Source: a virus (taxonomy: Duplodnaviria > Caudoviricetes). From it: a DNA stretch of 64,000 nucleotides. The first letter of the stretch is position 1, and every line of letters begins with the position of its first letter. Location of the stretch: IMG/VR virus record IMGVR_UViG_3300033463_000011, positions 1 to 64,000 of that record. One strand, written 5' to 3'. A program made the translations under genes and the position numbers. This document shows positions 1-64,000 of the stretch, piece after piece. The notes beneath the pieces were generated by a model. The model was not told where the DNA came from. It did not search any database and worked only from the letters and a program-made list of their open reading frames with translations.

Positions 1-1
1 G

Positions 2-103
2 CATGGGAGATTGATAGATGCAGAAGATGTCGATAATCACATCATAGGAAGTGTTGATTTAAGAGATTGTCCGACAATCATTGAGGCAGACAAAGGAGAA
101 TAA
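2..103 (+). CDS. 3' end of MKIVIDI-family small protein (partial)
   Basis: HGRLIDA...PTIIEADKGE* matches C-termini of ORFs at 8895, 9626, 12477. Confidence 0.7.
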   Translation, partial: HGRLIDAEDVDNHIIGSVDLRDCPTIIEADKGE

Positions 104-106
104 AGA

Positions 107-247
107 ATGAGTACTTATGGTGAAAGTCCTTATAATGAAGAAAAGAATAATTTGCATGATGAAATTATGTATTTCTTAGAAAGTCATCCTATATCGGAAT
201 TAGTTTCAATAGTAGCATACGCTATTGAATGCAAGGAGAATAACTAG
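107..247 (+). CDS. Hypothetical 46 aa, paralog of 6759..6890
   Basis: Own translation MSTYGESPYNEEKNNLHDEIMYFLESHPISELVSIVAYAIECKENN; starts in linker A. Confidence 0.7.
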   Translation: MSTYGESPYNEEKNNLHDEIMYFLESHPISELVSIVAYAIECKENN

Positions 248-248
248 T

Positions 249-431
249 ATGGCGTATATTAACAGAAAAACTGGGTACTGGAAATATAGTACTTTGCAGT
301 ATAGCGGATATTCTTGTTCCATTTGCCACGAAAAATATGATGAAAAAGAATATGCAAGAGTTTGGAGATGGAGATTCTGCCCTCAATGTGGCAGCCGAAT
401 GGTTGAAATTAAAGGAGATCCTGAAGAATGA
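249..431 (+). CDS. Zn-ribbon protein
   Basis: CSIC...FCPQCG; SD AAGGAG. Confidence 0.75.
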   Translation: MAYINRKTGYWKYSTLQYSGYSCSICHEKYDEKEYARVWRWRFCPQCGSRMVEIKGDPEE

Positions 432-628
432 ATTGTGTGGATATGAATTGTAAACATTGTTTGGCAAAAGATATGCCTGTCAGTATTCATATAACAAAAG
501 ATGTTGTATGTAAAAGTATTATGGATATTTATTGCGAGTTGGGGCATACTTGTCACGTTCCATTTTCTGATAAAGGTGATCGTGTTTACTGCAATGATTA
601 TGAAAAGAGGCAGAGAGATTATATATGA
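428..628 (+). CDS. Cys-rich hypothetical
   Basis: ATGA overlap, SD. Confidence 0.6.
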   Translation: MNCVDMNCKHCLAKDMPVSIHITKDVVCKSIMDIYCELGHTCHVPFSDKGDRVYCNDYEKRQRDYI

Positions 629-843
629 CAAAGCAAGCATTACCGAAAATGAGTTTAGATTCAATACTAATCTATATAGCGTTTGCTTTATTAATCATAC
701 TAGCTGCAATGCTTATGGTTGAAAAATTCAAAGAAACACTATCTTCTAAGGTAGGGGATACATTATATTCTAGGCCTACTTGGTATGAAGAAACAACAAC
801 TACAAATACTATAGAAGAATCGTTAATAAGTTTAAATAATTAG
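625..843 (+). CDS. Small membrane protein
   Basis: One hydrophobic helix. Confidence 0.6.
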   Translation: MTKQALPKMSLDSILIYIAFALLIILAAMLMVEKFKETLSSKVGDTLYSRPTWYEETTTTNTIEESLISLNN

Positions 844-858
844 TAGAGGGAAAAGAAT

Positions 859-1167
859 ATGAAATGTATAAATGCAGAAGAACTTGAAAAGACATTAAAG
901 AAGAGGCTTCATATCCCAGATACTTCACCGGAGCAAACAATATTTAATCGTGGAGTACAGACATGTTTGATGGAATTAAGCAAAGCTGAGAAAATTGAAG
1001 TTGCCGAGGGTGAATGGGTTCCGAGACTGCATGCAAGTGAGAATGATATCTTTATTTGTTCTAACTGTAAAAGAGAGTGCGGTTATGATCCAAAGTATTG
1101 CCCTAACTGTGGGGCAAAGATGTCTAATCCCTTTATTGTGGTTACAAACATCTTGGAAGATTTATGA
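859..1167 (+). CDS. Zn-ribbon protein (GEW...CPNCGA)
   Basis: CSNC...YCPNCGAKM. Confidence 0.8.
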   Translation: MKCINAEELEKTLKKRLHIPDTSPEQTIFNRGVQTCLMELSKAEKIEVAEGEWVPRLHASENDIFICSNCKRECGYDPKYCPNCGAKMSNPFIVVTNILEDL

Positions 1168-1391
1168 TGGGCAGTATAAATAACATAGCATATCTTAACG
1201 GAACCCCGATTTACATAGCTACACAATGTATTCAGCGGCGTAGACATAGGAAATGGCGTACTAATAAAAAGTGGGCAAAGCGGTACGGTTACATAGAACT
1301 TAATATGATGCCGGTACATTCAATTATGTATATTGATGGTGTGATCTGGATGACTAAAAGAGATTTTGAGGAATTGAGGTTAGATAAATGA
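1164..1391 (+). CDS. Basic hypothetical
   Basis: RRRHRKWRTNKKWAKRYG; coupled start/stop. Confidence 0.7.
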   Translation: MMGSINNIAYLNGTPIYIATQCIQRRRHRKWRTNKKWAKRYGYIELNMMPVHSIMYIDGVIWMTKRDFEELRLDK

Positions 1392-1630
1392 AAACTGACA
1401 TTGAATATGTGAAGGATATTTTTCAAAAATTTAATATTGAGGGTTGGAATTTTTTACAGGCTAATCCAAATGATACTTACACATTTCAATGTACTTTTTG
1501 CAGATGCGCATTTGCATTACCGGATATAGATAGTATTGCGAATTATCACTATTGTCCGAGTTGTGCAAAGTTTATGATTAGTCATACTAAAAATAATTAT
1601 CCTTGGAGCCGAGATAATAAAGGAGAATAA
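1388..1630 (+). CDS. Zn-ribbon protein
   Basis: CTFC...YCPSC. Confidence 0.7.
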   Translation: MKTDIEYVKDIFQKFNIEGWNFLQANPNDTYTFQCTFCRCAFALPDIDSIANYHYCPSCAKFMISHTKNNYPWSRDNKGE

Positions 1631-1633
1631 AGA

Positions 1634-1879
1634 ATGAGTAAGATATGTTTAAGAGATATTGCAGAGGGGCAGACAGGTTGGTTTTGTGACGATTGCGGTA
1701 AACGTATTTTAGGGGTTTCAGAAAATTTATTTAGCCGACCTCTTATTGATAAATGTCCACATTGCGGAGTAGTTTTTACTGATTATGAATTATGCAAAAC
1801 TCGCATTGATATGCACAATAGGCTTATAAGCGAATTTCCTGAATTAGCAATAGGGTTTAATAAGGAGAATAAAGAATGA
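1634..1879 (+). CDS. Zn-ribbon protein, paralog of 9384..9614
   Basis: Shared GVSENLFSRPLIDKCPHC. Confidence 0.8.
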   Translation: MSKICLRDIAEGQTGWFCDDCGKRILGVSENLFSRPLIDKCPHCGVVFTDYELCKTRIDMHNRLISEFPELAIGFNKENKE

Positions 1880-2025
1880 CAAATGAAGTCGCTTTTTACG
1901 GTGGTCATATTATCTGTATGCAAGGCTCAATCAAGGCTGAAAATTTAGATTTTATACTAGATTTGATTGATGAATATATCGAATTAGCTGAGATGCAAGA
2001 TATGAGAGGTGAGAATAAGAAATGA
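1876..2025 (+). CDS. Hypothetical 49 aa, paralog of 33767..33898
   Basis: MTNEVAFYGGHIICMQGSIKAENLDFILDLIDEYIELAEMQDMRGENKK. Confidence 0.75.
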   Translation: MTNEVAFYGGHIICMQGSIKAENLDFILDLIDEYIELAEMQDMRGENKK

Positions 2026-2300
2026 GAATAGTAAATCAAACACATTTTTATGACATCATAATAAATGGAAATACAGTAAAACCTTCTCAAGAATACACTA
2101 CTGGTGAAATGATGTTTAATTCTCAAGCAATATTTTCTGATATAGGCTCAGTAGAAATTATTACTGAATATGGTAAAAGGACATTCAGGAATTATGGGAA
2201 TCTTAAAGCCTATGAGGATAAAGTTCTTAAAGATGCAAATGGTATGCCACAGATTATGGTAGTGCATACTATCCCACAGAATCTGTACAAAGGAGAATAA
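2022..2300 (+). CDS. Hypothetical
   Basis: ORF between linkers. Confidence 0.7.
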   Translation: MRIVNQTHFYDIIINGNTVKPSQEYTTGEMMFNSQAIFSDIGSVEIITEYGKRTFRNYGNLKAYEDKVLKDANGMPQIMVVHTIPQNLYKGE

Positions 2301-2303
2301 AGA

Positions 2304-2681
2304 ATGGGTAGCGAGTTAATCAACCGTGAGGTTTTGAATGAAATATGGAACTTATATAAAAAGTATCAGCCATATTTGGCTACGAATGTATACGAGTTTG
2401 GAGTTGCTTTGAAAGACCTTATCGACAATGCTCCGGCCATAGAATACACATTCGAAGAGGCATTTCAGAAAACCGTTTGTGAAAAACAGTTATATTGCCC
2501 CGAAAGACCGCAAGGCGAATGGATAACAAATAAGGAATACATAGATAAGGAATTCAATGGGCATTACGAGGGCAGTTGTTTTAACAGTCCGTATAATTGC
2601 AGTTGTTGCGGATATTCCCCTGAGGATAACAGACCTAAGTTTTGTCCGAATTGTGGTGCAGATATGCGGAAAGGCGGTTGA
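2304..2681 (+). CDS. ERPQGEW Zn-ribbon protein
   Basis: RPQGEW...CSCCG...FCPNCGADMR. Confidence 0.8.
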   Translation: MGSELINREVLNEIWNLYKKYQPYLATNVYEFGVALKDLIDNAPAIEYTFEEAFQKTVCEKQLYCPERPQGEWITNKEYIDKEFNGHYEGSCFNSPYNCSCCGYSPEDNRPKFCPNCGADMRKGG

Positions 2682-2739
2682 AAATAATGTGTGAAGAATG
2701 GATAGTAATATCAAATAGAAAATGGAAGGAGAATAAAGA

Positions 2740-3012
2740 ATGACTAATGAAGACGCAATACATATTTTATTAAATAGTAATGAGTATCATCATGCGAAAG
2801 GTGATTTGCCACATTCTGCTGCAAGTATTGAGGCATTTAATAAAGCAGTAGAGGCATTGAAAGCAGAAAGACCGCAAGGCGAGTGGATAGAATATGATAC
2901 GGCTTGTCATCATTATAAATGCAATCAATGTAATGCTGATTATAATAGATTCATGGTAAAGCCCAACTTCTGCCCTAATTGTGGGGCTGAGATGCGAGGT
3001 GATACAGAATGA
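2740..3012 (+). CDS. ERPQGEW Zn-ribbon protein
   Basis: RPQGEW...CNQC...FCPNCGAEMR. Confidence 0.8.
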   Translation: MTNEDAIHILLNSNEYHHAKGDLPHSAASIEAFNKAVEALKAERPQGEWIEYDTACHHYKCNQCNADYNRFMVKPNFCPNCGAEMRGDTE

Positions 3013-3209
3013 AGTCATTTACTACTTACCGAGTTAATCAACCTGATACTACTAGCGGACATAGTATAAGCATAACAACTACACTTTACGGATCCGAAGA
3101 AGAAATCTCATATCTTAAAAAGAACTGTGAAGAAAATATCGGTAGCGGTTTACTTCAAGACTATGCAAGTCCTTTAACTTCTGCTACGGGGGATAAAGAC
3201 GGATTATGA
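3009..3209 (+). CDS. Hypothetical
   Basis: Coupled ORF. Confidence 0.6.
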   Translation: MKSFTTYRVNQPDTTSGHSISITTTLYGSEEEISYLKKNCEENIGSGLLQDYASPLTSATGDKDGL

Positions 3210-3496
3210 GCATGTTAAAACACCGTGACGAGTTTTTAGAGTTAGATCAGCAAAGCGGTACGGTATTCGAACCTAGTAAACCTACCCAGGAATCTGATAA
3301 TTTAGATTTCACCTATACAAATAAGCCCGAAGGTGCAGAGATAATGACAGATGAAGCTTGTATCTGCTATTTAGAAAATATCAGTAAGATGTTTGAACGA
3401 GGTAAAGAGAATTGTGCTGGAGATGCATTAGAGCTTCAGCAGAAGCATATCGATGCTTTACAGTATGCTATTAAGGAGATGAGAAAGAATCGTTAA
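3206..3496 (+). CDS. Hypothetical
   Basis: Coupled ORF. Confidence 0.6.
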   Translation: MSMLKHRDEFLELDQQSGTVFEPSKPTQESDNLDFTYTNKPEGAEIMTDEACICYLENISKMFERGKENCAGDALELQQKHIDALQYAIKEMRKNR

Positions 3497-3517
3497 GATA
3501 TAGAAGGAGGATGAAAA

Positions 3518-3691
3518 ATGTTAAAACCCGATAATAACGTTCCTAATCAGTGGATTTTTGAAAGGATAAATATACCTACCACATATATAAAATGTCCAGT
3601 TTGTGGTTTTTCCTTAAATTTGGATAAATTAGGACAAGGAATCCCATATTTCTGCGGTGGTTGTGGAAAAGACATGAGAGGTGAGAAATAA
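3518..3691 (+). CDS. Zn-ribbon protein 57 aa
   Basis: Own translation: CPVCG...FCGGCGKDMRGEK; SD AAGGAGG. Confidence 0.75.
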   Translation: MLKPDNNVPNQWIFERINIPTTYIKCPVCGFSLNLDKLGQGIPYFCGGCGKDMRGEK

Positions 3692-4002
3692 TGATTGAAA
3701 ATGATATGTATATCCGAGCAATACCTGTTTATGACGGCGATACTGTAATTGCTATTCGTAACGAGTGTGTAATTACCAAAGAGGAGTTTATCGAGTGTTA
3801 TAATACCTGGATAAAGGAGAATCCAGATACCAAAATCGGGAAATGGCAGTTTGAACGAAATGATCCACAAAGGGGAGGTAACATACATAGCTGCAGTCTC
3901 TGTGGTCAAGAAGTTCATTCGTATTCTACTGATTATAAAAACAAACCTTGTGTACACAAATACTGCCCTAGATGCGGAGCAAGAATGGAGAACACTAAAT
4001 GA
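3691..4002 (+). CDS. Zn-ribbon protein
   Basis: GKW...CSLCG...YCPRCGARM. Confidence 0.8.
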   Translation: MIENDMYIRAIPVYDGDTVIAIRNECVITKEEFIECYNTWIKENPDTKIGKWQFERNDPQRGGNIHSCSLCGQEVHSYSTDYKNKPCVHKYCPRCGARMENTK

Positions 4003-4319
4003 CTTTTTCAGAGCGATTAAATATAATCAAAGACTATGAAAGATGGCTTAAATCTGTAAATGATAAGAATATGTTTACTATTTCTGATTGTCTTGAAACA
4101 TTTTTAGGCTATCTAGAAATTCAAGAGTTGCTGAATGACAGAGCTACCGGTGAGTGGATAGCGGACAAAAATAGAACATATTCTGAAAATGAAGATACTT
4201 GGGAATGTTCTGTTTGCCATGAGCCATTTACATTAATTGAAGGAACTCCAGAAGATAATCTCTACTATTATTGTCCGAAATGCGGTGCAAGGTTAATTGC
4301 AGATGGAGGGGAGAAATGA
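3999..4319 (+). CDS. Zn-ribbon protein
   Basis: GEW...CSVC...YCPKCGA. Confidence 0.8.
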   Translation: MTFSERLNIIKDYERWLKSVNDKNMFTISDCLETFLGYLEIQELLNDRATGEWIADKNRTYSENEDTWECSVCHEPFTLIEGTPEDNLYYYCPKCGARLIADGGEK

Positions 4320-4552
4320 GTTTACCTAGCAACTGGAATAAAAGCAGATGGATCTGCAAAGAACTTGGCTATCATCAATACGAACCGGCAAGCCCTTTGA
4401 AGTATGGAAGTTTCTGTAGAGGTACATATGAATGTCGAGCTTGTGGGAAGGTAAAGCCTGCTGAATTATTACAAAATGATGACATTGTGTACGGAGAGGT
4501 CGATTATAAGGCATTTATACGCAAAAATCAGAGCAGCCGTTGGAATTTCTAA
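4316..4552 (+). CDS. Cys/His hypothetical
   Basis: ATGA overlap; CRACG. Confidence 0.6.
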   Translation: MSLPSNWNKSRWICKELGYHQYEPASPLKYGSFCRGTYECRACGKVKPAELLQNDDIVYGEVDYKAFIRKNQSSRWNF

Positions 4553-4562
4553 AATATATTAT

Positions 4563-4586
4563 AATATCTACATATATGTAGATATT
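4563..4586. promoter_or_regulatory. Perfect 24-bp palindrome, possible operator or hairpin
   Basis: AATATCTACATA-TATGTAGATATT just upstream of an RBS. Confidence 0.5.
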
Positions 4587-4607
4587 TTTATATCAGAAAG
4601 GAAACCA

Positions 4608-5354
4608 ATGAAGCAATTTAATAAAAAAGAATGGATGACTGAAGAACAGTTCATCAAAACAATAAATACACTATTAGCATTTGCAGCAATATTTATGATG
4701 TATGGAGTTATCTATTATGCAGCAAAAGATCATACAAAACCTGAAGAACCCGTAGAGGAAGTCGAGGAAATTACTTTAATAGACATAATAGAAGAGAACT
4801 CATATACACAAGAAGAAGTAGAACCAGATAATTTTAGAAATAAAGCGTTAATCGAGGAGGCTGAATTACGGAATCTCTGGCTGAATGTACCGATTCATTA
4901 CACTACCTTGGAGCTTCGATATTTAGGTCAGTATTTTATTACTTCTTACTGCCCGGAAGAATGCGGAGGCTCCTGGACTACAAGCAGCGGTACAACTTGT
5001 CATTATTCAGATGATTGGTCAACACCTACGACTTGTGCTATAGACAGAAGATTTCATAGGTATAATGAGTTACTTCAAGTGGGAGATCCTGATGATCCTA
5101 ATAAGAAAATTTATAAAACAGAAGATACCGGTCCGGGCGTACAAGGTCGCTGGGTAGACTGCTTCGTAGAAACGATGAGCGAGGTGAGGTCGTGGAACAC
5201 CGGCTATAGGTCAGTATACTCCGTAAGTTATGAAGAGCATGTATTAGAAGGAAGGAGAATTATATACCATGAATATTTTAACTGTGATTTACTGTTCAGC
5301 AGCTTTCGCTCTGGGGATCTTCTGTGGAATGATTTTAGAATTAGTTGTTGGTAA
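4608..5354 (+). CDS. Membrane-anchored 3D-domain (peptidoglycan-active) protein
   Basis: N-terminal TM; ITSYC...AID...EDTG...VDCF three-Asp pattern; SD AGAAAGGA. Confidence 0.65.
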   Translation: MKQFNKKEWMTEEQFIKTINTLLAFAAIFMMYGVIYYAAKDHTKPEEPVEEVEEITLIDIIEENSYTQEEVEPDNFRNKALIEEAELRNLWLNVPIHYTTLELRYLGQYFITSYCPEECGGSWTTSSGTTCHYSDDWSTPTTCAIDRRFHRYNELLQVGDPDDPNKKIYKTEDTGPGVQGRWVDCFVETMSEVRSWNTGYRSVYSVSYEEHVLEGRRIIYHEYFNCDLLFSSFRSGDLLWNDFRISCW

Positions 5355-5514
5355 TGTCTATGTAAATAATCTTGAAAAAGACAATGCAAGACTTCGAGAA
5401 GAAAATGAGACCTTAAAGGCTGCGCGTTCTGTATACAGACCGAGGATTGGAGCGATTGAAGTAATTCAAGATCCGAATCGTGGTCAGCCAGAAGATTACA
5501 TCGGCTATTTTTAA
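5269..5514 (+). CDS. Small TM plus coiled-coil protein
   Basis: Hydrophobic N-terminus, heptads; SD AAGGAG. Confidence 0.6.
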   Translation: MNILTVIYCSAAFALGIFCGMILELVVGNVYVNNLEKDNARLREENETLKAARSVYRPRIGAIEVIQDPNRGQPEDYIGYF

Positions 5515-5917
5515 TACATGAAGTAGTACGAGGCGAAGAATGAAATACGATTGCTCGATCTGCTTTAACAGAAAATATTATCCACTTAAAGCAATAGAAG
5601 ATGTATGCAACTTTTGTAAAGAGCATAATGGGAGATTTTATAAACCTGATTTAACAGATATTAAGGGATATGTGATTGATGTTGTAAAGGAGAAAGGTGA
5701 TGAATAATGAGCAAGCAAAAGAATGTTTAATCAAGCATAGCAAAAATGGTGATTTCAAATCTGATGTTGAATTAGATACGGCTATCGACCTTGCTATCGA
5801 TGCTTTGAAATATATCACAAACGATACTCCCGAGGTCAGTTATAACGAGAGATGGTTAGCCTATCAGCAAAGAAAACCTGATAATGACGGTGCTGAATGG
5901 AGGTGTAATGGTGCATT

Positions 5918-6214
5918 ATGACAAGTGAAGATATAAATAATCTGATTGAGATTTTAGCGAGATATTCCACAATACCAAATGACGGGGAGAGTTTTGATGA
6001 TATTGTTAAAGCCTATGATGAAATTATTAGAATCTTAAATCAATATGCTGAAATAAAGTTATGCGTAGATGAGTTTTATAAAAAGACTGCAAAAGAAAAG
6101 CCCATTGAAACTCCTATTGAATTAAGTTTGCACTTAAAGACAATGGAAGCACACGAAAGGTGTTTGGCTAATCAGTTACTTGGCATATTTAAGGAGAACA
6201 CAGATGACAAGTGA
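5918..6214 (+). CDS. Hypothetical
   Basis: SD GGAGGTG; starts MTSEDI. Confidence 0.65.
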   Translation: MTSEDINNLIEILARYSTIPNDGESFDDIVKAYDEIIRILNQYAEIKLCVDEFYKKTAKEKPIETPIELSLHLKTMEAHERCLANQLLGIFKENTDDK

Positions 6215-6410
6215 AGATATAACATTCTGCTCTAAATCAGATTGCAAGAATACAAAATGTGAGAGAAACCCATTACATCTAGTCGGTCATTGTACTGTAA
6301 ATCGTTTGGATAAATTTCACAGAGAAGAAGCAGATAATTGTAAGAAGTATAAATACAAGTTCTGCGTGTGTACCAATTATTATACTAGCGAAGGTGAATC
6401 CAATGAATGA
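6204..6410 (+). CDS. Cys-rich hypothetical
   Basis: SD AAGGAG; also starts MTSEDI. Confidence 0.65.
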   Translation: MTSEDITFCSKSDCKNTKCERNPLHLVGHCTVNRLDKFHREEADNCKKYKYKFCVCTNYYTSEGESNE

Positions 6411-6762
6411 TCTAATAAGTAAATCTGCATTACTGCAGAAGATAGATGAGGAAAGAGAATATCTTAAAGCAAGAGGTCTATTTGGAGCAGAACATATACT
6501 TGTTCATAATTTTCGGGAATTAGTTGAAAATGCACCAACAGTACACCATCCAAATTGCGATAGTTGCGAGGATAAAGCAAAACAATATTCATTAGGTTTT
6601 CAAGATGGATATTTGACAGGAAAGGAAAAACCGCAAGGCGAATGGATAAAAATAGGAAAATATACTTGTGAATGTTCAAGATGCGGCGAAAGTGTGTGCG
6701 GTAATTTATTGAATTTTTGTCCTAATTGCGGTGCAAGAATAATAAAAGGCGGTGCGGAATGA
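6403..6762 (+). CDS. KPQGEW Zn-ribbon protein
   Basis: MNDLISK...PQGEW...FCPNCGA. Confidence 0.8.
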   Translation: MNDLISKSALLQKIDEEREYLKARGLFGAEHILVHNFRELVENAPTVHHPNCDSCEDKAKQYSLGFQDGYLTGKEKPQGEWIKIGKYTCECSRCGESVCGNLLNFCPNCGARIIKGGAE

Positions 6763-6890
6763 GTTATTTTGGTAATGACGAAAAAGATTATTTAGTCGAG
6801 GAAATTAGATATTTTCTAAAAAATCACAAGGTTAGCACACTTCTCGAAGTTGTATCTTATGCCATATATTGTGAAGAAGATGAAGATTGA
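6759..6890 (+). CDS. Hypothetical 43 aa, paralog of 107..247
   Basis: MSYFGNDEKDYLVEEIRYFLKNHKVSTLLEVVSYAIYCEEDED. Confidence 0.7.
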   Translation: MSYFGNDEKDYLVEEIRYFLKNHKVSTLLEVVSYAIYCEEDED

Positions 6891-6903
6891 GAGGTAAAGA
6901 AGA

Positions 6904-7086
6904 ATGACAAATAAAGAAGCTATTATGTGGCTCCGGCAGATAGATGACAAATACATTCATGGTGGTGATGAAGAATTTGATCGCAAGCGCAAAGAAGCTA
7001 TAGCTTATGCTATTGCAGTTCTCGAAAACAGTGCATCTCTTGTAGAGGATTTTGAGAAGTTATTCCATATTATGAAGGGAGAATAA
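6904..7086 (+). CDS. Hypothetical
   Basis: MTNKEAI start; SD GAGGT. Confidence 0.7.
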   Translation: MTNKEAIMWLRQIDDKYIHGGDEEFDRKRKEAIAYAIAVLENSASLVEDFEKLFHIMKGE

Positions 7087-7087
7087 A

Positions 7088-7504
7088 ATGAGTGGTGGGA
7101 GTTTAGATTATTTTTATAGCCAATTAAACGATCATATTGGAGATTTCAAAGATATAGAACTTGATTCTCTTGTAGAGGATCTTGCGAAGTTATTCCATGA
7201 CAGAGAGTGGTATTTATCCGGGGATTATAGTGTAGGGGATTGGATGGAAGCCAGAGATAACTTCAAGAAGAAATGGTTCAGCGATTCCGGTAGAAAAGAA
7301 CGAATCGAGCAGTATCTTGATGATGTCAAAACTGAATTGCTGCAATCGTTAGGATTAGAAGAAAAGTATTGTAAAAATTGCGAGAACTGGACATTTGATG
7401 ATACAAAAAATCCAGGTAGTGCTTACGGCAGATGTAGTCTTATATCTACTTGCCTTATGCATAGATGTGAAAGCTGCGAGAATTGGAAAAGGAGAGAAGA
7501 TTAA
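7088..7504 (+). CDS. Hypothetical with C-terminal Cys cluster
   Basis: MSGGSLDY...; CKNCENW. Confidence 0.75.
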   Translation: MSGGSLDYFYSQLNDHIGDFKDIELDSLVEDLAKLFHDREWYLSGDYSVGDWMEARDNFKKKWFSDSGRKERIEQYLDDVKTELLQSLGLEEKYCKNCENWTFDDTKNPGSAYGRCSLISTCLMHRCESCENWKRRED

Positions 7505-8013
7505 ATGTATCACGATTCGGTAATGCAGTTCAAACCTAGATACCGCAAAATTGGTACATACTTCGGTATTCATAATGCTGAAAAGATTGCAGATGAGTAC
7601 AGAGATGATTGGAGAGATGTAGTCATTACTTTTTCTTATACCAATCATGGCAAATTCAATTTTTACTCAGTATGGGTAAAAGATTATACCTTGGAGGAAG
7701 TGTTAAGTGACTGCATCTGAAATGCGAGAACAGTTTATACTACAGAATCCTCTGTATCTTATGTATGATGAAATGGGAGTACATAGGTGGACTTTATCTG
7801 ATGAAGTACATCAGATTCGGATTGAAGAAGAATTGAAAGAGTGTGAATCGTTAATAACTACATCACAAATTTTAAAGGATACTCATTATGACAAATGATT
7901 TAGTATCACAAGTTGTTATCGGTATAGCTATTGCAGTAATCATGCTGATTGTTGCAATCATTGTAACTAACCTTCTTGAGAAGGAAGACAAATAAATTTA
8001 GGAGGATACTAAT

Positions 8014-8205
8014 ATGAACAATGACATTATTTTTAGAATATCAGAGGTAGATGATCATAGCAGCATCTTTCATTCTGATGATGACCGTATTGAGGATAGG
8101 GACAACGATATCGTGGTTTCTACTAGTAAGGTTGACAACATGAAAGCTGCCATTACTGCAGTCCTTGAAGATGAAGGATATAGCGTAAGCTTCGAGGTAG
8201 ATTGA
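8014..8205 (+). CDS. Hypothetical
   Basis: SD AGGAGG; ends in linker B. Confidence 0.7.
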   Translation: MNNDIIFRISEVDDHSSIFHSDDDRIEDRDNDIVVSTSKVDNMKAAITAVLEDEGYSVSFEVD

Positions 8206-8206
8206 T

Positions 8207-8485
8207 ATGGGTAGAGGACAATATACTGATGAACTTAAAGAAAAGTACAACATTACATGTAAGCAATTACGATTGCTCCCATATTTTCAATATTTATTAA
8301 TGAATAATGGAAGCATTGATCCCCAAAAAATTGATTCTGACGAAAGAGAAATACTGCAAACTTGGCGAGATGAGGGGAAAATAACATTTTCAATGTCTGA
8401 ACCATGTACTTGTACCAGAGATTTCTGGGATTGGATGAATGAGATTCTTTGGGAAACTTATGTACCACACTATGAGGAAGATTGA
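8207..8485 (+). CDS. Hypothetical cassette gene
   Basis: Starts and ends in linker B. Confidence 0.8.
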   Translation: MGRGQYTDELKEKYNITCKQLRLLPYFQYLLMNNGSIDPQKIDSDEREILQTWRDEGKITFSMSEPCTCTRDFWDWMNEILWETYVPHYEED

Positions 8486-8894
8486 CATGGCAGAGCAAGG
8501 CAGAGATTTCTTCAAAGATAAAGCCTCAAAGTTATATGGCATACCTTATGAAGAGGTAACAGAAGATCAGCGATTAGCGGCAAAGAATCTTTTGATGGAT
8601 TATCTGTATTGTAGGGTAGATAGTTACCCGGCAAATGATTGTCTTATAACTGCAAAATTGCTTGAACCGACAAATTCAGAAAATTCTTTGAAGAATTTGT
8701 ATAACCGGTTTATTAGAAATTTAGAGTGAGGTAGAGTAATATGCCGAAGAATTGGTGGGAACAAGAAGTTGAATACAGAAATACACTTCAGGAAATGTTA
8801 GATAGTGGCATATTTACTAATCAGCATCAGTTAGATGCTTTGGAGTATGCAATTTTGCTAATACAGAAGGAAATAGATGGTGAGGTAGATTGAT

Positions 8895-9158
8895 ATGAAG
8901 ATAGTAATTGATATTCCAGAAAAGTATCTCAATAGTAATATCATTGATGTTACTCTAATTACAGGTGCAAATAACACTATTACTGATGTTAATGTGGAAG
9001 ATGAGTATGCAGAGTTTCAAGTTCTTCCTAAGGGGCATGGAGATTTGATTGACCGTGATGCACTAATCCAAAAACAATTTATTCCTAATGTTGGGTTTGA
9101 ACTTGTTGATTTAGATGACTTAAAAACCGCACCAACAGTAATTCCTGCGGATAAGTGA
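8895..9158 (+). CDS. MKIVIDI-family protein
   Basis: LPKGHGDLID...PTVIPADK. Confidence 0.8.
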   Translation: MKIVIDIPEKYLNSNIIDVTLITGANNTITDVNVEDEYAEFQVLPKGHGDLIDRDALIQKQFIPNVGFELVDLDDLKTAPTVIPADK

Positions 9159-9383
9159 GGTAGAGTGATATGAAAAAAGTTGAATTTCAAATAACTTTTT
9201 CAGAAGATTGGCATACCGTAAGTATTGCTACTAAAGACACTCAGTACGATTATCTTAATCGAGTTTTTGAGGGTAAATATGCAGAATATAATTACTTGCG
9301 TATAATTAGTTGGATTATTGAGATTTCAAGATTGATAAATAGTGAAGGTAATGTGGCTTTATTTATAAATGAGGTAGATTGAT

Positions 9384-9614
9384 ATGTCAAAAATAATTCT
9401 TAAAGAGATTTCAAAGGGCATATGCCGTTGGTTTTGTGATAATTGTAATCAACGAATTGACGGAGTATCTGAAAATCTTTTCAGCAGACCTCTTATTGAT
9501 AAATGTCCTCATTGTAATTCGGTATTTTCTGACTACGAATTATGCAAGAGTCGAATTGATATGCAAAATAAGGTTTTTTCTGAATTTGGCATTGTTAATC
9601 CGGATAAGAAGTGA
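9384..9614 (+). CDS. Zn-ribbon protein, paralog of 1634..1879
   Basis: Shared core. Confidence 0.8.
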   Translation: MSKIILKEISKGICRWFCDNCNQRIDGVSENLFSRPLIDKCPHCNSVFSDYELCKSRIDMQNKVFSEFGIVNPDKK

Positions 9615-9625
9615 GGTAGATTGAT

Positions 9626-9874
9626 ATGAAGATAGTAATTGATATAGAAGAAGGTAGATATAACTGGATTATGTCCCACGCATCAAATCATCCCAATGAT
9701 TATGCCAATACTACAGATTTGGTTTTCCGCAAGGCAGTAGAATCGGGAACAGTTCTCCCAAAAGGATACGGAGATTTAATTGACCGTGATGTTGCTAATG
9801 AAGAACTTAGTGATATAAGTCATGGAGATGATTTATTGAGATACGTCCCTACTGTAATAAAAGCAGATAAGTGA
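9626..9874 (+). CDS. MKIVIDI-family protein
   Basis: LPKGYGDLID...PTVIKADK. Confidence 0.8.
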   Translation: MKIVIDIEEGRYNWIMSHASNHPNDYANTTDLVFRKAVESGTVLPKGYGDLIDRDVANEELSDISHGDDLLRYVPTVIKADK

Positions 9875-9885
9875 GGTAGATTGAT

Positions 9886-10083
9886 ATGACAGATATGGAA
9901 AAGTTTATGAAACTCTTTGATGAAATCGGTATTAAGTATGAAGTAAATGGTAATACTATTTATATTGATGATTTTGAATGTGATGGCTCAGAAGAATTAG
10001 GTATTTCATTCTGGGACGGGGAAGATTATCCCGAAGGAAGTTATCACGAATTTTGGGTAGTTCCCGGATGCTTTAAGAGGTAG
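9886..10083 (+). CDS. Acidic hypothetical cassette gene
   Basis: Between linkers; stops on the linker TAG. Confidence 0.75.
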   Translation: MTDMEKFMKLFDEIGIKYEVNGNTIYIDDFECDGSEELGISFWDGEDYPEGSYHEFWVVPGCFKR

Positions 10084-10089
10084 ATTGAT

Positions 10090-10317
10090 ATGACATACAC
10101 AAAAGCACAGTATAAAAGAGCATTTGAAATTGCTTGTGATTTGCTTAATGGTAATAATCTTTATGGCATAGACGACGACAAGTTATTTGCTTTAATTATG
10201 CAAGAATACGAGGTAGTTTCTGCTTTTGAGTACCAAAAATTCATTTTGGAACATCTTGATAGGTTTGCTGACAATGAGGAAGTCAGGTTTAAGGCTATCG
10301 AGAGATTTGGTTGGTGA
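10090..10317 (+). CDS. Hypothetical cassette gene
   Basis: Between linkers. Confidence 0.75.
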   Translation: MTYTKAQYKRAFEIACDLLNGNNLYGIDDDKLFALIMQEYEVVSAFEYQKFILEHLDRFADNEEVRFKAIERFGW

Positions 10318-10328
10318 GGTAGATTGAT

Positions 10329-10541
10329 ATGGAAGGCATTGAAAAAGGAATCCGGTGGGAAGTGATAGATTGGAGAAGTCCTACTGATATTACTATCTAT
10401 GATCTTCAAGGAAATGTATTACATACAGAGAAGTATCAATGGATGCACGAACCTATCTTTGGACCTGATATTGATGATTGTCAGGAGATAGATAAGATAT
10501 TGGATAGCTTAATTAAGAAGTACGGTAAAGACGATAATTGA
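10329..10541 (+). CDS. Hypothetical cassette gene
   Basis: Between linkers. Confidence 0.75.
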   Translation: MEGIEKGIRWEVIDWRSPTDITIYDLQGNVLHTEKYQWMHEPIFGPDIDDCQEIDKILDSLIKKYGKDDN

Positions 10542-10557
10542 ATTGAGGTAGATTGAT

Positions 10558-10758
10558 ATGGAAGATAAGATTATACGAGCACCTTTTACTTCAGAAGAGC
10601 CATTTATATTAAAAGCGATGGCAGGGTGCAATAGTAAGTTAGATAGGTACGAGAAGATAGAGCAAATAATTAGTGAATACAAAAGACAGCCAAGTGGAAA
10701 CGTATTCACTAATGATAAGTATTTCAGAAGAATACTTGAAGTGTTTGAGGTAGATTGA
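10558..10758 (+). CDS. Hypothetical cassette gene
   Basis: Between linkers. Confidence 0.75.
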   Translation: MEDKIIRAPFTSEEPFILKAMAGCNSKLDRYEKIEQIISEYKRQPSGNVFTNDKYFRRILEVFEVD

Positions 10759-10771
10759 GAGGACAAGAAGA

Positions 10772-10954
10772 ATGACAATAAAACACATAGCGTTGAAACG
10801 ATGGCAATATCGATACTTTCCAAATTTGGGGCAACTTGCTGTCTTCTGCCCATATTGTGATGTCAACGTAAACGTGATGTTAGACCAAGATTTAGAGTTT
10901 CAATATTGTCCGTATTGTGGTGAAGAAGTAGATATAAGTAAGGTTGAAGAATAA
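10772..10954 (+). CDS. Zn-ribbon protein
   Basis: CPYC...YCPYCG. Confidence 0.75.
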   Translation: MTIKHIALKRWQYRYFPNLGQLAVFCPYCDVNVNVMLDQDLEFQYCPYCGEEVDISKVEE

Positions 10955-11175
10955 TGGAATGGATAGCAGAACATAACATACCGATAATAGATATTAACTA
11001 TGATACAAAATCTTGTCAGATCAACTATCATGGAAGGACTTACGGCTGCCCGATAAGACAGCATAATGGCGAGTGGTATTTCAGTTTTGACGATAGGTGC
11101 GTCTGGTATCTAGTTAAATAATGTTGAATCGTTATAATAACTGAATATCAATAATCCTAAAGGAGGTAAGATTGT

Positions 11176-12069
11176 ATGTTATTTAAAGATTTAAACGTAG
11201 GTGATGTATTTAAACTTATTAAAGGTGATGCTACATTTATTAAGATTAATGCAGTAAATGACAATGAGTATCCATTTAAGAGATATTATAATTACCCATC
11301 TAATATACTTATATTAGATAGATTGCACTACGGGGTACTTTCTCCTATGGCAGAAGTTTACCGTGTTAAAGAATATCACGGAAAAGAGCAGGAGAAGACT
11401 CCATTAAAGGAGCTTCTTGAGAAGCATCAATCTGATATTCACAAACAGAACTTTATGACATATGGCGGAGTCCCTTATGACAAAATATCAAAGGATGCAC
11501 TGCATTATGCTGAAGCCGATGTAAGAAACACCATGGCTTTCCTTGAGATGTGTCAGGAATATCAGAAAGTATCATTTCCCGGTATGAAGAAAGTGATCTT
11601 TAATGACCCTGCTACTATTGTAATTTGGGGTGATGGTTCCAAGACAGTAGTTAAATGTCAGAACGGAGAGAAGTTTGACAAAGAAAAAGGACTTGCTCTC
11701 TGTTATATGAAGAAGGCTCTCGGTAATAAGAGTAACTTCAACAATGTCTTTAAAGAATGGATTAAACCTGAAGTTACCGCAGTTTATGATGAAAGCCACC
11801 CTGAACTCGGAATACAGGATATACCTTCGAAGAATAAGACGGTATATCCTGGTGATATATGCAGAATTACAGCGAATGATTTGACTTTCATTCATCAGTA
11901 TATGCAGGACAATAGTATAACTGATCAGAAGATAGCAGATGGTTCAGGACTGTCTATTAGAACAGTAAAGCGGGCCTTATCTGGATGCCCCGTCTTAAAG
12001 CCTACAATATCAAAGATTAGTAAATATTTTGATTTCCCTATTGACACTACAAGATATGCAGAGGATTAA
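11176..12069 (+). CDS. Phage protein with central conserved domain and C-terminal HTH
   Basis: KKVIFNDPATIVIWGDGSKTVVKC...DKEKGLA; XRE-like QKIADGSGLSIRTVKR. Confidence 0.65.
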   Translation: MLFKDLNVGDVFKLIKGDATFIKINAVNDNEYPFKRYYNYPSNILILDRLHYGVLSPMAEVYRVKEYHGKEQEKTPLKELLEKHQSDIHKQNFMTYGGVPYDKISKDALHYAEADVRNTMAFLEMCQEYQKVSFPGMKKVIFNDPATIVIWGDGSKTVVKCQNGEKFDKEKGLALCYMKKALGNKSNFNNVFKEWIKPEVTAVYDESHPELGIQDIPSKNKTVYPGDICRITANDLTFIHQYMQDNSITDQKIADGSGLSIRTVKRALSGCPVLKPTISKISKYFDFPIDTTRYAED

Positions 12070-12476
12070 GATATGAGTGGTGCGGAAGAATGACAATATA
12101 TAAGGCACAGATTAAAGATAAGACATATTATTACGGTGATAAACCATTGCGTATTATATCCATAATTATTCACGCTATAGAATTAGGACTTATTATTTAT
12201 TTGCTTGTGAGGTGAAAATGTATAATCAGAAATTAATAAGAACATTAGAAGATAGATTTGATAAGTTACAGGCATATCTTTTCAGATCATTTGATGGAGA
12301 AGATCTGTATTCTTTTATTGCATCCATTATATATGATAAGGACTATGAAGATTGTTGCGAATGGAAGAATGGAAAACCTAACATACAAGGTAAAGAACTT
12401 CGTGATCGGGTAAAACAGTTTCTTATTCCTGTTGTAGAAGAATGCGGGGGCATTTCAGAAAGTGTGGAAGATTGAT

Positions 12477-12782
12477 ATGCAGATAGTAATTGATATTGAT
12501 GAGAATGTATTTACAAGGCTGTTTGACAATGGTGTTGATACAAGTTCGGAAGACAGGGATGCTATTGATAGAGCAGTTCGTAATGGCATAGTTCTGCCTA
12601 AAGGGCACGGAAGACTGATAGATGCAGATAAGATACTGTACTTTAGGTGTTCTAATAATGTTTTAGACTGTCCAGAATCTTACGACTTTATTTGTCAGCA
12701 TTGTGAGTACGGAGTTGCAAGTAAATTTCGAATTGATGAAATGAATACGATCATTGAAGCAGATAATAGTGAGGAAGACTGA
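12477..12782 (+). CDS. MKIVIDI-family protein
   Basis: MQIVIDI...LPKGHGRLIDAD...IIEAD. Confidence 0.8.
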   Translation: MQIVIDIDENVFTRLFDNGVDTSSEDRDAIDRAVRNGIVLPKGHGRLIDADKILYFRCSNNVLDCPESYDFICQHCEYGVASKFRIDEMNTIIEADNSEED

Positions 12783-13251
12783 TATGACACTATTAGAGCA
12801 ATTAGTTACCAATTCTGGTGAAACCCTAGTTATAAACAAAGACATGGATGATAACTTTGTTGTATGGATTGATAAATGTGATGTGTATAACAATCCTGGT
12901 GCATTAGGTGCAGGCGGTAGAGGGAAAACTGTTGAACAGGCAGTTAAAGATTATATACAGAAGATCAGCGGCAAGACCTTGGTGTTTAATTATGGTACTG
13001 AAAGCGAAAGATTTGCCAAGTTCATATGTATATTTGATGAGGAAGATTGATATGAAAACTAAAGATCAGATACAAAATGAGACAGATGGGGTAGTAATTG
13101 AATCGTCAAAATTTAGTGGATTCAACCCATTTGACGGAGAAGGATATTATCACGATGGCGAAATAGAAACTGATATCTGTGTATGGGACGATTTGAGCCT
13201 ATTAAAGAAATATCCATATGTATGTTGGTATAATAAGTGAGGCAGATTGAT

Positions 13252-13650
13252 ATGAACGACGTAGATAAAGCCTATAATGCTGGATATATTGCAGCACTTG
13301 TAATGGCTAAAGCACATCATATGAAAGTGGTAGGGCAGTGGGATTTTTGCAATCCAGATGAGTATGTGGGTCATATTTCCGAAGCGGAGCTGTTGGCACT
13401 GAAAGAATCTGCACATATTCCGTATTGTTCTATCTGTGGGAAGCCTGCTTTATTTCAAGCAATAGATAACGACAAGTACCTTTATGCACTGTCAGATTAT
13501 TGCCCAAGTTGCGGTGCAATATTAAATCCAGAAATTGCCAATAAAAATCCAGAAGATTCTATTAAAGAGCAGGTGTCTGAGATTCAGGATGTTTATAACC
13601 ATATGCACAGTGATTTGGGGACTGCTCTTGAGTCCGATGAGGTAGATTGA
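13252..13650 (+). CDS. Zn-ribbon protein
   Basis: CSICG...YCPSCGA; starts in linker B variant. Confidence 0.75.
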   Translation: MNDVDKAYNAGYIAALVMAKAHHMKVVGQWDFCNPDEYVGHISEAELLALKESAHIPYCSICGKPALFQAIDNDKYLYALSDYCPSCGAILNPEIANKNPEDSIKEQVSEIQDVYNHMHSDLGTALESDEVD

Positions 13651-13851
13651 TATGAGTGATACCGAAAGAATCCGACTACTCGAAGAAACTATTTTGTTAC
13701 TGATTAAGGGTGTAGATATACATTGCATGCAGTTTGATAATAGAGGTTTATCTGCGGATCAACAAGATATTCTTATGAAAAATATCGCAACACTCTCCAT
13801 TGATTCCAAACGAGTTATTGATGAGGAAGATTGATCTGACAGGAGAAGAAA

Positions 13852-14184
13852 ATGGATAGACTACATAATTGTCCTAATTGTGGTGGATACCTTAATGACC
13901 AGGGTAGATGTGAATTTTGCGGTTCCAAGGTTTATGATCTCTGTGATATTGATTTAGCACTTGATCCTACAAAATCCCCTAAGAAGACATATCTGCGAAT
14001 AAAGACAGATAAGGGAATTTGGACTGTTCCAGTATTTGCCGATACTATGAGTGTATCTACCCATACCTCTTATTTAGATTCTACGTTAGGGTTGACTCCA
14101 ACTTATGTATCTTGCCCAGCATACTCAGAAATTGACTTACATTTCTATGCTGTGGGTGAGGGCGTTTTCGAATCGGAGGAATAA
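13852..14184 (+). CDS. Double Zn-ribbon protein
   Basis: CPNCGG...CEFCGS. Confidence 0.75.
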   Translation: MDRLHNCPNCGGYLNDQGRCEFCGSKVYDLCDIDLALDPTKSPKKTYLRIKTDKGIWTVPVFADTMSVSTHTSYLDSTLGLTPTYVSCPAYSEIDLHFYAVGEGVFESEE

Positions 14185-14476
14185 TATGGAAGAACTTATC
14201 CACGCATTAGAGCAGGGCAAGCCTGACTATGACGGTGAAGACGTTAATTATGATGTTGCCACAATTAATAGTGCTATATTTTACTTAAAACAACTTCAAA
14301 AAATTAAGGGTTATCTTGAATTGGCTGTTAAAGATAGTGATAAATTTAAGCAGCAGTATGCTGAGATAGCTGAACATACGCATAATTTCAATGATTTATA
14401 CAAATCCAAAATATTTGAGGGTATGGCAGAAGCTTATTCAAATATTCTTGAAAGGTATTTTAAGGAGTAAAAATTT

Positions 14477-14764
14477 ATGTTATCGCAGGACGACGCAAAA
14501 TTAAGGCTCGAAAAGAATATCCGTAACTATAGATGGTTGCAGGAAAATAAAGTGACTGAGGATCTATCTGGGTTAGATGATAGGATTGACGCCTGTCTGA
14601 TCGCTGTAGATGCTATTGGTAAGTTGCAGAAAATCCAGAAGATAGTAGATGAATTTAATTCAACCCGTGATAGCTCGCCTATGGTAGAAAGCGCCTATGC
14701 AGAGTATACCAAAATCGAAAAAGTGGAATGTTTTGATCAGATATTGGATCTTTTTAAGGAGTAA
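14477..14764 (+). CDS. Hypothetical flanked by 13-bp direct repeat
   Basis: TTTTAAGGAGTAA at 14458 and 14752. Confidence 0.7.
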   Translation: MLSQDDAKLRLEKNIRNYRWLQENKVTEDLSGLDDRIDACLIAVDAIGKLQKIQKIVDEFNSTRDSSPMVESAYAEYTKIEKVECFDQILDLFKE

Positions 14765-15425
14765 TAATTATGCGAGTAGAATACTGGATCAATGATAATG
14801 GTTGGACACAAGTTGATCAGAAAACTTATGCCGCATTTGACGGAGAAAAAGAACATCGACCTTCTACCTGGAGATTGATGCTTGCCCAAGCTATGCTGCA
14901 GAAGTACAGATATATGTGAGGAATGAGGTAACTGGACGGTAAGGTAGATTGATAACGGAGATTTGTATTGATATGAGCATATATGCATTTACTCGACCAG
15001 ACCAAATGGTTGATCATAAATTTACAGATGATGTAGCTATTTGTGAAGCAGATTCTGTAGAAGAAGCAAAGATAAAATTCAGCGGATTATACGCAGATGT
15101 CGAAGATGATGAGATTTCAGTGATCAATTTTGATCTCAATAGTACTGGCGTAGTAGTGCTTACTGATTATTAAAGAAAGCGAGATAAAAATGATGTCAGA
15201 TCCGGTAATGATAACATTAATCATTTGTTTTACAGTTATATTCATCAGCTTGATTGCTGCAGTAGTTATTCGGTGGATATGTGTTATACTGCTGAATTCC
15301 CGAATGCAAAAATCTACATTAGATGATGAATATTTGACAGTCGAAGAATTCCAAGAATATGAGAACATAGTTTCTGATATTGTCAAAAGCTTGGAAGATA
15401 AAATAGATAAGAAGGATAAGTAAAA

Positions 15426-15779
15426 ATGTACGATCTCTATTCTCCTTTTGACATTGAACAACATAAGAAAAATTTTGTTAACTATCTCGAAGTGGTTATC
15501 TTTCCAGACGGACATATTGAATATGCCATTCCTTCACATCAGGAGAAATTGATTGCTGTTTGTATGGAAGATCTTGGAATAACAAGAGAAGAATTGAATA
15601 AAAGATGTCCGAAGGAATATTATTTTGATTTTATGACCTGGCTCTGCAATGTTTCTCATTGTGTATCTGTTTGGAATGAATATATTGTTAAATCAGATAC
15701 GGTTCCGTTAACTCAAGAACAAAGAAATACTATTTATGATTTAGAGAATGAAGGATTACTCCGTTTGAATCGTTATTGA
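15426..15779 (+). CDS. Hypothetical phage protein
   Basis: YLEVVIFPDGHIEYAIPSHQEKL; SD. Confidence 0.7.
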   Translation: MYDLYSPFDIEQHKKNFVNYLEVVIFPDGHIEYAIPSHQEKLIAVCMEDLGITREELNKRCPKEYYFDFMTWLCNVSHCVSVWNEYIVKSDTVPLTQEQRNTIYDLENEGLLRLNRY

Positions 15780-15806
15780 ATGTATAAAATTGTTAGGAGA
15801 CACGAT

Positions 15807-17720
15807 ATGAATAGTACAGAACGAAGAGCAAAGATACTTGAAGCATCACAAGCATATTACACAGACGGAACTTCTCCTTTGACTGATGCAGAATTTGATG
15901 CTTTGCTTGAAGAAGAAAGAAAAGAAAATCCTAATTCCGATTTGCTAGATGTAGGACATGGATTTGATGTCAATTTAGTATCAGGTAAAAAGTTTCCTCA
16001 TAAGTACGGCATAGTAGGAAGTTTACCTAAATGCCACAATTGGAGTGAATTTCCTAAGTCCTTGAAAGGTATTAAAATTGCTACAACGCTTAAATTAGAC
16101 GGCATTAGTTGTGTTATGTATTACAACAACGGATTAATGTATCAGGCACTCACAAGAGGTACTGACGGCGTAGGTATTGATATTACTGATAAGGTACAGA
16201 AGATTGTACCTAATTATTTCAGAATCCCTAATTCAGAATTTACCGGTGCAGTCAGAGGTGAAATTCTGATGCCTTACTCCGAATATGAAAAATTCTTAGC
16301 TGTTCATGAAGATGCAAAGAATCCAAGAAATACAACCTCTGGATTAATCGGTATGAAAGAAATAAGCGAAGATTTGAAGTATCTTCGAATAATCGTCTAT
16401 ACTGTAATTGGTATTGAATCCAAGCAAACGTATCCATTTCCTTTATATCCTTTCACAGATTATTATTCAATGCATGATTGGCTTGTAGATAATTTTGGGA
16501 AAGATAATGTAGTTCATATTGGTAAATCTGTATTTGATTCTGAAAATGAATTTACAAAGAATATGGAATTCAGAAGAAGTATATGGTATGACGAATATCC
16601 GGCAGACGGTATCGTTATTACTGCAAATGATATCAAATTTGAATCTGCTGCCCAAGGAACTACGGTTGAATATGAAGCAACTGCATTTAAATTCCCTGCT
16701 GAAACAAAGATAACAACCATTACAGGAATTGAATGGAATTTGAGCAAAACAAAATGTCTTATCCCAACCATTTTAGTTGAACCAATTGAACTTTCGGGAG
16801 TTACAGTAAGTAGAGCTGCAGGCTGTAATGCAAAGATGGTCTTAGATAAAAAGTGGGGGATAGGCGCGAAAGTTAAAATAACTCGCTCAGGCGAAGTAAT
16901 TCCCGTACTCGAGGAGACAATTATACCTTCAAATCCTGAATTTCCGACAGTTTGCCCATCATGCGGGGCGGAGTTAGTTTGGGAAGGTGTTCATCTTAAA
17001 TGCCCTAATCCTGAATGTAAAGATATGAAAATTCAAGATTTGTTAGTTTGGTGCAATAATATCGCACCTATTGACGGTTTAGGAGATACTTTGAAAATAA
17101 AGTTCTTCGAAGAATTGCATAACAATTATATCAAAGACAGTTTTCATAAGCAATTTGAAATTTCTATAGAAGGTGTTTATGATTATAATGAAACAATCAT
17201 TGCTAAAGGAGTCCAAGAAAAATTGTTTGCTCACATGCTTTATGATTTGAAGCATAATGAAGTTTCAATTGCATCTGCACTTAAAGCACTAAATATTCCT
17301 CGATTAGGCGATGCTACTGCTGATTTATTATCTCATTATCCTGATGATATCAATAAGTTGATTACAGGAATTATGCCAGAAAATCTTGCATATAAACTTG
17401 GAAATGCAAATGCAGAATCAATTTCACGGAACATTAAAAAATTTGCAAGATTAAATTATATTAAATCAAATTTAGTTTATTGCGATACTTCTAACAATAA
17501 TTCCAGAATTAAAGTAGCAATAACAGGCTCATTAAGCGTTTCGAGAAAAGATTTTGAGAAATTGCTCAACGACAATGGCTTTGTTCTTGGAGATATAACT
17601 AAAGATACAAAATACTTAATTACAAATGAGCTATCAAATAGTTCTAAATCTAAGAAAGCAACAGCAATGAACATTCCTGTTATTAGTGAAGAAGACTTTA
17701 GATCGAAATACAACATCTAG
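15807..17720 (+). CDS. ligA: NAD-dependent DNA ligase
   Basis: YY...D.EFD domain Ia, KLDG adenylation motif, RGE, AFKF, OB fold, Zn finger, HhH, BRCT. Confidence 0.95.
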   Translation: MNSTERRAKILEASQAYYTDGTSPLTDAEFDALLEEERKENPNSDLLDVGHGFDVNLVSGKKFPHKYGIVGSLPKCHNWSEFPKSLKGIKIATTLKLDGISCVMYYNNGLMYQALTRGTDGVGIDITDKVQKIVPNYFRIPNSEFTGAVRGEILMPYSEYEKFLAVHEDAKNPRNTTSGLIGMKEISEDLKYLRIIVYTVIGIESKQTYPFPLYPFTDYYSMHDWLVDNFGKDNVVHIGKSVFDSENEFTKNMEFRRSIWYDEYPADGIVITANDIKFESAAQGTTVEYEATAFKFPAETKITTITGIEWNLSKTKCLIPTILVEPIELSGVTVSRAAGCNAKMVLDKKWGIGAKVKITRSGEVIPVLEETIIPSNPEFPTVCPSCGAELVWEGVHLKCPNPECKDMKIQDLLVWCNNIAPIDGLGDTLKIKFFEELHNNYIKDSFHKQFEISIEGVYDYNETIIAKGVQEKLFAHMLYDLKHNEVSIASALKALNIPRLGDATADLLSHYPDDINKLITGIMPENLAYKLGNANAESISRNIKKFARLNYIKSNLVYCDTSNNNSRIKVAITGSLSVSRKDFEKLLNDNGFVLGDITKDTKYLITNELSNSSKSKKATAMNIPVISEEDFRSKYNI

Positions 17721-17746
17721 TCATCCATATTTTTCTTATCCTTTCA

Positions 17747-17789
17747 GCGAAAACCTCACCACTTACTCCCTTAGGTGAGGTTTTTGCGT
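17747..17789 (+). terminator. Hairpin terminator after ligA
   Basis: AAAACCTCACC...GGTGAGGTTTTT. Confidence 0.7.
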
Positions 17790-17834
17790 GATTTACTAAC
17801 CTTATATATTTCTATATTCTAAGGAGGTTTTTCC

Positions 17835-18791
17835 ATGCCTGATGATATAGAACGTAAAGTAAAATTTAGCGATTTACCTTCGGCTACTTCTGTTGATAGC
17901 ACTAATCGTACGCTATTAGTTCAAGGTGTTGGCGGTGGAGAAATTACTAAAACTACAACAGTTGAAAATATAAGTAACTACATAGTTAAAGATGCACAGT
18001 ATCCTGAATTAACTACAACAAATAAAAAGATAATCGCAGCTATAAATGAGGCGGCTACTAGCGGAACAGAAATTCTGTGTGGTACATCTGCACCTACATC
18101 TTCGCAAGGAGAGAACAATAATCTTTATATTCAGTATACCGCTGGAGTTGGTGGAGCATCTGATGTTGTAGATGCATTGTTTGTAAAATTAGACGGGGCT
18201 TGGTGTTCCATTGATGTTGGTGGTGGTTCAGAAGCATTAAACGATTTAACAGATGTAAGTGCAGCATCTCCGTCAAACAATGAAGTAGTTATGTGGGATA
18301 GCGATAATAATAATTGGGAGAATAAACCAATATACATAGGAAACGACATAACTTATGGAAACATACAAGATGTAGTTATAGATGATTTATCATTGTTTGA
18401 TAGACAGACACTTCTATTTAACGGAGATGATTCGGTCTGGGAGAATGGTACTCTTTGTTTAGGTCATACTAACATGTCATCGGATTTTGATGACGTATAT
18501 CTAACTCAGACAATAGCAAATAAAGATCTTCTCATTTATGATTCTACAAATAATAGATGGGCGAATAGCCAGTTATATCGAGAAATAACTGGAACACTTA
18601 CAATAGGATCAACTTCAGTAGTTTTAACAAATACTTACACCGATGTAACTGTAGCAAATGCTTCATTAGAGGTCTTTACAGATACTTTTGGTGTAAACCC
18701 TACTGATATTGCTATTAGTGGAGATAATATATCTTTAACTTTTGAAGCACAATCTTCAACAGTTAATGTGAAAGTGAGGCTGTGGAAATGA
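17835..18791 (+). CDS. Tail fibre-like virion protein
   Basis: L.DL.DV...W.N repeats; C-terminal domain shared with 38612 ORF. Confidence 0.7.
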   Translation: MPDDIERKVKFSDLPSATSVDSTNRTLLVQGVGGGEITKTTTVENISNYIVKDAQYPELTTTNKKIIAAINEAATSGTEILCGTSAPTSSQGENNNLYIQYTAGVGGASDVVDALFVKLDGAWCSIDVGGGSEALNDLTDVSAASPSNNEVVMWDSDNNNWENKPIYIGNDITYGNIQDVVIDDLSLFDRQTLLFNGDDSVWENGTLCLGHTNMSSDFDDVYLTQTIANKDLLIYDSTNNRWANSQLYREITGTLTIGSTSVVLTNTYTDVTVANASLEVFTDTFGVNPTDIAISGDNISLTFEAQSSTVNVKVRLWK

Positions 18792-19540
18792 CTTGGTTTA
18801 GATGTCAAAATGGAAACGGTGGCGGAGGTGGCGAAGTTTATGCCGATATACATCCAGTATTAACCGGCGGAATAATATCAAATACTTCTGGATTTCAGAC
18901 CGCTACTTTCCCAGATGTATCAGCTTATACGTACATATATATTAATATATATGAACCTTATGACATATATCAACCCAATACGGATAGAAAATACGATTAT
19001 GATAGATGTTCCGCACAAATTGTTAAGGTATCTGATCTTGGGAATAATACTCTATCTCTTAGAACCAAACACTTGTGGGGTTCTGCAACTGTCTATTATA
19101 ATTTGACTAAAACATCTATAACATGTACGGATAGCTATAATAAGTATCATTATATCTATGCTGATATAATTGCTACAAATGATCCTATTGAACTTGGGGG
19201 TGGTGGTCCTACAATATTCCCAATTATTAAGAACGAGTTGATTTCGGATACTACTGGATATAAGACCGTTAATTTTCCAGACATATCTGCTTATACTTAT
19301 ATCTATGTATTTGTTACAGAAGGAAATACGACATTAGTTGCTACCCAAAACGCAAATAGATCGGTTTGTTTAACTGTAGCTGATATCGGAAATCCTTCGA
19401 CTTTTGCACTCGGATACTATTGGGATAGCGGAAATATTTCTATAAGTATTACAAAGACTTCTGTAACATGCAATAGCTATTCAAACCCTTATCGAAATAT
19501 CTATTGTACTATTATCGCAACTAACACATTAATACAGTAA
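18788..19540 (+). CDS. Virion protein with two tandem repeats
   Basis: Repeated IS.T.G..T..FPD.SAYTYIY...TKTS.TC.SY. Confidence 0.6.
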   Translation: MTWFRCQNGNGGGGGEVYADIHPVLTGGIISNTSGFQTATFPDVSAYTYIYINIYEPYDIYQPNTDRKYDYDRCSAQIVKVSDLGNNTLSLRTKHLWGSATVYYNLTKTSITCTDSYNKYHYIYADIIATNDPIELGGGGPTIFPIIKNELISDTTGYKTVNFPDISAYTYIYVFVTEGNTTLVATQNANRSVCLTVADIGNPSTFALGYYWDSGNISISITKTSVTCNSYSNPYRNIYCTIIATNTLIQ

Positions 19541-19550
19541 GGAATACGAT

Positions 19551-19787
19551 ATGGCAATAACACAAATGACATTAGAAGTACCTAACGCTAATACAACAAT
19601 TTCTCCCGGAAATAAGATTCAAATCGGGAGATTTGATGCAAAAGTCTGGATTGTAAGATTCGGTTGGTATAACTACGGCGGTAATCGTTCTGTATGCGGT
19701 TGGTATCTAGAAGCCGAATCCGGTAATGAGATTAAGCCTATATTTAAAATTGACCTTGATGATATTTATATAATTACAACAGGCTAA
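19551..19787 (+). CDS. Single GWY-repeat protein
   Basis: W.V.FGWY...GWYL as in next ORF. Confidence 0.6.
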   Translation: MAITQMTLEVPNANTTISPGNKIQIGRFDAKVWIVRFGWYNYGGNRSVCGWYLEAESGNEIKPIFKIDLDDIYIITTG

Positions 19788-19790
19788 CTT

Positions 19791-21224
19791 ATGGCGAAAA
19801 AAGACTTCTTATACTGCGAAGAAACTGATACAAAAATCAGAAATAATGATGTAGTATCAATATCCACTTATCCTAATGTTAAGTGGATTGTTAAGAATGG
19901 CTGGTATAAGATTGGTACTGCTCAAAAAAGAGGTTGGTACTTTGTATCTATTGCAGATAAGACAGTTCTCCCTATTGATTTAGTAGATATAAAAGATATT
20001 AGTAAAGATGATAATCAGGCAATATCTACTTCTGAAGAAAGACCTACTCCAGCCGAAAATCCTACATCAGCTGCACAGCCAGAGGTCAATGTCCTTTATT
20101 GTAATGATACAGATACTAAGATATATCATAATGATATTGTAGATATCTCTGGTGAAAAGTATGTCGTTAAGTTTGGCTGGCATGAAATAGATGGTCAGCA
20201 GAAAAATGACTGGCATTTTATTTCTCTCAAAGACAGAAGTATTCTTCCATTATCCGAAGTTGATTTAACAGCAGTGTCTAAAGAACAAGTACTCGGTACA
20301 TCAGAATTCAGACCTACACTAAAAGATATGGAAACTCCTGCTCTTGTAAATGATTATATAGTAATACCTAATACTGATATCAGATTATACGATAGCGACA
20401 TAGTTAAAATATCTAACAGACCTAATATCAAGTGGGTAGTCCATACTGGTTGGTTTATTTACGATAACATACAGAACTACGGATGGTATTTTGTATCAAT
20501 CAAAGATGGCGAGATATTACCAGTATCTATAGTAGATCTCACATTAGTTACTCTTGAAGTTCTTAAAACTCAAGGTTCTGAAGTCTATGATGGTAAAGTT
20601 GTTGGATATACAAGACCATTTACTCTTGCTGATGCAGAGATAATCCGCAGAGCATTTATTACAGTAGAAACCCCGGAACAGAGAGATAACCTTGATCCTA
20701 AAAAGTTAGTAAACGGCAAGATGGTTAGGGTCAATGATGTCGGTGGTGTAGCTTGTTATTACGCTTGGAACGAAGAAACGCAAGTCTGGGATAAAGTAGA
20801 TTTCGGCAGCGGTGGAGCAGGAATACCTGAATTAGTAGGTACTGAAGCTCACCCGATAATCATATCGAAATTAGATGAAGGATTATATAGAATTATCGGA
20901 TACTACAAAGTATCTCCTGATTCTGAATTAGTTCAAACTGATATTGACCACTTATCATTTGTTGCAAACAACGGTGATAATATTAAAATAAAGGTAACAA
21001 CAGAAGATAAGATTACTGACTATTTGGTAGAGACAGATACAATTACCTTAATCATAAATTATGCTACTGAAAGTTACGTAGAGAGCAGAATCCAGTGGGT
21101 TTACGAGAAAATTTCCGAAATAATTTCGGAATTATATCAGGACTTACCAAGCATAATTGATGAAGAAGTATCAAAAATACTGAAACCAATACCAGAATCT
21201 TTTATAAGAGGATTATTTGAATGA
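19791..21224 (+). CDS. Virion protein with three GWY repeats
   Basis: DT.I...D.V.IS...V..GW...GWYFVSI.D x3. Confidence 0.6.
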   Translation: MAKKDFLYCEETDTKIRNNDVVSISTYPNVKWIVKNGWYKIGTAQKRGWYFVSIADKTVLPIDLVDIKDISKDDNQAISTSEERPTPAENPTSAAQPEVNVLYCNDTDTKIYHNDIVDISGEKYVVKFGWHEIDGQQKNDWHFISLKDRSILPLSEVDLTAVSKEQVLGTSEFRPTLKDMETPALVNDYIVIPNTDIRLYDSDIVKISNRPNIKWVVHTGWFIYDNIQNYGWYFVSIKDGEILPVSIVDLTLVTLEVLKTQGSEVYDGKVVGYTRPFTLADAEIIRRAFITVETPEQRDNLDPKKLVNGKMVRVNDVGGVACYYAWNEETQVWDKVDFGSGGAGIPELVGTEAHPIIISKLDEGLYRIIGYYKVSPDSELVQTDIDHLSFVANNGDNIKIKVTTEDKITDYLVETDTITLIINYATESYVESRIQWVYEKISEIISELYQDLPSIIDEEVSKILKPIPESFIRGLFE

Positions 21225-21240
21225 AGGGAGATGACAAACC

Positions 21241-21630
21241 GTGACAGATCCTACATCATACTATTTAGATAAACCAGGGTTGCGGTTATATGATGAACTG
21301 ATAAAACATTATATAGATGAGCAACGACAAGTATTTTATGGAACAGTAGCATATTGGAACGGACAACCTAATTTTATTGGCAAAAGAGGTAGCATTTATG
21401 TATATTCTGATTATAAGAAAAATGACCAAAATCAGAATATTGCTGGAATAAAAATAGGAGATGGTTTAGCGTATCTAATAGATGCTCCTTTTGTAGAAGA
21501 ACTACTTTACGAGCATATAGAAGATAATATTAGGCATATAACTCAGGCTGAAAGAGAGTTCTGGAACAATAAAGTAAGATGTTATATGACAAATGTTGAT
21601 AGCGATACATTAATATTTACTACAAATTAA
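21241..21630 (+). CDS. Tail-fibre-associated protein
   Basis: KIGDG motif, H...HIT..ER..WN. Confidence 0.6.
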   Translation: MTDPTSYYLDKPGLRLYDELIKHYIDEQRQVFYGTVAYWNGQPNFIGKRGSIYVYSDYKKNDQNQNIAGIKIGDGLAYLIDAPFVEELLYEHIEDNIRHITQAEREFWNNKVRCYMTNVDSDTLIFTTN

Positions 21631-21642
21631 AGGAGAGGGATT

Positions 21643-23454
21643 ATGGCTTTTATATCAAAAATCAAATTGCCGAGTAATTCGAAATATGACATTAAAGGTA
21701 CATTACACACTGTTATCGGAACACAGACAAGTGATACTGCGGCATGGACTGGTGTACTTAATGTAGATGCATTAGTTGACGGTACGACAATAGCGTATTA
21801 CTTGCCCAGAACTTCTGCATCTAATGTTACACTTAAATTAACATTATCAGGTGGAACTGATACAGATGCAGTTGCAGTATACTTCCAAGGTAGTACAAGA
21901 ATGGCAAAGCAATACCCTGCTGGTTCAATTATTGTACTTACTTATTATTCTGCTGGTTCTATTTCAGTAGGTGGAACTGCAACCTCAGATGCTAGGTGGA
22001 TTGCCAATTCCTATACAAATACAGATACTAACACTAAAGTAACGCAGACAGAAACGGCTACGGATGATACTTATGAAATCCTTTTCTCTGCAAGTGCTTC
22101 AGGTTCAGGAACTAAGACAGAAACGACAGGTAAGGATGTTGATCTCACATATAATCCAAGTACAAATACCCTTACGGCAACAAATCTCAACATTACTACC
22201 ATTAATGGAGTAACTGTTGGCTCAACACCAGAATTTACAGATACTACGTATGCAGATGGTACTGGTATCACAATCGGAACAGGCAATGCGATTAACCACA
22301 GTAATAGTGTTACAGCTAAATCAACTCAGGCAGTATATCCTATTACTTATGATGCACAAGGTCATATTACCGGTTCTGGTTCAGCGGTAACTATTGGTGC
22401 GGCGGCATCTAAGGGTGTTGCAACACAGATTTCAAGTTCTTCTACAAATAATGATCTTGCTACGGCATTAGCAGTTTACAATGCTATTGATGCTTTACCT
22501 GAACCGATGCAGTTCAAGGGTACAGTAGGTGATAGTGGTTCAACAATAACTTGGGCAAATTTACCTACTCCTGCAACAAGTAATGAGGGGCATACCTACA
22601 AAGCTACATCTGCAAGAACAACTTCTCAAACTGCTACACTTACTCAAGATGTAAAAGCAGGAGATACAATTATATCAAATGCTACGAACTGGGTAGTAAT
22701 TCCGTCAGGTGATGAACCTAGCGGTACAGTAACAAGTGTTGCAGTAACAAACGGAAATACAGGAATTTCAGTTAGTGGTGGTCCGATTACTTCAAGCGGT
22801 ACAATTACAGTTAGCCACGCAGATACAAGTTCAGCATCGAGTGTAGTTGCAACTTCCGGATATTTCGTTGATGGTGTTACAGTAGATGATTTCGGACACG
22901 TTACGGCATTAAGTACATCGGCAGTAACTACAACAGATGCTAATGTAAAACAAACTGCCGCTAATACAACAAATGCAGATTACAGAATCTTGCTTTCTCA
23001 TTCTGCTAATGACACAGAAGAAACCGCAGGAGTTTACAAAGACACTGATCTGAAATACAACCCCAGTACAAACAGCTTATCTGTTACAAAGATCAATGGA
23101 GTAACGGTAGGTTCTTCTCCGAAGTTTACAGATAATGATACTTCAACAACTGTATCTTATTCAAAGCTCAACGGTACTGGAACATTCAAACAGAGCGTAT
23201 CTGTAAATGGCGGTGCCGCAACAGATACAACTATATTTACTACAACAGATACTAGTGTAGGTTCTGCAAGTGGCTGGTCGGCAGGATCAATGCCTTCATT
23301 ATCTGCTGGAACTACTCCGGTAACATTTGATGTAACCGGAGAATTGCTTACAATAGCAAGCGGAACGGCACCGTCACTTTCAGGTGGTGCAGTACCTCAA
23401 CTTACAATAACATCAGTAACTGGACTTGCAAAAGTAAATGAGGTAACTCCATAA
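21643..23454 (+). CDS. Tail fibre protein
   Basis: S/T/G-rich; YDAQGHIT / VDDFGHVT; YNPST repeats. Confidence 0.75.
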   Translation: MAFISKIKLPSNSKYDIKGTLHTVIGTQTSDTAAWTGVLNVDALVDGTTIAYYLPRTSASNVTLKLTLSGGTDTDAVAVYFQGSTRMAKQYPAGSIIVLTYYSAGSISVGGTATSDARWIANSYTNTDTNTKVTQTETATDDTYEILFSASASGSGTKTETTGKDVDLTYNPSTNTLTATNLNITTINGVTVGSTPEFTDTTYADGTGITIGTGNAINHSNSVTAKSTQAVYPITYDAQGHITGSGSAVTIGAAASKGVATQISSSSTNNDLATALAVYNAIDALPEPMQFKGTVGDSGSTITWANLPTPATSNEGHTYKATSARTTSQTATLTQDVKAGDTIISNATNWVVIPSGDEPSGTVTSVAVTNGNTGISVSGGPITSSGTITVSHADTSSASSVVATSGYFVDGVTVDDFGHVTALSTSAVTTTDANVKQTAANTTNADYRILLSHSANDTEETAGVYKDTDLKYNPSTNSLSVTKINGVTVGSSPKFTDNDTSTTVSYSKLNGTGTFKQSVSVNGGAATDTTIFTTTDTSVGSASGWSAGSMPSLSAGTTPVTFDVTGELLTIASGTAPSLSGGAVPQLTITSVTGLAKVNEVTP

Positions 23455-23485
23455 CAAACTTTGATATGAGAGGAATTTGACTATT

Positions 23486-26400
23486 ATGGCAAATATAAAT
23501 CAAGTAAAATTGCCAGATAACAGTATATATAACTTCGAAGATGATACTCAAACACGAAGTGACCATAGGCACTACGACACCGATCGGGTGCCTTTGGTTC
23601 ATAAGGTATATGAGAGTACAAGTTATTATGCTTCATCTAATGACTATGCTAATGCCTCATGGTATTTTATGTCTATTAAGCCTGATGAATGGGGTAAGCC
23701 GTGGAGAATAAGATTTAAAGTACATTCATACTGCCCTAATTACACTTCTACATATCAGTCATATACTTGGTCTACTGTATGTGGCAGAGCAGATGGATTT
23801 ATTTATGCTAACTGGAATGAAAGATACAGTTCTGCTCATTCTTACATATTATTATATCCACTGAAATCAGCAGGATTTACCGCTGGTTATGGTCATGCAT
23901 TAGCAATAAGTATTTATAATGCAGATAATCGTACCAGCTCTGCTTATTATAGAACTTTTGAAGTGGATTTATATGACACCGAAAATTGCACAGTAGAGTT
24001 TCTTGATACTCCTGTTAAATGGACTTCTTGGACAGGTGGTACTACTACAAATTACGGAAGTCTTGCCTCATATAATGCTATTGATCGTGGTTTGCTAGAA
24101 ACTGGTGATACGAATGATATTGATAACCGTATCCTTTATTTTGCAGGTAAGACCGGTGCAAAGGGTGTATGGGCAACTTCGTTGTTTATGGAAGATGCCT
24201 ATGGTACATATCAAAATATCTGTACGGCATCTGATGGAACAGTAACATCATCAAATAGAACTACTGGAACAAAGTACGCTAATACAAACGGCTTTAAAGT
24301 AGGGAGTCCTATTTGGTATACAAATACTAATTATAATGCAAACACTAATATTAGCGGATATGGTAATGTCTATAAAACATTTCAGCTTTTTGATACAAGA
24401 TATTCATTCAATACTACTCTTACTGCAGGATCATTAACTGCATACAAACCACTTTATTTGGTAGGTACTATACATTCAGACGGATTATATTATCTTGATA
24501 CAACTTGGTGGACACAGACACCAACAGATCAGAGTAAGATATACGTTCTCGTAGGCGGAGTATATGACAGTACCACATCTAACTGTCGTGCTACTCTTTA
24601 TGAGCAGAATAAATGGTTTAGATATGATGGTACTCAATTAATTGAAATTGCTAATGATGCCCTTACTGTTTCTGGGCATACAGTTGATGCTGATGTTCCT
24701 TCCGGGGCAGTTTTTACTGATACAACATATACATTTGCAGGGGGAACTAACAGTTTTACTGTAACTCCTTCAGGTGGTTCTGCTCAAACTGTAAATGTTA
24801 CTCCTAGTATCGCTAATGCAGAAATGCTTACTACAAACGCTTTTGCACCGACATCTTTAAAAGGTCCTTATATATCTAAAATTGATAATGCCTTTTATGC
24901 CGCAGATAAGCGTTGGACTGTAACTGCTACTAATATGTCGGGTAGTGTAGCTACTTTATTTGATGGTGATTATGAATCCGGTGGAGTTATTCAGAATGGT
25001 AATACTTCTGTAATAACAATGGATTTTTCTAATGAATCCTCTGGTTATTTCCCCGGCTATCCATATGGTTATATTCTTATAAGTTTTTATTATGCCTCTG
25101 TGCCACAAAGCGTGAGTTGCCGAGTTTATTGTAATTACTCAACTCAAGGTGTTGGGTGGCATAACGTGGCGATTACTAAAGTTTCTGACAGTACCGCTAC
25201 CGCTACAACTTATAGAAGTGAGCATCAAAGATATTATCAAATATCTCAAATAGAGATAACTATTGTTGGAGATACAACTAATTCTACTGGCTATACAAAA
25301 GTAAGTCAGATAGAAATGCATTTAGATCGTCCCAATTCCAAAAAGACACCATTTTTGTCAAAATATGGGGAAGAGGAATTATATTATAACCTTACCGCAC
25401 CTAAATTTATTGGTAATTTGCAAGGTAATGCTGATACTGCAAGTGCTTTAACTACTAATGCTGGTTCGGCAACGCAACCTTGCTACTTTTCAGGCGGTGT
25501 TCCCTCAGCTTGTACTTATTCTCTTAATGAAACAGTTCCTAGTGGGGCGGTTTTTACCGATCAGAAGGTAACTCAGACCGAAACTTCAACTGGGGGTGAT
25601 TATGAAGTTCTGTTTTCTGGAACTGCTGATAATGTTACACGAACAGAGGGAACAAATAAATCAAATAATTTACGGTTTAATCCTAGCACTGGACAGTTAA
25701 TTACTGATATTCTTACCGCAGACTCCGTTGATGCTGATTGGATTCAATCATTGAAATTAGTAAACAATGAATATATTACAAAAACAGAAATGTCAAATTC
25801 TGGTGTAGTTATACGTGATGACAACAATAATTCTGTTATTACATTGAATGATTCTGGTGGTATTACCGCTACCACATTAAATGGTGTTACTATTGGTTCA
25901 ACACCAGCGTTTACCGATACGTGGAAAGCGAATAGTTCTTCTTCTGAAGGTTATGTTGCTTCTGGTAGCGGTCAGGTAAACAAGGTTTGGAAAACAACTG
26001 GTGCTGGTGTTCCGGGGTGGACAGATGATTCTAGCTTAGCATATTCGACTGGTTCTAGTGATACCGCAGGGCGTTGGACTGTAACAATTCCGGGTATAAC
26101 TCAGCTTTATGACGGTTTAACTATACGAATATATTTAACTAAATCTTACAACTCTACATTTAATACCCTGAATGTAAATAATTTAGGAGAAGTTTTAGTT
26201 AAATATAGAGCAGGAAGTCAGCTTACTTCACACGTTCCTCAGTATGCTTGTATCGTATTAACCTACAAGACAGGATTAACTGCTTATGCGGTATCAAATG
26301 CTTATTGTGATCCAGTTAATAATGCTAACTATCGTGGAGCTTGGGCGGCTAATACCGCTTATGCCGTAGGTGATTCCGTACAATATAGTAGTACATATTA

Positions 26401-27934
26401 CATTTGTAAAACGGCTCATACTAGCGGTGCTTCTTGGGCAACAACAAACTGGAACACAAGTACAACCCCTTATACATCTTTGGCAGTACCTACAAGTGCT
26501 ACCACAAATATTACTGATGGCTGGTTATTACAGACAGTATATCAAGATGGTAACGATTATTACTATCTTAGAAGAAATTATGCAAATATAAAAGTAGGTG
26601 CTAATAAGATATTCCCTTATACTATTATTGCACAATGCTCTGACGGTAGGTGGGAAAGCATTGTAACAAGTTCCTCTACGGGTACAGGCAAGGCAAGGAA
26701 TGCTCATGGATTCCGATTAGGTCAGATTGCACTAATGTATGCTAATTCAACATACAATGAAAATGCTACGCTTGCTAATACAAATAATGTAAACGACTTT
26801 TATAGCGGACTTGCGGATACTCGATATTCTTTTAATACGGCAAACAATGCTACATATGGCTTAACTGCATATACCCCTATTTACTTAGTAGGATCAATAA
26901 ATTCATCTGATGGTTTATTCTATTTGGATTCTACTTGGTGGACTCAAACATTACCAACCACAGCAGATGGCAAATTATATATCTATATTGGAGATGCCTA
27001 TGATTATTACCGAATGATGTTTACCAATTCTAAATTGATATATAGATATTCTAATGGAAAAATAAGACAGTATGTTCAAGATACTGATACTATAAATGGT
27101 CTTACTGTAGAAACATCAGTCCCCAGTAGTGCAGTTTTTACAGACCAATATGTAAACCAAGCGGCCAATGCTGATGCTAATGTATCATATCAACTTTTGT
27201 TTGAAGATACGGCTAATAGTGGAAATACTACATCAGGTACAAGAAAAACATCATATCTTACATATAACCCTAGTACATCTTATTTTACAATAGGAGATAC
27301 TACACCGGGCGGTGGAACACTGTCAGTTCATAATATATCGGCAACTTCAGTAGCTTCTACGAATTTTACCGGTTCTACACTTAATGGACAAACAATCCCA
27401 GCTTCTCCAGTATTTACAGATCAGGCAGTTCAGCAATTAGAGGGTGGTAATGATGTTGCTTATGAGATGTTGTACGAAGATACTTCAAGTAGTGGAAATA
27501 TTACATCAGGCACAAGAAAATCATCTAACTTGACATACAACCCGGTCACTAATACTTTATCTCTCGCAGGTAAAGTAGATTGTACTAGTATGAGTGTAAC
27601 TACACCTACATACTCAATATCAAAGACAAGCGGTACTTGGAATGTTGGTTCGGTATCTGCAAAGAGAACCGGAAACATAGTTCAGATGACAATTATTGTA
27701 AAAGGTACTGGTACTGGAGTTACTTGTGGAACTGATGGATTTGTAGGTCAATTATCTGGTACAGGACCGGCACCTGCCCAAGATATGACATTAGTATCAT
27801 ATACAGGTAACTATACAATAGTAGGCTATATTGATACCTCAAGAAATATCTGGATAAGACCTATTGGTTCTGGTACATATACGGCAGGAAGTGGTTCTAG
27901 TATTCAGGTAGACGGTTGTTTCATCTGCGAGTAA
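23486..27934 (+). CDS. Long tail fibre / receptor-binding protein
   Basis: About 1480 aa S/T/Y/W-rich; internal duplicated domain; CBM5/12-like W....Y.VGD.V.Y. Confidence 0.75.
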   Translation: MANINQVKLPDNSIYNFEDDTQTRSDHRHYDTDRVPLVHKVYESTSYYASSNDYANASWYFMSIKPDEWGKPWRIRFKVHSYCPNYTSTYQSYTWSTVCGRADGFIYANWNERYSSAHSYILLYPLKSAGFTAGYGHALAISIYNADNRTSSAYYRTFEVDLYDTENCTVEFLDTPVKWTSWTGGTTTNYGSLASYNAIDRGLLETGDTNDIDNRILYFAGKTGAKGVWATSLFMEDAYGTYQNICTASDGTVTSSNRTTGTKYANTNGFKVGSPIWYTNTNYNANTNISGYGNVYKTFQLFDTRYSFNTTLTAGSLTAYKPLYLVGTIHSDGLYYLDTTWWTQTPTDQSKIYVLVGGVYDSTTSNCRATLYEQNKWFRYDGTQLIEIANDALTVSGHTVDADVPSGAVFTDTTYTFAGGTNSFTVTPSGGSAQTVNVTPSIANAEMLTTNAFAPTSLKGPYISKIDNAFYAADKRWTVTATNMSGSVATLFDGDYESGGVIQNGNTSVITMDFSNESSGYFPGYPYGYILISFYYASVPQSVSCRVYCNYSTQGVGWHNVAITKVSDSTATATTYRSEHQRYYQISQIEITIVGDTTNSTGYTKVSQIEMHLDRPNSKKTPFLSKYGEEELYYNLTAPKFIGNLQGNADTASALTTNAGSATQPCYFSGGVPSACTYSLNETVPSGAVFTDQKVTQTETSTGGDYEVLFSGTADNVTRTEGTNKSNNLRFNPSTGQLITDILTADSVDADWIQSLKLVNNEYITKTEMSNSGVVIRDDNNNSVITLNDSGGITATTLNGVTIGSTPAFTDTWKANSSSSEGYVASGSGQVNKVWKTTGAGVPGWTDDSSLAYSTGSSDTAGRWTVTIPGITQLYDGLTIRIYLTKSYNSTFNTLNVNNLGEVLVKYRAGSQLTSHVPQYACIVLTYKTGLTAYAVSNAYCDPVNNANYRGAWAANTAYAVGDSVQYSSTYYICKTAHTSGASWATTNWNTSTTPYTSLAVPTSATTNITDGWLLQTVYQDGNDYYYLRRNYANIKVGANKIFPYTIIAQCSDGRWESIVTSSSTGTGKARNAHGFRLGQIALMYANSTYNENATLANTNNVNDFYSGLADTRYSFNTANNATYGLTAYTPIYLVGSINSSDGLFYLDSTWWTQTLPTTADGKLYIYIGDAYDYYRMMFTNSKLIYRYSNGKIRQYVQDTDTINGLTVETSVPSSAVFTDQYVNQAANADANVSYQLLFEDTANSGNTTSGTRKTSYLTYNPSTSYFTIGDTTPGGGTLSVHNISATSVASTNFTGSTLNGQTIPASPVFTDQAVQQLEGGNDVAYEMLYEDTSSSGNITSGTRKSSNLTYNPVTNTLSLAGKVDCTSMSVTTPTYSISKTSGTWNVGSVSAKRTGNIVQMTIIVKGTGTGVTCGTDGFVGQLSGTGPAPAQDMTLVSYTGNYTIVGYIDTSRNIWIRPIGSGTYTAGSGSSIQVDGCFICE

Positions 27935-27960
27935 CCTTAAATATAAGTAGGAATACTTAT

Positions 27961-28253
27961 AAGAAGGGAGGTAGAAAACCAAGAAACTTCAGTTTCTTGG
28001 ATGAATACACAAAATCCATCAATATAAATTGATGGTCGCTGGCTGTAGCAGGAACACGAACCTCAAATCTTGAGGCAACAGGACGAGAACAGAGCGTAAT
28101 GATTTTGGGGGAACAAATGCCCATTAGACAAGGAAATGTAAGCAGAAGCCTATTGGCAACTGTGTAAGGGCATCTTGGCGATGCCTGTGAGAATAAGGTT
28201 TTCGAACAAACTTCTCACGAAATCCCATTACCTTCAGGTGATGGGTTCGTCAA
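27961..28253 (+). mobile_element. Non-autonomous IS200/IS605-type mini-element with omega-RNA scaffold, no ORF
   Basis: Left hairpin CCAAGAAAC-TTCA-GTTTCTTGG-ATGAA; right hairpin CCCATTACC-TTCA-GGTGATGGG then TTCGTCAA; shares AGAATAAGGTT and CAAACTTCT with the tnpB 3' end; left boundary approximate. Confidence 0.75.
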
Positions 28254-28278
28254 TAATTATAATAGGAGGAATTAAGAA

Positions 28279-28509
28279 ATGGTATTTAAGTCAGAAAAGT
28301 TTTATACAGCTATGAAATGGTTCGTCACAGTATTTATGCCCGCACTCATTGCTCTTTGGCTTGGACTTTCTCGTGTTTGGAATTTTCCTCTTGCAGAAGA
28401 AATCGGTGCTACAATGGCATTAGTTGAAACATTCTTAGGTGCATTACTCGGTATTGGATCTATCAGATACCAGCTGCTTAATAGCGATAAGAATGAAGCG
28501 GAAGGCTAA
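28279..28509 (+). CDS. Holin
   Basis: 76 aa, two TM helices, before endolysin. Confidence 0.85.
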   Translation: MVFKSEKFYTAMKWFVTVFMPALIALWLGLSRVWNFPLAEEIGATMALVETFLGALLGIGSIRYQLLNSDKNEAEG

Positions 28510-28521
28510 GAGGTTATTGTT

Positions 28522-29556
28522 ATGGAACTTATAAGAAGTAAAGTAATTGATACTGCTCTCAGCCAGGTTGGATATCAAGGTTCAACCTATTCATCGAAAT
28601 ATTCGAAGGACTTGGATGCAGTTAAATTTTATAATTATCCCAAGGATGGGGCTTGCACTTGGTGCTCAATATTTGTAGACTGGTGCATATATCAGAATAC
28701 AGATCCACAAACTGCTAATAATGCAAGATCTGCATTATATGAACCCAATTCCGACAACTGTGGTGCTGGCTGTGTGCAATCCGTCCAGTACTACAAATCG
28801 CATAATGCATGGTACTCAAAGCCCTCTGATGCTCATATCGGAGACAAGGTATTCTTTAAGAATTCCTCCGGTATCTATCACGCAGGTATTGTAGTTGATT
28901 GGGATGCTAGTGGTATTTATACAGTAGAGGGTTCAACTGGTGGAGCTAAAGTTTTAAAAAGATTCTATTCTTACAATGATAGTAGATTAGCAGGTTTCGG
29001 CAGACCTAAATATACTGCAAATGAACCTGATGTAAATCCTACACCGACACCAGATCCTGAACCAACACCGACACCTACACCTGAACCTACATACCCTCAT
29101 TACAAAGTGCAAACCAAAGGCAGCACACTTTCATTAAGAAATCAGCCTAATATCTCTACTTCTAAAGTTTTAGCAGATATGCCTAATGGTACAATCATTG
29201 AGGTTTGGGAGATAGTTAAAGGTGAAGAAGTCAATGGTACTACTGATTGGGCACACGCAGGATACAAGGACTATAATGGATTCTGTACTTGCAGCTGGCT
29301 TGTAAAAGTAGATGATGGTAATACTGCATCTGAGCCTGTAGCATCAAAGCCGACAACTGAAACTAAGCCTACTACTTCTACATACAAAGTAATTGCAAAG
29401 AGTGGACTTAATGTTCGTACCGGTCCGGGAACAGGCTACTACGTCACAAGAGTATTAGGTAACGGTGCAAAAGTTACTGTCTACGAAACTAAGAATGGTT
29501 GGGGCAGAATCGGTAATAAGCAATGGTGCGCTATGTCTTACCTTGCTAAGATTTAA
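28522..29556 (+). CDS. Endolysin (CHAP-like catalytic domain, PT linker, two SH3b)
   Basis: WCSIFVDWC...HAGIV...VEG; LNVRTGPG. Confidence 0.9.
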   Translation: MELIRSKVIDTALSQVGYQGSTYSSKYSKDLDAVKFYNYPKDGACTWCSIFVDWCIYQNTDPQTANNARSALYEPNSDNCGAGCVQSVQYYKSHNAWYSKPSDAHIGDKVFFKNSSGIYHAGIVVDWDASGIYTVEGSTGGAKVLKRFYSYNDSRLAGFGRPKYTANEPDVNPTPTPDPEPTPTPTPEPTYPHYKVQTKGSTLSLRNQPNISTSKVLADMPNGTIIEVWEIVKGEEVNGTTDWAHAGYKDYNGFCTCSWLVKVDDGNTASEPVASKPTTETKPTTSTYKVIAKSGLNVRTGPGTGYYVTRVLGNGAKVTVYETKNGWGRIGNKQWCAMSYLAKI

Positions 29557-29594
29557 ATCGTTATATAACACAATCTATATTATTGGAGCAATAA

Positions 29595-30233
29595 ATGAAG
29601 CTGTATATAAAATCATCAGAAGACGCTAATGAAAAATACGTAATTGTAACAATTCAGGATGAACATGGATATTATACTGAAGATAATGGCAAGCCGTTGT
29701 TATTTATTGATTCCAGAGCTCAAAATTATACTCATTTAGGTAAAGTATATTCTCCAAATTTTACATCTACCAGAGCTAATAATATCAACAGAGCTAAGAA
29801 GTTTAATTCGAAAGAAGAAGCTGAAGCATTTGTTGATAAACAAGCAAAAGAAAAGGATTTGTGGAAACACTATAAAGTTTCTGTAATGCCTTTAAGTGAA
29901 GCAATGGAGCTAATCGGAAATCCTGATGACAATTACAAAGCATACAAGCAAAAACAAGCTGATGATAAAAGAGCAGCAAGTAGACGGTATGCAGAACAAA
30001 ATAAAGAGCGTGCAAAGAAAAATAAGGAAATAAATCCAGGTACATATAAAGTAACATTCTGGTATTCCAACAGTTGGTTAGGTTGCGAAACTTATACAGT
30101 GGACGCTGAAAGTGTTGACGATGCATTTAAGAAAGCAAAAGCAAAAGCACTTCGTCAAGATCCATACAGAGATTCTCAAGGCTATGACCAAAGAATGATA
30201 TTTAACAAGAGTAATATCCGGAAGATTGGTTAA
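29595..30233 (+). CDS. Hypothetical, MKLYIKSS N-terminus
   Basis: SD and promoter motif. Confidence 0.7.
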   Translation: MKLYIKSSEDANEKYVIVTIQDEHGYYTEDNGKPLLFIDSRAQNYTHLGKVYSPNFTSTRANNINRAKKFNSKEEAEAFVDKQAKEKDLWKHYKVSVMPLSEAMELIGNPDDNYKAYKQKQADDKRAASRRYAEQNKERAKKNKEINPGTYKVTFWYSNSWLGCETYTVDAESVDDAFKKAKAKALRQDPYRDSQGYDQRMIFNKSNIRKIG

Positions 30234-30433
30234 CTATGAAACGATATATTAAGGCAGAAACGATATCAGTAAATGAATTAAGTAAGGAGCGATTAGAAAA
30301 TATCGTTTCAGAAATAGTTAATGTGATAAACACCCCTCAATTAGGCGAAACTAAACGCATATTGCAGATAATTAGAATTTTAGAATTCTATAATCTGAAA
30401 TAATATATAAATCGTTATATAATTAGTTATAAC

Positions 30434-30493
30434 CGTCGAGTTTTGTATTTTCCTTGACACCCTCGGCGATATAAAATAAAAATAACAGGAGGA
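30434..30493 (+). ncRNA. Putative preQ1-I-like riboswitch (translational)
   Basis: P1 CGUCGAG/CUCGGCG; loop UUCCU pairs with AGGAG of the RBS; A-rich L3; leader of preQ transporter. Confidence 0.65.
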
Positions 30494-30499
30494 ACCATA

Positions 30500-31225
30500 A
30501 TGGGTTCAAAAGTCAAAAGTCTTGTGAACGACTATAAAGTTCTCTTAAGAAGTGTTCCAGCATTAATCACAACTATTTTTGTAGTCGGTACAATTTTGAT
30601 GAATTTGTCAGCCGCAAAAATCATTTTCAATGCTTGGAATGTAGCAGTCACTGGTGGTTTCATTTTAAGTTGGTTACCCTTCTTGTGCATGGATACTGTA
30701 GCAAAGAGGTTTGGTGCGAGAGCAGCTATCTTGCTTAACATCTTATCTGCTGCAGGAAATCTTTTTGCTGTATTATTCCTTGCATTAGTGGCAGTCATCC
30801 CTACTACAGAACCTTATACTGAATTCAATTACATCTTTGGTGCAGTTTGGTTCATTTGTTTAAGCAGCACAGTTGCATTCGTAGTATCTGGTGTAATCAA
30901 TAGTTTAGTAAATGTCGCTGTAGGTAAACTTTTCAAAGGTAAAACAAATATCATTGAATTTTTTACAAGAAGCGCGCTTTCTACATTTGTAGGTCAGGCA
31001 TTAGATAACTTCATTTTTATCGCTGGTGTTTATGTAGTATTTGCTCCGATATTCTGGGGAACAGAACCTCTTCCTATTCTTACATGTGTAGGTACTGCAA
31101 TCTTAGGTGGTCTTATGGAACTCCTATGCGAAGTACTTCTTACACCTCTTGGATACAAAATTGTTAAGGGATGGGAAAAGAACAATGTAGGCGAAGAATA
31201 TCTTAAACTTCATCCTCAGAAGTAA
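30500..31225 (+). CDS. yhhQ: Queuosine precursor transporter (YhhQ/VUT family)
   Basis: About 6 TM helices; FL..D....FG, RS..ST.VGQ.LD; que context. Confidence 0.85.
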   Translation: MGSKVKSLVNDYKVLLRSVPALITTIFVVGTILMNLSAAKIIFNAWNVAVTGGFILSWLPFLCMDTVAKRFGARAAILLNILSAAGNLFAVLFLALVAVIPTTEPYTEFNYIFGAVWFICLSSTVAFVVSGVINSLVNVAVGKLFKGKTNIIEFFTRSALSTFVGQALDNFIFIAGVYVVFAPIFWGTEPLPILTCVGTAILGGLMELLCEVLLTPLGYKIVKGWEKNNVGEEYLKLHPQK

Positions 31226-31233
31226 TTAAATTA

Positions 31234-31348
31234 GAGAGTTTTGTATCAACCTTGAAAGCCTCTCATTAAACAAAAATAACAGGTTACACAATAACACAAA
31301 TCGTTATATAGAGTGTAGCCAACAATTATGGTTACACTCTATCTTTTT
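31234..31348 (+). ncRNA. Putative preQ1-I-like riboswitch (transcriptional) with terminator
   Basis: P1 GAGAG/CUCUC; AACCU/AGGUU pseudoknot; terminator 31308-31348. Confidence 0.65.
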
Positions 31349-31362
31349 ATAAGGAGAAAAAT

Positions 31363-31863
31363 ATGTCCAGAAACGCAGAAGAATTACAAGGAGTAACATT
31401 ACTCGGAAATCAGAACACAAAGTACAAGTATGAATACGACCCAAGTATTCTTGAAACATTCGTAAATAAGAATCCCGATAACGATTACGTTATCACATTT
31501 GATGGATATGAAGGCACAAGTTTGTGTCCTAAGACAGGTCAGCCTGATTTCTTCAAAATGGTTATCAATTATATTGCTAACGAAAAATGTGTAGAATCAA
31601 AGAGTCTTAAGTTGTATCTGTTCAGTTTCCGTAGTACAGGTGAATTTCATGAAGACGTTGTTAACAGAATTGGTAAAGACCTTGTCAAGTTGTTAGACCC
31701 TAAATACCTCGAAGTAAGAGGTATATTCTCTCCAAGAGGTGGCATTGCTATCTATCCGTTCTTCAACTATGTAGGAGATACAAAGTACGAAAGCTTTGCA
31801 ATGCAGCGAAAGCTTGATACAATGCGTGATGCTTGTAACAGAACAGTAAAATATGATATGTAA
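31363..31863 (+). CDS. queF: NADPH-dependent preQ0 reductase, type I
   Basis: [26 protein letters not shown]. Confidence 0.95.
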
Positions 31864-31873
31864 GGAGAATCAT

Positions 31874-32572
31874 ATGAAAAAAGCATTAGTATTAAGTAGC
31901 GGAGGACTTGATTCCTCAGTGTGTGTTGCAAAAGCTGTAAAAGAGTTCGGAGCTGAAAATGTAGTGACTGCAAGTATATACTATGGACAGGCACACAAAA
32001 AGGAACTCTTAGCTGCTAAGAATATCGCAGAATACTACAATGTAAAGCATATTGAACGAGATATTTCTAGTGTTATGCAAGATGCAAAGAATGTATGCTC
32101 GCTTATGGAAGGTTCTTCTATTGAGATGAATGATAAGAGTTATGCGGAGCAAATTGCAGAAAACGGGAAACCTAACACAGAAGTGCCTATGAGAAACGGT
32201 CTATTTCTCATGGTTGCTGCATCTATTGCGATGAGTATTTTTCCTAATGAGGAAGTGGCAGTGATTTATGGGGCTCATAGTGATGACGCTGCTGGGTCTG
32301 CATATCCTGATTGCTCACCCGAATTTGCAGATAGAATAGATGAAGCAATTCAGATAGGTAGTAGAAACAAAGTTCATCTTGAGCGGCCACTCATAGATAT
32401 GACAAAGGCAGAAGTAGTTAAGCTTGGTCTTGAATTAGGTGTTGACTTTAGTAAGACTTGGTCGTGTTATCATGGCAGAGATAGAGCTTGCAAGGTATGC
32501 GGAACTTGCCGAGATAGACTTGCAGCATTTAAAGCTAATGGTGTAAAAGACCCTATTGAATACGAGGATTAA
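31874..32572 (+). CDS. queC: 7-cyano-7-deazaguanine synthase
   Basis: SGGLDS PP-loop, YGQ.H, VP.RN, YPDC, TWSCY...C..C..C. Confidence 0.95.
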   Translation: MKKALVLSSGGLDSSVCVAKAVKEFGAENVVTASIYYGQAHKKELLAAKNIAEYYNVKHIERDISSVMQDAKNVCSLMEGSSIEMNDKSYAEQIAENGKPNTEVPMRNGLFLMVAASIAMSIFPNEEVAVIYGAHSDDAAGSAYPDCSPEFADRIDEAIQIGSRNKVHLERPLIDMTKAEVVKLGLELGVDFSKTWSCYHGRDRACKVCGTCRDRLAAFKANGVKDPIEYED

Positions 32573-32574
32573 CA

Positions 32575-33018
32575 ATGAAAATAACTGAAGTAGAAACATT
32601 CGTAACATTTGAAGCCGCTCATAGATTATATGCAGTAGACACATATACTCAAGAATGCCGAAAGAATCTCCACGGTCATAGTTACGGAGTGAGGGTAGTT
32701 GCTAGTAGAAAATCAATGAATTCTGCAGGTATGGTTGTGGACTTTAAATTGCTTAAAGAAGTAGTTCATGATGTAATTGAAGTACCTTATGACCATTCTT
32801 GCATTCTTAAAGCAGATGACCCTCTTGCTGAGCCGATTAAGCTTAATTGTGAGAAGGTTCATATTGTAAATGAAAATCCTACTGCAGAATGGATGGCTAA
32901 GATATTCTTTGAAATGATTGAAGATGCACTCAAGAAGAAAGACCCTGAACTCTTCTTATCTTCTGTATCCGTTAGAGAAACTGAAAAGAATATTGCTACT
33001 GTAAGGAGAACCGAATGA
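32575..33018 (+). CDS. queD: 6-carboxytetrahydropterin synthase
   Basis: FEAAH, C..LHGHSY, DH, NPTAE, ET. Confidence 0.92.
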   Translation: MKITEVETFVTFEAAHRLYAVDTYTQECRKNLHGHSYGVRVVASRKSMNSAGMVVDFKLLKEVVHDVIEVPYDHSCILKADDPLAEPIKLNCEKVHIVNENPTAEWMAKIFFEMIEDALKKKDPELFLSSVSVRETEKNIATVRRTE

Positions 33019-33764
33019 TGAATACTATTCCTATTGTAGAAATATTTGGGCCTACGTTGCAAGGCGAGGGACCTAATGTAGGTGCAAGATGTATCTTTGT
33101 TCGTGTTAAGGGGTGTGATTTCAAATGTGAATGGTGCGATTCTAAATTCACTTGGAATAACAATAGTAGCGAAAAAATAGATTATGAACCTGAAACTCTT
33201 GCACAGTTACTTATTCATAAATGTCTTACTGATAATTGTAAACATATAGTACTTACAGGAGGTAATCCTTGTTTATATGATTTCACTTATGTATTATTCA
33301 AATTAAAAGCATTTGGTGTAAAAGTAGATATAGAGACACAAGGTTCATTAATTCCTGATTGGCTAACTATGATTGATACAATAGTATTTAGTCCTAAAGT
33401 TCCTTCGAGCGGCATGATAGATACCTATGATACTATTACAGAATTTATTAATAATAATGATCAAAGTAATCATACTATTGCTATTAAGATTCCAGTATTT
33501 AATGCAGATGATATAACATTTGCAAGAAACTATGCAAAGTTTGTAAACGAATTTACAAATAAAAGAGATAACAATATCAATCTTAGATTGTATCTTAGCG
33601 TAGGTAATTCAGATGTAAATACTAAAGAATCTATTCGCGATAGAGTTTTATCTGATTATGAAGAATTGCTAAATAGAATTAATCAATTCCCCAGCGATTT
33701 TGAAAATGTTTACATATTGCCTCAAATCCATACGTTAGTCTGGGGCAATAAGCAAGGAGTTTAA
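33015..33764 (+). CDS. queE: 7-carboxy-7-deazaguanine synthase (radical SAM)
   Basis: EIFG.TLQGEG, CxxxCxxCD, TGGNP, PQ.H. Confidence 0.95.
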   Translation: MMNTIPIVEIFGPTLQGEGPNVGARCIFVRVKGCDFKCEWCDSKFTWNNNSSEKIDYEPETLAQLLIHKCLTDNCKHIVLTGGNPCLYDFTYVLFKLKAFGVKVDIETQGSLIPDWLTMIDTIVFSPKVPSSGMIDTYDTITEFINNNDQSNHTIAIKIPVFNADDITFARNYAKFVNEFTNKRDNNINLRLYLSVGNSDVNTKESIRDRVLSDYEELLNRINQFPSDFENVYILPQIHTLVWGNKQGV

Positions 33765-33766
33765 TT

Positions 33767-33898
33767 ATGCAATTCTACGGAGGTCAGATTATATGTATGC
33801 AAGGTGAAATGAAAATTGATAATCTTAATTTCATATTAGACCTAATAGATGAATATATTGAACTTCTTGAATCTGTAGAAAATAAGCAAGGAGTATAA
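33767..33898 (+). CDS. 43-aa cassette gene inside the que operon
   Basis: Paralog of 1876..2025; flanked by 14-bp direct repeat. Confidence 0.75.
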   Translation: MQFYGGQIICMQGEMKIDNLNFILDLIDEYIELLESVENKQGV

Positions 33899-33900
33899 CA

Positions 33901-34029
33901 ATGGGATATAAGAAATTAGATATACCTAAGGTAGAAGAAGCAGTTAAGAATCTTCTTATAGCATTAGGCGAAGATGTAGAAAGAGAAGGATTAAAAGAAA
34001 CTCCACGAAGAGTAGCAAAGTATTGGTAA
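33901..34029 (+). pseudogene. folE: 5' fragment (42 aa) of a second folE
   Basis: LLIALGEDVEREGLKETPRRVAKYW* is a FolE N-terminus. Confidence 0.85.
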
Positions 34030-34048
34030 ATTATTAAGGAGACATTAT

Positions 34049-34633
34049 ATGAATACTCAAATTGATGCGGAAAAGATAAAGAAACTTACTAGAGAATTTT
34101 TGCTTGCCTTAGGAGATGACCCAGATAGAGAGGGGCTTAAAAAGACCCCTGATAGAGTGTCTAGAATGTGTTTAGAAATCTTCGAAGGTATGAATTATTC
34201 TAATCAGGATATTGCAGATAAGTTTAACACTTGTTTTGAAGATGTTGAAACCGGAGATCTTGTAGTAGAAAGCAATATCCCCATTCACTCATTTTGCGAG
34301 CATCATATTATGCTTATGTACGATATGTCTGTAGCAATTGGGTACTTACCAAAAGGAAAAGTTATTGGCTTAAGTAAGCTTGCTCGTATTGCAGATATGG
34401 TAGGTAAGCGATTGCAGCTACAAGAACGAATTGGATCCGATATTGCCGATATTCTTCAGGAAGTTCTTGGGACTTCGGATATTATTGTTGTAATTGAGGG
34501 AAAACATGGCTGCATGACTGCAAGAGGTATAAAGGCAAGAGAAGCAGTTACTCGAACAGCTACTTTAAGAGGTCGATTTGAATCAGATTCAGATCTTCGT
34601 TCTGAATTTTATGCTTTAATTCATAAACCTTAA
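34049..34633 (+). CDS. folE: GTP cyclohydrolase I
   Basis: REGL..TP.RV, CEHH, GLSKL, QER, H.CM..RG. Confidence 0.95.
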   Translation: MNTQIDAEKIKKLTREFLLALGDDPDREGLKKTPDRVSRMCLEIFEGMNYSNQDIADKFNTCFEDVETGDLVVESNIPIHSFCEHHIMLMYDMSVAIGYLPKGKVIGLSKLARIADMVGKRLQLQERIGSDIADILQEVLGTSDIIVVIEGKHGCMTARGIKAREAVTRTATLRGRFESDSDLRSEFYALIHKP

Positions 34634-34664
34634 ATATATCCAATCATATATGCGAGGTGATGAT

Positions 34665-35984
34665 ATGATCCCACTTAACTCTGCTCAAACAGCTGAACTT
34701 GCTGAGTTCTTAGGTCACGATCCATCTATTGATGGAGAATGGTCAATTACTCGTTCGCTTAATAACGGTCCGTGTATATACGCAGTTAATTCAAAGGGTA
34801 CTCTAGTAGTGAGATTAACTTGTATAGACCGTGCAGGTAGGATTCAAAAGCCTAGGTTATCTTCTATACGAGAGTACCCAGATCATTATTTGTTTTGCAA
34901 TTTAAATAATAAAGATATTAGAATGCATCGACTAATGGCCTATGTGTGGTTAGATGATTACGATGAAAATCTAACAGTTAACCATAAAGACGGAAACAAG
35001 CATAATAATGATTACCATAATTTAGAAATGCTGTCAGTCCATGATAACTGCATGCATTATCATCATTCTGATGAAATGTTACAAAAACGTAATCGGGATT
35101 ATGCGTATCATGGAACTCGGATCAAGGGCAGGATTCATATAACTAATGGAGTTGAATCCAAGATGATATACGAATCTGATGGAATTCCAGAAGGATGGTG
35201 GAGAGGTCGTTCAGATAGCGTGAAAAAGAAGTTGTCTGAATCATGCAAAGGGCATTCACCTTCTAATGCAGGTAAGTATTCTATAACTAACGGAATTGCA
35301 GTAAGATATATTTCTCCTGATGAAACTCTCCCTCAAGGATGGTCGAGAGGAGGGATTAACATGTCTGAATCTAAAAAGCAAAATATACGAGATAAAATGA
35401 CTGGAAAGGTGTTTGTTCATAGAGGTAAAGAAAATAAACGTGTATATTCTTATGAATTAGCTTCTTATTTATCCGAAGGTTGGGAATTAGGCATGTATGC
35501 AAAGCAATGGGATAGAACAGATACAGAATATACTGAAGAACGAAGAGAACATATGCGAAAAATAATGACTGGAAGTGGAAACCCTATGTATGGAAAGCAC
35601 TTATCAGAAGAAACAAAAGCTAAGTTGAGTGCTGCAAATAGAAATAGAGTGGTTTCTGCGGAGATAAGAAATAAAATAAGCGAATCTAAAAAAGGATATC
35701 ATCACACAGAAGAAGCTAAACAGAAGATGCGAGATGCTATGAAAGGGCGTGCAGCTAATAACACGGGATATATCTGGATAACTAATGGAAAAGATAATAA
35801 ACAAATTCCTGAAAGTGAATTGAATAAATATCCCGATTATAGGAAAGGCATATCTCGAGAGAAAGTCATACGAGTATTTGTCAACGATGGATATATTAAT
35901 CATAAGATCCCTATTTATGAACTTGATAGCTGGCTATCTCAAGGATATGTTCGAGGGTTATTGAAACATTCGAAAAATTCTTAA
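34665..35984 (+). CDS. HNH homing endonuclease with NUMOD3 and ITNG repeats
   Basis: HRLMA...VNHKDGNKHNN...NLE; NPMYGKHLSEETKAKLS. Confidence 0.85.
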   Translation: MIPLNSAQTAELAEFLGHDPSIDGEWSITRSLNNGPCIYAVNSKGTLVVRLTCIDRAGRIQKPRLSSIREYPDHYLFCNLNNKDIRMHRLMAYVWLDDYDENLTVNHKDGNKHNNDYHNLEMLSVHDNCMHYHHSDEMLQKRNRDYAYHGTRIKGRIHITNGVESKMIYESDGIPEGWWRGRSDSVKKKLSESCKGHSPSNAGKYSITNGIAVRYISPDETLPQGWSRGGINMSESKKQNIRDKMTGKVFVHRGKENKRVYSYELASYLSEGWELGMYAKQWDRTDTEYTEERREHMRKIMTGSGNPMYGKHLSEETKAKLSAANRNRVVSAEIRNKISESKKGYHHTEEAKQKMRDAMKGRAANNTGYIWITNGKDNKQIPESELNKYPDYRKGISREKVIRVFVNDGYINHKIPIYELDSWLSQGYVRGLLKHSKNS

Positions 35985-36113
35985 AATTTAAGAAAAGAAA
36001 TAGAAGGAAAAAGTACAAGAATTGCATCTATCTTCAATTAGGTAACATGAATCGTTATAATAGGTAGAGGAATTTATTTTCTACCTATTTTGTACTTAAG
36101 GAGACCTCGTTAA

Positions 36114-37592
36114 ATGGATAATATTTTTTACTGCTCAGCACTTGAGTTAGGTAATAAAGTAAACAAAGGAGATATTTCTCCTACAGAAATACTAGACGCA
36201 TATGAAAAGCGTATTGAAAAGATTAATCCTAAAATCAATGCTATCGTATATACGAAGTTTGACGAAGCTAGAGAACGAGCACTTGAGTTAGAAGCTCGAT
36301 TAGCAAAAGGCGAATATTGTGGGCCTTTCGCAGGAGTTCCAGTAGGATTAAAAGATTTCTTACCCAGTAAGAAGGGGTGGATATCTACTCACGGAGGTGT
36401 AGCCAGTTTAACTACTATTGATGAGTATGATTCAGAGATATGCAAAGCAATGGAGAAGTTAGGAGCTATTGTAATTGGCAAAACAAATTCACCTGCTTTT
36501 GGATTTAGAGGAACAACAGATAATAAGTTATACGGACCTACATCTACTCCATTTAACATCGAACATAATTCTGGTGGAAGTTCGGGAGGTAGTGCTTCGG
36601 CAGTAGCTGCAGGTATGATGGCAATTGCTGAAGGAGGCGATGCAGGTGGTTCAATCAGAATTCCTGCTGCTTGGTGCGGATGTTTTGGTCACAAACCTTC
36701 TGCTGGATTAGTTCCTAGTGTATGTAGACCCGATGCCTGGACCGCTACTCATCCTTATTGTTGCGGAGGTCCTATTACTAGAACAATAGACGATGCTGCA
36801 TTAGTATTAGCTTCTATGATAAAGTATGATCCGAGAGATCCGATTAGTGTAATGACTCCGCCTAGTTTGATTCAGAATATCTTAGATACTCATGGGATAG
36901 TTAAGAATAGAAAATATAAAATAGCCTATACTATGAATTTTGGTACACTCTTTCCGTATCCAGAACTTCAGATTGCCGAAGCTATAGAGAAAGTAATTAA
37001 TATTTTAGAAGAAAAAGGCAATACTATAAGTAAAGCTAATTTCAAATTCAATTATTCCCGTAAAGAAATTGAAGAAGCTTGGTTGCGTGGTATCAGTATT
37101 GATTCATCTATTGATAATGCTATTGCAAAAGATAATGGATTTGATTTAATCGGATACCATTCAGATGAATTACCTGAAGCATTCATTAAGTGGGATAAGC
37201 TCGCGTTTGAATCTACGATGATGGATTATAGAAAATTTCATGAAATCAGAACAGATATCTTAGATGCACATCTTAGAGTATTTGAAGATTGTGATATTAT
37301 CATTGCTCCAGTTGCTGGATGCATGCCTCCAAAAAATTCTGATAATTATGATACTCAAGGACCCGACCATATTGGAGACATAGAAGTTGATCCTTTAATC
37401 GGATTTTCATACACCTATCTTGAAAATATGATAGGAACTCCTGCAGCATCAGTACCTATTGGACTATCAAAAGATAATTTACCTATTGGGTTACAAATAA
37501 TTGGTAAACGATATCATGATGACGAAGTATTCGCAATCGCAAGACAGATAGAAATGATGATACCTTGGGATTATACTAAAATTCAGATTTAA
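36114..37592 (+). CDS. Amidase-signature family protein
   Basis: P.AGVP..LKD, GGSSGGSA, DAGGSIRIPA, LPIGLQ. Confidence 0.92.
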   Translation: MDNIFYCSALELGNKVNKGDISPTEILDAYEKRIEKINPKINAIVYTKFDEARERALELEARLAKGEYCGPFAGVPVGLKDFLPSKKGWISTHGGVASLTTIDEYDSEICKAMEKLGAIVIGKTNSPAFGFRGTTDNKLYGPTSTPFNIEHNSGGSSGGSASAVAAGMMAIAEGGDAGGSIRIPAAWCGCFGHKPSAGLVPSVCRPDAWTATHPYCCGGPITRTIDDAALVLASMIKYDPRDPISVMTPPSLIQNILDTHGIVKNRKYKIAYTMNFGTLFPYPELQIAEAIEKVINILEEKGNTISKANFKFNYSRKEIEEAWLRGISIDSSIDNAIAKDNGFDLIGYHSDELPEAFIKWDKLAFESTMMDYRKFHEIRTDILDAHLRVFEDCDIIIAPVAGCMPPKNSDNYDTQGPDHIGDIEVDPLIGFSYTYLENMIGTPAASVPIGLSKDNLPIGLQIIGKRYHDDEVFAIARQIEMMIPWDYTKIQI

Positions 37593-37609
37593 GATTGAAG
37601 GAGGCATCT

Positions 37610-38287
37610 ATGGAAGAACACTGGAGACCTGTTAAAGATTACGAAGGTTTGTATGAAGTAAGCGATTCAGGTAACGTTAGAAGCATAGATAGATATGAAA
37701 CATTTGTGAATAAGGAATCTACATATCCAGTAGTAAGATTTCGAAAAGGCACAAATTTACATATAACATATGAAGGAAAATCTCCTCGTGTCCAACTGTC
37801 TAAGTATCATAAACTCAAAAATGTACCTATATGCAACTTAGTTGCAGAAGCATTCATCCCGAATCCAAATGGTTATACATGTGTAAATCATAAAGATGGC
37901 AATAAGTTAAATAACTGTAAAGAAAATTTAGAATGGGCACCATTTTACTCTGTTGGCAAGTTTGAAAAAGAAAGCATAATCTCCGAAGAGTGGAGACCCA
38001 TTCCTGATTATGAAGACCTTTATGAAGTTTCAAATACTGGAAAAGTTAGGAGCATTCCACGAAAAGTAGTAAGAACTCGTAACAGAAATAACAGAAGTTT
38101 TGATGATTTAGCTAAATATAGCGCAAGAGAATTAAAACCGTGTAGGCATAATCAGAAAACTGGATTTGCAGTATACCATCTGCATAGAAGATACAAACCC
38201 GGATTTTATGGTCAAACGGATACATATCACGTCATCGAAGATTTGATTCAACTAGCGTTTCCAGAGTTGCATTCATGGGAGGATTAA
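37610..38287 (+). CDS. NUMOD4-HNH-NUMOD4 endonuclease-like protein
   Basis: Two WRP..YE.LYEVS..G.VRS; VNHKDGNKLNN..NLEW. Confidence 0.85.
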   Translation: MEEHWRPVKDYEGLYEVSDSGNVRSIDRYETFVNKESTYPVVRFRKGTNLHITYEGKSPRVQLSKYHKLKNVPICNLVAEAFIPNPNGYTCVNHKDGNKLNNCKENLEWAPFYSVGKFEKESIISEEWRPIPDYEDLYEVSNTGKVRSIPRKVVRTRNRNNRSFDDLAKYSARELKPCRHNQKTGFAVYHLHRRYKPGFYGQTDTYHVIEDLIQLAFPELHSWED

Positions 38288-38536
38288 ATGTTGGAAAATA
38301 TCATAATTGCAGTATTAAGCATAACGCTTGGAATAATTATAGCGAATATATTTAATCATGTAGAAATAAGTAACCTCAAAACTCAGCTGTTTAATTCTGA
38401 AGAAGAAAATGACAAACTGATGAAAGAAAACAAAGGGTTAAGAGAACACAACGCCAAACTATATGATCACTTGAAGGAAATACATGAATTACATGATGTT
38501 GCATTAAGCAACATACCTGATTTTGAGGAGTGGTAA
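38288..38536 (+). CDS. Small TM plus coiled-coil protein
   Basis: Hydrophobic N-terminus. Confidence 0.6.
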   Translation: MLENIIIAVLSITLGIIIANIFNHVEISNLKTQLFNSEEENDKLMKENKGLREHNAKLYDHLKEIHELHDVALSNIPDFEEW

Positions 38537-38611
38537 GCAATTTCTTTACTGATCAACCTTATTTACATATGTAAACAATATAAAAATTACATGTGTAATT
38601 GAGGTGACTGT

Positions 38612-40579
38612 ATGGCTTCTAGCTATCCGAGAAAATATTATTCCACAAGTTATGACGATTTATCTACTATTCCTTTAGTTGAAGGAAATGTAATCGCTAC
38701 ATATGATGCTGATGGCATTTATTATGACATAGGAGTTCCTGCAGGTAGCGGTCAAAATCTTGTAAGACGAAAAGCAAGAGGAATTGAATATATTGCAGCT
38801 GCTGATTTAAGTGCTCATCAAGAACCTGAAACTATTTTTGTTGTGAATACAGGTACAGGTACTGATGCAGATGGCAATACATTTCCTATGTATTCAGGAT
38901 ATATTTGGGATATAACATTACAAGATCATGTTAATATATTTAACAACTCTACAGATTTCCAAGTAAAGTCAGTAAGCAATGCAACTACTCAAGCATATAT
39001 AGTAGGTAGCGTTGCATCTACTACTAATGTTGGTACATTAATTAAAAATCCTAACATATATATCACATCTACCGATAACAAAATTCACGCAGACCTTGAA
39101 GGTACTGCGGATATTGCTTTGCAGTCGAGTCATTCATCAACTTCAGATATTGCAACTAGTGCAACATATGATAATCCAGATAACAATGTAACTCCGCATA
39201 AGATAACAAAATATCTATACGATGTTACTAGCGATGCATCGACTAACTTAGGTTCAACACTTACATTTACGCTAGGCGATGAGAGCGTAAAAACTGTGAG
39301 AGTTAGCGATACAACATATTCGATATTTACTTCTAGTACATCTGGCTTAGTTCCTGATACATCTACAACAGTTCAATCCGACAGCACTGGGGTATTATTA
39401 TCTGGCAGTGGTTGGCTTGCTACATCGTTAATTCCTGCAGGAAAAGACGGTGATGGAAATGTTATCACTGAAACATACTATGCAGATGCGACATTTGATA
39501 CCAACACAAAAGACCTAACATTAACAAAAGGTGATGGATTACACGTTACTGTAGTTCCTATACCTTATACCGATACTGTTTTTGATACCTCAGACCCTGG
39601 ATTAGTTCCTTCAGCACCTAGCAGCGATGCTTCAATAAAATTCCTTAAAGGCGACGCTACTTGGGGTACAATAACAACATATCAAGGGGCGTCAGTTGGA
39701 TCTGCGGGTGTAGCTGGATTAGTTCCTGCAGCAGCTTCTGGAGAAACAAATTATTTTCTTAGAGGTGATGGTGATTGGGGAACGACTTTTGATGCAAGCA
39801 ATGACGGATTAGTGCCTAATACATCCGCTGCAACTGCTGGTGATATATTAAGCACATCCGGTTGGGTACCTCAAAATTCTACAGGATCTAACGATTATAA
39901 TTTAGGAAATACTTCAAACTTATATCTTGTAGGTGCTATATCTCAAGCGGCATCTGCTCAAACATATGCTGACCAAAGAGTATTTGCTAACAGCGGTAAG
40001 TTATATAGCAACAGCATAGAAGTAGTAAATTTATCTGATACACAATCGCTTACTAACAAAACATACAACGGATATACTTTAGGTGCAGCTTGCGAAAAAT
40101 CAGTAACTACCTCTTTAGATTCCTCTTCACCCTCCACTAATTTACCTACAAATGGTGCAGTTAGAGGTTATGTAGCAGATGAAGTAGATTCAAAATTAGA
40201 TGTTTCGATAGTTGCAGACATCTATGATGATACATCCACATCTTACGCAGTAGGCGATTATCGTATGTATGATGATGGTAATGGTTATGCTCTATATCAA
40301 TGTAATACTGCAATATCATCACCTGCTGGTTCTTTTGATGATACAAAGTGGGATTCTAAATTAATCACTGGATTAGATACTTGGTTATCCGGAACATTAA
40401 CTTCTGGCCAAACATCAGTAACACTTTCTAATGCAGCTATCAAAGTAGGATCTATGCTAGAGATTTATACAGATGTATATGGTATAGAACCTACAAATGT
40501 AGCGGTAACTGCAGGTCAGGTAGTGCTTACGTTTGTGGCACAAGGCTATGATATTAATGTCAAAATAAAGGTAATTTAA
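38612..40579 (+). CDS. Tail fibre protein
   Basis: GLVP...FL.GDG.W repeats; C-terminus like 17835 ORF. Confidence 0.8.
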   Translation: MASSYPRKYYSTSYDDLSTIPLVEGNVIATYDADGIYYDIGVPAGSGQNLVRRKARGIEYIAAADLSAHQEPETIFVVNTGTGTDADGNTFPMYSGYIWDITLQDHVNIFNNSTDFQVKSVSNATTQAYIVGSVASTTNVGTLIKNPNIYITSTDNKIHADLEGTADIALQSSHSSTSDIATSATYDNPDNNVTPHKITKYLYDVTSDASTNLGSTLTFTLGDESVKTVRVSDTTYSIFTSSTSGLVPDTSTTVQSDSTGVLLSGSGWLATSLIPAGKDGDGNVITETYYADATFDTNTKDLTLTKGDGLHVTVVPIPYTDTVFDTSDPGLVPSAPSSDASIKFLKGDATWGTITTYQGASVGSAGVAGLVPAAASGETNYFLRGDGDWGTTFDASNDGLVPNTSAATAGDILSTSGWVPQNSTGSNDYNLGNTSNLYLVGAISQAASAQTYADQRVFANSGKLYSNSIEVVNLSDTQSLTNKTYNGYTLGAACEKSVTTSLDSSSPSTNLPTNGAVRGYVADEVDSKLDVSIVADIYDDTSTSYAVGDYRMYDDGNGYALYQCNTAISSPAGSFDDTKWDSKLITGLDTWLSGTLTSGQTSVTLSNAAIKVGSMLEIYTDVYGIEPTNVAVTAGQVVLTFVAQGYDINVKIKVI

Positions 40580-40581
40580 TT

Positions 40582-42657
40582 ATGGGACAAAGTACAGTAG
40601 GGCCATCCCCTATAGTTAGTTTTACTACAGCTTATGCTAAACCATTAACACGATGCCTCGTAAACATCAAGGCAACGGGCGGAAATGGCACACCATCGGC
40701 ACCCGTGCCGATTGTTGGCTTTTCGAGTGCGAATATTTATCACACGGGAGCGAATGTTTGGGATGAACAAACCGAGGGTGGCTCAATCAATGCATCAACA
40801 GGCGAAACAAAAAATGACAACAACGCAATAAGGTCAACACATCTTTGCCCTTGTTCTCCAAATGCAGAGTATTGTCTTGTCAAGCCTGCGGGAACTTGGC
40901 TCGGTATTTTTTGGTATGACGAAAATGAAAATTATATAAGTTATTATGCCTTCCAAAGCCAAGCAAATAAGACACAAACGTCACCATCAAACGCAAAATT
41001 TTTTAAGGTTGCAATAGGCAATAGTGCCGTGCCTGTTACAACATACGGAAACGATACAAGTATAAACTACCCAAGCACAGATACAACCTACCACGCTTAC
41101 AATCAATCAAGCGACACTCACACAATCGACCTCGGGCAGACTGTCTACGGGGGTTATATTGACTTGATAACAGGGGTGTTGACGATAACGCACGAAATAA
41201 TAGATTTAGGCAATTTAACTTGGTCATATTTTACTGCTCAAAATCGCTTTGCAACTAAATTATTAGACGGAAAATATACGGGCGTAATAACAGGTTTAGA
41301 TACTGCGCTTTGTTCTGAATATGAAATATCAAGCGTTAGATTTGAAAATCTTGGAGATAAAAAAATATCAGTAGGAAGTAATTTTTATAATTCTACAACA
41401 TGTGCTATTGTTGTTCATGATGAAGATTATACAGATGCTGACCTATTCAAGACAGCTCTGCAAACTGATAATGCTAAATTAGTCTATGAATTAGCAACTC
41501 CCATAACGGTTCAACTTTCACCCGAAGAAATAACCGCATTTCTTGGTATCAATAATTTTTGGAGCGATACAAATGGGGATATTTCAGTAGATTATATATC
41601 TTTTTTGAACTATTATAAATGCGGTCAAATATTTGTAACAGCTAATAGTAATGTTGGTTTAATCACGACCTCGCCTGCACCGATAGCCAACTTTGATACA
41701 GACCTTGCTCTGCCCTTGAAGTCGCTTGTCGCTAACATCAAGGCAACGGGCGGAAACGGCACACCAACGACACCCGTGCCGATTGTCGGCTTTTCGAGTG
41801 CGAATATTTACCACAGAGGCAAAAATCTGATTGATTTATCAAGTTTGGTTGCAGGCTATGTCAATTCAGACGGAACCTTCAACACTTCGCAAACACAAGG
41901 CGAAATGAGAAGCGGTTTTATATCTGTAAAACCAAACACGACTTATTATTTTTCAATCAAGGAAACAAGTTCAAGTTATAATGCTTGGCTTAGAGTAGGT
42001 CAATATTCAAGCGAGGACACGTCTTCGTTTATTCAGAGCAATTCTTATTGGACTTTTACAACAACGGCAACAACAAGATACATTGTTATTTCAGCCAGAA
42101 ACCTTGCAGACGCAACTAAAATTCAATTGGAATTAGGAAACACTGAAACCGCATACGAACCCTATCAAGGCAACACGCACACAATCGACCTCGGACAGAC
42201 TGTTTACGGCGGTTATTTGGATTTAATAACAGGGGTGTTGATGATAACACACAGCACATTACTTGATTTAGGTAATATCAATTGGACTAATATCACGGCA
42301 AATGGAACTGTTAGTACAGAATCACAATCGGCTTACAAGTTTAAGGGTGATGTTGTTTGTGATAGTTATGACCCATATTTAGGCGGTCTGTATGAATTGC
42401 CCGACAACTCAATAGGTGTTACTAATTCGCAGGCGAACCCTTTTATCCGTTTAAGAGATACGACTAATTTAGGCGGTAAAACACTTGATGAGGCTAAAAC
42501 CTTTTTAAGCGGTAAAACGGCAGTTATTGAACTCGCAACACCCGTTTCAATTCAGTTAACACCCGAAGAAATAACCGCATTTATAGGTTCAAATAATTTT
42601 TGGAGCGATACGAATGGGGATATATCAGCGAGTTATCTAAAAATCCTTTCTTCTTAA
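40582..42657 (+). CDS. Receptor-binding-like protein, two tandem modules
   Basis: Near-identical DNA blocks near 40663/41734, 41119/42178, 41521/42562. Confidence 0.7.
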   Translation: MGQSTVGPSPIVSFTTAYAKPLTRCLVNIKATGGNGTPSAPVPIVGFSSANIYHTGANVWDEQTEGGSINASTGETKNDNNAIRSTHLCPCSPNAEYCLVKPAGTWLGIFWYDENENYISYYAFQSQANKTQTSPSNAKFFKVAIGNSAVPVTTYGNDTSINYPSTDTTYHAYNQSSDTHTIDLGQTVYGGYIDLITGVLTITHEIIDLGNLTWSYFTAQNRFATKLLDGKYTGVITGLDTALCSEYEISSVRFENLGDKKISVGSNFYNSTTCAIVVHDEDYTDADLFKTALQTDNAKLVYELATPITVQLSPEEITAFLGINNFWSDTNGDISVDYISFLNYYKCGQIFVTANSNVGLITTSPAPIANFDTDLALPLKSLVANIKATGGNGTPTTPVPIVGFSSANIYHRGKNLIDLSSLVAGYVNSDGTFNTSQTQGEMRSGFISVKPNTTYYFSIKETSSSYNAWLRVGQYSSEDTSSFIQSNSYWTFTTTATTRYIVISARNLADATKIQLELGNTETAYEPYQGNTHTIDLGQTVYGGYLDLITGVLMITHSTLLDLGNINWTNITANGTVSTESQSAYKFKGDVVCDSYDPYLGGLYELPDNSIGVTNSQANPFIRLRDTTNLGGKTLDEAKTFLSGKTAVIELATPVSIQLTPEEITAFIGSNNFWSDTNGDISASYLKILSS

Positions 42658-42803
42658 AAATAGACATAGACCACCCCCCACACCTCTCTCACATACTTTA
42701 TTGCTAGCAATTCGTGACATAAGAGTATAGGCGAGCATACTATGTGAGCCTTTACCTTTTCTAACCTTTTATTTCTATATAGGATAATATAAGGAGAATT
42801 ACT

Positions 42804-44786
42804 ATGCCTCAAGAAATTTATAACGAAGGTAGAGTTGTAGGACTTTCTGCTTGGGAGATATTTGCTAAGACTAAATTAGACGGAGGAACTCCACCAGAGG
42901 ATATACCTAATGAACGTGAATGGTTAGCTAGTATGATAGGTAGCGGTGCTTCTATGATACTTAGAGTTCCTGCACATTCATCTGGCGTATTAGATTTTGA
43001 ATTGCCTGAAAATTCCAACTTAACTGCAGCTGGAGCAATATTAGCTACTCCATTTATTGGATCATGCGATTGGACCGATACTGCTCCCTATTGGGCAAAA
43101 AGAGTAAAGTCTTATGGAAGACATCTTATATTGAATGATAGTGATGACGGATATCCTTCTGCGGACGGAACATCCGTTCCTTTTTATAATACTTCTCCTT
43201 CAGCATACTCTGGGGTAGTTAAAGAATATGTTAAAATTACCGATGGCATTGTTTATACTAAAAAAGCTAGATGGGCACCTATTGGAGGAAGTCCTGCAGC
43301 TATTTCACCTTATGAAGATATAGTAGATACTAATTTTAATGAGTCTACTACAGTTATTCGATTATATATCAGCGATGAAATTGATGTGAATGTCGATATA
43401 TTATTTACAGGATTTGCCAACAAGCGAATAATTGAAGGATTTGCAGCACACGCTGAGGACGAAGGAGACCACACAGTAGGCGGTTCTTGTGATATCGATA
43501 ATAATGATTGGAAGAACGGCGGTATGCTTGGCCCAGAAATGATTCCTTGGGCAAGCAAAATTATTTTCAGTGTTCCTAATCTTGCGTATGAAGGTACTAG
43601 TTCTTTACATAGATTAATTCCATCAGACCAATCTTATGTTGCTGAGAAGATAGCAAATGCGTACACATTTCAATATGCAGACCACGAAGTAACATCAGCT
43701 CCATTAATTGATTTTGATTCTATAAATTTAGTAGATTATTATAATGAACATGCTTCAGAATTCTTAGGATCTGTTACATTAGCTACATCAGTTTCAGATA
43801 ATCCTAGCAGATGTAACTATATTGTAGCTTGGTATCCTGGAATGACTGCCGCAAATATTAATGCTACTAAAGCTTTAACTTATGATACAGAGAAAAAAGC
43901 AAGATTTTTTCCTCCTGCAATCTATGGGCAGCAAATATCTTCCAATGGAAATAAGACATTAGTCCCTTTAGATGTTGCAGCACCTGGTACAGTTAAAGGA
44001 TTTACAGATTCGTTCCAGGCATACAATTATAAGAATTTGATGCCAGATAATTATGCTATATATCATGACACTGTTAATAACACATTTTCATTTGCTATAA
44101 ACAATACTGATTCTGCTAGTTGGCCAGGAACAGCTACTATAACATATGAATCCACAGGTCCTTTAGCTAATATATTAGTAGGTACTAAAAAAGTAAAAGC
44201 ATTGTCCTTTGTAAATTCATCAGGAATTGCTTATAGCACTGCAGGACAAGCAGGTACAATTAACAAAGGGCCTACAGTTCAATCTCCAGAAAATTATATC
44301 TGCTGGAATGACATGATTAATGCACTGCAGAACAATAAATCTGTTGACACATTAGGTCCTTGGTTAAGAACAATAGGTTTAGAATTAAGTTTTAACTCAG
44401 CTACATCAATCGGAAGTGCACATACATTAGGATTAAAAGATACTCTTGTAGGCGATTCCGAAACATCAGGACATATTGATTATATAGGCTCAAAATACAT
44501 ACTTCTGAATCCAGGGTCATCCGCAGATTACTACTGGACAAGTCCTACACACAGTATATGGTTAGGTTCTCAAACAATGAGTGATGATGGACTTAAATAT
44601 TTAAGACTTAATTACGGATACAACCAAGATACTCATACCGATATGAATGCCTCAATATATTTAGGAACTAATTTTATAAGATTTACAGGAACTCAAAATG
44701 ATCCTGATGGAATAAAATTATATGTATCTACAGTAAATCCAGGTACATCTGGAGTTCCAAATAATTCAATAGGATTAGGTTGGTAA
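42804..44786 (+). CDS. Virion/baseplate-tail protein
   Basis: GLSAWEI...EWLAS motif; late-type promoter. Confidence 0.6.
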   Translation: MPQEIYNEGRVVGLSAWEIFAKTKLDGGTPPEDIPNEREWLASMIGSGASMILRVPAHSSGVLDFELPENSNLTAAGAILATPFIGSCDWTDTAPYWAKRVKSYGRHLILNDSDDGYPSADGTSVPFYNTSPSAYSGVVKEYVKITDGIVYTKKARWAPIGGSPAAISPYEDIVDTNFNESTTVIRLYISDEIDVNVDILFTGFANKRIIEGFAAHAEDEGDHTVGGSCDIDNNDWKNGGMLGPEMIPWASKIIFSVPNLAYEGTSSLHRLIPSDQSYVAEKIANAYTFQYADHEVTSAPLIDFDSINLVDYYNEHASEFLGSVTLATSVSDNPSRCNYIVAWYPGMTAANINATKALTYDTEKKARFFPPAIYGQQISSNGNKTLVPLDVAAPGTVKGFTDSFQAYNYKNLMPDNYAIYHDTVNNTFSFAINNTDSASWPGTATITYESTGPLANILVGTKKVKALSFVNSSGIAYSTAGQAGTINKGPTVQSPENYICWNDMINALQNNKSVDTLGPWLRTIGLELSFNSATSIGSAHTLGLKDTLVGDSETSGHIDYIGSKYILLNPGSSADYYWTSPTHSIWLGSQTMSDDGLKYLRLNYGYNQDTHTDMNASIYLGTNFIRFTGTQNDPDGIKLYVSTVNPGTSGVPNNSIGLGW

Positions 44787-44792
44787 TAAATT

Positions 44793-46598
44793 ATGGCAAG
44801 TAATCCTTGTTCTTCGCATATAAATTGTAAATTACATGGTGATAACGTCGCAAATTGCGGGCCGTATCCCCAAATATACGCAGATTTCACTATAACATTT
44901 ACTCGACAATCCTCTCCTCCTAGTCAAGTTAACTGGGCAATTACAGGGATGGATAGAAATACATGTTTTCCAAATCCTAACGGAGATTACGGACAAAATT
45001 GGTACGGGTTTGTTTTCAACGCTTATGTAAGCGTAAATGGCTCTGACGAAGATCTATTATCTTCAAGTTCAAATTTAAGCCCATTGATTGCAAAAGTAGC
45101 TAGCCCATATCAAGATCTTAATTGGTGGAAAAGTACATATGCAACTTTATACACTCCTAGCGGAACTTTAACATCTACATATAATACAACTACTATAAGT
45201 TTATATGTTGAGAACAAGCATGATTGCACATATAATAGTAAATATTGCTATAGGTTAGGCAATATAGGAACTTATATGCGAATAGCAACGTTTACTGTAG
45301 ATATTCCTGATGGCGATTATACAATATCCTATAATACTAATGGCGGATTACCTGCAATTAGTTCTCAAAAGAAATTAACAACTTCACCTTTAACACTTAC
45401 CAGTTCTGTTCCTTCTAAGACATTTGAAGTAGTTTATTATAATGCAGATAGGTCTACTATAAGGTTTGCAGATATAATACCAATGACCTTTGGTACTACA
45501 AGTGAAAATAAATGGAAATGTTCTGCAGATAATAATTTATATGCACCAGGTTCGTCTTATAGCATAAATCAAAGTTGTACTATGACTGCAAATTGGGTTG
45601 CAAAATTTAATTTAATTGATATGCCTGATGCATATTATAGACTGACATATAATTATAGAGGTGGTTCTGATTCTCGTGAGTATGATGATGTAGCACGAGG
45701 CTCAAAATGTTACGTCGATGTGAATTCACAATATATAGGTGATCCAGATGAAGAATATACTACTGATTTTAATCCTGTGGGTCAATTAAATCTATATCCG
45801 TCTTATGGCTCAGCCACATATCCTGTATCTAATATGCCAGTTCCTACCAGAAGTGGTTATTCTTTTGTTGGTTGGTATAAAGATCCTCAATTAACTCAAA
45901 AAATAACTAGTGTTCTTATTATGGATGGTGATACAACCATATATGCAAAATGGGAACCTTCAACAATTCACTACTTTGGTCCGGATTGGACTACTTCTAC
46001 AGATTTCACTTGGAGATATGTAGACGGTGCTTGGCATAAGATTGGACACATGTACAGATATGATGCTTCGCAAGGTAAATGGATTGATTTAATCCCTGCA
46101 CCTCAGCCCGCTGTTGTATTTAAAGCAGGGGAAGGACTTACTCCTTATTATGATGAAGGTACAATAAATCTTTATAATGGTAATATATCCTTTTGGCACG
46201 TCCAGCAAGATTATATTTTAAAACCAGCAGGGTTCATGGATAAAAATAATGCTATGATAACATTTGGTGGTGAGTGTGAACGAGGTAATTATCGCTATCT
46301 ATGTTGCGAAGGTGAAGTATGGGACGGTAGCGATGGTCCCTTCAATAGTTGCAGTATTAGTATTAGAGCTAAGAGAAAGGGCAAGGGTGACTCCGCTGAC
46401 AACAGACCTGCCCCAGAGTTGATGGCATATTTAGTAAATTATGCAGATCGTTCTAATGCCGCAGGTACATCTCCTTGGTACAACGTAGACAAAACTACTA
46501 TAAGAATAGATTTATCACAATTTATTGCAGAAACATTCTATATTAGTATTCACGGATGTGATTGCCAAGCAAAAATTTATAACATCTGGTTTGAATAA
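44793..46598 (+). CDS. Virion protein with InlB B-repeat-like domains
   Basis: PTRSGYSFVGWY...TIYAKW. Confidence 0.7.
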   Translation: MASNPCSSHINCKLHGDNVANCGPYPQIYADFTITFTRQSSPPSQVNWAITGMDRNTCFPNPNGDYGQNWYGFVFNAYVSVNGSDEDLLSSSSNLSPLIAKVASPYQDLNWWKSTYATLYTPSGTLTSTYNTTTISLYVENKHDCTYNSKYCYRLGNIGTYMRIATFTVDIPDGDYTISYNTNGGLPAISSQKKLTTSPLTLTSSVPSKTFEVVYYNADRSTIRFADIIPMTFGTTSENKWKCSADNNLYAPGSSYSINQSCTMTANWVAKFNLIDMPDAYYRLTYNYRGGSDSREYDDVARGSKCYVDVNSQYIGDPDEEYTTDFNPVGQLNLYPSYGSATYPVSNMPVPTRSGYSFVGWYKDPQLTQKITSVLIMDGDTTIYAKWEPSTIHYFGPDWTTSTDFTWRYVDGAWHKIGHMYRYDASQGKWIDLIPAPQPAVVFKAGEGLTPYYDEGTINLYNGNISFWHVQQDYILKPAGFMDKNNAMITFGGECERGNYRYLCCEGEVWDGSDGPFNSCSISIRAKRKGKGDSADNRPAPELMAYLVNYADRSNAAGTSPWYNVDKTTIRIDLSQFIAETFYISIHGCDCQAKIYNIWFE

Positions 46599-46830
46599 GG
46601 AGTATTCTTTATGGATAAAGATACAGAGCAGACAAATGACGAAATCAGAAAACTAGCAGAGGAAGTTGAAAAACTCAAACAAGAGATAATAAGGCTTCAC
46701 GCTATTTCTGATATTAAGAATGATTCTTATTCTAATATTCCAGTAAATTGCAGAAATTGTAGCAACCATCCGTCAAATGGTGGTAGTGGGGTCTGTCACT
46801 GTATCTTAGGTTCACAGGTAGGTTATTGAT

Positions 46831-47301
46831 ATGAAAATCTATGCTAAATCAAAGGGCAACAAAAATGACGAGTATTATAATCGACTTCCATTACCTTCAC
46901 AAGTAAAACGGTTAGGTAAATATTTAGAAGACAATCTTGTAGGTGTAGATCATACAAAATCACATCAGCCTCCAAATGAATACATAATTTATGATACTAT
47001 TTTATATCAGATAAAGAAATCGCTTCGTCAAGAAATGAAACAGTATCCTGAATTAGAAGGTGTAGAAGAAAAAATATATACCGCAAACTTATATTTTAAT
47101 ATAACAACATATCAACAATATATACGACTTGATGTAATTAAGCTTGATAAATATGAAAAGACATTAGGATACTTAAGATTTGAGCCTAAAGACCTGATCA
47201 GTTTACCTTATTGTAAAAAGAAATTATTGGATTATGTTAAGAAAGTAATTGGTAAAGAATATAAAGGCTATGACGTTTTGTTAGTTGATGAGGACATATA
47301 A
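46831..47301 (+). CDS. Hypothetical, MKIYAKS N-terminus
   Basis: Intact ORF in operon. Confidence 0.7.
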   Translation: MKIYAKSKGNKNDEYYNRLPLPSQVKRLGKYLEDNLVGVDHTKSHQPPNEYIIYDTILYQIKKSLRQEMKQYPELEGVEEKIYTANLYFNITTYQQYIRLDVIKLDKYEKTLGYLRFEPKDLISLPYCKKKLLDYVKKVIGKEYKGYDVLLVDEDI

Positions 47302-47643
47302 ATGCGTACACTTAATCTGCCAGATACTAATCATTTCTATGCTCCTGCAGATGATGAATGTTGGATTATTTTAGCTAAAGAAATAATGGGATCATATTCT
47401 CAGCAATATGCTAACCAAATTGTATATAGTGCATTCAGCCAAGAAGAATATGATAGATTAGATAGGCAAAGATGTGTACCTCAGAGACGAAGCATATTAC
47501 GCAAAGTTAAACATGGTCCATTAAAAAATATTATAGATATGCCCTCAGTATATCGCGCATTTGAAATCAAAAGATTAGAGAATTTAAAGTCATTAGGAGT
47601 ACAGTGGGAGGATAAATATTTTGAAAATATCGAAGACCTCTGA
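47302..47643 (+). CDS. Hypothetical
   Basis: SD GAGGA. Confidence 0.7.
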   Translation: MRTLNLPDTNHFYAPADDECWIILAKEIMGSYSQQYANQIVYSAFSQEEYDRLDRQRCVPQRRSILRKVKHGPLKNIIDMPSVYRAFEIKRLENLKSLGVQWEDKYFENIEDL

Positions 47644-48232
47644 ATTTAATTATACAGATATGTTAGAAGCAATCAAGATGTTGGGGTTTGAACATCTTGA
47701 AATGAATTTCTTTAGACGAGTCGAAGAAATAGATATAGATTCTAATTTAGTATTATATTGCGAAATATATGATGATTGCGCTAAAGTAGATGTTTATGAA
47801 GATGCAACTCAAATAGATTCACAATCATTTAAGAGACCTATAAAATTAATAGATTACATTGAGAATCTTTTAAAATCTTATGATATTGAAAGTATTAAAT
47901 TAGTGCCCCGCGAAGACGACAATTCTACTTCAGTATTTGGGGCAACTACACGAGATTTTGCAAAGAAGTTACTTAGAGTTAAATCATCAAATGTATGGAG
48001 TTATGCATTTCAACCAAAAACAGAACAAATCGGCGACTTGCTAATGCAATTTAAGGGAGATAATGGAGGTCCGGGAGATATTTATATCTATTATGATGTC
48101 CCTAGCAAGATATGGCGAAAGCTAGTTGCTGCCCCTTCGAAAGGACACGCATTTTGGGAATATATAAGGAACATATTTAAATATGCTAAATTAACAGGCG
48201 ACAAGAGGACGCATTTACCGAATGGAATTTAA
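47621..48232 (+). CDS. Protein with C-terminal KTSC-like domain
   Basis: VKSSNV...L..QF...Y.YYDVP...L..APSKG..F...IR. Confidence 0.7.
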   Translation: MKISKTSEFNYTDMLEAIKMLGFEHLEMNFFRRVEEIDIDSNLVLYCEIYDDCAKVDVYEDATQIDSQSFKRPIKLIDYIENLLKSYDIESIKLVPREDDNSTSVFGATTRDFAKKLLRVKSSNVWSYAFQPKTEQIGDLLMQFKGDNGGPGDIYIYYDVPSKIWRKLVAAPSKGHAFWEYIRNIFKYAKLTGDKRTHLPNGI

Positions 48233-48257
48233 TTAAATAATATAAAGGAGAACAATT

Positions 48258-48509
48258 ATGCACTACTTAGTAATTGAAATTCAAACAAACGAGGGAGTTA
48301 TGTCTGTACTGAATTATCAGTATAATGATTTACCTACTGCAGAACAGCAGTATTATCTTATCCTTTCATCTGCTGCAGTAAGTACATTAGATGTTCATGC
48401 CGCTATGATCGTAGATGAGAATGGTTTTGTAATCAAAAACAACAGTTATAGACATACTAAAGCACCTGACATTGAACCTGAAATTGAATCTGAACCTGAA
48501 GAAACCTGA
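48258..48509 (+). CDS. Hypothetical
   Basis: SD AAGGAG. Confidence 0.7.
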   Translation: MHYLVIEIQTNEGVMSVLNYQYNDLPTAEQQYYLILSSAAVSTLDVHAAMIVDENGFVIKNNSYRHTKAPDIEPEIESEPEET

Positions 48510-48514
48510 TAGTT

Positions 48515-48847
48515 ATGAAAATATACGCATCAAAACAGCCCACACTTGATACATTTGTTGGAAGAGATGTTTGGGTTAAAGTAAATATCATGACAGATGA
48601 AGGATTTCCAATATCTTTTTTACACGCGTATTATTGGATCCGAGTTATTTCAAAAAGATGTCTGGATTCAGAAACAGTATATAAAATAAACAGATTATCT
48701 GATTGGGATTTAGATGACGAAAATCATTATGACGGATCAGTTCCGCAGGATTGGGCATTAAATAACACAGAGGAATATCTTGAAGGATATATCAATCTAG
48801 TTAAGCCTGTAGAAGCACTTCCTACATCGGAGATATTTGAAGAATGA
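48515..48847 (+). CDS. MKIY-family protein
   Basis: F.G.D.WV motif shared with 48844 ORF. Confidence 0.7.
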   Translation: MKIYASKQPTLDTFVGRDVWVKVNIMTDEGFPISFLHAYYWIRVISKRCLDSETVYKINRLSDWDLDDENHYDGSVPQDWALNNTEEYLEGYINLVKPVEALPTSEIFEE

Positions 48848-49209
48848 AGATATATTGTAGTGGGTTACAGCCTGTAACTGAAGAACTTATCGACAAATTT
48901 ATCGGCAAAGATATTTGGGTTAGAACTTGTTATGTTACTTATGGAACTCAATGGATGAAGTTTCTGTCTAAAAAAGTGGATGTAGACAAGCGAGGATTCA
49001 AATTTGTATATTGTTTAGTATCTCGAATTGCTCAGAAATATGTAGAAAACACGTATATCGGAGATTCTGACGATGTACAGAAAATACTAGACTCAATGGA
49101 AGATAGTCCAATGTTCATAGATATACGAAACTTGAGATTTGACTATCCTCCAGAAGTTTTAACAGAAGATGAAATTATAGAGATAGTAAAATCAAATGCA
49201 CAAGGATAA
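48844..49209 (+). CDS. MKIY-family protein
   Basis: Paralog of 48515 ORF. Confidence 0.7.
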   Translation: MKIYCSGLQPVTEELIDKFIGKDIWVRTCYVTYGTQWMKFLSKKVDVDKRGFKFVYCLVSRIAQKYVENTYIGDSDDVQKILDSMEDSPMFIDIRNLRFDYPPEVLTEDEIIEIVKSNAQG

Positions 49210-49849
49210 CATTACAAATGAAATTTTAACCACATTTGGATCCAACAATCCGCAAGTTGGCTGTACTTTTATTGCAGAAGGTGGAACTTTCATAAATATC
49301 TACCCTAAATTAGATACTCACGAAGATTTATGTTGGTGGGTTGAGGAAAACTTAGGTATAGATCTCCCTTATGAAGATGAAGAATATTTTGTAAGAGAGT
49401 ACAACTGGGTCAGATTAAGAAGTGATCCGAGTATGCTAATAATTGAATTACCTAAGAATTATCCTACAAGGAAACAGTGGAATTCAATCGGAGATTGGTT
49501 ATTATTCTGTGAAGATATGACATCACATTATCCAATAGTCCAGGCCAGAGAATTATATATTGGAGTAGTAGATGGAGATTCACATGAATATGAATTTGGG
49601 AAAGAAATTTTCACCGAAGAAATATTAAGATTACTAAAAAGGTCGTACACTTCAGGAAAATTCTATGCTTCGACATATATAAGATCAAATTACTATGATT
49701 ACAGAAAAGACGATTTAGTAAACTTTTATGTTAGTAGCGAAATGAAATTATCTGCTATATGGTATGAAATTCACAGCAAATATGGGAGTAGAGAATTAGC
49801 AGATAGCGTAACAGAAAAGATTGAAGATATTAGGGGTAGGTTGTTGTAA
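49196..49849 (+). CDS. Hypothetical
   Basis: Intact 217-aa ORF. Confidence 0.7.
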   Translation: MHKDNITNEILTTFGSNNPQVGCTFIAEGGTFINIYPKLDTHEDLCWWVEENLGIDLPYEDEEYFVREYNWVRLRSDPSMLIIELPKNYPTRKQWNSIGDWLLFCEDMTSHYPIVQARELYIGVVDGDSHEYEFGKEIFTEEILRLLKRSYTSGKFYASTYIRSNYYDYRKDDLVNFYVSSEMKLSAIWYEIHSKYGSRELADSVTEKIEDIRGRLL

Positions 49850-49860
49850 GGAGAACTAAT

Positions 49861-49995
49861 ATGCCAGTACATCAAACAAAAGGTGGAGGATATCAGTGGG
49901 GTAAATCCGGAAAGATCTATTATGGGAAAGGGGCAAAAGCTAAAGCTGAAAAACAAGGTAGAGCTGCATACGCTAACGGGTATAAAGGAAAATGA
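49861..49995 (+). CDS. Small basic Gly/Lys-rich protein, 44 aa
   Basis: MPVHQTKGGGYQWGKSGKIY...AEKQGRAAYANGYKGK; SD AAGGAG. Confidence 0.7.
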   Translation: MPVHQTKGGGYQWGKSGKIYYGKGAKAKAEKQGRAAYANGYKGK

Positions 49996-50130
49996 AAATA
50001 TATGGACCAATTATTTATGTAATTCTATTAAATTATATTTAATAGAATTATAATTTATATTAAACCATAAAATATCGGATTTTATAATAAGAGTATTTAT
50101 TTTTATTATATCAGGTATTATAATATTAAT

Positions 50131-51435
50131 ATGATATTGAAAACCTGGAAACAAAATATAAAACATATTTCTTCTGCGGAGTATGAAATACTACGTAAGA
50201 TGTGTAGATTGTCTAAAAATGTATATAATACTTCTTTATATAATATTAGACAACATTATTTTGCTGAGAAGTCATATCTTAGGTTTGAAGCTAACTACCC
50301 TTTAATGAAATGTGATGATAATTATAGATTATTAGGTGCTAACGTAGCTCAACAAACTATGCGGTCTGCGGACCAATCATTTAAGGCGTTCTTCGGGTTA
50401 TTGAAGTTAGCCAAATCTGGCAGATATGAATCCTGGAGGATTAAATTACCTAAATACTTGGATAAAGATGCATATTATCCAATAAAATTTGCACAGGCCG
50501 CTATAACTGATGGCAAATTACTTGTTCCAATGTCTCCGGAAATGAAGAGAGTTACAGATACTAGAATAAGAATACAAATTCCTAAGTATTTAGCAGATAA
50601 GAAAATTCATCAAGTTCACATAATCCCTAAGCATAATGCTAAGTTCTTTGAAATAAGATATATGTTTGAAGATATTGAGGAGGGTATCAATTATGATTTA
50701 GATAGAACTAAAGCACTAGCTATTGATTTTGGTATCAATAATTTCTGCACTTGCGTAACTAATGATGGTAACTCATTTATAGTAGACGGTAAAAAATTAA
50801 AATCTATCAATCAATGGTACAATAAAGAATTGGCCAGACTGTCATCTATAAAAGATAAACAGAAGATTAAGCATTGCACAAATTTACAGTATTCCAAAAT
50901 TAATAAGCGGAATAATCAAATTAATGATTACATTTACAAATCGGCTAAATTTATAATTAATTATTGTGTAGAGCATAAAATCGGTAATCTAGTAGTTGGC
51001 TACAATGATGGCTTCCAAGACAAAGTAAATCTCGGTAAGGTTAATAATCAGAAATTTGTTATGATTCCATATGGTCGACTGAAGGACAGGTTAGAATATC
51101 TTTGTAAATTACATAATATTAATTATATCTTACAAGAAGAGAGTTATACTTCTAAAGCGAGCTTCTTCGATTACGACGATGTCCCTGTATGGAATCCTCA
51201 AAATCCTAAACAAGGTAATTTTTCGGGTAAAAGAATTTCACGAGGCCAATATCTAACTCAAGATAAAACTGTAATTAATGCCGATGTAAATGGAGCGCTG
51301 AATATTTTAAGAAAAAGTAATGTTGTAAGCTGCAAAGCTTTATACAGTAGTGGCGACGTGATTACGCCTTTAAGAATAAGGTTGGTCAGAAGCAATTCTG
51401 GTGGAAACTTAAACAGCAAACTTCTTAATAATTAG
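50131..51435 (+). CDS. tnpB: TnpB RNA-guided endonuclease, no TnpA
   Basis: YN...Y..RQ, AIDFG, QEESYTSK, NADVNGALNI. Confidence 0.92.
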   Translation: MILKTWKQNIKHISSAEYEILRKMCRLSKNVYNTSLYNIRQHYFAEKSYLRFEANYPLMKCDDNYRLLGANVAQQTMRSADQSFKAFFGLLKLAKSGRYESWRIKLPKYLDKDAYYPIKFAQAAITDGKLLVPMSPEMKRVTDTRIRIQIPKYLADKKIHQVHIIPKHNAKFFEIRYMFEDIEEGINYDLDRTKALAIDFGINNFCTCVTNDGNSFIVDGKKLKSINQWYNKELARLSSIKDKQKIKHCTNLQYSKINKRNNQINDYIYKSAKFIINYCVEHKIGNLVVGYNDGFQDKVNLGKVNNQKFVMIPYGRLKDRLEYLCKLHNINYILQEESYTSKASFFDYDDVPVWNPQNPKQGNFSGKRISRGQYLTQDKTVINADVNGALNILRKSNVVSCKALYSSGDVITPLRIRLVRSNSGGNLNSKLLNN

Positions 51436-51664
51436 TTTTATACAAAATCGTTAATAGTAATTAACAATTTTTATAATTCTATTATCATAACAATTATTCA
51501 ACCTCTTGCACTTTTAACTACAGAAGAAATCATTGAACTATATAATGAGGGCATGCAAGGTTCTTAAACATATCGCATCGGGCGAGATCTTAGTTCTCTG
51601 AAATTTTCTAAAAATATTAGATAGATTAGTAAGGAATTGATATCAACTAAATCTCAAGGTTAAA

Positions 51665-52516
51665 TCATTCATCAGATTCAGAATAGTATTCATCAGAATA
51701 ATTAAAGGCTTCTTGAACGCTAATAGCTTCTTCAAGTTGCCTTTTTAATTTTTCCTCAGCACCAGGACGTGCTGCTACTAATTCATCGAACGGGATACCA
51801 TACATCTGAGACATCTTAAGTAAAAATGAATCTTCTAATTTAGATTCTCTTTCAAGCATTTCATGAATGATTAAATCTTCAATAGAATCATATTCGTCAT
51901 TATATAACTCATCAATTCTATCTTCGACAACAGTTGCCGCAGGCTTATAAATAGAGATATCATTAACATCAGCATTATTCATTGTGCAGAATATTGCTCT
52001 AAGAGCTTCCATTTGGTCAGGAGGTAATTTAACTTTAGCAATATCTTCATAAGTAACATCTGACCAATACTTGCCTAATTGTTCTCCTGCTTTCATACAT
52101 AAGGAGCGCCGCAATGTCCACTTGACATTATCAAATTCACGCTCCATACACTCTGTTATTCTCGGTTTAAAGAAACTAGTAAACGCTAAATCAGTTCTAT
52201 ATTTTTTACCTATCTCAGGAGTAAACATATATTTTGCCCATAACTGATTACTCATAAAATGACAAATCGCTGATTGATATTTATCCTCTAAAGTAGCAGT
52301 TTGATTATTAACATATTTTGTTTTCGCTATATACCAGAAAAAATTATCATTCAACATAATAACTTCATCTCGTATATCTGTATAAGAATCTCTTTCTGCT
52401 AATGTAGTTTGCGGAAGAAAACTATACAGCTCTAATGTACGTAATTTAATCCAATCAACATTTTTCAACGATGATTTATCTAGTTGTGTTGGGTAAGAAG
52501 AACAATAATAATCCAT
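51665..52516 (-). CDS. Divergent sigma-70-like factor
   Basis: Region-2-like RDEVI.LN..F..YIA...ED.YQ.A...AFTSFF.PRI; C-terminal HTH-like segment. Confidence 0.55.
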   Translation of the reverse strand: MDYYCSSYPTQLDKSSLKNVDWIKLRTLELYSFLPQTTLAERDSYTDIRDEVIMLNDNFFWYIAKTKYVNNQTATLEDKYQSAICHFMSNQLWAKYMFTPEIGKKYRTDLAFTSFFKPRITECMEREFDNVKWTLRRSLCMKAGEQLGKYWSDVTYEDIAKVKLPPDQMEALRAIFCTMNNADVNDISIYKPAATVVEDRIDELYNDEYDSIEDLIIHEMLERESKLEDSFLLKMSQMYGIPFDELVAARPGAEEKLKRQLEEAISVQEAFNYSDEYYSESDE

Positions 52517-52559
52517 AACTAATCACCTCAGGAATAGAAAACAAAAGTATTATTATATG

Positions 52560-53150
52560 TGACATTTGGAAATGTTCTTGATAATGAACCTATAAATAAA
52601 TTATATATAAAACTTAGAAAATTTAAAGTAAATTTCATATAAAATCGAGAAAATTATTATGAAAATTTTAAAATTTAATCTGATCGTAATAATTGAGATT
52701 GCAGGTCAATTGTCAGTATTTTCTATAAAATAAATTTTAGAATTAGAAATTACCAAAAACCATTAAAAATTAACAGAATTTTAGATATTGTGTTAAAATG
52801 AGCCACTTTTTGAAAATATCAGAGAATTCACATTTTTAGCAACTATAAAATCAACTAAAATTTTACTTTAGCAAACTAAAATAATTAGGTCAATTCTCAG
52901 AATATGCGAAATTTTGATCGAAATATAAATATAGAAATATAAATCTTGAAATATAAATAACTTAAAAGAAATATAAATTAAATAAGTAAAAGTAAATTAA
53001 ATAAATAATTTAGTTCAAAATCTTGTTCGAATTCATATTTGTATTTGCCCGCAGGCCTATCCGCCAGCGTCAAACCCTGCGTTGACCTGATTCGCCCGTT
53101 GACCTATTTCTTGTAATTCTAAAAATTTTTTAGAAAAATTTGCGTTCTTA
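52560..53150. other. Putative replication origin
   Basis: Very AT-rich, ORF-free; GAAATATAAAT x4 at 52920, 52934, 52948, 52968; upstream of replication genes. Confidence 0.5.
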
Positions 53151-53152
53151 TA

Positions 53153-53181
53153 TTGATTTTGCGAACAAGACATCATATACT
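53153..53181 (+). promoter_or_regulatory. Sigma-A-type promoter
   Basis: TTGATT-17 nt-TATACT. Confidence 0.6.
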
Positions 53182-53210
53182 ACAAAACATTACATCAAAA
53201 ATAGTCCAGC

Positions 53211-53308
53211 AGATACCGCTGCTAGGTGTGTCACTTTAAAGTCGATTTGTAGTGCGGTATCACTCAACTCCTCATTTTAGAGACTCACCTAGTAGCGGTA
53301 TTTGTTTT
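53211..53308 (+). ncRNA. Candidate structured sRNA or attenuator
   Basis: About 22-bp stem 53211-53232/53282-53303 followed by T-rich tract. Confidence 0.45.
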
Positions 53309-53362
53309 AGCTATTCTGAATCGTTATGATAGTGTATCAATATTGTATCTGGAGGTAGTGAA

Positions 53363-54277
53363 TTGAAAGAATTAGATGATAAGCAATTGAAATACCTCGA
53401 AATATATCCTTCAGAAGTTGCTGCGAATAAAATTTTATCTCACATGGACAAAATGTTGGAAGATAAGCCAAAAGTATATAAGAAGACTATTCTTAGATAC
53501 AAACAGCTGGCGAATATATTAATAGCATGTTTAGATAAAATTAATAAATTTATTGAATCTGAAACATTATTATCATCTGATGATACAGAGTTTGATGAAT
53601 TAAGCAAGCCTTTGGAAGATACTATTAAGCCATTTAAGAATTCTGCAGAACTTAAAAGATTGTCTGACAGCACTGAAGAATTTGATGAAATGCACACTAG
53701 TGCAAAAGAAAAATATAATACTGCATCAAATATTGCTCAATATAGTTCTATATTGCAAACGGGTGCTAATGCAGAGTTTGGTTATGAAGAAATTAATCAA
53801 TGTGCAAGATTAATTAATATGTGGTTCCAAGCAAGAATTCCTAGATCTTCCAAGAATACAGAATTCAGATATAATGTTAGCCAGATTCCCCTTTGGATTT
53901 CTCACATAATAATAACATACGGATATTATTTTGAACAAGGTAAAGTATACGATTTTGAACAGGAATTAAAGCATTGGTGCAAAGAGATCCAAGAAGATCC
54001 ACATAATACATATAGAGTTCCTTATTGCGTATATAATATTGGTCGTTCAGACAATCATGAATATTATACATTATCTGCAGTTTTGATTTCAGACATACTT
54101 TTAGAAAAATGCTATTATCCGATGTTAGATAAATGCAAGGGTACAAATTGTGACGTAGCGTCAATCGTTAAAGCGAATAATCCAGGGTTATCTGGAGCAA
54201 TAAGAACACGAATTAATAAGCAGGACGAATTACTTGAAACACTTGGATTTACATCTACTGAAGGAGGTAATAAGTAA
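53363..54277 (+). CDS. Hypothetical (replication operon)
   Basis: SD GGAGGT, TTG start. Confidence 0.7.
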   Translation: MKELDDKQLKYLEIYPSEVAANKILSHMDKMLEDKPKVYKKTILRYKQLANILIACLDKINKFIESETLLSSDDTEFDELSKPLEDTIKPFKNSAELKRLSDSTEEFDEMHTSAKEKYNTASNIAQYSSILQTGANAEFGYEEINQCARLINMWFQARIPRSSKNTEFRYNVSQIPLWISHIIITYGYYFEQGKVYDFEQELKHWCKEIQEDPHNTYRVPYCVYNIGRSDNHEYYTLSAVLISDILLEKCYYPMLDKCKGTNCDVASIVKANNPGLSGAIRTRINKQDELLETLGFTSTEGGNK

Positions 54278-55506
54278 TGTTATATACCTCTGGACATAAG
54301 ATAAGATTCACAAACATTTCTGAAAATTATCAAGTGAAAAAAGCATTTAAAGGCACATTATCTTCACTTCATTCGTCTGTTATTACTTATGTTATTGCTC
54401 ATTATGAAGGAACTAAGAAGTATAAAGAGCAGGTTGTAAAAATACTCAACATTATAACATATGCAGTATATGCAGCGGAGCCTCTTCCATTAGATTGGTC
54501 TCCTCAAAATCCTTTTGTAAATATCCCTATAGTAGAAGATGATGCTATTCAAGAAGTTTTAGGTAACATCTATTTAACTGTAGATGGAATTGAGTGGGAC
54601 ATTGAACCTGTAACTCATCCGCAAGAAAATGTTACTGAATTAAAACCGGTTACAAATAGTGAGAAGAAAAGCTACATTGTAAAAGAGCCTACCCAATCAT
54701 TATTTACTCCAGTTACTTCTGCAGGTTCAATTAAATCTGCAACATCAACACCTACACAGGATCTTTCTGTTAAACCTACAGATCCGCTCGATTTATATTT
54801 GCAAGCACCTGAAGTACCTCAGTTTGATATAAACAAGCCATTTATTTCAGGAGTAGATGGAGCAGATAAACTCGTTATATATACAACTTTACCTGAAATA
54901 CCTAGGAGACAACGAGATATTTCAGTAACAACAGATATTAATAAGATGTCTGATAGCGATTTAATGAATTTGTTTCCTAATCATTTTATTCGCACTCGTG
55001 CTGAATGCATGTATGACGATGTCGGATTAGATACAGATGAATTGTTTGGTAATATTATTCCAATTGAAGGATATACAAAAGAGCAGGTCCTTAAGTGTAT
55101 AATTGAGTATCCGCATCTTTATAAACTCGCAAGACATCAATCTGGATTACAAGCAGGAACAAATTATCCTGCATTTTACGGATGGATGGAAATTGAAGGC
55201 GAGTTAATTCCTACTATGGATATCTGGGATACACTTCCTGTATCTAAACAAATTCCTCGTCAAGCAGAATATGTCAAAGAATATGTAGTAAGAAAATATC
55301 TTCTTGATAGAGATATTAATAATTATTATTTCAAATATCCGTTGTTTGGAGACCTGCAACCCTTCTTAACATTAGTAATGCCTGCAGAAGAATACATCAA
55401 GCGTGGATATGATCCACTAGAAATAGCAAAACAATGCGTTAGAAGTAGAGTTGCTTTTAAGCAATCGAGAAATCCAGTTTTAAGGAGGTTGAATAAAGAT
55501 GCATAA
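54277..55506 (+). CDS. Hypothetical (possible initiator)
   Basis: Position before DnaC-like and helicase genes only. Confidence 0.6.
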   Translation: MLYTSGHKIRFTNISENYQVKKAFKGTLSSLHSSVITYVIAHYEGTKKYKEQVVKILNIITYAVYAAEPLPLDWSPQNPFVNIPIVEDDAIQEVLGNIYLTVDGIEWDIEPVTHPQENVTELKPVTNSEKKSYIVKEPTQSLFTPVTSAGSIKSATSTPTQDLSVKPTDPLDLYLQAPEVPQFDINKPFISGVDGADKLVIYTTLPEIPRRQRDISVTTDINKMSDSDLMNLFPNHFIRTRAECMYDDVGLDTDELFGNIIPIEGYTKEQVLKCIIEYPHLYKLARHQSGLQAGTNYPAFYGWMEIEGELIPTMDIWDTLPVSKQIPRQAEYVKEYVVRKYLLDRDINNYYFKYPLFGDLQPFLTLVMPAEEYIKRGYDPLEIAKQCVRSRVAFKQSRNPVLRRLNKDA

Positions 55507-56086
55507 TTGTATGTTTACTGGATTCTGCGTAAACGGTGAATGCGATAAATCGTGTCCTGATTATGTAGAATCTACATACCTCTTAGAACGGAATAATATT
55601 TCGCTTAACAGTAATGTATTTCACGCAGACCCTAAGTTAATTCAAAAATATTCTAATATCATAACAAATTCAGAAGGTAATTTAGCCACTGTAATTGCAA
55701 GTAATACAAATGATGCTGCAGAATTACTTACATATTGTGGTATATGTAAATATTGGAAACACAGTAGATTAAACACTGTTGTTTATAATCTTAGATTCTC
55801 TCAGTATATTGATAATATTCAAAAAAGTTGGAATGCAAAAGTAAATTCTGATGAAATGGAATATATCAATAAATGGCTGGAAAAAGCAAAGTTAGTTATT
55901 ATTTCTAATATTGACTATGTAAATTTTAAAGAGTTTCAATGCCAAACATTATTAACTCTTATTCAAAATAGAGATGCAGATGGATTATCTACTATTGTTG
56001 TTTCTCCTAATATAAACTCGCTCGCCGGAGATGGAATGTTCTTCGGCAGAATGAAAAAGATTTTTACAGATTCTACTGTTAAGTGA
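55499..56086 (+). CDS. Degenerate DnaC/IstB-like helicase loader
   Basis: N-terminal Cys cluster; LVII..ID...LI..R...L.TIVVS; no clear Walker A. Confidence 0.5.
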   Translation: MHNCMFTGFCVNGECDKSCPDYVESTYLLERNNISLNSNVFHADPKLIQKYSNIITNSEGNLATVIASNTNDAAELLTYCGICKYWKHSRLNTVVYNLRFSQYIDNIQKSWNAKVNSDEMEYINKWLEKAKLVIISNIDYVNFKEFQCQTLLTLIQNRDADGLSTIVVSPNINSLAGDGMFFGRMKKIFTDSTVK

Positions 56087-56095
56087 TTAGTATAA

Positions 56096-57448
56096 ATGAA
56101 CGGATCTATAGAGTTACAAGTAATATCTAAAATAATATCGTCTCCAAACGATGACGCTGTTCTCGATGAGCTTTGTAGTTTTGATGAAAGTTACTACGGA
56201 GTTCAAGAATTGCATGATGCAATAGCGTTTATTTTGAAACACAGAGAGAATTATGGATCTATTCCAGATAGATTTACTTTCCAAGCAGAGTTCCCAAAAG
56301 TAACTATTGTTCAAGTAGATGAACCTGTTGAATATCTTGTAAGTGAGCTAAAGAAAAATAAACAGCACATACTGTTTATGGAAACATTCAACAAGCTTAA
56401 AGATCTAGGTTCTGGAGATATCAATGAAGCATGGGACTATCTAAGTCAACAGTGCGATTTATCTGCTCAGTTGAATGATACTGCTCCAATGGATATCATT
56501 CAGTCTGCCCAAGAACGAAGTGATCAAGTAGCGGAGTGGAGCAAACAAACAAGAATTCCTACAGGATTTGCGGAAATTGATAAACTAAGTTATGGAGGTT
56601 TATCTACTGTAGAGGAACTTGTTGTATTGATAGCCCGAACAGGTATTGGTAAATCTTGGTGCTGTACTAAAATGATGGAGGCAGCACAAGCAGCAGGTTT
56701 CAATGTAGCTTATTATTCTCCCGAAATGCAAGCAGCTTATCTTGCTACACGATTTGATACTTGGAGAGCACATTTTAAAAACAGTGATTTATTCCGTGGG
56801 CAATATAGCGAAGAATACGCAAAATATATTTCAGATTTACCTAAACAATTATCTCACGCATTTGTAATTGAAGATAAAGATATGCCTGATGGTGTATCTC
56901 CAAGGCATCTTTCTGCATTTGTTAAGAAAAACAAGATTCAATTACTAATAATTGACGGTATTTCTTATATGGTAGACGACAGAAAAGGATTTAGCGATCA
57001 TGAGAAATATGGTAACATCTGTCATGATTTATTTCAGTTGAGTAAGAAATATGGTTGTGCAGTAGTTATTGCAACTCAAGCAAACAGAGAAACAAAAGAA
57101 TCAAAAGATGAAAAGGGCGTGCCGTTCCCTACAATTTATAACATTTCTGGATCAGATGCTATTGGTAGAATTGCTACTCAAGTATATGCATTACGCCAAG
57201 TATTTGACAAACACGTATTTGAAATTCGACTTGAGAAGTCAAGAATGGCACTCAATGAAAATAATACATTATCATATTCTTGGGATGTTAACAACGGAAA
57301 TATGCAATACTTGCCTGGTGGAGCTGATGATGATCCGATGATTAATACACCTAATATTGATACAAATATTTTACCTACATCTAACGGTCCTGAGCCTGAT
57401 ATTATTCAAGGACTTGATCTTACAAGTGATCCGGATATGGAATTCTGA
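56096..57448 (+). CDS. dnaB: Replicative DnaB-like helicase
   Basis: IPTGF..ID, ARTGIGKS, SPEM, IIDG, TQANR, SDAI. Confidence 0.9.
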   Translation: MNGSIELQVISKIISSPNDDAVLDELCSFDESYYGVQELHDAIAFILKHRENYGSIPDRFTFQAEFPKVTIVQVDEPVEYLVSELKKNKQHILFMETFNKLKDLGSGDINEAWDYLSQQCDLSAQLNDTAPMDIIQSAQERSDQVAEWSKQTRIPTGFAEIDKLSYGGLSTVEELVVLIARTGIGKSWCCTKMMEAAQAAGFNVAYYSPEMQAAYLATRFDTWRAHFKNSDLFRGQYSEEYAKYISDLPKQLSHAFVIEDKDMPDGVSPRHLSAFVKKNKIQLLIIDGISYMVDDRKGFSDHEKYGNICHDLFQLSKKYGCAVVIATQANRETKESKDEKGVPFPTIYNISGSDAIGRIATQVYALRQVFDKHVFEIRLEKSRMALNENNTLSYSWDVNNGNMQYLPGGADDDPMINTPNIDTNILPTSNGPEPDIIQGLDLTSDPDMEF

Positions 57449-57491
57449 ATCGTTATAGTATGTAACATCAATAATACTGGAGGTATGCGTA

Positions 57492-57839
57492 ATGTTTGCT
57501 ATCGAATGTATCAATAAGTTTTACAAATATCACAGATATGTAGGATTACGAGATACTAATCTTCCGTATCTTGTATATGAAGGTAATTCAGATTGTCCTA
57601 AAGATATTCACGATTTTCAAACAAAAGAAAACGCAGAAAAGTATCTTGCTAACTTTATTTCTCGTGAAAACATAGATGTAATGAAGCTTGGAATATCTGA
57701 AATGGTTGATATTGCATTAGTTAACAATTCCAATAAATTTAGCATACTAGAATATTCAATTGACAATGACAAGTTAGTTGTTGTTAATGAGTATCCTCAG
57801 GATCAATTTACACGAAAAGAATGGTGGCTATCTCAGTAA
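57492..57839 (+). CDS. Hypothetical
   Basis: Own promoter motif and SD GGAGGT. Confidence 0.7.
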   Translation: MFAIECINKFYKYHRYVGLRDTNLPYLVYEGNSDCPKDIHDFQTKENAEKYLANFISRENIDVMKLGISEMVDIALVNNSNKFSILEYSIDNDKLVVVNEYPQDQFTRKEWWLSQ

Positions 57840-57848
57840 GGAGTTAAA

Positions 57849-58013
57849 ATGTACGAGTGTTTTCATTGTGGATGTAAATCTGTTGTATGGAACGCAGATT
57901 TTGATTTCAGCGATTTAGAATACGAAGGTGAAGGCATAGTTCATTTACTTCACTGTTCAAATTGCGGAGCTGATATAGAATACAGACTTGCTATTCCGGA
58001 TAAGGAAGATTGA
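57849..58013 (+). CDS. Small Zn-ribbon protein, 54 aa
   Basis: MYECFHCG...CSNCGA. Confidence 0.7.
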   Translation: MYECFHCGCKSVVWNADFDFSDLEYEGEGIVHLLHCSNCGADIEYRLAIPDKED

Positions 58014-59047
58014 TGGAAAATGTAGAGCAAATACTGCATAAGATGGAAGAACTTGATATGATCCGCTTAGTGCGAATCACAGGAAATTATTATCAAGTTC
58101 ATTGCCCTAATGTTGAAGGACACATAGGCGGAGATAAACATCCATCATGCGGTGTTTTGTTACAGGATGAGATAAGAAATGGTCAATCGTTTAAAGCTGG
58201 ATGGTGCCACTGCTTTTCATGCGGATATTCACGAATGCTTCCTGGAGTTATTTCAGACATTCTGAAAAGAAAAAACATTAATCAATCAGGGCTAGCTTGG
58301 CTCAAAGAAAATATACCTGGATTTGAAGTAGACGATACAAACTTTGATTATTTGATTCCAAAAGAAATTTCAGCAGATATAGTTAATAAATACGCAGTAG
58401 ATTATTTAAACTCATTAACACAACCTAAGCAAACATTTATTAGTGAAAAAGAATTAGCATCGTATCGGCTTACTGTTCCGTATATGTATGAACGAAGACT
58501 CACGGATCCAGTAATTGAGAAATATGATGTAGGTTTCGATGCTAACTTTAGGCCTGAAGGAAGTAAAAACTCTATTCCCTGCGTAACATTTCCTATTAAA
58601 GACATTCACGGTAATGTAGTAACTATTTGCAGAAGAAGTATCAAAGGGAAAAAATTCTTCATGCAAAAGGGCATAGAGAAACCAGTATATGGAGTATATG
58701 AATTACCTAAGAATGCAAAATCAATATGTATATGTGAAAGCATATTTAATGCATTAACTTGTGTAACATATGGATATAATGCTGTTGCGTTATTAGGTAC
58801 TGGAACTCAATCCGAGATTGATCAGCTCCAACAGCTAGGTGCACAAGAATTCATATTATGTTTAGATAACGATGATGCGGGGCACAGAGGTATACGCAAA
58901 CTTAAAAAAGCACTATCCGGATTAGCTATTGTATGGACAATGACCATTCCTCCATTAGTAGATCCCGAAACTGGTGAGGTAACAAATAGAGATGTAAACG
59001 ATTTGACTAAATCGGAGTTTGATTACTATTACTCGTTAAAAGAATAA
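58013..59047 (+). CDS. dnaG: DNA primase (Zn finger plus TOPRIM)
   Basis: CP..H...HCFSCG; ICES; LDND.AG; D.ND. Confidence 0.88.
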   Translation: MENVEQILHKMEELDMIRLVRITGNYYQVHCPNVEGHIGGDKHPSCGVLLQDEIRNGQSFKAGWCHCFSCGYSRMLPGVISDILKRKNINQSGLAWLKENIPGFEVDDTNFDYLIPKEISADIVNKYAVDYLNSLTQPKQTFISEKELASYRLTVPYMYERRLTDPVIEKYDVGFDANFRPEGSKNSIPCVTFPIKDIHGNVVTICRRSIKGKKFFMQKGIEKPVYGVYELPKNAKSICICESIFNALTCVTYGYNAVALLGTGTQSEIDQLQQLGAQEFILCLDNDDAGHRGIRKLKKALSGLAIVWTMTIPPLVDPETGEVTNRDVNDLTKSEFDYYYSLKE

Positions 59048-59067
59048 TAGGAATTTTATAAAATCGC

Positions 59068-59096
59068 TTGATTTTTCTTCTATTGTATATTATAAT
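59068..59096 (+). promoter_or_regulatory. Sigma-A-type promoter
   Basis: TTGATT-17 nt-TATAAT. Confidence 0.75.
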
Positions 59097-59152
59097 TTAT
59101 ATAATTCAACACAGGATATCAATATTTATCAATACTTCAGGAGGAAGAACTT

Positions 59153-59989
59153 ATGTCACAGTTTAGAACTACACGTAACCTTTATTTAGAATACCTTTCA
59201 AGTTTTGAATTTCCGCTTACATATGAGTCATGGCTTGCAGCAGATGACGAGTATAAGGCGGTTTTATTATTTGTGAATTTCTTCGATGAAATCGAACTCG
59301 CTTGGTATAAGCAGAGATGGTCTTATGTTCTCGAAGAAGAAGCTGTTTCGACAGTTAACCTTTACCTCATTAAGAATGTAGAAAAGATCAAGGCGGATCC
59401 AAAGAGGTTCCGTCCTGGATACATTTACACTGTTGCATCTAATTGCATCTACTGTTTGAGGGAACCCCTTGTAGAAATAAATCGCGATAAGTATGAAGTT
59501 TCCAATGAAATATCTGTTGGAGACGATATTGTCAACCTCTATGATCTCGCACCTTCTGTAGATGATTCTTATGAAGTTAAGCAGGCCAAAGAGGCTGTAT
59601 GGGATATTATCGCTAAGATGGGCCCTAAGGCTGAAAAGGTTGTAAATCGTCTTATCAATCCTGACGATTCTCTTGCAGTAACAAGAGGTAAGAGCAACGC
59701 TAATGACAAATTGAAGGATGTGTCTGTATCTGCAGAAGAATATGATTCAATTATATCATCTCTTCGCAGTAATTCTGAGTTAGTAAGGCATCTTGAACTC
59801 ATTGCTAACGGTTCGGATATTCCTGTAGGCGATAAGAAGAGAGAAGAATTTGTCAAAGAAATTGAGAAATATGAATCTGCTATCGCATCTGCAAAAACTG
59901 ATAAGCAGAAGAGAGATTATCGCAAAGCCCTTAAGCAGATGCTTAAAGACCTCAGCGAATACGATAGACATCACTTAGCTTTGAATTAA
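59153..59989 (+). CDS. ECF-like sigma factor
   Basis: EEAVSTVNLYLIKN...RF..GYIYTVASN resembles ECF region 2. Confidence 0.5.
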   Translation: MSQFRTTRNLYLEYLSSFEFPLTYESWLAADDEYKAVLLFVNFFDEIELAWYKQRWSYVLEEEAVSTVNLYLIKNVEKIKADPKRFRPGYIYTVASNCIYCLREPLVEINRDKYEVSNEISVGDDIVNLYDLAPSVDDSYEVKQAKEAVWDIIAKMGPKAEKVVNRLINPDDSLAVTRGKSNANDKLKDVSVSAEEYDSIISSLRSNSELVRHLELIANGSDIPVGDKKREEFVKEIEKYESAIASAKTDKQKRDYRKALKQMLKDLSEYDRHHLALN

Positions 59990-60138
59990 AGTAACATTTT
60001 CTGAATCGTTATAGTAACATATAACTTCAACATAAGTTATCAAATGTGACTAAGTTTTAATATCAATAAGTGCAAGAGTACAGACGGACTAAAGCCACAT
60101 CAAAAATACAATAATCAAAACACTAGGAGGAGTTTGAA

Positions 60139-60906
60139 ATGGCTTTTAAGTCTGTAGAGCAGTTTAATGGAGATCGTTATCACGGAATGTTCCGACTCGT
60201 AAATGACGGAGATCATGCTAATGTAATCTTTCTTTATAGGTCAAAGAAAGATATGTTAGTAGCTCAAGCGCATTATATCAAGTCCGCAGATTATTCCGGA
60301 TACGTTCATTGTTGTGAGCAGGGTTGCCCTGCATGTAGTAAAGGAATTAGAGTTCAAACTAAGTTATTTATTCCTATCCTTAATTTAGACGCAAATGATG
60401 GCGAAGGCGAAATTCAGTTCTGGGACAGGACCCTCAAGTTTGAACCTCAGTTCCAGAAAGATGTTTTTGATAGATATCCTAACCCTTCAGAATTTGTATT
60501 TACAGTTACTCGTCACGGTATTCCTAATGATGTGAATACAACTTATAGTATTGAAGCAGTTTACAGAAATTCATTAGGTTCTTATGATACGCTTCTTTCT
60601 AAGTATAATGCTGAGATGCCAGACTATTATTCTGAGATAATTAGAGAAGTATCTACATCTCAGTTAGCTGATATGCTTAAGAATGCAGGAAATGAATCTG
60701 CTGCAGGTTTGCCTGAATATACACCAATTCCAAGATCCGGCTATCAGGCTAATATGCCAGAAACATTTGTAGATACTTCTGAAGCTACTTCAATTCAGGA
60801 AACCGTGCAGGTCCATTTTGATTCTCCGAAGGGACCTGATACATCAATTATTCCTGAGGATACTGACGACGATAGCGATAGCGAATTGCCTAACCCTATT
60901 TTCTAA
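60139..60906 (+). CDS. Single-stranded DNA-binding protein (gp32-like)
   Basis: F.L..DGD, C...CP.C, R.G...T.Y, acidic tail ending in F. Confidence 0.7.
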   Translation: MAFKSVEQFNGDRYHGMFRLVNDGDHANVIFLYRSKKDMLVAQAHYIKSADYSGYVHCCEQGCPACSKGIRVQTKLFIPILNLDANDGEGEIQFWDRTLKFEPQFQKDVFDRYPNPSEFVFTVTRHGIPNDVNTTYSIEAVYRNSLGSYDTLLSKYNAEMPDYYSEIIREVSTSQLADMLKNAGNESAAGLPEYTPIPRSGYQANMPETFVDTSEATSIQETVQVHFDSPKGPDTSIIPEDTDDDSDSELPNPIF

Positions 60907-60947
60907 CTTTTCTTAGATTCGTTTATGAAGAATAAGGAGAGTGGCCT

Positions 60948-62498
60948 ATGGGGTTATTTAGTCAGGCAAAGATGGATGAAATCAATGCTATTGCTGAAAA
61001 ATCAAAAGAAGTACTTAAACCAATCAAAGTATCAAAAAACGTAACTTCTTCACAACACGCTATTCAGGAAGCAACGAATAAGGTACTGGAATATTTTAAA
61101 GACAGTCCCGCAATATTGATTACGAGTAAGGAGCAGTTGCACGAGTATGTGCTTAAAGCGATTGAAAGTGGATATTGCGGAATTGATACAGAAACCACAG
61201 GACTTGATAGAGTGCATGACACTATTGTAGGTGCATCACTCTACTATCCTGGAGGTGTCGAATGTTATATTCCATGTAAACATCTTGCTCCTGTATTTGA
61301 AGTGCCTTATGAAGGTCAATTAACTTATGAAGAAGTAGGTTCAGAGCTTCAATTATTTGTAAATGCTAAGACCAAAATGATTTTCGCTAATGCGGATTTC
61401 GACTTAGCTATGATTTATAAAGATCTCAAAGTAGATCTAATCTCTGTATGTTATTACGACGTAATCACTGCTTGGCGATGCATCAAAGAAGATGAATTAG
61501 ATAATCGCTTGAAAGCGTTATATATGAAGTATGTAAAAAGAGGTCAAGGAGATCCAAAATCTTTTTCGGATTTCTTTGACCCAAAATTATTTCCATATTC
61601 ACAACCTGAAGTTGCAAAGTTATACGCAGCAAATGACGCTAAAATAACATTTGAATTATTCCTGTGGCAGTTACCTTATGTAACAAAACAACATCCTAAG
61701 TGTCAAAAACACAAATTAGAAAAAATCGCAGATCTCTTATGGAATATTGAAATTCCTATGATAAGAGTTTGCGCTTTAATGCATCGTACAGGTGTTTATT
61801 TTGATAAAGCAGATAACGCAATATTGAAAGAAAAATATGATAAGCAGTACGCAATAGAAATGCAGAAGCTTGCAGAAATAATTCAAGAAATTATTGATAA
61901 TTCTGATGCAGTTACAGTATCAAAATCTCCATTCAAAACAGGATCAGCGTTCAATGAAGCAAGCTCACCTCAAGTAAAATACTTACTTAATAATTTCTTG
62001 CATTGCGATGTAGACTCCGGTAACAAAGAAACATTAAAAGAGTTAAATCTTCCTGTAACTAATCAGATATTAAAGGTAAGAGCAACAAATAAATTACTTA
62101 ATACTTTTGTTGATAAATTGCCAAAAGAAGTTGGAAAAGACGGCAGAATTCACGCCACATTCAAAGCAATTGGCGCAGACACAGGTCGCTTATCTTCCGA
62201 GCGCCCCAATGTACAGCAGATCCCTTCTCACGCTCTTGATATCCGTCATCAATTTAGGGCAACTCCAGCTATGGAAATGATTGTAGATGCTGATTATAAT
62301 GAATCTTCGAACCTAATAACAGCCTCGCTCTGTAGGTGGGATAGTGTAACTACTGAGCATGGTCAAGTAGATATAGAAGACTTAGTTGTAGGCGATAGAA
62401 TAAGATTACTTGAAGATAATAAGCCGGTTTCAAAAGAAATTATTGAAATAGTATTATCAACTGACGACCCAACTAAGAAGGATATAACATTAAAATGA
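60948..62498 (+). CDS. polA: Family A DNA polymerase, N-terminal part, ending in a Hint-like fragment
   Basis: DTETTG, N..FD, YAANDA exonuclease motifs; TGRLSS.RPNVQQIP; motifs A-C absent. Confidence 0.88.
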   Translation: MGLFSQAKMDEINAIAEKSKEVLKPIKVSKNVTSSQHAIQEATNKVLEYFKDSPAILITSKEQLHEYVLKAIESGYCGIDTETTGLDRVHDTIVGASLYYPGGVECYIPCKHLAPVFEVPYEGQLTYEEVGSELQLFVNAKTKMIFANADFDLAMIYKDLKVDLISVCYYDVITAWRCIKEDELDNRLKALYMKYVKRGQGDPKSFSDFFDPKLFPYSQPEVAKLYAANDAKITFELFLWQLPYVTKQHPKCQKHKLEKIADLLWNIEIPMIRVCALMHRTGVYFDKADNAILKEKYDKQYAIEMQKLAEIIQEIIDNSDAVTVSKSPFKTGSAFNEASSPQVKYLLNNFLHCDVDSGNKETLKELNLPVTNQILKVRATNKLLNTFVDKLPKEVGKDGRIHATFKAIGADTGRLSSERPNVQQIPSHALDIRHQFRATPAMEMIVDADYNESSNLITASLCRWDSVTTEHGQVDIEDLVVGDRIRLLEDNKPVSKEIIEIVLSTDDPTKKDITLK

Positions 62499-64000
62499 GA
62501 CGGATCTGTAAGGAATGTGGAAAGGAATTTGATACTTCGTCCTCTAGGCGTCTCTATTGTTATGAGAATCATTATAGAACATGTAAAGTATGTGGAACTT
62601 CTTTCTTAGTAGAAGACTGCAATTCCGATAAGCATACCTGTTCTGAGAAATGTAGGAGAAAAGCAATCTCTTCGGCAGATATATATAGAACACCTCGGTT
62701 TAAATGTATATGTATATTATGCAATAAAGAATTCTTATCCACTCACCCTAATGGAAAATTGTGCCCAGATAAGCATTATAGCATATGCAAATTTTGTGGA
62801 AATCAATTTGAAATTTCCGATATTGCAGATATAGCTAAGTTGACTTGTTCAGAAAAATGTAGATATCAGTTAGCTAATATTGGATGGATGCAAAATAAAG
62901 ATTCTAATGTAGCGAAACAGCAGGAAACTATGTTGGCTCGTTATGGAGCAATAAATGCACTACAATTACCTGAATTTAAAGAAAAAGCTAAGCATACTAA
63001 TCTAGCTAGATATGGTGAAACTTCATTTACTAAGACTGGGGAATTTTTAGAAAAAGCAAAAGCGTCTAATCGTGAACGATATGGCAAAGATTGGTATATG
63101 CAGACATCTGAATACAAAGAAAAATCTGCTGCTACCTGCATGGAAAAATATGGAGTAACTAATGCAAGTAAGGCAGGAAAATTCATTGCAGACAGGATGA
63201 GCTGCCCTGAAAAGCTACAAGAATTGATGAAATTCAGAGAAAATCCAGAAGCTTACATAAACGAACATTTTACTGAAGAATATCCTACATTAGCTCAGTT
63301 ATCTGAATTATGCGGAATCAGAGAATCTTCTATAGGTGAAATCATAGCTAAGTATAATCTGAAACATCTTATCAGATTTAATTATTCAAGAATGGAAGAT
63401 GAAGTTTTTAGTTTTTTACTTAGTTATCTACCAGAAGAAGATATAATCAGAAATACTTTTAAGGTAATTACTCCATACGAGTTAGATATTTATATTCCTA
63501 AGTATAATATTGCAATAGAATGCGATCCTACCTGGACACATAACGCTAATCTAGGAATATTTGATAGCAAGCCTATTTCTCAGAATTACCATAAAATGAA
63601 AACTGATCTGTGCGAATCTAAGAATATCAGATTAATTCATTTGTTCGGATATGATTGGATTAATCATAAAGATACTTGTAAATCTATTATATTAAATGCA
63701 ATAGGTAAGACTCCTGTCAAGTACTATGCTAGGAAGTTAACTATAAGAGCAGTCTCAGGAAATGATGCTTATCGATTCCTAGAAGATAACCATCGACAAG
63801 GCGGAGTCAATTGTAAAATCAGATTAGGTCTCTATAATAAAGACGAATTACTTTCTTTGATGACATTTTCTACTATGCGACATACCATAGGTACCGGAAA
63901 CGACGATACTCAAGATTGTTGGGAGCTGGTTAGATTCTGCAATAAGAATTATACTTCGGTAGTAGGCGGAGCAAGTAAGTTACTAAAGCATTTTATTGCG
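62495..64000 (+). CDS. Homing endonuclease-like protein (Zn fingers, RYG repeats, Vsr/PD-(D/E)xK-like domain), runs off the window
   Basis: Own translation: MRRICKECGKEF...TNLARYG...ELDIYIP.YNIAIE...NHRQG...ELVRFC...VGGASKLLKHF. Confidence 0.8.
   Translation, partial: MRRICKECGKEFDTSSSRRLYCYENHYRTCKVCGTSFLVEDCNSDKHTCSEKCRRKAISSADIYRTPRFKCICILCNKEFLSTHPNGKLCPDKHYSICKFCGNQFEISDIADIAKLTCSEKCRYQLANIGWMQNKDSNVAKQQETMLARYGAINALQLPEFKEKAKHTNLARYGETSFTKTGEFLEKAKASNRERYGKDWYMQTSEYKEKSAATCMEKYGVTNASKAGKFIADRMSCPEKLQELMKFRENPEAYINEHFTEEYPTLAQLSELCGIRESSIGEIIAKYNLKHLIRFNYSRMEDEVFSFLLSYLPEEDIIRNTFKVITPYELDIYIPKYNIAIECDPTWTHNANLGIFDSKPISQNYHKMKTDLCESKNIRLIHLFGYDWINHKDTCKSIILNAIGKTPVKYYARKLTIRAVSGNDAYRFLEDNHRQGGVNCKIRLGLYNKDELLSLMTFSTMRHTIGTGNDDTQDCWELVRFCNKNYTSVVGGASKLLKHFIA

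Follow-up and report, generated by a model that had tools for sequence, protein, structure and literature searches.

A 16-nt translational junction between single-gene phage cassettes and its possible part in cassette exchange

Modular phage evolution, with its linker or boundary sequences, was reportedly set out by Susskind and Botstein in 1978 and by Botstein in 1980. Such sequences, the boundary sequences of lambdoid phages included, are said to be short, conserved at gene borders and proposed as homologous crossover sites flanking exchangeable modules. In T4-type phages, promoter-early stem-loop elements (PeSLs) are mobile regulatory cassettes made of a sigma-70-type promoter and a terminator hairpin, so that every gene is transcribed as a separate unit, and PeSL mini-circles have been demonstrated experimentally (Arbiol et al. 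2010, PMC2839356; PMC4122927). The SAS of Cluster K mycobacteriophages is an asymmetric 13-bp repeat with a ribosome site, consensus GGGATAGGAGCCC, located a few bases before the start codons of non-structural genes in one orientation and sometimes including the upstream stop. A genome has 11-19 SAS copies at scattered positions, half of which are accompanied by an extra inverted repeat, and the copies follow gene families; shuffling at SAS is not reported (Pope et al. 2011, PMC3203893).

The locus described here lies in the first 64,000 nt (the window) of a complete 200,233-bp record of an uncultured phage with ~35% G+C and Firmicutes-phage-like genes. Arrays built on the same 16-mer occur in at least 20 phage or metagenome contigs, this one and 19 others (G001-G005 and 14 more), with 112 junctions, 64 of them exact.

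Layout of the array and anatomy of the linker

The linker, GAGGTAGATTGATATG, stands 18 times at the borders of genes from 8194 to 13838, always on the + strand, nine copies being exact and nine carrying 1-2 mismatches, in agreement with the count given in the original prediction. Allowing up to 3 mismatches, a scan of the window returned 20 matches, 18 of them inside 8194-13838; 100 shuffled windows averaged 1.17 matches, with 5 as the highest count and 20 never reached. When the whole 200-kb genome was scanned, the motif was confined to this stretch. In 16 copies the linker ends with the ATG of the next gene, while the copies at 10747 and 13823 are 5' halves, in which the stop part is followed by a different ribosome site, and close two sub-arrays (8194-10762 and 12464-13838). 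The features are as follows; G and L numbers denote other contigs.

8014..8205, + strand: leader gene, 63 aa, acidic, ending ..FEVD, with an ordinary AGGAGG ribosome site; no Pfam family; its last codons form linker 1; homologues ending ..LFEVD head arrays in G001, G002, L194, L279, G003 and G005
8194..8209, + strand: linker 1, exact; upstream stop at positions 10-12
8207..8485, + strand: cassette, 92 aa, no family found
8474..8489, + strand: linker 2, 2 mismatches (EED form); stop at positions 10-12
8487..8729, + strand: cassette, 80 aa, F04; 68-70% aa identity to cassettes of G002 and G004, which occupy other array positions than in the window
8728..8743, + strand: linker 3, 2 mismatches (TAA replaces TGA); upstream stop is TGA with the preceding T
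8741..8893, + strand: cassette, 50 aa, F16; matches G002 from one linker to the next at 88% aa and 90% nt identity
8882..8897, + strand: linker 4, exact
8895..9158, + strand: cassette, 87 aa, MKIVIDI..GHGDLIDRD paralogue family
9157..9172, + strand: linker 5, 1 mismatch
9170..9382, + strand: cassette, 70 aa
9371..9386, + strand: linker 6, exact
9384..9614, + strand: cassette, 76 aa, resembling a CxxC zinc ribbon; its paralogue (71% aa), gene 1634-1879, is flanked by linkers of another type
9613..9628, + strand: linker 7, exact
9626..9874, + strand: cassette, 82 aa, MKIVIDI family
9873..9888, + strand: linker 8, exact
9886..10083, + strand: cassette, 65 aa, F17, terminating at the linker TAG; 83% aa identity to a G001 gene bearing a different junction type
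10077..10092, + strand: linker 9, exact
10090..10317, + strand: cassette, 75 aa, F18
10316..10331, + strand: linker 10, exact
10329..10541, + strand: cassette, 70 aa, F01; homologues in G002, G004, L125, L159 and L194, with different neighbours in each
10545..10560, + strand: linker 11, exact
10558..10758, + strand: cassette, 66 aa, F02; homologues in G001, G002, L135, L194 and L198, neighbours differing in 14/15 pairs
10747..10762, + strand: half linker closing sub-array 1, its stop part joined to a different ribosome site; the same hybrid is present in G002
10772..12215, + strand: gap between sub-arrays, holding four genes of 60, 55, 297 and 41 aa whose junctions are of other kinds; promoter-like motif at 11126
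12218..12475, + strand: cassette, 85 aa, F03, ordinary site upstream and linker downstream; 93% aa identity to the G002 copy, which has linkers on both sides
12464..12479, + strand: linker 13, 2 mismatches
12477..12782, + strand: cassette, 101 aa, MKIVIDI family
12771..12786, + strand: linker 14, 2 mismatches
12784..13050, + strand: cassette, 88 aa, F05; 88% identical in nt to G002 from one linker to the next, with unrelated flanks in the two
13039..13054, + strand: linker 15, 1 mismatch
13052..13240, + strand: cassette, 62 aa
13239..13254, + strand: linker 16, 1 mismatch
13252..13650, + strand: cassette, 132 aa, F19, weak zinc-ribbon signal
13639..13654, + strand: linker 17, exact
13652..13834, + strand: cassette, 60 aa, F06; 89% nt identity to L194 and L154
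13823..13838, + strand: half linker closing sub-array 2, with the stop part alone

The array genes are same-strand, promoterless single-gene cassettes. The description of their cargo as mostly unrelated holds at the BLAST level, except for the three-member paralogue family at 8895, 9626 and 12477. Neither promoter-like sites (50 in 1-16 kb versus 70 in shuffles) nor terminator-like sites were enriched in 1-16 kb, and the 16-mer itself contains no -35/-10 pair and no stem-loop terminator.

Linker bases 1-5 (GAGGT) form the Shine-Dalgarno site of the next gene and are followed by an 8-nt spacer before the ATG. Together with the usual preceding T, the linker has one stop per frame, so that any upstream ORF is closed; the claim that stops in all three frames are used proved correct on re-checking, as did the individual stops listed for it. 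Among the 18 window junctions, the upstream gene ends at positions 10-12 (TGA) in 10 and at a TGA including the preceding T in 6, with one further stop at the linker TAG (gene 9886-10083) and one 4 nt before the linker. Across 105 junctions, information content was ~1.4-2 bits per base within the 16 nt versus 0.1-0.4 bits outside, the three in-linker stops were used by 58, 22 and 6 junctions, and in 86 the distance from the upstream stop to the ATG was 1, 6 or 11 nt. Substitutions in the linker keep its stop codons: at positions 10-12, 101 junctions have TGA, 10 have TAA and one has another triplet, and at positions 5-7, 82 have TAG and 12 have TAA. The linker has the anatomy of translational coupling: the upstream ORF has the ribosome site inside it or at its end, and its stop lies within a few bases of the next start.

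Cassette order and breakpoints among arrays

The other array contigs include two close relatives and several distant ones, among them a 467-kb megaphage (G004), and the evidence for shuffling is comparative, drawn throughout from metagenome assemblies. A neighbour was kept in only 3/116 comparisons of homologous cassettes, versus 37/42 for core genes, and cassette order between arrays is, as judged from these comparisons, almost fully permuted. Modules flanking linkers assort independently among related phages, and the objection that gene order in relatives might be fixed does not apply. Other small-gene blocks of these phages are plastic too, with 7/43 neighbours kept.

Breakpoints coincided with linkers. 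In 13 cassette pairs, identity was 28% in the upstream flank, 95% in the linkers, 84% in the cassette and 32% in the downstream flank, and breakpoints outside the linkers, which would have spoken against the original prediction, did not occur in the pairs tested. A one-cassette indel between G001 (leader, F02) and L194 (leader, 70-aa cassette, F02) is bounded by linkers. The cassettes of these two contigs are 93-97% identical at the nucleotide level, whereas the SNF2 helicase, a 101-aa gene and the leader are 63-70% identical; single cassettes, being more similar than the adjoining core genes, appear to have been transferred recently. The megaphage, whose core proteins are 25-33% identical, shares at the nucleotide level only linker-bounded cassette blocks, a TnpB gene and a few stretches below 130 nt in the 25 kb around the array.

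With order permuted and breakpoints at linkers, the comparison of 20 contigs supports the reading that linker-bounded single-gene cassettes are gained, lost and reordered, although the accompanying proposals, an integron-like mechanism and an undescribed kind of system, are not supported. In 16 homologous pairs, one member lies in a linker array and the other outside an array; these pairs, together with cargo bearing other junction types, indicate that the linker is not the sole route of movement. Random recombination combined with selection for working junctions would also leave breakpoints at gene borders.

Proposed mechanism and alternative explanations

We consider it reasonably probable that the linker is a translational-coupling junction that doubles as the place where crossovers exchange cassettes. 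Accessory genes, small and probably early, would be strung into long units with no promoter or terminator inside them, the translation of each gene being coupled to that of the preceding one; both the coupling and the early expression are what we infer from sequence features. Since one string stands at every junction and recurs in many co-occurring phages, it would also be a crossover site. General homologous or microhomology recombination, likely through the phage's own RecA/UvsX-like and Rad50-like proteins, would cross over at the linker, within one genome or between co-infecting phages, and would delete, insert or reorder exactly one gene, with every product remaining properly terminated and translated. 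The linker would accordingly cause crossovers rather than merely survive them, and circular cassettes may arise as intermediates. A length of 16 bases is near the low end for homologous recombination, which counts against crossover at the linker. Coupling alone does not explain the exact conservation of the 8-nt spacer, so a factor may bind the linker there.

More tentatively, and as a possibility to which we lend limited credence, the 16-mer could be a community-wide adaptor that defines a common pool of single-gene cassettes, exchanged over 16 nt of identity among unrelated jumbo/mega phages of one anaerobic gut or rumen-type habitat. Such an adaptor would be conserved because it is the exchange site, its stops, ribosome site and start would keep the products functional, and excised cassette circles would be the intermediates. 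If true, it would amount to a recombinase-free integron analogue working through translation signals.

It is rather doubtful, though it deserves serious weight, that the linker serves translation or regulation and nothing else, as an optimised stop-and-restart ribosome site to which a phage or host factor timing early genes may bind, and that shuffling reflects illegitimate recombination plus selection in which the repeat has no causal part. The element always lies exactly at a start codon and on one strand, its stops are preserved by selection, and its predicted pairing with the 16S 3' tail, presumably of the usual sequence, comprises 9 bp with one bulge (-10 kcal/mol). Stereotyped junctions of a different type mark other blocks of these genomes, shuffling extends to small genes outside the arrays, and the SAS of Cluster K mycobacteriophages is a precedent for a conserved start-codon site (PMC3203893). 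However, no observation confines the motif to a translational role. Breakpoints fell inside the 16 nt in every tested pair, including a transfer whose 97% cassette identity marks it as recent, neighbour conservation is lower in arrays than elsewhere, and if one ribosome site were optimal, neighbouring blocks of the genome would not be expected to differ in junction type. The genome contains no antisense match to the linker of at least 12 nt, and no RegA or RegB homologue was found in it, a weak negative in that the control genomes gave no matches either.

As to machinery, the genome encodes a RecA/UvsX-like recombinase, and Rad50/SbcC-like and SNF2+HARP genes adjoin the arrays; it also encodes HNH homing endonucleases and a TnpB gene. 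Tyrosine and serine recombinases (PF00589, PF00239) gave no match in the 200-kb genome while control genomes matched, ERF and RecT were searched for in the genome and not found, and the array has no dedicated recombinase. Thirteen inverted repeats occur in 8000-14000, none recurrent at junctions, and the linker lacks dyad symmetry; like the family searches, this bears out the earlier remark that neither attC hairpins nor an integrase are visible. A dedicated integron-like capture system, with an unrecognised recombinase or homing-type nuclease acting on the linker, would suit the precise exchange unit, the strict conservation of the linker across distant phages and the HNH and TnpB genes, but it is very unlikely given the recombinase searches, a linker with neither symmetry nor hairpin and the finding that no gene other than the small leader is common to the flanks of all arrays. 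Still less probable is a tandemly duplicated gene family that diverged past recognition while selection kept the junction alone: three cassettes are indeed paralogous, and clear families of zinc-ribbon paralogues occupy neighbouring blocks that have other junctions, but most cassettes are mutually dissimilar and differ in length and make-up, and they turn up in other phages at 70-97% nt identity and in a different order, which duplication inside one genome cannot explain. We give the least weight to assembly artefacts of the repeat as the origin of permuted orders. All sequences are metagenome assemblies, but the repeat (16-20 nt) is below the usual assembly k-mer size, the arrays come from many samples with reading frames intact, and cassettes differing by 3-30% between contigs are not identical reads joined differently.

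Relation to described systems

The array resembles an integron in its promoterless, mostly unrelated same-strand single-gene cassettes with a joining site at the 3' end, but it has no IntI, attI or attC hairpin, and its linker is a translation signal lying partly within coding sequence. An integron was rejected on the genome-wide lack of PF00589/PF00239 matches, the lack of recurrent inverted repeats at junctions and the lack of dyad symmetry, and the integron-like mechanism first proposed is unsupported without a tyrosine or serine recombinase or a junction hairpin. With SAS the linker shares an asymmetric repeat containing a ribosome site, near start codons and in a single orientation; its sequence and host phylum are unlike, and linkers stand at consecutive junctions.

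Consistent with modular theory, the linkers (95%) are far better conserved than the cassettes (84%) and the flanks (~30%). Known boundary cases, however, are few and often loosely conserved, whereas here 112 copies of one 16-mer delimit single-gene units shared by distant jumbo/mega phages. The likeness to PeSL lies in short regulatory repeats between small accessory genes of hyperplastic regions, in repeat-to-repeat recombination as the explanation of single-gene insertion, deletion and replacement, in reliance on the phage's own UvsX-type recombination, and in gene gain, loss and replacement between relatives that is bounded by repeats. In contrast to PeSL, the linker is 16 nt long, has no promoter or hairpin and would act in translation within a polycistronic unit. 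The linker fits as a ribosome-site counterpart of the T4-type PeSL cassettes (PMC2839356), and what was put forward as an undescribed system falls within the linker hypothesis of modular evolution. The best reading places it with the Susskind-Botstein linker and the T4 PeSL, as a variant of that idea rather than an integron, and it looks like a natural gene-shuffling adaptor, an old idea seldom so plainly visible.

The linker and its signals

In the window, GAGGTAGATTGATATG (the L linker, a 16-mer repeated at gene junctions) occurs in 18 copies with no more than two mismatches, nine of them exact, all on the + strand between 8194 and 13838. Dinucleotide-preserving shuffles of the window gave a mean of 1.17 copies and never more than five, and a search of the rest of the 200,233-bp genome found no linker outside 8194–13838. 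Sequence and ORF reading place the ATG of the next gene at the end of the linker in 16 copies. At ten junctions the stop codon of the upstream gene occupies linker positions 10–12, which gives those proteins EVD or EED as their last residues; it is a TGA built with a preceding T at six, a TAG at positions 5–7 at one, and lies slightly 5' of the linker at one. The original prediction had described the linker, its copies and this stop usage correctly, as checked against ORFs and shuffles. The copies fall into two runs:

8194–10762, + strand: sub-array 1
10747, + strand: half linker (5' half only), then a different ribosome site, closing sub-array 1
12464–13838, + strand: sub-array 2
13823, + strand: half linker (5' half only), then a different ribosome site, closing sub-array 2

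In the gap between the sub-arrays, a promoter-like motif accompanies four genes whose junctions are of other types. Throughout sub-array 2 the linker is mostly of the A-at-position-5 (EED) form, irrespective of cassette family, and the F05 cassette carries the T form in the related contig G002; linker variants thus cluster by place, not by cargo.

The 16-mer is present at 112 junctions across 20 contigs. Multiple exact copies are carried by five other viral contigs and multiple copies by 13 metagenome contigs, including L194 (212 kb, seven copies), while a search of viral contigs with the protein of the leader, the small gene that opens the array, yielded one further array contig only.

Linker copies in the five other viral contigs
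G001, 175 kb: 6 copies
G002, 68-kb fragment: 20 in-array copies
G003, 51 kb: 2 copies
G004, 467 kb: 6 in-array copies
G005, 105 kb: 2 in-array copies

Over 105 junctions, each of the 16 linker positions holds ~1.4–2 bits of information, against 0.1–0.4 bits on either side; in the same set, upstream genes end at the three in-linker stops in 58, 22 and 6 cases. Among the 112 junctions, the preceding base is T at 76, positions 10–12 read TGA in 101, TAA in ten and another triplet in one, and positions 5–7 carry TAG at 82 and TAA at 12. Such stop-preserving substitutions indicate selection on every one of the signals, stops, GAGG and ATG alike, and, together with the anatomy, make a role of the linker in translational coupling close to certain as far as sequence can tell. 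Extended pairing with the 16S tail, whose sequence is assumed, possibly explains part of the exact spacer conservation. Promoter-like and terminator-like sites are not enriched in 1–16 kb and no hairpins recur at the junctions, which places the genes in long polycistronic units. The genome holds no antisense complement to the linker of 12 nt or more. Homologues of T4 RegA and RegB were not found, a weak negative, as control genomes gave no match either.

The dataset consists throughout of assemblies of uncultured phages; near and distant nucleotide searches of GenBank phages returned no match to the array. In bacterial genomes the 17-mer appears as single copies only (35 records, zero arrays), which marks the arrays as phage-specific. 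Three related Ruminococcus/Ruminococcoides genomes (Ruminococcus bromii group; L241, L258, L265) carry the exact 17-mer at one conserved host gene junction, a weak hint to host range or to the origin of the junction.

Several further features of the genome were recorded. The 11-mer GAATCGTTATA occurs 16 times in the record, always on the + strand and 20–60 nt 5' of a ribosome site and start:

Window 11126, 36049, 57447 and 60003, and 12 more up to record position 199667, + strand: GAATCGTTATA

The copy at 11126 lies in the gap between the sub-arrays and that at 199667 opens the small-gene block; the motif is probably a phage-specific promoter. The IMG/VR record (200,233 bp), whose opening 64 kb form the window, is rated complete, with almost all genes on the + strand. 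Its ends overlap, window 1–70 and record 200160–200233 repeating each other, and the genome is thus circularly permuted or terminally redundant despite its linear label. At least eight CxxC zinc-ribbon paralogues, 30–45% identical, lie upstream of the linker array (window 249–6762), and this family is expanded in G001 too. Searches of PHROGs and Pfam with 14 cassettes and two leader proteins returned no informative match, and the structure that AlphaFold predicted for the MKIVIDI paralogue family was of too low confidence (mean pLDDT 47) to be used.

Cassette order and the limits of homology

The window phage has close relatives in G001 and G002, whose core proteins are collinear with its own and mostly 50–85% identical; G003, G004 and G005 (G+C 39%, 27% and 44%) are distant, sharing few proteins at 25–45% identity. 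Cassette families, clustered at ≥55% protein identity, recur between arrays in permuted order. This is exemplified by the window (F04, F16, F14, F17, F18, F01, F02, then F03, F05, F19, F06) and G002 (F05, then F16, F02, F28, F04, F03, F01). Comparison of order and content in relatives thus revealed near-complete reshuffling rather than a fixed order. The small-gene block lies 3' of an SNF2/HARP helicase gene in G001, G002 and two metagenome contigs (L194, L279); in the window phage it instead follows a Rad50-like gene, at a different genome site.

Same-family neighbours (pair counts, not independent events)
Homologous cassettes in different arrays (63 pairs), upstream: 2/60
The same 63 pairs, downstream: 1/56
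Small genes outside arrays, same loci: 7/43
Adjacent core genes, window phage versus G001: 37/42

Where two arrays match by BLASTN, the match opens no more than one base from a linker and closes with the final base of the linker that follows. Breakpoints outside linkers would have spoken against the original prediction; in the aligned pairs, the edges of homology lie at the linkers.

Mean identity over 13 cassette pairs (cassettes flanked by two linkers in each contig)
40 nt upstream: 28%
5' linker: 95%
Cassette: 84%
3' linker: 95%
40 nt downstream: 32%

Between G001 and L194, the F34 cassette differs at 5 of 216 bases, with the linkers as the limits of identity. Nucleotide identity is 97% for F34 and 93% for F02, and only 63–70% for the neighbouring SNF2 helicase, a 101-aa gene and the leader. 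The leader is followed directly by F02 in G001 and by one 70-aa cassette and then F02 in L194, an indel of exactly one cassette and one linker. At nucleotide level, in a search of 25 kb around its array, the distant megaphage G004 shares mainly four to five cassette-sized, linker-bounded blocks (172–275 nt, 73–86% identity), along with a TnpB gene and three short stretches of 84–125 nt. Independent evidence of DNA exchange between these phages comes from a 1.2-kb TnpB/IS605 OrfB (Cas12f-like) gene outside the window (record 109386–110519; L276), 90.6% identical in nucleotides to its copy in G004.

Proposed exchange at the linker and rival explanations

The linker would act as a translational-coupling junction whose repetition also makes it a preferred crossover point; exchange there would move one gene per event, its product always being terminated and translated. 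Given how precisely the breakpoints fall, the one-cassette indel, the recent transfers and how seldom neighbours are conserved, we regard such a recombination role as somewhat better supported than its denial. Sixteen bases are short for homologous exchange, and random recombination followed by selection alone would also leave surviving breakpoints at gene borders. Caution is further warranted because other small-gene blocks of these phages shuffle too, and because cargo of the array is found at junctions of other types as well: 1634–1879 versus 9384–9614, F17 likewise, and 16 homologous pairs with one member inside a linker array and the other outside. Neighbouring blocks have stereotyped junctions of their own. 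One type has a ribosome site and TAA before the ATG (window 107, 1634, 1876, 2304, 2740); another is an ATGA overlap, which gives proteins MRGEKE-like C-terminal tails; both are abundant in G001, G002 and G005. Such junctions argue against a single optimal ribosome site and fit homogenisation inside each block or, alternatively, regulators specific to a block. Stereotyped junction "dialects" of the small-gene block are also listed at 2022, 3691 and 6904.

Duplication alone was rejected as an explanation, as most cassettes lack mutual similarity by BLAST and their families recur across phages in permuted orders. The original prediction had also proposed a search of the rest of the genome for a recombinase or annealing protein. 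Tyrosine and serine recombinases are missing from the whole genome, as are the single-strand annealing proteins ERF and RecT. General recombination is available, as in T4, since the genome does have genes for a RecA/UvsX-like protein, a UvrD helicase, two SNF2 helicases that carry a HARP (annealing-helicase) domain and, directly upstream of the small-gene block, a Rad50/SbcC-like protein. The second SNF2/HARP helicase (record 183064–185775; L238 1065–3776) is split by an intein that carries an HNH endonuclease, and a free-standing HNH homing-endonuclease-like gene (444 aa) lies at window 34650–35984.

Significance and comparison with known systems

Module swapping at short conserved phage linkers is an idea more than 40 years old with few clear examples, and most mosaic joints are now ascribed to random recombination and selection. 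This case combines one 16-mer that joins single genes with reshuffling that is almost complete, transfers that are recent and sharing between phages only very distantly related, which makes it testable whether the linker causes exchange or merely survives it. With such an array, a phage can express a large and rapidly changing repertoire of small accessory genes, probably for host takeover or anti-defence, without a promoter per gene; the layout also hints at a compact natural design for polycistronic cassettes of the plug-in kind.

The integron-like reading of the original prediction was abandoned: three defining features of integrons fail for the linker array, the genome having no tyrosine or serine recombinase and the junctions no recurrent hairpins. 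A literature search found no described ribosome-site linker array of this kind; it returned papers on the phage junction repeats PeSL and SAS and unrelated items. The array works like PeSL cassettes (PMC2839356) and the linkers of modular theory; however, PeSL is a promoter–terminator unit, whereas the repeat here is a translation signal inside an operon. SAS (PMC3203893) resembles the linker in position and asymmetry but differs in sequence, arrangement and documented shuffling. Among such systems, the linker array is a large, clean and quantifiable case.

Follow-up and report, generated by a model that had tools for sequence, protein, structure and literature searches.

Genomic setting of the holin leader

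The window analysed here is a stretch of 64,000 nucleotides, the first 64 kb of a 200,233-bp phage record from IMG/VR that is rated complete by CheckV. In the spacer between a tail-fibre-like gene and a Dp-1-type holin gene, which is itself followed by a gene for an SH3_3 endolysin, the window carries a 293-nt segment whose features are collected in Table 1. Open reading frames within 27961-28253 amount to short, spurious frames, none of them of substance, and the relics of TnpB that blastx recovers from the segment are limited to 16 and 5 C-terminal residues in two different frames.

The same phage encodes two intact TnpB proteins, both outside this segment. Besides TnpB1 (Table 1), a second protein of the same type, TnpB2, is encoded at genome positions 171834-173093 and is 61% identical to TnpB1. 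A Y1 TnpA gene is found at genome positions 109013-109375. It forms part of an IS605-type unit (genome 108971-110652; L023:1459-3140) in which the Y1 tnpA (141 aa) is accompanied by a 377-aa ORF in the position of tnpB; this ORF is unrelated and shows no match to TnpB1. At its right end the unit has a hairpin followed by ...GTAGTTCAC, the same type of end as is seen in many elements with a 434-aa TnpB, and an AACCTT motif lies after the unit at genome position 110670.

Table 1. Features of the tail-fibre/holin spacer and its neighbours, with the resident tnpB gene of the window (window coordinates)
Feature	Position	Strand	Remarks
Tail-fibre-like gene	23477-27934		1,485 aa; upstream of the mini-element
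AACCTTWWWT promoter-class motif	27933-27942	+	Immediately follows the tail-fibre stop codon; conserved in L064 and L065
TTAT target / transposon-adjacent motif (TAM)	27957-27960	+	Directly 5′ of the left end; junction relative to L064 and L065
Whole non-autonomous element	27961-28253	+	293 nt; no gene, no target duplication; precisely absent in two relatives
Left end	27961-28006	+	18-nt leader, 9-bp hairpin with 4-nt loop (27979-28000), then ATGAAT
Internal segment	28007-28133	+	Hairpins 28016-28035 and 28061-28075; no resemblance to tnpB
Omega-RNA scaffold / right end	28134-28253	+	P1 28142-28163, P2 28169-28185, P3 28187-28218, P4 28224-28245
Pseudoknot 5′ strand (P2 loop)	28175-28180	+	Pairs with 28248-28253; helix intact in the window copy
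Pseudoknot 3′ strand	28248-28253	+	Last six bases of the element, ending TCAA
Predicted 16-nt guide	28254-28269	+	3′ flank by the TnpB position rule; contains the holin Shine-Dalgarno (28264-28269)
Holin gene (Dp-1 type)	28279-28509	+	First gene 3′ of the element; Pfam PF16938, E 1e-15
Resident tnpB1	50131-51435	+	434 aa; Pfam OrfB_IS605 and TNB domain; trans partner proposed in the initial annotation; sister subclade

Empty sites define the boundaries of a mini-element

A protein-pattern search of viral contigs returned no relatives of the endolysin, but a search of a large protein index did find some, and the contigs of two of these (L064 and L065, with endolysins at 97% and 75% identity) provided the comparison on which the boundaries rest. 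Both contigs join window position 27960 straight to 28254, so that 293 nt are missing after TTAT. In L064 the alignment breaks at 1359|1360, with 94.6% identity in the left flank and 88% in the right flank. The spacer between tail fibre and holin is only 51 nt long in these two relatives, and the window segment is thus an insertion placed right after TTAT within that spacer, without target duplication and in the sense orientation. The initial annotation had described the segment as a TnpB-less mini-element beginning at 27961 and ending in TCAA at 28253, and had named an absence of empty-site alleles among the observations that would refute its reading; both ends agree to the nucleotide with the empty-site junctions, and L064 and L065 carry empty sites.

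The terminal hairpins proposed at the same time are also present, the one on the right being P4 of the scaffold (Table 1). They lie 18 nt from the left end and 8 nt from the right end, a layout shared by full-length relatives, whose left ends consist of TTAT or TTTAT, 17-20 nt of leader, a 9-bp hairpin with a 4-nt loop, and ATGAA. Over window positions 27973-28006 the identity to the left end of the L019/L020 tnpB element is 97%, and the left-end stem shows paired changes relative to further mini copies described below (L153/L156). Either TTAT or TTTAT is found 5′ of the left end in the full-length relatives and in the other mini copies as well, and the sister subclade to which the resident TnpBs belong has TTTAT at independent left junctions too. 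The recurrence of the motif at independent left junctions indicates that TTAT is both the target and the TAM of the family. A long-range helix between the ATGAA of the left end and the bases preceding the terminal AA, which RNAalifold suggested from three copies, was discarded as it is not kept in the full-length relatives.

An omega-RNA scaffold closed by a covarying pseudoknot

Pattern scans of viral contigs were used to gather a family of tnpB genes encoding 418-434 aa. The right ends of these genes (L003, L016, L019, L026 and others) are collinear with window 28134-28253. Two copies located on one contig (L003 and L006) diverge straight after the terminal ...GTCAA hexamer, and this divergence defines the right end of the family. 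From 21 phage-contig sequences we built an alignment (A1) and a covariance model (R1), leaving out both the window mini-element and the 3′ end of the resident tnpB. R1 matches 28134-28253 across all of its 137 positions (109.8 bits, E 1.8e-25), and the match stops at 28253, which is the insertion boundary.

The A1 fold, computed with RNAalifold, has four helices, and 16 of their 30 pairs show compensatory changes. Across the 21 sequences, 97.9% of pair cells are paired and 19 pairs are changed on both sides, a level reached in 0 of 500 shuffles; sliding the pairing partners abolishes the signal. The pseudoknot between the P2 loop and the last six bases of the element is paired at 100% in 21 of 21 family members, with three of its six pairs changing on both sides. 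All four stems and this guide-adjacent pseudoknot are intact in the window mini-element. For the omega RNA of ISDra2 and for Cas12 guide RNAs, conservation of a pseudoknot formed with the bases directly 5′ of the guide has been reported (PMC10097598).

The covariance-model comparison suggested in the initial annotation thus gave a full-length match to the custom omega-RNA model R1. There is none to Rfam families: the 64 kb contain no Rfam match at gathering thresholds, and with E values up to 10 the region 27500-28700 returns only noise (E > 0.6). A BLAST search of the region against 50,697 phage records likewise returned no match. The parallel drawn earlier between the mini-element and the 3′ end of the resident tnpB holds in part. 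At the level of raw BLAST it comes down to an 11-mer (E 4), which is chance level, but R1 also matches the 3′ end of tnpB1 (51313-51454; 53 bits, E 2e-11), and the homology is real because both regions are matched by a model built without either. Judged from their sequences, the RNAs of the mini-element and of resident tnpB1 are cousins and not a matched pair.

Taken with the precise empty sites, the R1 match upholds the earlier description of a TnpB-less IS200/IS605 mini-element with an omega RNA. We regard as secure its classification as a non-autonomous, PATE-like element of the IS200/IS605 type with IS608-like ends, lacking both tnpA and tnpB.

Further copies and the wider family

Scanning viral contigs and metagenome contigs once each with a 26-mer from the internal segment brought up further mini copies. 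Two of these, L153/L155 and L156, are full copies of ~90% identity that have different flanks and stand in front of other genes; both insertions directly follow a ...TTAT that closes an AACCTT-type motif. A third copy, L021/L154, is without the left end and is 88% identical from window position 28064 onwards. All four distinct mini copies (the window copy and the three others) score 105-110 bits with R1, showing that none of them has decayed. Standard pairs make up 98.6% of the pair cells in these four copies, which differ by two double changes and several wobble-compatible single changes; covariation within this small set is modest, the observed value being reached in 17-25 of 500 shuffles. 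The occurrence of near-identical TnpB-less copies at other TTAT sites points to a mobile PATE-like family and not to a one-off relic.

The internal segment, which was said to be additional structured RNA, is conserved in L153 and L156 and, from 28064 on, also in L021/L154. From about this position it is almost invariant between copies and more conserved than the scaffold. The hairpins named for it are present and conserved in other copies, and the second of them (28061-28075) shows one compensatory pair. In terms of fold energy relative to shuffles, the whole 312 nt reach a z score of -3.47, while the piece 28001-28133 taken alone is not significant (z -1.48). No similarity to tnpB coding sequence was found for 28007-28133. 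A near-copy of the AACCTT motif lies inside the segment at 28058-28067. We can only speculate on the function of the segment, which might serve as an internal promoter or extend the RNA at its 5′ end.

The wider family includes further TnpB-less omega-RNA elements, seen in the phage contigs L014, L015, L029-L033, L038 and L040, and some of them are placed directly behind a strong -10/-35 promoter. Orphan omega-RNA guides are therefore common in phage contigs. Several of these elements (L030, L032 and L040, and also L033 and L015) have a conserved 5′ module with a small hairpin, and the ...AGACTTCT motif known from the P3 3′ strand recurs in the loop and 3′ arm of this hairpin. The module directly follows an extended -10 promoter in three contigs; it may offer an alternative partner for pairing or mark where transcription starts. 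In L038 (10678-10800 and the next 40 nt), the right-end hairpin and terminal motif occur as a tandem duplicate after a TnpB-less omega RNA.

Bacteria carry the RNA subfamily in multiple copies, mainly Negativicutes of the gut and rumen (such as Megasphaera, Selenomonas and Mitsuokella) but also some Clostridia. Among phages, the complete 467-kb genome G002 (L005, L017) has two intact tnpB genes together with a broken tnpB (internal stop) that retains a perfect omega RNA (136 bits). Its combination of intact nucleases and an orphan guide parallels that of the window genome.

Promoter motifs, predicted guide and natural targets

The AACCTTWWWT motif upstream of the insertion recurs throughout the 200-kb genome, with 29 copies on the + strand against 3 on the - strand, and as a rule stands 30-50 nt ahead of a ribosome-binding site. 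Examples in the window are at 17798, 27933, 34626, 38555, 42763 and 59177. We infer that the motif acts as a promoter. A second motif, AATCGTTA, has 46 copies on the + strand and 6 on the - strand across the whole genome, again usually 30-50 nt before a ribosome-binding site. This phage-specific, promoter-like motif occurs in the window at 29556, 30410, 31299, 36050 and 51446, among other positions, and one copy of it lies within the AT-rich sequence that follows tnpB1. On the + strand, neither the element nor the sequence before it yielded a sigma-70-like promoter. The mini-element does lie where it was first placed, between a putative late promoter, the promoter-class motif at 27933, and the holin ribosome-binding site. 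Given its sense orientation behind that motif, it should be transcribed within the holin leader.

The commonest form of AACCTTWWWT ends in TTAT, the target of the transposon. AACCTT promoters may be insertion hot spots, with the L153 and L156 copies placed exactly at the end of the motif.

TnpB takes as its guide the flank that comes right after the scaffold (PMC10097598). By this family rule, the guide predicted for the mini-element would be the 16 nt that follow 28253 and would cover the holin Shine-Dalgarno, as had been anticipated from the window sequence. In L064 the TTAT is followed by an exact match to these 16 nt, and in L065 by a match with one mismatch. The phage's own genome has no TTAT-flanked copy of the guide target. 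A near-match to the guide at genome position 119845 was set aside as a target, being a common leader motif with ATCAA and not TTAT as its 5′ flank.

Candidate nucleases

TnpB1 and TnpB2 keep their catalytic motifs, namely the RuvC-I Asp, the relocated Glu in a QEESYTS motif, and the RuvC-III Asp. Branches of TnpB with active sites rearranged in this way have been reported to be virus-enriched (PMC10691335). With the TnpBs that natively carry the RNA type of the mini-element (L003/L019), the two resident proteins are only 45-46% identical. The omega-RNA core of tnpB1 and that of the mini-element have in common P2, P3 and the conserved unpaired motifs; the P1 region of the resident TnpBs' own RNAs differs from that of the mini-element.

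Both resident tnpB genes are without the G+C-rich terminal hairpin usual in their subclade and instead have AT-rich right ends (window 51313-51501 and genome 173033-173204); the only G+C-rich terminal hairpin in the genome is that of the mini-element. In tnpB2, the P2 loop has a complementary hexamer that ends at genome position 173204, the very junction at which the reading frame of an interrupted doc (Fic-type) gene is restored, and this coincidence indicates that TnpB2 has a complete omega RNA of its own. The idea that the resident tnpBs lack complete omega RNAs and hence might need a guide in trans was dropped on this account. In tnpB1 several AT-rich hexamers fit as pseudoknot partner, and its right end is ambiguous. 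An omega RNA of their own is thus to be credited to at least one resident TnpB (TnpB2) and probably to both. The same AT-rich variant of the right end, with matching loop and terminal hexamers, is seen in other phages (L002, L005 and L008).

These results bear on the proposal that the mini-element supplies a trans guide to the TnpB encoded 22 kb away, directed against element-free relatives at the lysis cassette. The targets it calls for exist, as element-free relatives carry TTAT and the target; the partnership itself is conjectural. Against it stand the 45-46% identity to the cognate type, the cis omega RNA of TnpB2, and the orphan copies of other phage fragments, in the available part of which no TnpB1-like gene was found. 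Candidates for the partner are a resident TnpB that works outside its own subclade and a cognate L019-type TnpB encoded by the host or by another element. The TnpA in the genome belongs to an element with a different type of right end.

Comparison with known systems

PATEs with omega RNAs that need TnpB in trans have been described (PMC10055086). The PATE-like elements of Geobacillus stearothermophilus (Meers et al. 2023, PMC10055086) likewise have hairpin ends and no gene, and retain an omega RNA that would depend on the TnpB of another element; TnpA mobilises them in trans, as would presumably have to happen with the mini-element. Unlike them, the mini-element is found in phage genomes, in a lysis-gene leader behind a phage promoter motif, it represents another omega-RNA/TnpB lineage, with a rearranged RuvC-II and without a zinc finger, and natural empty alleles of it are available. 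The layout of its ends recalls IS608 of Helicobacter pylori, the paradigm of IS200/IS605 (PMC10055086), which likewise inserts 3′ of a tetranucleotide without duplication and has subterminal hairpins at ~19 nt (left) and ~8-10 nt (right) from its ends, as well as a TCAA right end. The mini-element departs from IS608 in its target, which is TTAT and not TTAC, in the unlike sequences of its left and right hairpins, and in the absence of tnpA and tnpB.

As to the RNA, the omega RNA of ISDra2 TnpB known from cryo-EM (PMC10097598) likewise has a scaffold of ~116-120 nt with several stems and a pseudoknot before the guide, takes a 16-nt guide from the flank, as predicted for the mini-element, and has a scaffold that overlaps the tnpB 3′ end. 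There is no sequence similarity between the two, the pseudoknot partner of the mini-element is the loop of the P2 hairpin, and its TAM is TTAT where that of ISDra2 is TTGAT.

In terms of expected outcome, the mini-element resembles the free-standing homing endonucleases of T-even phages and non-restorative homing (PMC13565253), where, in a mixed infection, an element-free genome is cut and the locus is converted or the competitor excluded. Both ‘transposon non-restorative homing’ and homing into co-infecting phages have been proposed in a review (PMC13565253). In contrast to the T-even enzymes, recognition by the mini-element would be RNA-guided, with guide and nuclease as unlinked genes that are possibly on different replicons. 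With the nuclease-dead, TnpB-derived TldR repressors (PMC10705468) the mini-element shares a guide RNA by a promoter or ribosome-binding region, which could in principle repress. The present system differs from TldR in that the resident TnpBs keep their catalytic residues, the cis site of the mini-element is without a TAM, and the element is mobile and not domesticated.

Possible roles of the mini-element

There are several possible explanations for the presence of an intact omega RNA in the holin leader. On balance we lean, by a narrow judgement, towards a PATE-like element whose complete omega RNA guides a TnpB acting in trans against element-free genomes. The mini-element would be transcribed as part of the holin leader, and a TnpB supplied in trans would bind the 120-nt scaffold, this being either resident TnpB1 or TnpB2 or an L019-like TnpB of the host or of a co-resident element. 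With the next ~16 nt serving as guide, the complex would cut TTAT followed by the uninterrupted spacer, which is to say element-free relatives or excision products. Repair from an element-bearing genome would then restore or spread the element; alternatively, the competitor genome would simply be damaged. Transposition would need a Y1 TnpA in trans. The occurrence of two intact TnpBs and a Y1 TnpA in the same genome counts in favour of this explanation. Counting against it, the resident TnpBs probably have omega RNAs of their own and so no need for that of the mini-element, and part of the modest covariation within the mini copies falls in hairpins that TnpA would also need as DNA. The negative promoter search on the + strand, the low identity of the resident TnpBs to the cognate type, the orphan copies in fragments with no such TnpB in the available part, and the different right-end type of the element to which the resident TnpA belongs weigh on the same side. 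As predicted from sequence and context, a trans-guide function is plausible, and it is now directly testable since filled and empty natural alleles are in hand.

A possible but doubtful alternative is that the mini-element is an inert passenger, either a mini-transposon spread by TnpA or a recent deletion derivative, with an omega RNA that no nuclease uses in the phage life cycle. Conservation of its structure would then reflect the youth of the copies and the need of TnpA for end hairpins in DNA form. The ~90% identity of the copies speaks for such youth, and the modest covariation within the mini family fits as well, as does the fact that close relatives do well without the element and that no TnpB of the cognate subclade was seen in the genome or beside the other copies. 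What an inert passenger does not readily account for is that every stem and the pseudoknot are kept in all four copies at a near-maximal R1 score, with paired or wobble-compatible changes in P1 and in the inner P3 stem, outside the TnpA hairpins. The recurrence of TnpB-less omega-RNA elements in many phage contigs, some with a strong promoter of their own, would also be hard to explain if the RNA were useless.

The version favoured in the initial annotation, a trans guide specifically for the resident TnpB at 50131-51435, is a special case of the trans-guide explanation, and we consider it unlikely. The gene is in the same genome and intact with its catalytic motifs, its own omega-RNA core shares P2, P3 and the unpaired motifs with the mini-element, and its subclade uses the TTTAT left-flank motif too. 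Points against it are the 45% identity of the protein to the cognate type, the different P1 region of its own RNA and the guide that it probably has of its own. Still less probable is a cis leader that tunes holin translation and lysis timing, either directly or through a scaffold-bound TnpB that holds the Shine-Dalgarno as guide. Such a role would draw on the position of the element inside the presumed transcript and on the identity of guide positions 28264-28269 with the holin Shine-Dalgarno, and the L153 guide covers a ribosome-binding site as well. In L156 and L021, however, the ribosome-binding site is outside the guide or absent, and the same element stands before unrelated genes, making any effect a by-product of insertion; as near-identical relatives lack the insertion, any role in lysis timing would be no more than a side effect. 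Resemblance by chance, or a structured RNA without relation to transposons, would agree with the absence of an Rfam match and with a raw similarity to the resident tnpB of only an 11-mer, but it can be dismissed in view of the precise empty sites, the covariance-model match, the 97% identity of the left end, the family covariation and the other mini copies.

Implications for phage biology

Omega-RNA-only IS200/IS605 elements have already been described in bacteria, and the mini-element is another such element in an informative phage setting. For a virus-enriched TnpB lineage with rearranged RuvC-II, our analysis yields a well-supported structure model of the omega RNA that includes a covarying pseudoknot. 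Going further, and as a tentative suggestion that may well prove wrong, guide-only mini-transposons among related large phages would arm any TnpB at hand, of the phage or of its host, against element-free competitors, borrowing strong late AACCTT transcription. If this is true, they would land at TTAT in or just after AACCTT-class promoters, and the target here would be the entrance to the lysis cassette. Guide and nuclease, being unlinked, would amount to a two-part gene drive or an inter-phage weapon, and each guide that matures would, as a by-product, separate a holin message from its ribosome-binding site. In bacterial chromosomes, homing guided by TnpB has been demonstrated with elements that encode the nuclease themselves. 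For homing that is guide-only and unlinked, the filled allele, the two empty alleles with TAM and target, and the candidate nucleases of the same genome provide a natural test set, at a holin-leader locus where cutting or conversion would give a visible phenotype.

Follow-up and report, generated by a model that had tools for sequence, protein, structure and literature searches.

The preQ1 riboswitches are textbook examples of minimal aptamers and serve as a model of how RNA recognizes a ligand. Those known so far fall into just three classes with five motifs (PMC11625349). The models of preQ1-II and preQ1-III (RF01054 and RF02680 in Rfam) describe multi-helix HLout pseudoknots of about 77-100 nt. 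The preQ1-I aptamer (RF00522), a high-affinity binder of preQ1 and also of preQ0, is an H-type pseudoknot of about 34-36 nt with a loop of about 9-14 nt, and its types are defined by a dinucleotide, UC in type I and AC in types II and III. In gamma-proteobacteria, yhhQ is regulated by preQ1-I type III, in which CCU pairs with an AGG that follows a variable linker and a conserved A-run (PMC10622847); YhhQ is an importer of preQ0/preQ1 (PMC5372724).

The DNA analysed here, called the window, is the first 64 kb (positions 1-64,000) of a 200,233-bp IMG/VR virus record. A reading of its sequence alone, hereafter the sequence-only reading, had proposed that a hairpin CGUCGAG/CUCGGCG followed by AGGAGG forms a preQ1-I-like pseudoknot over the ribosome-binding site of a transporter gene, the loop containing a UUCCU complementary to the Shine-Dalgarno (SD) sequence. 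We found the quoted string letter for letter at 30434-30492, the whole element covering 30434-30499, and the complementarity in fact extends to 7 bp, UUUUCCU (30448-30454) with AGGAGGA (30487-30493), for a duplex energy of -6.7 kcal/mol (RNAduplex). In this first copy the loop has 21 nt (30441-30461) and the tail AUAUAAAAUAAAAAUAAC (30469-30486) is followed by AGGAGG; the SD lies 7 nt upstream of the yhhQ ATG at 30500, and the span from P1 to P2 is 60 nt. The features of copy 1 are the following:

30409-30423, + strand: promoter-like motif AAATCGTTATATAAT of the phage-wide RAATCGTTAT class, assigned from sequence, with AAATCGTTATAT at 30409-30420
30434-30440, + strand: 5' strand of P1, CGUCGAG, pairing with 30462-30468
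30441-30447, + strand: L1 block UUUUGUA, conserved in the family and unpaired; candidate pocket or tertiary element
30448-30454, + strand: 5' strand of P2 (anti-SD), UUUUCCU, given by an unbiased best-helix search as UUUUCCU/AGGAGGA, 7 bp; its core covaries
30455-30461, + strand: L2, UGACACC, family consensus U-GAMA-S-C; its final C (30461) is, by analogy with preQ1-I, the candidate base for ligand specificity
30462-30468, + strand: 3' strand of P1, CUCGGCG, pairing with 30434-30440
30469-30486, + strand: L3, by family comparison a variable linker, the A-run AAAAAUAA (30478-30485) and one spacer nucleotide, C30486
30487-30493, + strand: 3' strand of P2 by pairing, AGGAGGA, which includes the yhhQ SD AGGAGG (30487-30492)
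30500-31225, + strand: regulated gene, a YhhQ/Vut_1 transporter of 241 aa (Pfam PF02592, E=6.4e-22)

In the minimum-energy structure of copy 1 given by RNAfold, P1 is formed and the SD is free. The fold energy of the single sequence is unremarkable (z=0.5), as would be expected for a pseudoknot, which lies outside what the folding program can model. We propose, with a probability of roughly 70%, that 30434-30493 constitutes the aptamer and the expression platform of a translational OFF riboswitch, an expanded and phage-restricted variant of preQ1-I responding most likely to preQ1, preQ0 being possible. In the absence of binding data, the ligand, the OFF polarity and the location of the pocket are all inferred.

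The element is not recognized by the existing models. With Rfam 15, both at the gathering thresholds and at E<=10, searches of the window, of the 1.2-kb region 30300-31500, of the relatives described below and of the whole 200-kb genome returned only chance snoRNA-like matches. The preQ1-I model RF00522 (gathering threshold, 39 bits) had no match at E<=10 on the window, on 30300-31500, on the 200-kb genome or on the other members tested, and RF01054 and RF02680 had none at E<=10 in any Rfam search covering members. The novelty suggested from the sequence alone, which a strong match to a preQ1-I, -II or -III model would have removed, survived this search. In addition, no account of a preQ0 riboswitch, of a preQ1-IV or of a preQ1 riboswitch variant in phages turned up in the literature searched, many subscription papers being outside its coverage.

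Relatives were collected by searching IMG/VR, JGI/ENA metagenomes and GTDB genomes for DNA patterns, by a protein-profile scan for phage yhhQ, and with a covariance model, R1, built on the first 17 members. Copy 1 scores 71 bits with R1, and a second copy located between yhhQ and queF scores 74 bits. Four related phage contigs, reached via the transporter protein, already had compensatory changes in P1. In total, 35 distinct relatives were obtained, all on viral/phage or metagenome contigs, the complete genomes being mostly of 120-200 kb; across loci, the transporter proteins are 17-90% identical to YhhQ of the window. Scanned with a strict pattern, 185,579 species genomes yielded a single true match, on a 142-kb contig of a Bacteroidaceae MAG. 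This contig looks like a phage of the same group, and its element closely resembles that of the phages of about 145 kb. R1 had no match in 151 sampled Clostridia genomes, a negative result limited by the search filters, and the INPHARED phage collection, from which near records may have been withheld, contained nothing matching the region or YhhQ by blastn or tblastn. A 35.7-bit match was observed at L010:1060-1137 on the minus strand of IMGVR_UViG_3300026521_000003; the loop (UUUUGUAAGUUCCUUGACAG) and the A-run are kept there, with no convincing P1 and no obvious downstream que gene, and it may be a decayed copy.

The members share one order of elements. In the 5' half, P1 (5-9 bp, with a closing G-C) is followed by UUUUGUA and 2-4 variable nucleotides, the 5' strand of P2 (usually xCCU) and U-GAMA-S-C; in the 3' half, the second strand of P1 is followed by a linker of 0-15 nt, AAAAAUAA, 0-2 nt and the 3' strand of P2 (usually AGGx). 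The five inner pairs of P1 are formed in all of the first 19 members, with two to four Watson-Crick or wobble types at positions 2-5, and the closing G-C, which corresponds to G30440-C30462 in copy 1, is present in 35/35. For P2, an unbiased search for the best helix between loop and tail found the same place in 32 of the 35 sequences. With the helix anchored at GAMASC on one side and UAA on the other, positions 1, 2 and 3 form pairs in 35/35, 34/35 and 35/35 members, the types being CG, UA and AU. Over positions 1-5 we counted 150 paired cells out of 175; sliding the partner strand by 1-3 nt lowers this to 71-109. Next to the CC/GG core of P2, the flanking pair (x1:z1) is formed in 17 of 19 members, as U-A (11), A-U (4) or G-C (2), a level reached by only 1 in 20,000 shuffles. 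Finally, three members have fully compensated P2 cores (ACU/AGU at L033:4502, CUC/GAG at L023:1607 and CAU/AUG in L211). Since both P1 and P2 show compensatory changes, the pseudoknot is real, and we regard the H-type pseudoknot as established, on evidence that is comparative.

The unpaired blocks are nearly invariant. In the L1 block UUUUGUA, positions 1, 2, 5, 6 and 7 are invariant (35/35), position 3 is kept in 33/35 and position 4 in 34/35. In L2, the final C, the U at -7 and the A at -5 are found in all 35 members and the G at -6 in 34, and AAAAAUAA ends 0-2 nt before P2 in 33/35. The penultimate base of the loop is C (16), G (13) or U (6), never A; copy 1 has CC. The preQ1-I hallmarks, namely a G-C pair closing P1, UU at the start of the loop, C at its end and the A-run, proved invariant or nearly so across the 35 members, and the loop of 21 nt, which had been called longer than canonical, is representative of a family with loops of 19-22 nt (21 nt in 24/35) versus 9-14 nt. 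About 20 constrained unpaired nucleotides beside freely covarying helices is the pattern that would be expected of a ligand pocket or of a tight tertiary core.

Two further pairings were considered. A helix between UUUUG and YAAAA of the tail was rejected as a stable element: it would cross P2, and it is lost in the UUCG relatives L002 copy 1, L184, L185 and L003. The tail base opposite the invariant G in this pairing is always C or U. The short inner loop helix UGU/AMA predicted by RNAfold is preserved as CGU/ACG in L002 copy 1 and as UGU/ACG in L199, but is broken in the ten GAAA members and in L205. In L189:589-678 and L190, a 5-bp hairpin with a GAAA tetraloop is inserted in the L3 linker, demonstrating that this segment, which joins P1 to the A-run, can accommodate large insertions.

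The features of preQ1-I that are met are the H-type pseudoknot, the G-C floor pair, the terminal C of the loop, the UU after P1 and the A-run before P2. The type-defining dinucleotide is not met, the family having CC, GC or UC (UC in 6/35), nor is the minimal size, with L1 of about 10 nt as compared with 2-3 nt in preQ1-I. We have therefore not filed the element as a member of RF00522, as there is no Rfam match and the criteria of the UC/AC dinucleotide and of the 9-14-nt loop fail. Homology to preQ1-I rests on motif resemblance and on one bridging sequence. An independent riboswitch class for the same ligand could account for the same data, with the G-C, UU, C, A-run and CCU/AGG arising by convergence for a guanine-like base in an H-type pseudoknot, and UUUUGUA and GAMA building a different pocket. 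The failure of RF00522, RF01054 and RF02680 at E<=10, the loop of 19-22 nt as compared with about 12, the missing UC/AC signature and type I CUA, and two long invariant unpaired blocks without counterpart in types II or III are all compatible with such an origin. However, the blocks of the RF00522 consensus, loop UUCGuAAaCc.UC and tail AUAAAAAACUAAGg, come in the same order as UUUUGUAA..CCU..C and AYAAAAAUAA-N-AGG in the family, and intermediate sequences exist. The yhhQ leader of a 51-kb phage (L219:610-658, IMGVR_UViG_3300027542_000013) scores with both models, 20.2 bits with RF00522 (E=0.026 locally), below the 39-bit threshold, and 17.4 bits with R1; it is near-canonical preQ1-I and, as far as its sequence tells, may link canonical preQ1-I to the expanded family in evolution. 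It opens a graded series of phage yhhQ leaders, continued by L205, with UUUCGUAA and a CUAA tail, and by L002 copy 1, L184 and L185, with UUCGUA and larger loops; these four intermediates combine UUCGUA or UUUCGUA with the CUAA tail. We take the family to be derived from preQ1-I, in an expanded form borne by phages, and consider an independent origin a real alternative, albeit an unlikely one.

The leaders at L002:2925-2998, at L184:615-689 and in L185 (about 30-100 nt upstream of the yhhQ start) also have an inner hairpin UUCGUA...ACGAA in a loop of 21-30 nt, and 8 extra nucleotides between the A-run and AAGGAGG. They reach only 9-20 bits with R1, and this sub-type may be a sister motif.

In the phage genome, yhhQ is followed by queF, queC, queD (PTPS), queE (radical SAM) and folE. 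The second copy of the aptamer precedes queF, with a platform of its own:

31234-31285, + strand: copy 2, same aptamer, with P1 31234-31238/31260-31264 and P2 AACCU (31248-31252) with AGGUU (31281-31285)
31308-31348, + strand: intrinsic terminator of copy 2 before queF, fold z-score -4.7

The 5' arm of this terminator can alternatively pair with 31282-31289, overlapping P2, and the truncated transcript of copy 2 is predicted to fold into an antiterminator. In the yhhQ copies of the family, the 3' strand of P2 is the SD itself; in the queF copies it reads AGGUU or AGGC, and the stretch after it can pair with an intrinsic terminator's 5' arm. The next gene encodes Vut_1/YhhQ or QueF in every readable member except two, in line with the placement of preQ1-I ahead of genes for synthesis or transport of queuosine or preQ1. 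The exceptions are L172:2237-4483 (Ga0247609_10036704), where an unknown gene of 152 aa lies between the element and a yhhQ whose product is 90% identical to that of the window, with queF further on, and L169, a 1.2-kb contig with an unknown gene. In L172, a second unknown gene (153 aa) precedes queF, and neither unknown gene has a Pfam or PHROG match. At L033:4244-4570 (IMGVR_UViG_3300044556_000045), two aptamer copies flank a remnant of the queF N-terminus of about 35 codons; the second copy, with a fully compensated P2 UUCUACU/AGUAGAG, drives yhhQ. This arrangement looks like the decay of a queF unit.

One aptamer on two types of platform, always with genes of one metabolite, is the classical signature of a riboswitch, and it speaks against both a constitutive structure and a protein operator specific to one gene. 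Leaders recognized by a protein or another trans-acting factor, for instance an RNA-binding regulator of the phage or of the host, without any small molecule, also show conserved unpaired blocks and covarying helices, and no binding data exclude that the pseudoknot is such a site. Yet the element is only about 60 nt long and is coupled to two different platforms, it is tied specifically, in phages that differ widely, to genes that transport or synthesize one metabolite, it has pocket hallmarks in common with a known metabolite aptamer, and no conserved candidate regulator gene lies alongside in the loci read; we consider this possibility very improbable. A structured leader without sensing, acting constitutively to damp translation or to stabilise the mRNA, is hardly tenable: P2 alone (-6.7 kcal/mol) could partly mask the SD without ligand, but the near-invariance of about 20 unpaired nucleotides, the reuse of the aptamer with a terminator/antiterminator and the exclusive association with yhhQ/queF would be left unexplained.

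The sequence-only reading had also placed the element directly after a RAATCGTTA motif. This motif is indeed present, at 30409-30420, and its possible role as a part of the switch was rejected. Indeed, ATCGTTAT has 36 copies on the + strand of the 200-kb genome versus about 6 expected, mostly intergenic and 20-40 nt upstream of an SD, and the (R)AATCGTTAT(A) sites include 29555, 30409 and 31298 in the window; moreover its placement differs, upstream of the aptamer in yhhQ copies and between the aptamer and the terminator in queF copies. RAATCGTTA is, as far as can be judged from its distribution, a promoter-like element of the phage lying outside the aptamer. If started from this motif, the transcript of copy 1 would begin a few nucleotides before P1. 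In queF copies, a start at the motif inside the expression platform would bypass the terminator.

The riboswitch that we propose at 30434-30493 would work as follows. With little ligand, P1 would be formed and the SD exposed. When a free 7-deazaguanine base (most likely preQ1, possibly preQ0) is abundant, it would bind at the junction of P1 and P2, where, by analogy with preQ1-I, it is inferred to stack on G30440-C30462 and to pair with C30461, with contributions of the UU after P1 and of the A-run. C15/C17 of preQ1-I provide the analogy for a specificity role of the final C of the loop (PMC11625349, PMC10622847). The bound ligand would lock P2, leaving AGGAGGA paired 7 nt upstream of the ATG; with the SD buried, binding of the 30S subunit would be blocked and synthesis of the importer shut off. 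At copy 2, the same aptamer would favour the terminator before queF-queC-queD-queE-folE, and the two copies would jointly keep the precursor pool steady for a DpdA-type DNA modification. A TGT/DpdA-like gene is located beyond the window, at G000:73284-74276, where it adjoins a clamp-loader gene. It was detected with PHROGs only (phrog_887, E=3e-34), the Pfam TGT model PF01702 detecting no transglycosylase in the phage genome at E<=0.001. The phage thus holds the set of genes expected for 7-deazaguanine DNA modification (compare PMC6884629).

In the absence of binding data, preQ1 is inferred as the most likely ligand, as the end product of the adjacent operon. QueF is present in the seven records out of seven that have QueC (G010-G015 and G018). 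In four others (G016, G019, G020 and G021, carrying L203, L206, L207 and L211, respectively), the element and yhhQ are present and neither queC nor queF was found; these are phage genomes of 122-176 kb that are complete or nearly so (96-100%). This looks like a regulated salvage of a 7-deazaguanine base without its synthesis. In such phages preQ1 is not necessarily made, and the ligand could be preQ0 or another imported base. As these four phages would sense whatever base is imported, preQ0 remains possible.

Binding data are lacking and the polarity is inferred, but the element very probably works as a riboswitch for 7-deazaguanines, and it represents a new preQ1-I variant that current models miss. 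A preQ1-I-like aptamer, possibly of a new subtype, was also the proposal of the sequence-only reading; the covarying pseudoknot, the conserved hallmarks, the failure of the Rfam preQ1 models and the yhhQ/queF genes support it, binding of preQ1 or preQ0 remaining an inference. A bolder interpretation, which we put forward only tentatively, is that of a fourth, phage-restricted architecture ("type IV" preQ1-I or a new class), in which UUUUGUA and GAMA form an extra module that shifts specificity (e.g. towards preQ0 rather than preQ1, or to two ligands) or links sensing with the complete burial of the SD, large phages running the homeostasis of their DNA-hypermodification precursor independently of the host. 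A well-populated variant supported by covariation and overlooked by existing models would add a consensus with which ligand specificity and SD burial can be tested. It would also be a rare case of a phage with its own metabolite sensor, which would balance import against synthesis of a base put into the phage DNA by a DpdA-type enzyme to evade restriction (PMC6884629). The phages that keep only the switch and the importer suggest a regulated scavenging of a host or environmental precursor. With a short element, a clear mutational design and two natural types of platform, the hypothesis is directly testable.

Among the known systems, the family appears, from sequence features, closest in design to preQ1-I type III, as seen in the E. 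coli structure (8FZA; PMC10622847). They share the yhhQ gene family, an H-type pseudoknot with UU directly after P1, the pairing of a loop CCU with the AGG of the SD, the C right before the 3' strand of P1, the A-run before P2 and the variable linker, as well as a translational OFF design with full burial of the SD, the OFF polarity being inferred for the phage element. In contrast to type III, the phage loop has 19-22 nt instead of about 9, with UUUUGUA(A) added in L1 and U-GAMA-S in L2; S/U-C replaces AC before the 3' strand of P1, UAA-N stands between the A-run and AGG, and the element occurs in phages, not in Pseudomonadota, and is undetected by RF00522. With type I, as represented by the Carnobacterium antarcticum structure (PMC8752633, PMC11625349), it has in common UUYGUAA, CC(U), the terminal C, the A-run, UAA, GG and the G-C floor pair. 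However, P2 of type I pairs the loop GUAA with the tail UAAG, whereas covariation in the phages supports CCU/AGG; the phage tail also lacks the C of CUA, the second-ligand base, and the loop has about 9 extra nucleotides. Finally, copy 2 resembles the transcriptional type II riboswitch of B. subtilis queC, in that the 3' strand of its pseudoknot overlaps the antiterminator and folding would favour the terminator; unlike that riboswitch, copy 1 would act on translation, and the phage aptamer is about twice the size, without the AC signature.

Follow-up and report, generated by a model that had tools for sequence, protein, structure and literature searches.

Introduction

Three classes of preQ1 riboswitch are known according to a 2024 review, and all three listed there were defined from bacteria (PMC11625349). 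The binding pocket of class I contains a G-C pair closing P1, an adjacent U in L1, and, before the 3′ strand of P1, a specificity C that follows a U or an A; class II, as far as reported, is confined to Bacillota (chiefly streptococci and lactococci), where it lies upstream of queT (COG4708) alone and works exclusively at the level of translation (PMC11625349). Our literature searches found no fourth preQ1 class and no phage preQ1 riboswitch.

The locus compared here with these systems is a leader RNA located before queF in a Caudoviricetes phage. It lies in a window, by which we mean the whole stretch of DNA analysed (64,000 nt, positions 1 to 64,000 of IMG/VR record IMGVR_UViG_3300033463_000011), and coordinates refer to this window unless the 200,233-bp genome is named. 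The leader was pointed out in a first-pass annotation as the second copy of a riboswitch, with a terminator and an antiterminator attached. Judging from sequence, we consider it fairly likely that this second copy is a functional member of an undescribed, phage-borne and probably preQ1-sensing riboswitch family, and that it acts as a transcriptional OFF switch before queF. What the first-pass annotation had observed was confirmed, and its reading of each element gained support from the comparisons below.

Two copies of one aptamer before yhhQ and queF

An intact aptamer of 52 nt (copy 2) occupies 31234-31285; this and all other features mapped between 30409 and 31863 are on the + strand. P1 is formed by GAGAG (31234-31238) and CUCUC (31260-31264), encloses a 21-nt loop, and is closed by G31238, which is invariant across the aptamer family; the P1 columns are 99.7-100% paired in the family alignments, with both-side changes in four of the five pairs. 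The loop consists of L1 (31239-31247, 9 nt), which carries the invariant block UUUUGUA (invariant columns in alignments A2, A8 and A9), the 5′ strand of the pseudoknot P2, AACCU (31248-31252), and L2, UGAAAGC (31253-31259, 7 nt; family consensus UGAMANC, invariant columns). Downstream of P1, the A-rich L3 (31265-31280, 16 nt), with the conserved block AAAYAAAAAUAA and invariant A columns, leads to the 3′ strand of P2, AGGUU (31281-31285), which pairs with AACCU in the loop. The core P2 pairs are almost always paired in the family, where register and bases change together. Every invariant family position is retained in copy 2.

Copy 1 of the same aptamer (30434-30497) precedes the transporter gene yhhQ. 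The 3′ strand of its P2 is the Shine-Dalgarno (SD) sequence AGGAGG (30487-30492) of that gene, and the SD occupies the same position in most relatives. The two copies share the blocks GAGUUUUGUAU, CCUUGA, CCUC, and AAAAAUAACAGG, and all strings and coordinates given by the first-pass annotation were found in the sequence. P1 differs on both strands, CGUCGAG/CUCGGCG in copy 1 and GAGAG/CUCUC in copy 2, and the pseudoknot is UUCCU/AGGAG in copy 1, extendable to seven pairs, and AACCU/AGGUU in copy 2, as the first-pass annotation had noted; the pseudoknot core covaries across the family. With the covariance model, copy 2 scored 69.1 bits and copy 1 67.2 bits (E about 1e-10), and they were the sole matches in the 200,233-bp genome. 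As the conserved-block pattern also matched twice in the window and not at all in 100 shuffles, the two copies exceed what chance would give.

The annotation had further proposed that one aptamer serves two expression platforms in one phage, which agrees with the SD masking seen at copy 1 and the terminator/antiterminator layout at copy 2. Copy 1 would use the aptamer to hide the ribosome-binding site of the YhhQ-like transporter. The yhhQ stop codon lies only 8 nt 5′ of P1 of copy 2 (31223-31238), and ribosomes ending yhhQ could transiently hamper the folding of copy 2 and in this way couple both switches.

Relatives of the aptamer in phage and metagenome contigs

Relatives were first found in loci fetched via relatives of QueF and YhhQ, where the same RNA lay before those genes. 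When viral contigs were scanned with a more degenerate pattern, about 40 true copies emerged; a literal pattern, GTTTTGTAT-4N-CCTTGA, was rejected, as each of its at least 120 loci on viral contigs was a chance match within coding sequence. Model R1, which was derived from 24 sequences and had P1 as its only structure, detected 52 copies, 35 of them distinct, in viral loci and on four 'MAG' contigs. An independent scan of metagenomes (gut, rumen, and fermenter samples) produced more than 119 stretches, a lower bound, of which R1 confirmed 67 (62 distinct). Searching with the covariance model gives over 100 distinct relatives on contigs of uncultured phages and from metagenomes, and these form a large family with covarying P1 and pseudoknot that stands almost exclusively before genes for YhhQ-like proteins or QueF.

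The RNA of this family is about 55-60 nt long and consists of the hairpin P1, whose loop is base-paired with the 3′ tail in an H-type pseudoknot (P2 of 5-7 bp), with an L1 of 9-12 nt, an L2 of 7 nt, and an L3 of 14-18 nt. In the viral set, P1 was paired in 100% of cells, with changes on both sides in four of five pairs; the pseudoknot columns were 78.8% paired, the four core pairs almost always, and the covariation score was 0.607, compared with 0.227 after shuffling and at most 0.22 with slid partners. The 62 distinct metagenome sequences gave closely similar values (99.7% pairing in P1, core pairs of the pseudoknot formed in nearly every case, covariation score 0.584 vs 0.230 shuffled). Several members replace the CCU/AGG pairing altogether (CUCAU/AUGAG, UCUACU/AGUAGA, CCCUU/AAGGG, GCCU/AGGC), so the pseudoknot is not an artefact of complementarity to the SD.

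The invariant blocks are G-UUUUGUA, UGAMANC-C, and, in L3, AAAAAUAA. G10-C34, U11, and C33 are invariant in sets of 41 and 62 distinct sequences, and L3 is A-rich. Departures from the main type comprise A′ (UUAUGUA with UGACGUC), subtype B (UUCGUA with ACGAMAUC), in which an inner helix is clearly formed, and form C, which is capped. They tentatively point to an inner helix (P1b). Its putative pairs in subtype A (U14-G15-U16 with A28-M29-A30, plus 13 with 32) reach no more than 69.5% pairing, and what speaks for it derives from three A′ variants and from subtype B (UUCGU/ACGAA). A Watson-Crick helix between UUUUGU of L1 and AYAAAA of L3 was considered and dropped, as the A′ variants (UUAUGUA) carry no compensating change in L3. 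The lengths of P1 and L3 showed no signal of correlation with the noisy parser that was used.

Other phage yhhQ leaders (L134:1026-1089, L304/L305, and L306, about 100 nt 5′ of position 1201) contain a P1, UUC, a short capped inner hairpin, (U)AUC before the 3′ strand of P1, an A-rich tail, and an SD. These leaders have no loop-tail pseudoknot and no Rfam match, and may be a related variant in which the anti-SD overlaps the 3′ strand of P1.

Searches of other collections gave few matches. In 50,697 GenBank phage records, BLAST of the aptamer gave no match, and BLAST of the region gave only coding similarity in QueF. A strict pattern scan of 185,579 species genomes yielded 25 stretches, four of them true according to the model. 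Three of the four are on contigs with homologues of genes of this phage; the contig of the fourth (L248) showed no such homologues. No match was obtained in 150 other genomes from the bacterial family of one such MAG.

Comparison with the known preQ1 classes

No Rfam family accounted for either copy. Rfam 15, run at the gathering thresholds and, on 6.4 kb, at E ≤ 10, gave no aptamer match, only noise (snoRNA, caiA, MAT2A). RF00522 (preQ1-I), RF01054 (preQ1-II), and RF02680 (preQ1-III), each used alone at E ≤ 10 on the 200-kb genome, matched neither copy, and neither reached the RF00522 gathering threshold of 39 bits. Slices of 81 nt and 137 nt likewise produced noise, with RF00522 absent.

Class I is the closest in architecture. 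Shared with it are the H-type pseudoknot, seen here with covarying P1 and P2 and invariant A columns in L3, the G-C pair closing P1 followed by U, the C before the 3′ strand of P1, the A-rich L3, a P2 3′ strand that is either an SD or linked to a terminator (as in B. subtilis queC), queuosine-precursor genes downstream, and a predicted OFF switch. By analogy with this class, we infer a pocket at the top of P1, made up of the G-C floor pair, the U that follows the 5′ strand, the C that precedes the 3′ strand, and the A-rich L3; C31259, invariant and directly 5′ of the P1 3′ strand, would be the candidate specificity base, corresponding to C17 of class I (PMC11625349). A companion note had called the RNA preQ1-I-like, which holds for these pocket hallmarks and fails for the class I model.

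These likenesses would also be expected if the RNA were a divergent, enlarged subtype of class I (a 'type IV' of preQ1-I) that kept pocket and ligand and acquired long insertions in L1, P2, and L3. The topology, the invariant G-C, U, and C, the A-rich L3, and the SD in P2 all correspond to class I elements (PMC11625349). Against this stand the failure of RF00522 even at E ≤ 10, in the genome and in the slices, and the size of the RNA: class I aptamers are about 34 nt with an L1 of 2-3 nt and an L3 of 6-8 nt, dimensions that copy 2 exceeds, as does the rest of the family. The phage RNA also has invariant UUUUGUA in L1 (of which UUGUA is an extra element) and UGAMA in L2 that are without class I counterparts, the candidate specificity C is preceded by C, G, or U and never by A, in contrast to U or A in class I, and the RNA occurs on phage contigs and not in the bacterial genomes searched. 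We regard a class I subtype as possible but on balance unlikely.

Resemblance to the other two classes is more limited. With class II, the phage RNA shares a larger pseudoknot, pairing of the whole SD, an A-rich linker, and a precursor transporter gene downstream, and some members (L137:8858, L307, L384) carry a hairpin just 3′ of the P1 3′ strand, the place of P4 in class II. This hairpin, the counterpart of P4 in the P1-P4 architecture of class II, is however optional and confined to few members; the RF01054 model scored nothing, the genes are of the YhhQ type or queF rather than queT, and transcriptional platforms exist. With class III, it shares the presumed ligand and an association with gut Bacillota; class III differs in its length of about 100 nt and an SD far from the pocket, and RF02680 had zero matches at E ≤ 10 in the genome.

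We file the RNA as a new class or variant of preQ1-type riboswitch outside the existing families, with a putative ligand. It combines what is generally taken to mark a metabolite riboswitch: a conserved aptamer, covarying helices, varied platforms, and genes of one pathway. The chances seem to us about even that it represents a fourth structural class sensing preQ1 or another 7-deazaguanine, found essentially only in large uncultured phages of gut and rumen Bacillota, exerting feedback on the supply of a DNA-hypermodification base and working through three or more platforms: sequestration of the SD, a terminator/antiterminator pair enclosing a nested bypass promoter, and termination coupled to a uORF. 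If it is a distinct phage class, phages would evolve or maintain metabolite sensors of their own, production of the precursor for 7-deazaguanine DNA modification would be feedback-controlled during infection, and this compact RNA of about 55 nt would offer a new scaffold for RNA-ligand recognition and synthetic switches.

Downstream genes and the putative ligand

The gene between the two copies (30500-31225, ending 8 nt before copy 2) encodes a YhhQ-like (Vut_1) transporter for 7-deazaguanine precursors (PF02592, 6.4e-22). Downstream of copy 2, the SD AAGGAG (31351-31356) is followed by queF (31363-31863, 166 aa; Pfam QueF, 2.5e-30), the first gene of queF-queC-queD-queE-folE, and Pfam identified the products of the following genes as QueC (3.3e-52), PTPS (3.9e-27), radical SAM, and GTP cyclohydrolase I (1.6e-60). 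Pfam TGT was not found in the genome; a DpdA-like transglycosylase gene (phrog_887, 3.3e-34) was identified through PHROGs instead, at genome position 73284-74276 outside the window. Judging by what is known of DpdA phages, the pathway probably supplies a 7-deazaguanine, dPreQ1 given the presence of QueF, for DNA modification of the DpdA type.

The family as a whole has the same gene association. Among 33 distinct proteins encoded downstream of family members, 20 are Vut_1/YhhQ-like and 12 are QueF (together 32/33). A locus search from an alignment of seven closer YhhQ proteins gave 46 phage loci encoding YhhQ-like proteins, and the motif lies directly upstream in 34 of them. Many phages share the order motif-yhhQ-motif-queF, and in these both copies are of the SD-masking type.

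This gene context, together with the four pocket-like positions, makes preQ1 the most likely ligand. A riboswitch for another compound (preQ0, queuine, a further 7-deazaguanine intermediate, or a phage-specific derivative) appears distinctly unlikely to us. The precursor transporter and QueF also handle preQ0, the phage has candidates for further tailoring, namely an amidase (36114-37592) and the DpdA-like gene, and the aptamer is unlike known preQ1 aptamers; yet an OFF switch on QueF suits the product preQ1 better than the substrate preQ0, and bacterial preQ1 riboswitches control the same kinds of genes (PMC11625349).

Several other genes near these loci were recorded. The amidase-signature enzyme (PF01425, 6.3e-91) is encoded beside the que cluster, and a gene of this kind also adjoins yhhQ in L245. 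A short-chain dehydrogenase gene is located at genome position 182156-182809, with a homologue between yhhQ and queF in L237 and L251. Two ORFs of 42-43 aa lie between queE and folE (33767-34029), and an HNH/NUMOD3 homing-endonuclease-like gene (34650-35984) is directly 3′ of folE. In some related phages (L138:574-2082; L251:4117-5637, − strand), the riboswitch precedes a gene for a QueF of about 500 aa that includes an intein splicing domain (PF14890).

Terminator, putative antiterminator, and nested promoter motif at copy 2

Copy 2 is followed by an intrinsic terminator (31308-31348), in which 31308-31321 pairs with 31329-31342 to form a 14-bp hairpin (5 G-C) with a 7-nt loop, followed by CTTTTT, a C and five U in the transcript. 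A mechanical terminator scan found it independently. The putative antiterminator 5′ strand, GGUUACAC (31282-31289), overlaps P2 by four bases, recurs in the 3′ arm of the terminator hairpin, and is complementary to GUGUAGCC (31313-31320) in the 5′ arm. Both the terminator and this alternative pairing had been read from the sequence in the first-pass annotation, and both stand. The antiterminator is part of the minimum-energy fold of transcripts ending at 31321-31336 (−18.0 kcal/mol), and the terminator is the minimum-energy fold from 31342 (−27.8 kcal/mol), when its 3′ arm is complete. As isolated stems, the terminator has −19.6 kcal/mol against −9.8 kcal/mol for the antiterminator, a wide gap in stability, and read-through must therefore rely on kinetics; the pseudoknot duplex has about −4.8 kcal/mol. 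The energetics and the platform fit a predicted OFF switch under kinetic control.

The same layout, comprising the aptamer, (A)AGGUUACA, AAUCGUUAUA, a hairpin with a 3′ arm starting GGUUACA, and a U-tract, is present in four other phage contigs (L132=L353, L133=L377, L167=L324, L358). Across the five phages, the terminator stem is 98.5% paired, with compensatory changes on both sides in four pairs at the base of the stem. The antiterminator is 95% paired (at most 37.5% with slid partners) but varies on one side only, so that its backing is conservation and energetics rather than covariation. Terminator/antiterminator platforms of described riboswitches (preQ1-I of B. subtilis queC, purine) resemble this one in that the antiterminator 5′ strand overlaps the last aptamer helix and mimics the terminator 3′ arm, and differ from it in that a phage-type promoter is nested in the antiterminator loop of copy 2, with its −10-like element over the terminator 5′ arm.

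This promoter motif, AAATCGTTATATA (31298-31310), separates the aptamer from the terminator and shows no variation among the five platforms of the copy 2 type. The AAATCGTTA promoter motif lies at 31298, where RAATCGTTA had been noted as a possible bypass, and the −10-like TATATA (31305-31310) overlaps the first bases of the terminator 5′ arm. The core AATCGTTAT has 33 genomic copies, of which 31 are on the + strand; nearly all of them lie between genes, 20-60 nt before an SD and ATG, and the window has 13 copies against 3.5 expected. The 33 copies, as (G/A)AATCGTTAT followed by a TATAAT-like hexamer, include those in the window at 11127, 15768, 29556, 30410, 31299, 36050, 53319, 57448, and 60004, and this combination, which has no obvious −35 element, is probably the main promoter class of the phage. 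As RAATCGTTA matches this general promoter motif, a bypass is plausible, and the nested promoter probably does bypass the switch. The same motif also separates aptamer and terminator in L354, an unrelated member; this recurrence and the invariance in five platforms make the nesting look deliberate.

A further instance of the motif with a perfect TATAAT (30409-30423; predicted start about 30430, four bases before P1) is located 5′ of copy 1 and probably gives rise to the transcripts reaching copy 2. Transcripts starting there would run through yhhQ into copy 2. We infer that without ligand P2 would be open, and that GGUUACAC would pair with GUGUAGCC once the latter had been made, blocking the terminator and letting transcription enter queF-queC-queD-queE-folE. 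With ligand, P2 (AACCU/AGGUU) would tie up GGUU and leave only ACAC for the antiterminator; the 14-bp terminator would form and transcription would stop at 31343-31348. From the usual spacing, the nested promoter would start transcripts at about 31316-31318, inside the terminator 5′ arm; these would lack most of that arm and escape termination, giving a ligand-independent basal supply of queF. Two routes into queF are thereby envisaged, one basal and blind to the ligand and the other a gated read-through from yhhQ, and given the nested promoter much of the queF expression may skip the switch altogether.

A simpler arrangement would be that the hairpin is a plain terminator of the yhhQ transcript placed over a queF promoter, with copy 2 uncoupled from it and either vestigial or serving, for example, to stabilise the 3′ region of yhhQ mRNA. 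The large excess in stability of the terminator over the antiterminator, the lack of compensatory change in the latter, and the promoter between aptamer and terminator would suit such an arrangement. Copy 2, however, keeps all invariant positions and outscores copy 1, GGUUACA follows directly 3′ of the aptamer in five phages, where it overlaps P2 and duplicates the terminator 3′ arm, and L354 has another terminator after a family aptamer, again with the promoter motif between them. We consider an uncoupled copy 2 very improbable and retain the transcriptional OFF switch.

Further platforms and tandem aptamers

Members of the family combine the aptamer with SD sequestration, with terminators, or with uORF-terminator leaders, and some carry it in tandem. 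The family thus provides a natural comparison of several platforms on one aptamer, including the promoter nested in an antiterminator loop. That the pseudoknot is instead bound by a phage or host protein, or is a translational operator that responds to no small molecule, is hardly credible: some conserved leaders are protein-bound, but this RNA is strictly associated with transporter and biosynthesis genes of one metabolite, and its invariant core around the helix junction, several unrelated platforms, and tandem copies are typical of metabolite riboswitches.

The third platform was seen in L378:620-819 (− strand) and L213:2600-2760, and also in L310, L345, L383, L313, L376, L335, and L343. 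The masked SD here serves a uORF of 7-10 codons, the last codons of which overlap the 5′ arm of a terminator; a U-tract and then the real gene follow. This arrangement suggests that translation of the uORF prevents termination.

Tandem aptamers within one leader were found in L126:2746-2985, in L202:4244-4562, and in L354 (− strand, downstream of 1811-1873). In one tandem example, the first aptamer is coupled to a platform of the terminator type, and the SD of queF is masked by the second. L354 pairs one aptamer of subtype A with one of subtype B.

Follow-up and report, generated by a model that had tools for sequence, protein, structure and literature searches.

Duplication of a gene junction at the insertion of a small gene between queE and folE in a phage genome

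Introduction

The boundary-sequence version of the modular theory of phage evolution is said to go back to Susskind and Botstein. Its short conserved boundary ("linker") sequences are summarised in PMC3029335 (refs 21, 22). In the mycobacteriophage Island3, gene 68 is absent from the sister phage, and its C-terminal 18 residues, together with their DNA, repeat those of the upstream gene; the gain was read as recombination at a short repeat near the gene boundary (Pope et al. 2011, PMC3029335). In T4-type phages, ORFan cassettes have been described that lie between two PeSLs, each of about 100 bp with a sigma-70-like early promoter and a stem-loop terminator, where a sister phage has one PeSL, and PeSL mini-circles have been described as well (Arbiol et al. 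2010, PMC2839356). Two further bodies of work concern this locus, one on homing, co-conversion and the free-standing endonucleases of T4-type phages (PMC2988022, PMC2790892) and one on phage que clusters of the kind found here, which lead to modified DNA bases (PMC6884629, PMC10516641).

Here we analyse a 64,000-nucleotide stretch of phage DNA (the window), the first 64 kb of a 200,233-bp IMG/VR virus record whose completeness estimate is complete. Between queE and the remains of a folE gene it carries a 43-aa ORF which, like Island3 gene 68, is an extra small gene whose C-terminal residues and DNA repeat the upstream gene. The Island3 repeat is about 50 bp long, the inserted gene has no homologs and polarity was left open, whereas in the present case the repeat measures 23 nt, polarity can be read from many outgroups, and the relatives that make up the insert's broad family end differently. 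As with the PeSL cassettes, a single ORF lies between two short junction copies and one copy is present in phages without the ORF, but the repeated element is a 23-nt translational junction inside an operon. The junction also resembles the boundary linkers of the modular theory in being an exchange point at a gene border that holds different cargos in related phages. It is nevertheless no neutral linker, since it is the conserved coding end of QueE, which doubles as the Shine-Dalgarno sequence (SD) of the next gene, and its second copy was made by the insertion.

Results

Genes of the que region are, in order, a Vut_1 transporter (30500-31225), queF (31363-31863), queC (31853-32572), queD (32575-33018) and queE (33015-33764, plus strand), the last coding for a 7-carboxy-7-deazaguanine synthase with Pfam Radical_SAM/Fer4_12 matches. 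They are followed on the plus strand by the 43-aa ORF (33767-33898), a 42-codon 5' stub of a GTP-cyclohydrolase-I gene, folE (33901-34029, Pfam GTP_cyclohydroI), a complete foreign folE allele, folE2 (34049-34633, Pfam E value 1.6e-60), an adjoining free-standing gene of the HNH/NUMOD3 homing-endonuclease type (34650-35984), and a decayed, frameshifted 3' remnant of the resident folE that was recognized by blastn and translation (about 35987-36046, ending ..KVQELHLSSIR*). An amidase gene (36114-37592) lies 3' of the remnant. Directly after the remnant and before the amidase gene is a terminator-like hairpin with 13 pairs and a T run (36059-36089), and the que transcription unit probably ends there. 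A megablast search of the operon against GenBank phages returned no match.

The operon is a mosaic gene by gene. QueE of the window is 92% identical to QueE of a related locus, L003, and QueD (32575-33018 versus L003:3639-4004) only 26%; the window QueD is apparently nearer to that of L040 (L040:3062-3499), judging by eye from N-terminal translations. At 32989, close to where queD meets queE, DNA identity between the window and L003 steps up from about 70% to 88.6%. In L003, queF and queC are separated by an inserted 110-aa ORF (L003:2604-2936), the equivalents of which in L050, L051 and the P0016 contig match Pfam NUMOD4. This ORF is homologous at ~76% nucleotide identity to positions 37985-38290 of the window, downstream of the amidase gene, where a NUMOD4 gene was called. 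The slot that related endonuclease genes take within the operon thus varies among relatives.

The first-pass annotation had described a 43-aa ORF between queE and the folE stub, flanked by two copies of a 14-mer and ending in NKQGV* as QueE does. The ORF is present where it was placed, the 14-mer AATAAGCAAGGAGT occurs exactly at 33747 and 33881, and the common ending of QueE and the ORF is seen in the translations. The repeat is in fact longer than first noted: the 14-mer forms the core of a 23-nt repeat (33747-33769 and 33881-33903) whose copies are 134 nt apart and identical at 20 of 23 positions (87%). Each copy contains the queE codons N-K-Q-G-V with an AAGGAG SD inside them, a TAA stop, a 2-nt spacer and an ATG. 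The left copy (plus strand) thereby comprises the queE tail with its SD, the stop, the spacer and the ATG used by the 43-aa ORF. The right copy (plus strand) is a second queE 3' end, with 14-mer, stop and spacer, joined to the folE ATG, and supplies the SD of the folE stub. Between the copies are 111 nt, or 37 codons (33770-33880, plus strand), that form the core of a mini-ORF family with the pattern FYGG...LDLIDEYIEL. The 43-aa ORF is therefore composed of the junction ATG, the inserted core and the duplicated queE tail; it starts 2 nt after the queE stop, stops 2 nt before the ATG of the stub and uses the duplicated SD.

At a tolerance of one mismatch, no further copy of the 14-mer occurs in the window, where 0.06 matches are expected and 0 out of 100 shuffled sequences reach two, and no further exact copy occurs on either strand of the 200,233-bp genome. 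A chance or convergent likeness of two strong ribosome-binding regions, with no insertion at all, could appeal to the AAGGAG and TAA present in both copies, which are common in tightly packed phage genes. We give this reading practically no weight, because two matches are observed against the 0.06 expected, the match extends to 20 of 23 nt, and the right copy lines up with genuine queE ends in relatives. Junction repeats are also rare: exact repeats of at least 12 nt were found at only 9 out of 328 heuristically called genes genome-wide, most of them (six) in the two linker arrays that the genome contains. The 43-aa ORF lies between queE and the stub on five contigs, of which the two shown derive from different samples, and an assembly chimera is unlikely. 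The phage is present in samples ERZ27257207 and SRR10393135.

The three junction-repeat genes outside the arrays are the queE/folE case and genes at 81944-82165 and 14477-14764, both with exact junction repeats of 13-14 nt. At 81944-82165, outside the window, the copy of the upstream gene's tail (YFKGE codons) is non-coding and follows the gene's stop. The gene at 14477-14764, which has an FKE* tail in common with the gene upstream (14105-14470), was considered as a second footprint and set aside, as the two are apparently tandem paralogs by eye from their translations.

Relatives of the locus were gathered in three independent ways, by QueE peptide patterns, by a degenerate QueE-end pattern and by exact look-ups of QueE homologs. 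Among the 15 loci whose QueE shares 47% identity or more with that of the window, 11 have queE next to folE, spaced by -9 to +16 nt, and a single queE tail. Relatives of the kind proposed for comparison in the first-pass annotation, with queE directly before folE and one copy of the 14-mer, were thus found, and the abutting arrangement is that of L047, L040 and nine further loci. In L047 (QueE 89% identical), queE ends with the 14-mer followed by A-TAA-TT-ATG and runs directly into folE, the first 42 codons of which match the stub in the window. The blastn alignment of the window to L047 consists of two pieces, 33018-33769 and 33881-34026, with the 111 nt as a gap. The left junction copy is identical to the single L047 junction at 22 of 23 positions, and the L047 ranges of the two pieces overlap by exactly this 23-nt junction (L047:1968-1990), the pattern left by an insertion that duplicates its target. 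In L040 (QueE 64% identical), the alignment to the stub begins at 33881, inside L040's own queE tail, and the right copy is collinear with the L047 and L040 junctions alike. Positions 33880-33900 are identical to the queE end of L050 (21 of 21), and the 14-mer is kept in queE down to about 50% protein identity. The 111 nt are absent from the relatives with a direct queE-folE junction.

The empty sites and the overlap in L047 confirm that a single gene was inserted at the queE stop/SD junction and that the junction was duplicated, as had been proposed, and they refute a chance likeness of the two copies. A QueE tree places the window together with L003 and L047 in a well-supported six-member clade, to which L049, L050 and L040 also belong. 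All states of the slot, namely a direct junction, a phosphoribosyltransferase-like (PRTase-like) gene and the mini-ORF, occur in this clade, except for a 51-aa ORF found in L039. The direct queE-folE junction is the deep state. Because the direct junction, the PRTase-like gene and the mini-ORF all fall within one clade, the slot of the window's immediate ancestor is uncertain and may have carried the PRTase-like gene.

The duplicated tail belongs to queE. The ending WGNKQGV is found in 93 out of 120 QueE homologs, a set assembled without reference to the C-terminus, and close variants are found in 119 out of 120. None of the 73 other members of the mini-ORF family (11 close homologs and 62 others) ends in NKQGV, and homologs with this ending regardless of context, the pattern that the first-pass annotation had set against an insertion, were therefore not seen. 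Together with the empty sites above and the divergence of the core given below, these comparisons demonstrate an insertion, a duplicated junction, a queE origin of the tail and a foreign origin of the core.

Two other cargos occur in the same slot. A PRTase-like gene of 125-126 aa (PHROG 8995) is found in L003, L037 and L049-L052 (L003:4753-5130, L049:1631-2008 and L050:2402-2782). It ends in PWEA* or PWEEL*, has its own GGGAGG SD and came without duplication of the queE tail, which fits a duplication needed only for an insert that lacks an SD. The third cargo is a 51-aa hydrophobic (membrane) ORF in L039 (L039:1463-1618), also with no duplicated tail. Judged from these sequences, the queE-folE junction is a recurrent insertion point.

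The exchange of cargos raises a rather unlikely alternative, in which the mini-ORF arrived already flanked by queE-type junctions, on a one-junction mini-circle like those of the PeSLs or in another que operon, and then integrated or spread by homologous recombination within the conserved 23-nt junction. The junction would on this view be an adaptor used again and again, with no duplication de novo at this site. In its favor, the slot holds three cargos in relatives, the left junction agrees at every position up to the ATG with that of L049, which bears the PRTase-like gene, and the right copy matches an L050-type queE end at 21 of 21 positions. The conservation of the 14-mer to about 50% QueE identity could let it serve as a recombination site, and linker arrays exist in the genome. 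However, the mini-ORF was found beside a queE tail in no other genome, the family endings (0 out of 73 with NKQGV) give no sign of such a history, and the other cargos of the slot have no duplicated tail. Moreover, some first copy with flanking junctions would still have to have arisen de novo.

Downstream of the insertion, the resident folE is in two parts. The stub (33901-34029) is 81-85% identical in nucleotide sequence to the 5' ends of folE in L003, L047, L049 and L050, and the homology stops at 34026, before the stop codon. Homology to folE of this type resumes at 35990-36046 with the last codons, frameshifted, at 77-80% blastn identity to the 3' ends in L047, L049 and L050. The allele in between, folE2, has 77.5% nucleotide identity to folE of L040 and only 36% amino acid identity to the L003-type folE. 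The endonuclease-like gene matches NUMOD3 (E value 4.8e-16), weakly HNH_3, and PHROG families of HNH and homing endonucleases; no close relatives of it were found in IMG/VR. Resident folE was thus split and functionally replaced by a foreign allele accompanied by a homing-endonuclease-like gene.

This arrangement, in which an HNH gene adjoins the alternative allele and the resident one has been destroyed, resembles the free-standing homing endonucleases of T4-type phages with co-conversion of flanking markers (Edgell et al. 2010, PMC2988022; Wilson and Edgell 2009, PMC2790892). It differs in that the alleles have only 36-44% protein identity and that a 5' stub and a 3' remnant stand in place of a clean conversion. 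The split looks like homing, after a putative cleavage, between alleles too diverged to be converted cleanly. The same episode could conceivably have captured the mini-ORF as a by-product of break repair, through a template switch about 260 nt upstream of the break in folE. Resident folE is indeed split around folE2 and the adjacent endonuclease gene, and the two rearrangements lie near each other and are found jointly on every contig with the 43-aa ORF. We regard this as improbable all the same: the two events have no joint in common, the slot was hit independently in lineages without the endonuclease gene, and no relative was found with only one of the changes.

A word-based protein search with the 43-aa ORF recovered only the ORF itself; an exhaustive profile search revealed its family, which comprises 11 close homologs and 63 cluster representatives at an E value of at most 1e-3 (one of them already among the 11), with lengths of 33-109 aa. 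The core is conserved (FYGG, I, QG and LD.ILDLIDEYIEL), and the N- and C-terminal tails are free. Pfam and PHROG searches with the que copy found nothing, and a feature search gave no usable match. An AlphaFold model consists of a short beta-hairpin and one long helix (pLDDT 81), and a fold search with it returned only single-helix look-alikes, which carry no meaning. One family member, P0165 (109 aa), has the core behind an N-terminal domain that by eye looks like an HTH type, and another, P0138, has the core followed by a Zn-ribbon-like C..C tail. The fused cores hint that the mini-ORF may be a small helical module for partner binding or oligomerisation.

A paralogous mini-ORF lies in an early small-gene array of the window (1876-2025, plus strand); the homology between the two, noted earlier, amounts to 72% identity over 36 aa (E value 8e-15). 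A Pfam DHHA1 match of the array copy fell below threshold (E value 0.003) and was disregarded. The array copy ends in DMRGENKK*, and its reported likeness to local Zn-ribbon genes holds, as five of these end in C..CG[AK][DE]MR[GK]..* with near-identical DNA. A 31-nt repeat (94% identical; 1862-1892 and 2726-2756), made up of the linker AAGGAGAATAAAGAATG and the first five codons (MTNE), is common to the array mini-ORF and an apparently unrelated Zn-ribbon gene. At its N-terminus, too, the array copy has a tail that seems to derive from a junction; the que copy has no such tail.

Across eight contexts of the mini-ORF, the flanking repeats measure 0, 8, 9, 14, 15 or 16 nt. The 14/23-nt repeat of the que copy is unique in its genome. 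In L046, a 16-mer found only at both flanks within the 2.7-kb locus is non-coding. In L004, the repeat is a 15-mer and the tail GEKK is also that of the upstream neighbor; this 15-mer is a generic linker with four copies in 6 kb. Weaker repeats of 8-11 nt flank the array copy of the window (tail ENKK versus ENKE) and the copy in L043 (NDK versus DDK), and L066, L070 and L071 have none. The expectation that C-termini of homologs would track their upstream neighbors is thus borne out in four of the eight contexts, exactly in two; in a fifth, the flanking repeat is non-coding. Within arrays such tracking carries no information, since array linkers are generic. The footprints recur, yet they are no fixed property of the mini-ORF. 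A scan of IMG/VR for an empty site of the 16-mer that flanks the L046 copy gave 13 unrelated chance matches.

Both ends of the 111-nt insert carry an inverted repeat with 8 of 9 positions matching (33773-33781 and 33872-33880), which was noticed post hoc. Its quality is equalled by about 0.7-1% of random 111-nt pieces or shuffles (p about 0.01); it is probably due to chance and is the sole feature that fits a MITE-like element.

A dedicated mobile micro-cassette of integron, transposon or MITE type, one that targets gene junctions and leaves target-site duplications, would be in keeping with this inverted repeat and with the locally unique flanking repeats in two contexts (14/23 nt in the window and 16 nt in L046), besides the 15-nt repeat in L004. 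The L004 repeat, though, is the generic array linker, and flanking repeats range from 0 to 23 nt and are absent from L066, L070 and L071. Searches of the complete 200-kb genome found no tyrosine recombinase (PF00589, with positive controls), no serine recombinase and no RecT, nor was any attC-like structure apparent; the genome does encode a RecA/UvsX-like recombinase. Because tyrosine and serine recombinases are missing and three of the eight family contexts have no flanking repeat, a machine dedicated to cassettes is unlikely, and we hold such an element to be highly improbable.

The locus resembles integron cassettes, which are inserted in series, in having a promoterless single-ORF unit with a repeated core sequence on both sides. 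It departs from them in the absence of an IntI-type recombinase (PF00589) and of an attC-like site, in inverted repeats that are only short and imperfect, and in the variable length of the repeat. Unlike a transposon or MITE, it shows no target duplication of fixed length, and a serine recombinase is absent, the enzyme searches having covered recombinase families. Morons, in contrast, bring their own promoter and terminator and are expressed independently of their neighbors, whereas the 43-aa ORF sits tightly packed in the operon with a duplicated SD. No terminator-like site was found within the insert or at its borders, the nearest terminator-like hairpins being at 31308 and 36059. Promoter-like sites in the region are at background level (26 found versus 20.9 expected), with none at the insert borders. 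The lack of a promoter-like or terminator-like site at the borders and of a tyrosine or serine recombinase argues against membership in the integron, PeSL or moron types.

The que copy differs from every known copy, including the one at 1876, with pS of at least 0.78 (saturated) and pN of about 0.15. Saturated pS with low pN marks the core as a long-diverged member of the family under purifying selection and not a recent internal duplicate, and by the same token the copy at 1876-2025 is not a recent donor. No donor of the 111-nt core was found. The homolog in L071 starts with nearly the same 15 nt (MQFYGG) as the que copy, and the V-E-N that precedes KQGV in the que copy has a counterpart V-E-N at the aligned position in P0011; from these likenesses the foreign segment would run from its own start codon to about codon 38.

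Discussion

We infer the recombination route and the selective filter as follows. The likely explanation, reading from the aligned sequences, is that the 111-nt core of a foreign mini-ORF was inserted into an originally direct queE-folE junction by illegitimate or microhomology-level recombination, or by template switching between phage DNA molecules, and that a junction-duplicating product was then retained by selection. Both joints would fall at matches of 3-6 nt, the left one at the ATG and the right one at AAT(AAG) in the queE tail; these microhomologies are deduced from homologs that are only 60-75% identical. On the recipient the two joints would overlap by 23 nt, and the junction (tail with SD, stop, spacer and ATG) is accordingly present twice. 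The newcomer reads in frame into the second queE tail and ends in NKQGV*.

Selection would enter because the SD of folE (AAGGAG) lies inside the last codons of queE, so that only junction-duplicating products would be expected to survive. For an insert that brings no SD, QueE would stay intact and both the newcomer and folE would have a ribosome-binding site only if the junction were duplicated. The demands of these overlapping signals account better for the duplication than would a special mode of insertion that leaves it as a hallmark.

One observation speaks against microhomology, as the mini-ORF and the PRTase-like gene both begin exactly at the junction ATG. Random breakage would predict a looser coincidence, and the common start hints that generic SD-stop-ATG motifs may have guided the recombination. 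The right copy is also nearer to the L050-type queE end (21 of 21) than to the left copy of the window (20 of 23), and the left junction is identical up to the ATG to that of L049, while the right copy resembles L050- and L047-type ends. The two junction copies may thus derive from two parental genomes and not from a duplication in situ.

An early array with the mini-ORF offers a different kind of gain or loss. The contigs L004 and L005 are 99.3-99.7% identical where they align and differ (L004:3116-4593 versus L005) by a five-gene block that lies between two copies of a 58-aa gene. An indel of five genes bounded by linkers was considered here and rejected in favor of recombination between the two 58-aa gene copies. 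The pair suggests gain or loss through gene-length repeats in the same early array as the mini-ORF.

The first-pass annotation had also proposed that insertion of single genes at such junctions builds linker arrays. Linker arrays exist in the genome of the window, and a connection of junction-duplicating insertion with them is plausible. A bolder version, for which we see little likelihood, is that the mini-ORF is a micro-cassette mobilised in trans that moves as an exact ORF, from the start codon to the penultimate codons, into start-codon junctions and makes long junction duplications, and that repeated moves of this sort generate the uniform linker arrays of this phage group. If that were true, the terminal inverted repeat (8 of 9) and the locally unique flanking repeats in L046 and the window would be its hallmarks.

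The queE/folE case is a very clean yet ordinary phage gene gain, a phenomenon already described in mycobacteriophages and T4-type phages. What sets it apart is the unusually complete set of controls, with many empty sites, an unambiguous owner of the repeat (QueE) and relatives of the insert that have other tails. Annotators should take neither the NKQGV tail of the 43-aa ORF nor the 42-aa "folE" for a functional feature, as both are footprints of rearrangement. The case alone does not show how arrays arise, but it gives a concrete, testable starting point for the view that a junction might be multiplied into a linker array by insertions in series. More generally, where an operon is translationally coupled, an insertion into it will tend to leave the junction duplicated, because the last codons of the upstream gene are the ribosome-binding site of the downstream one.
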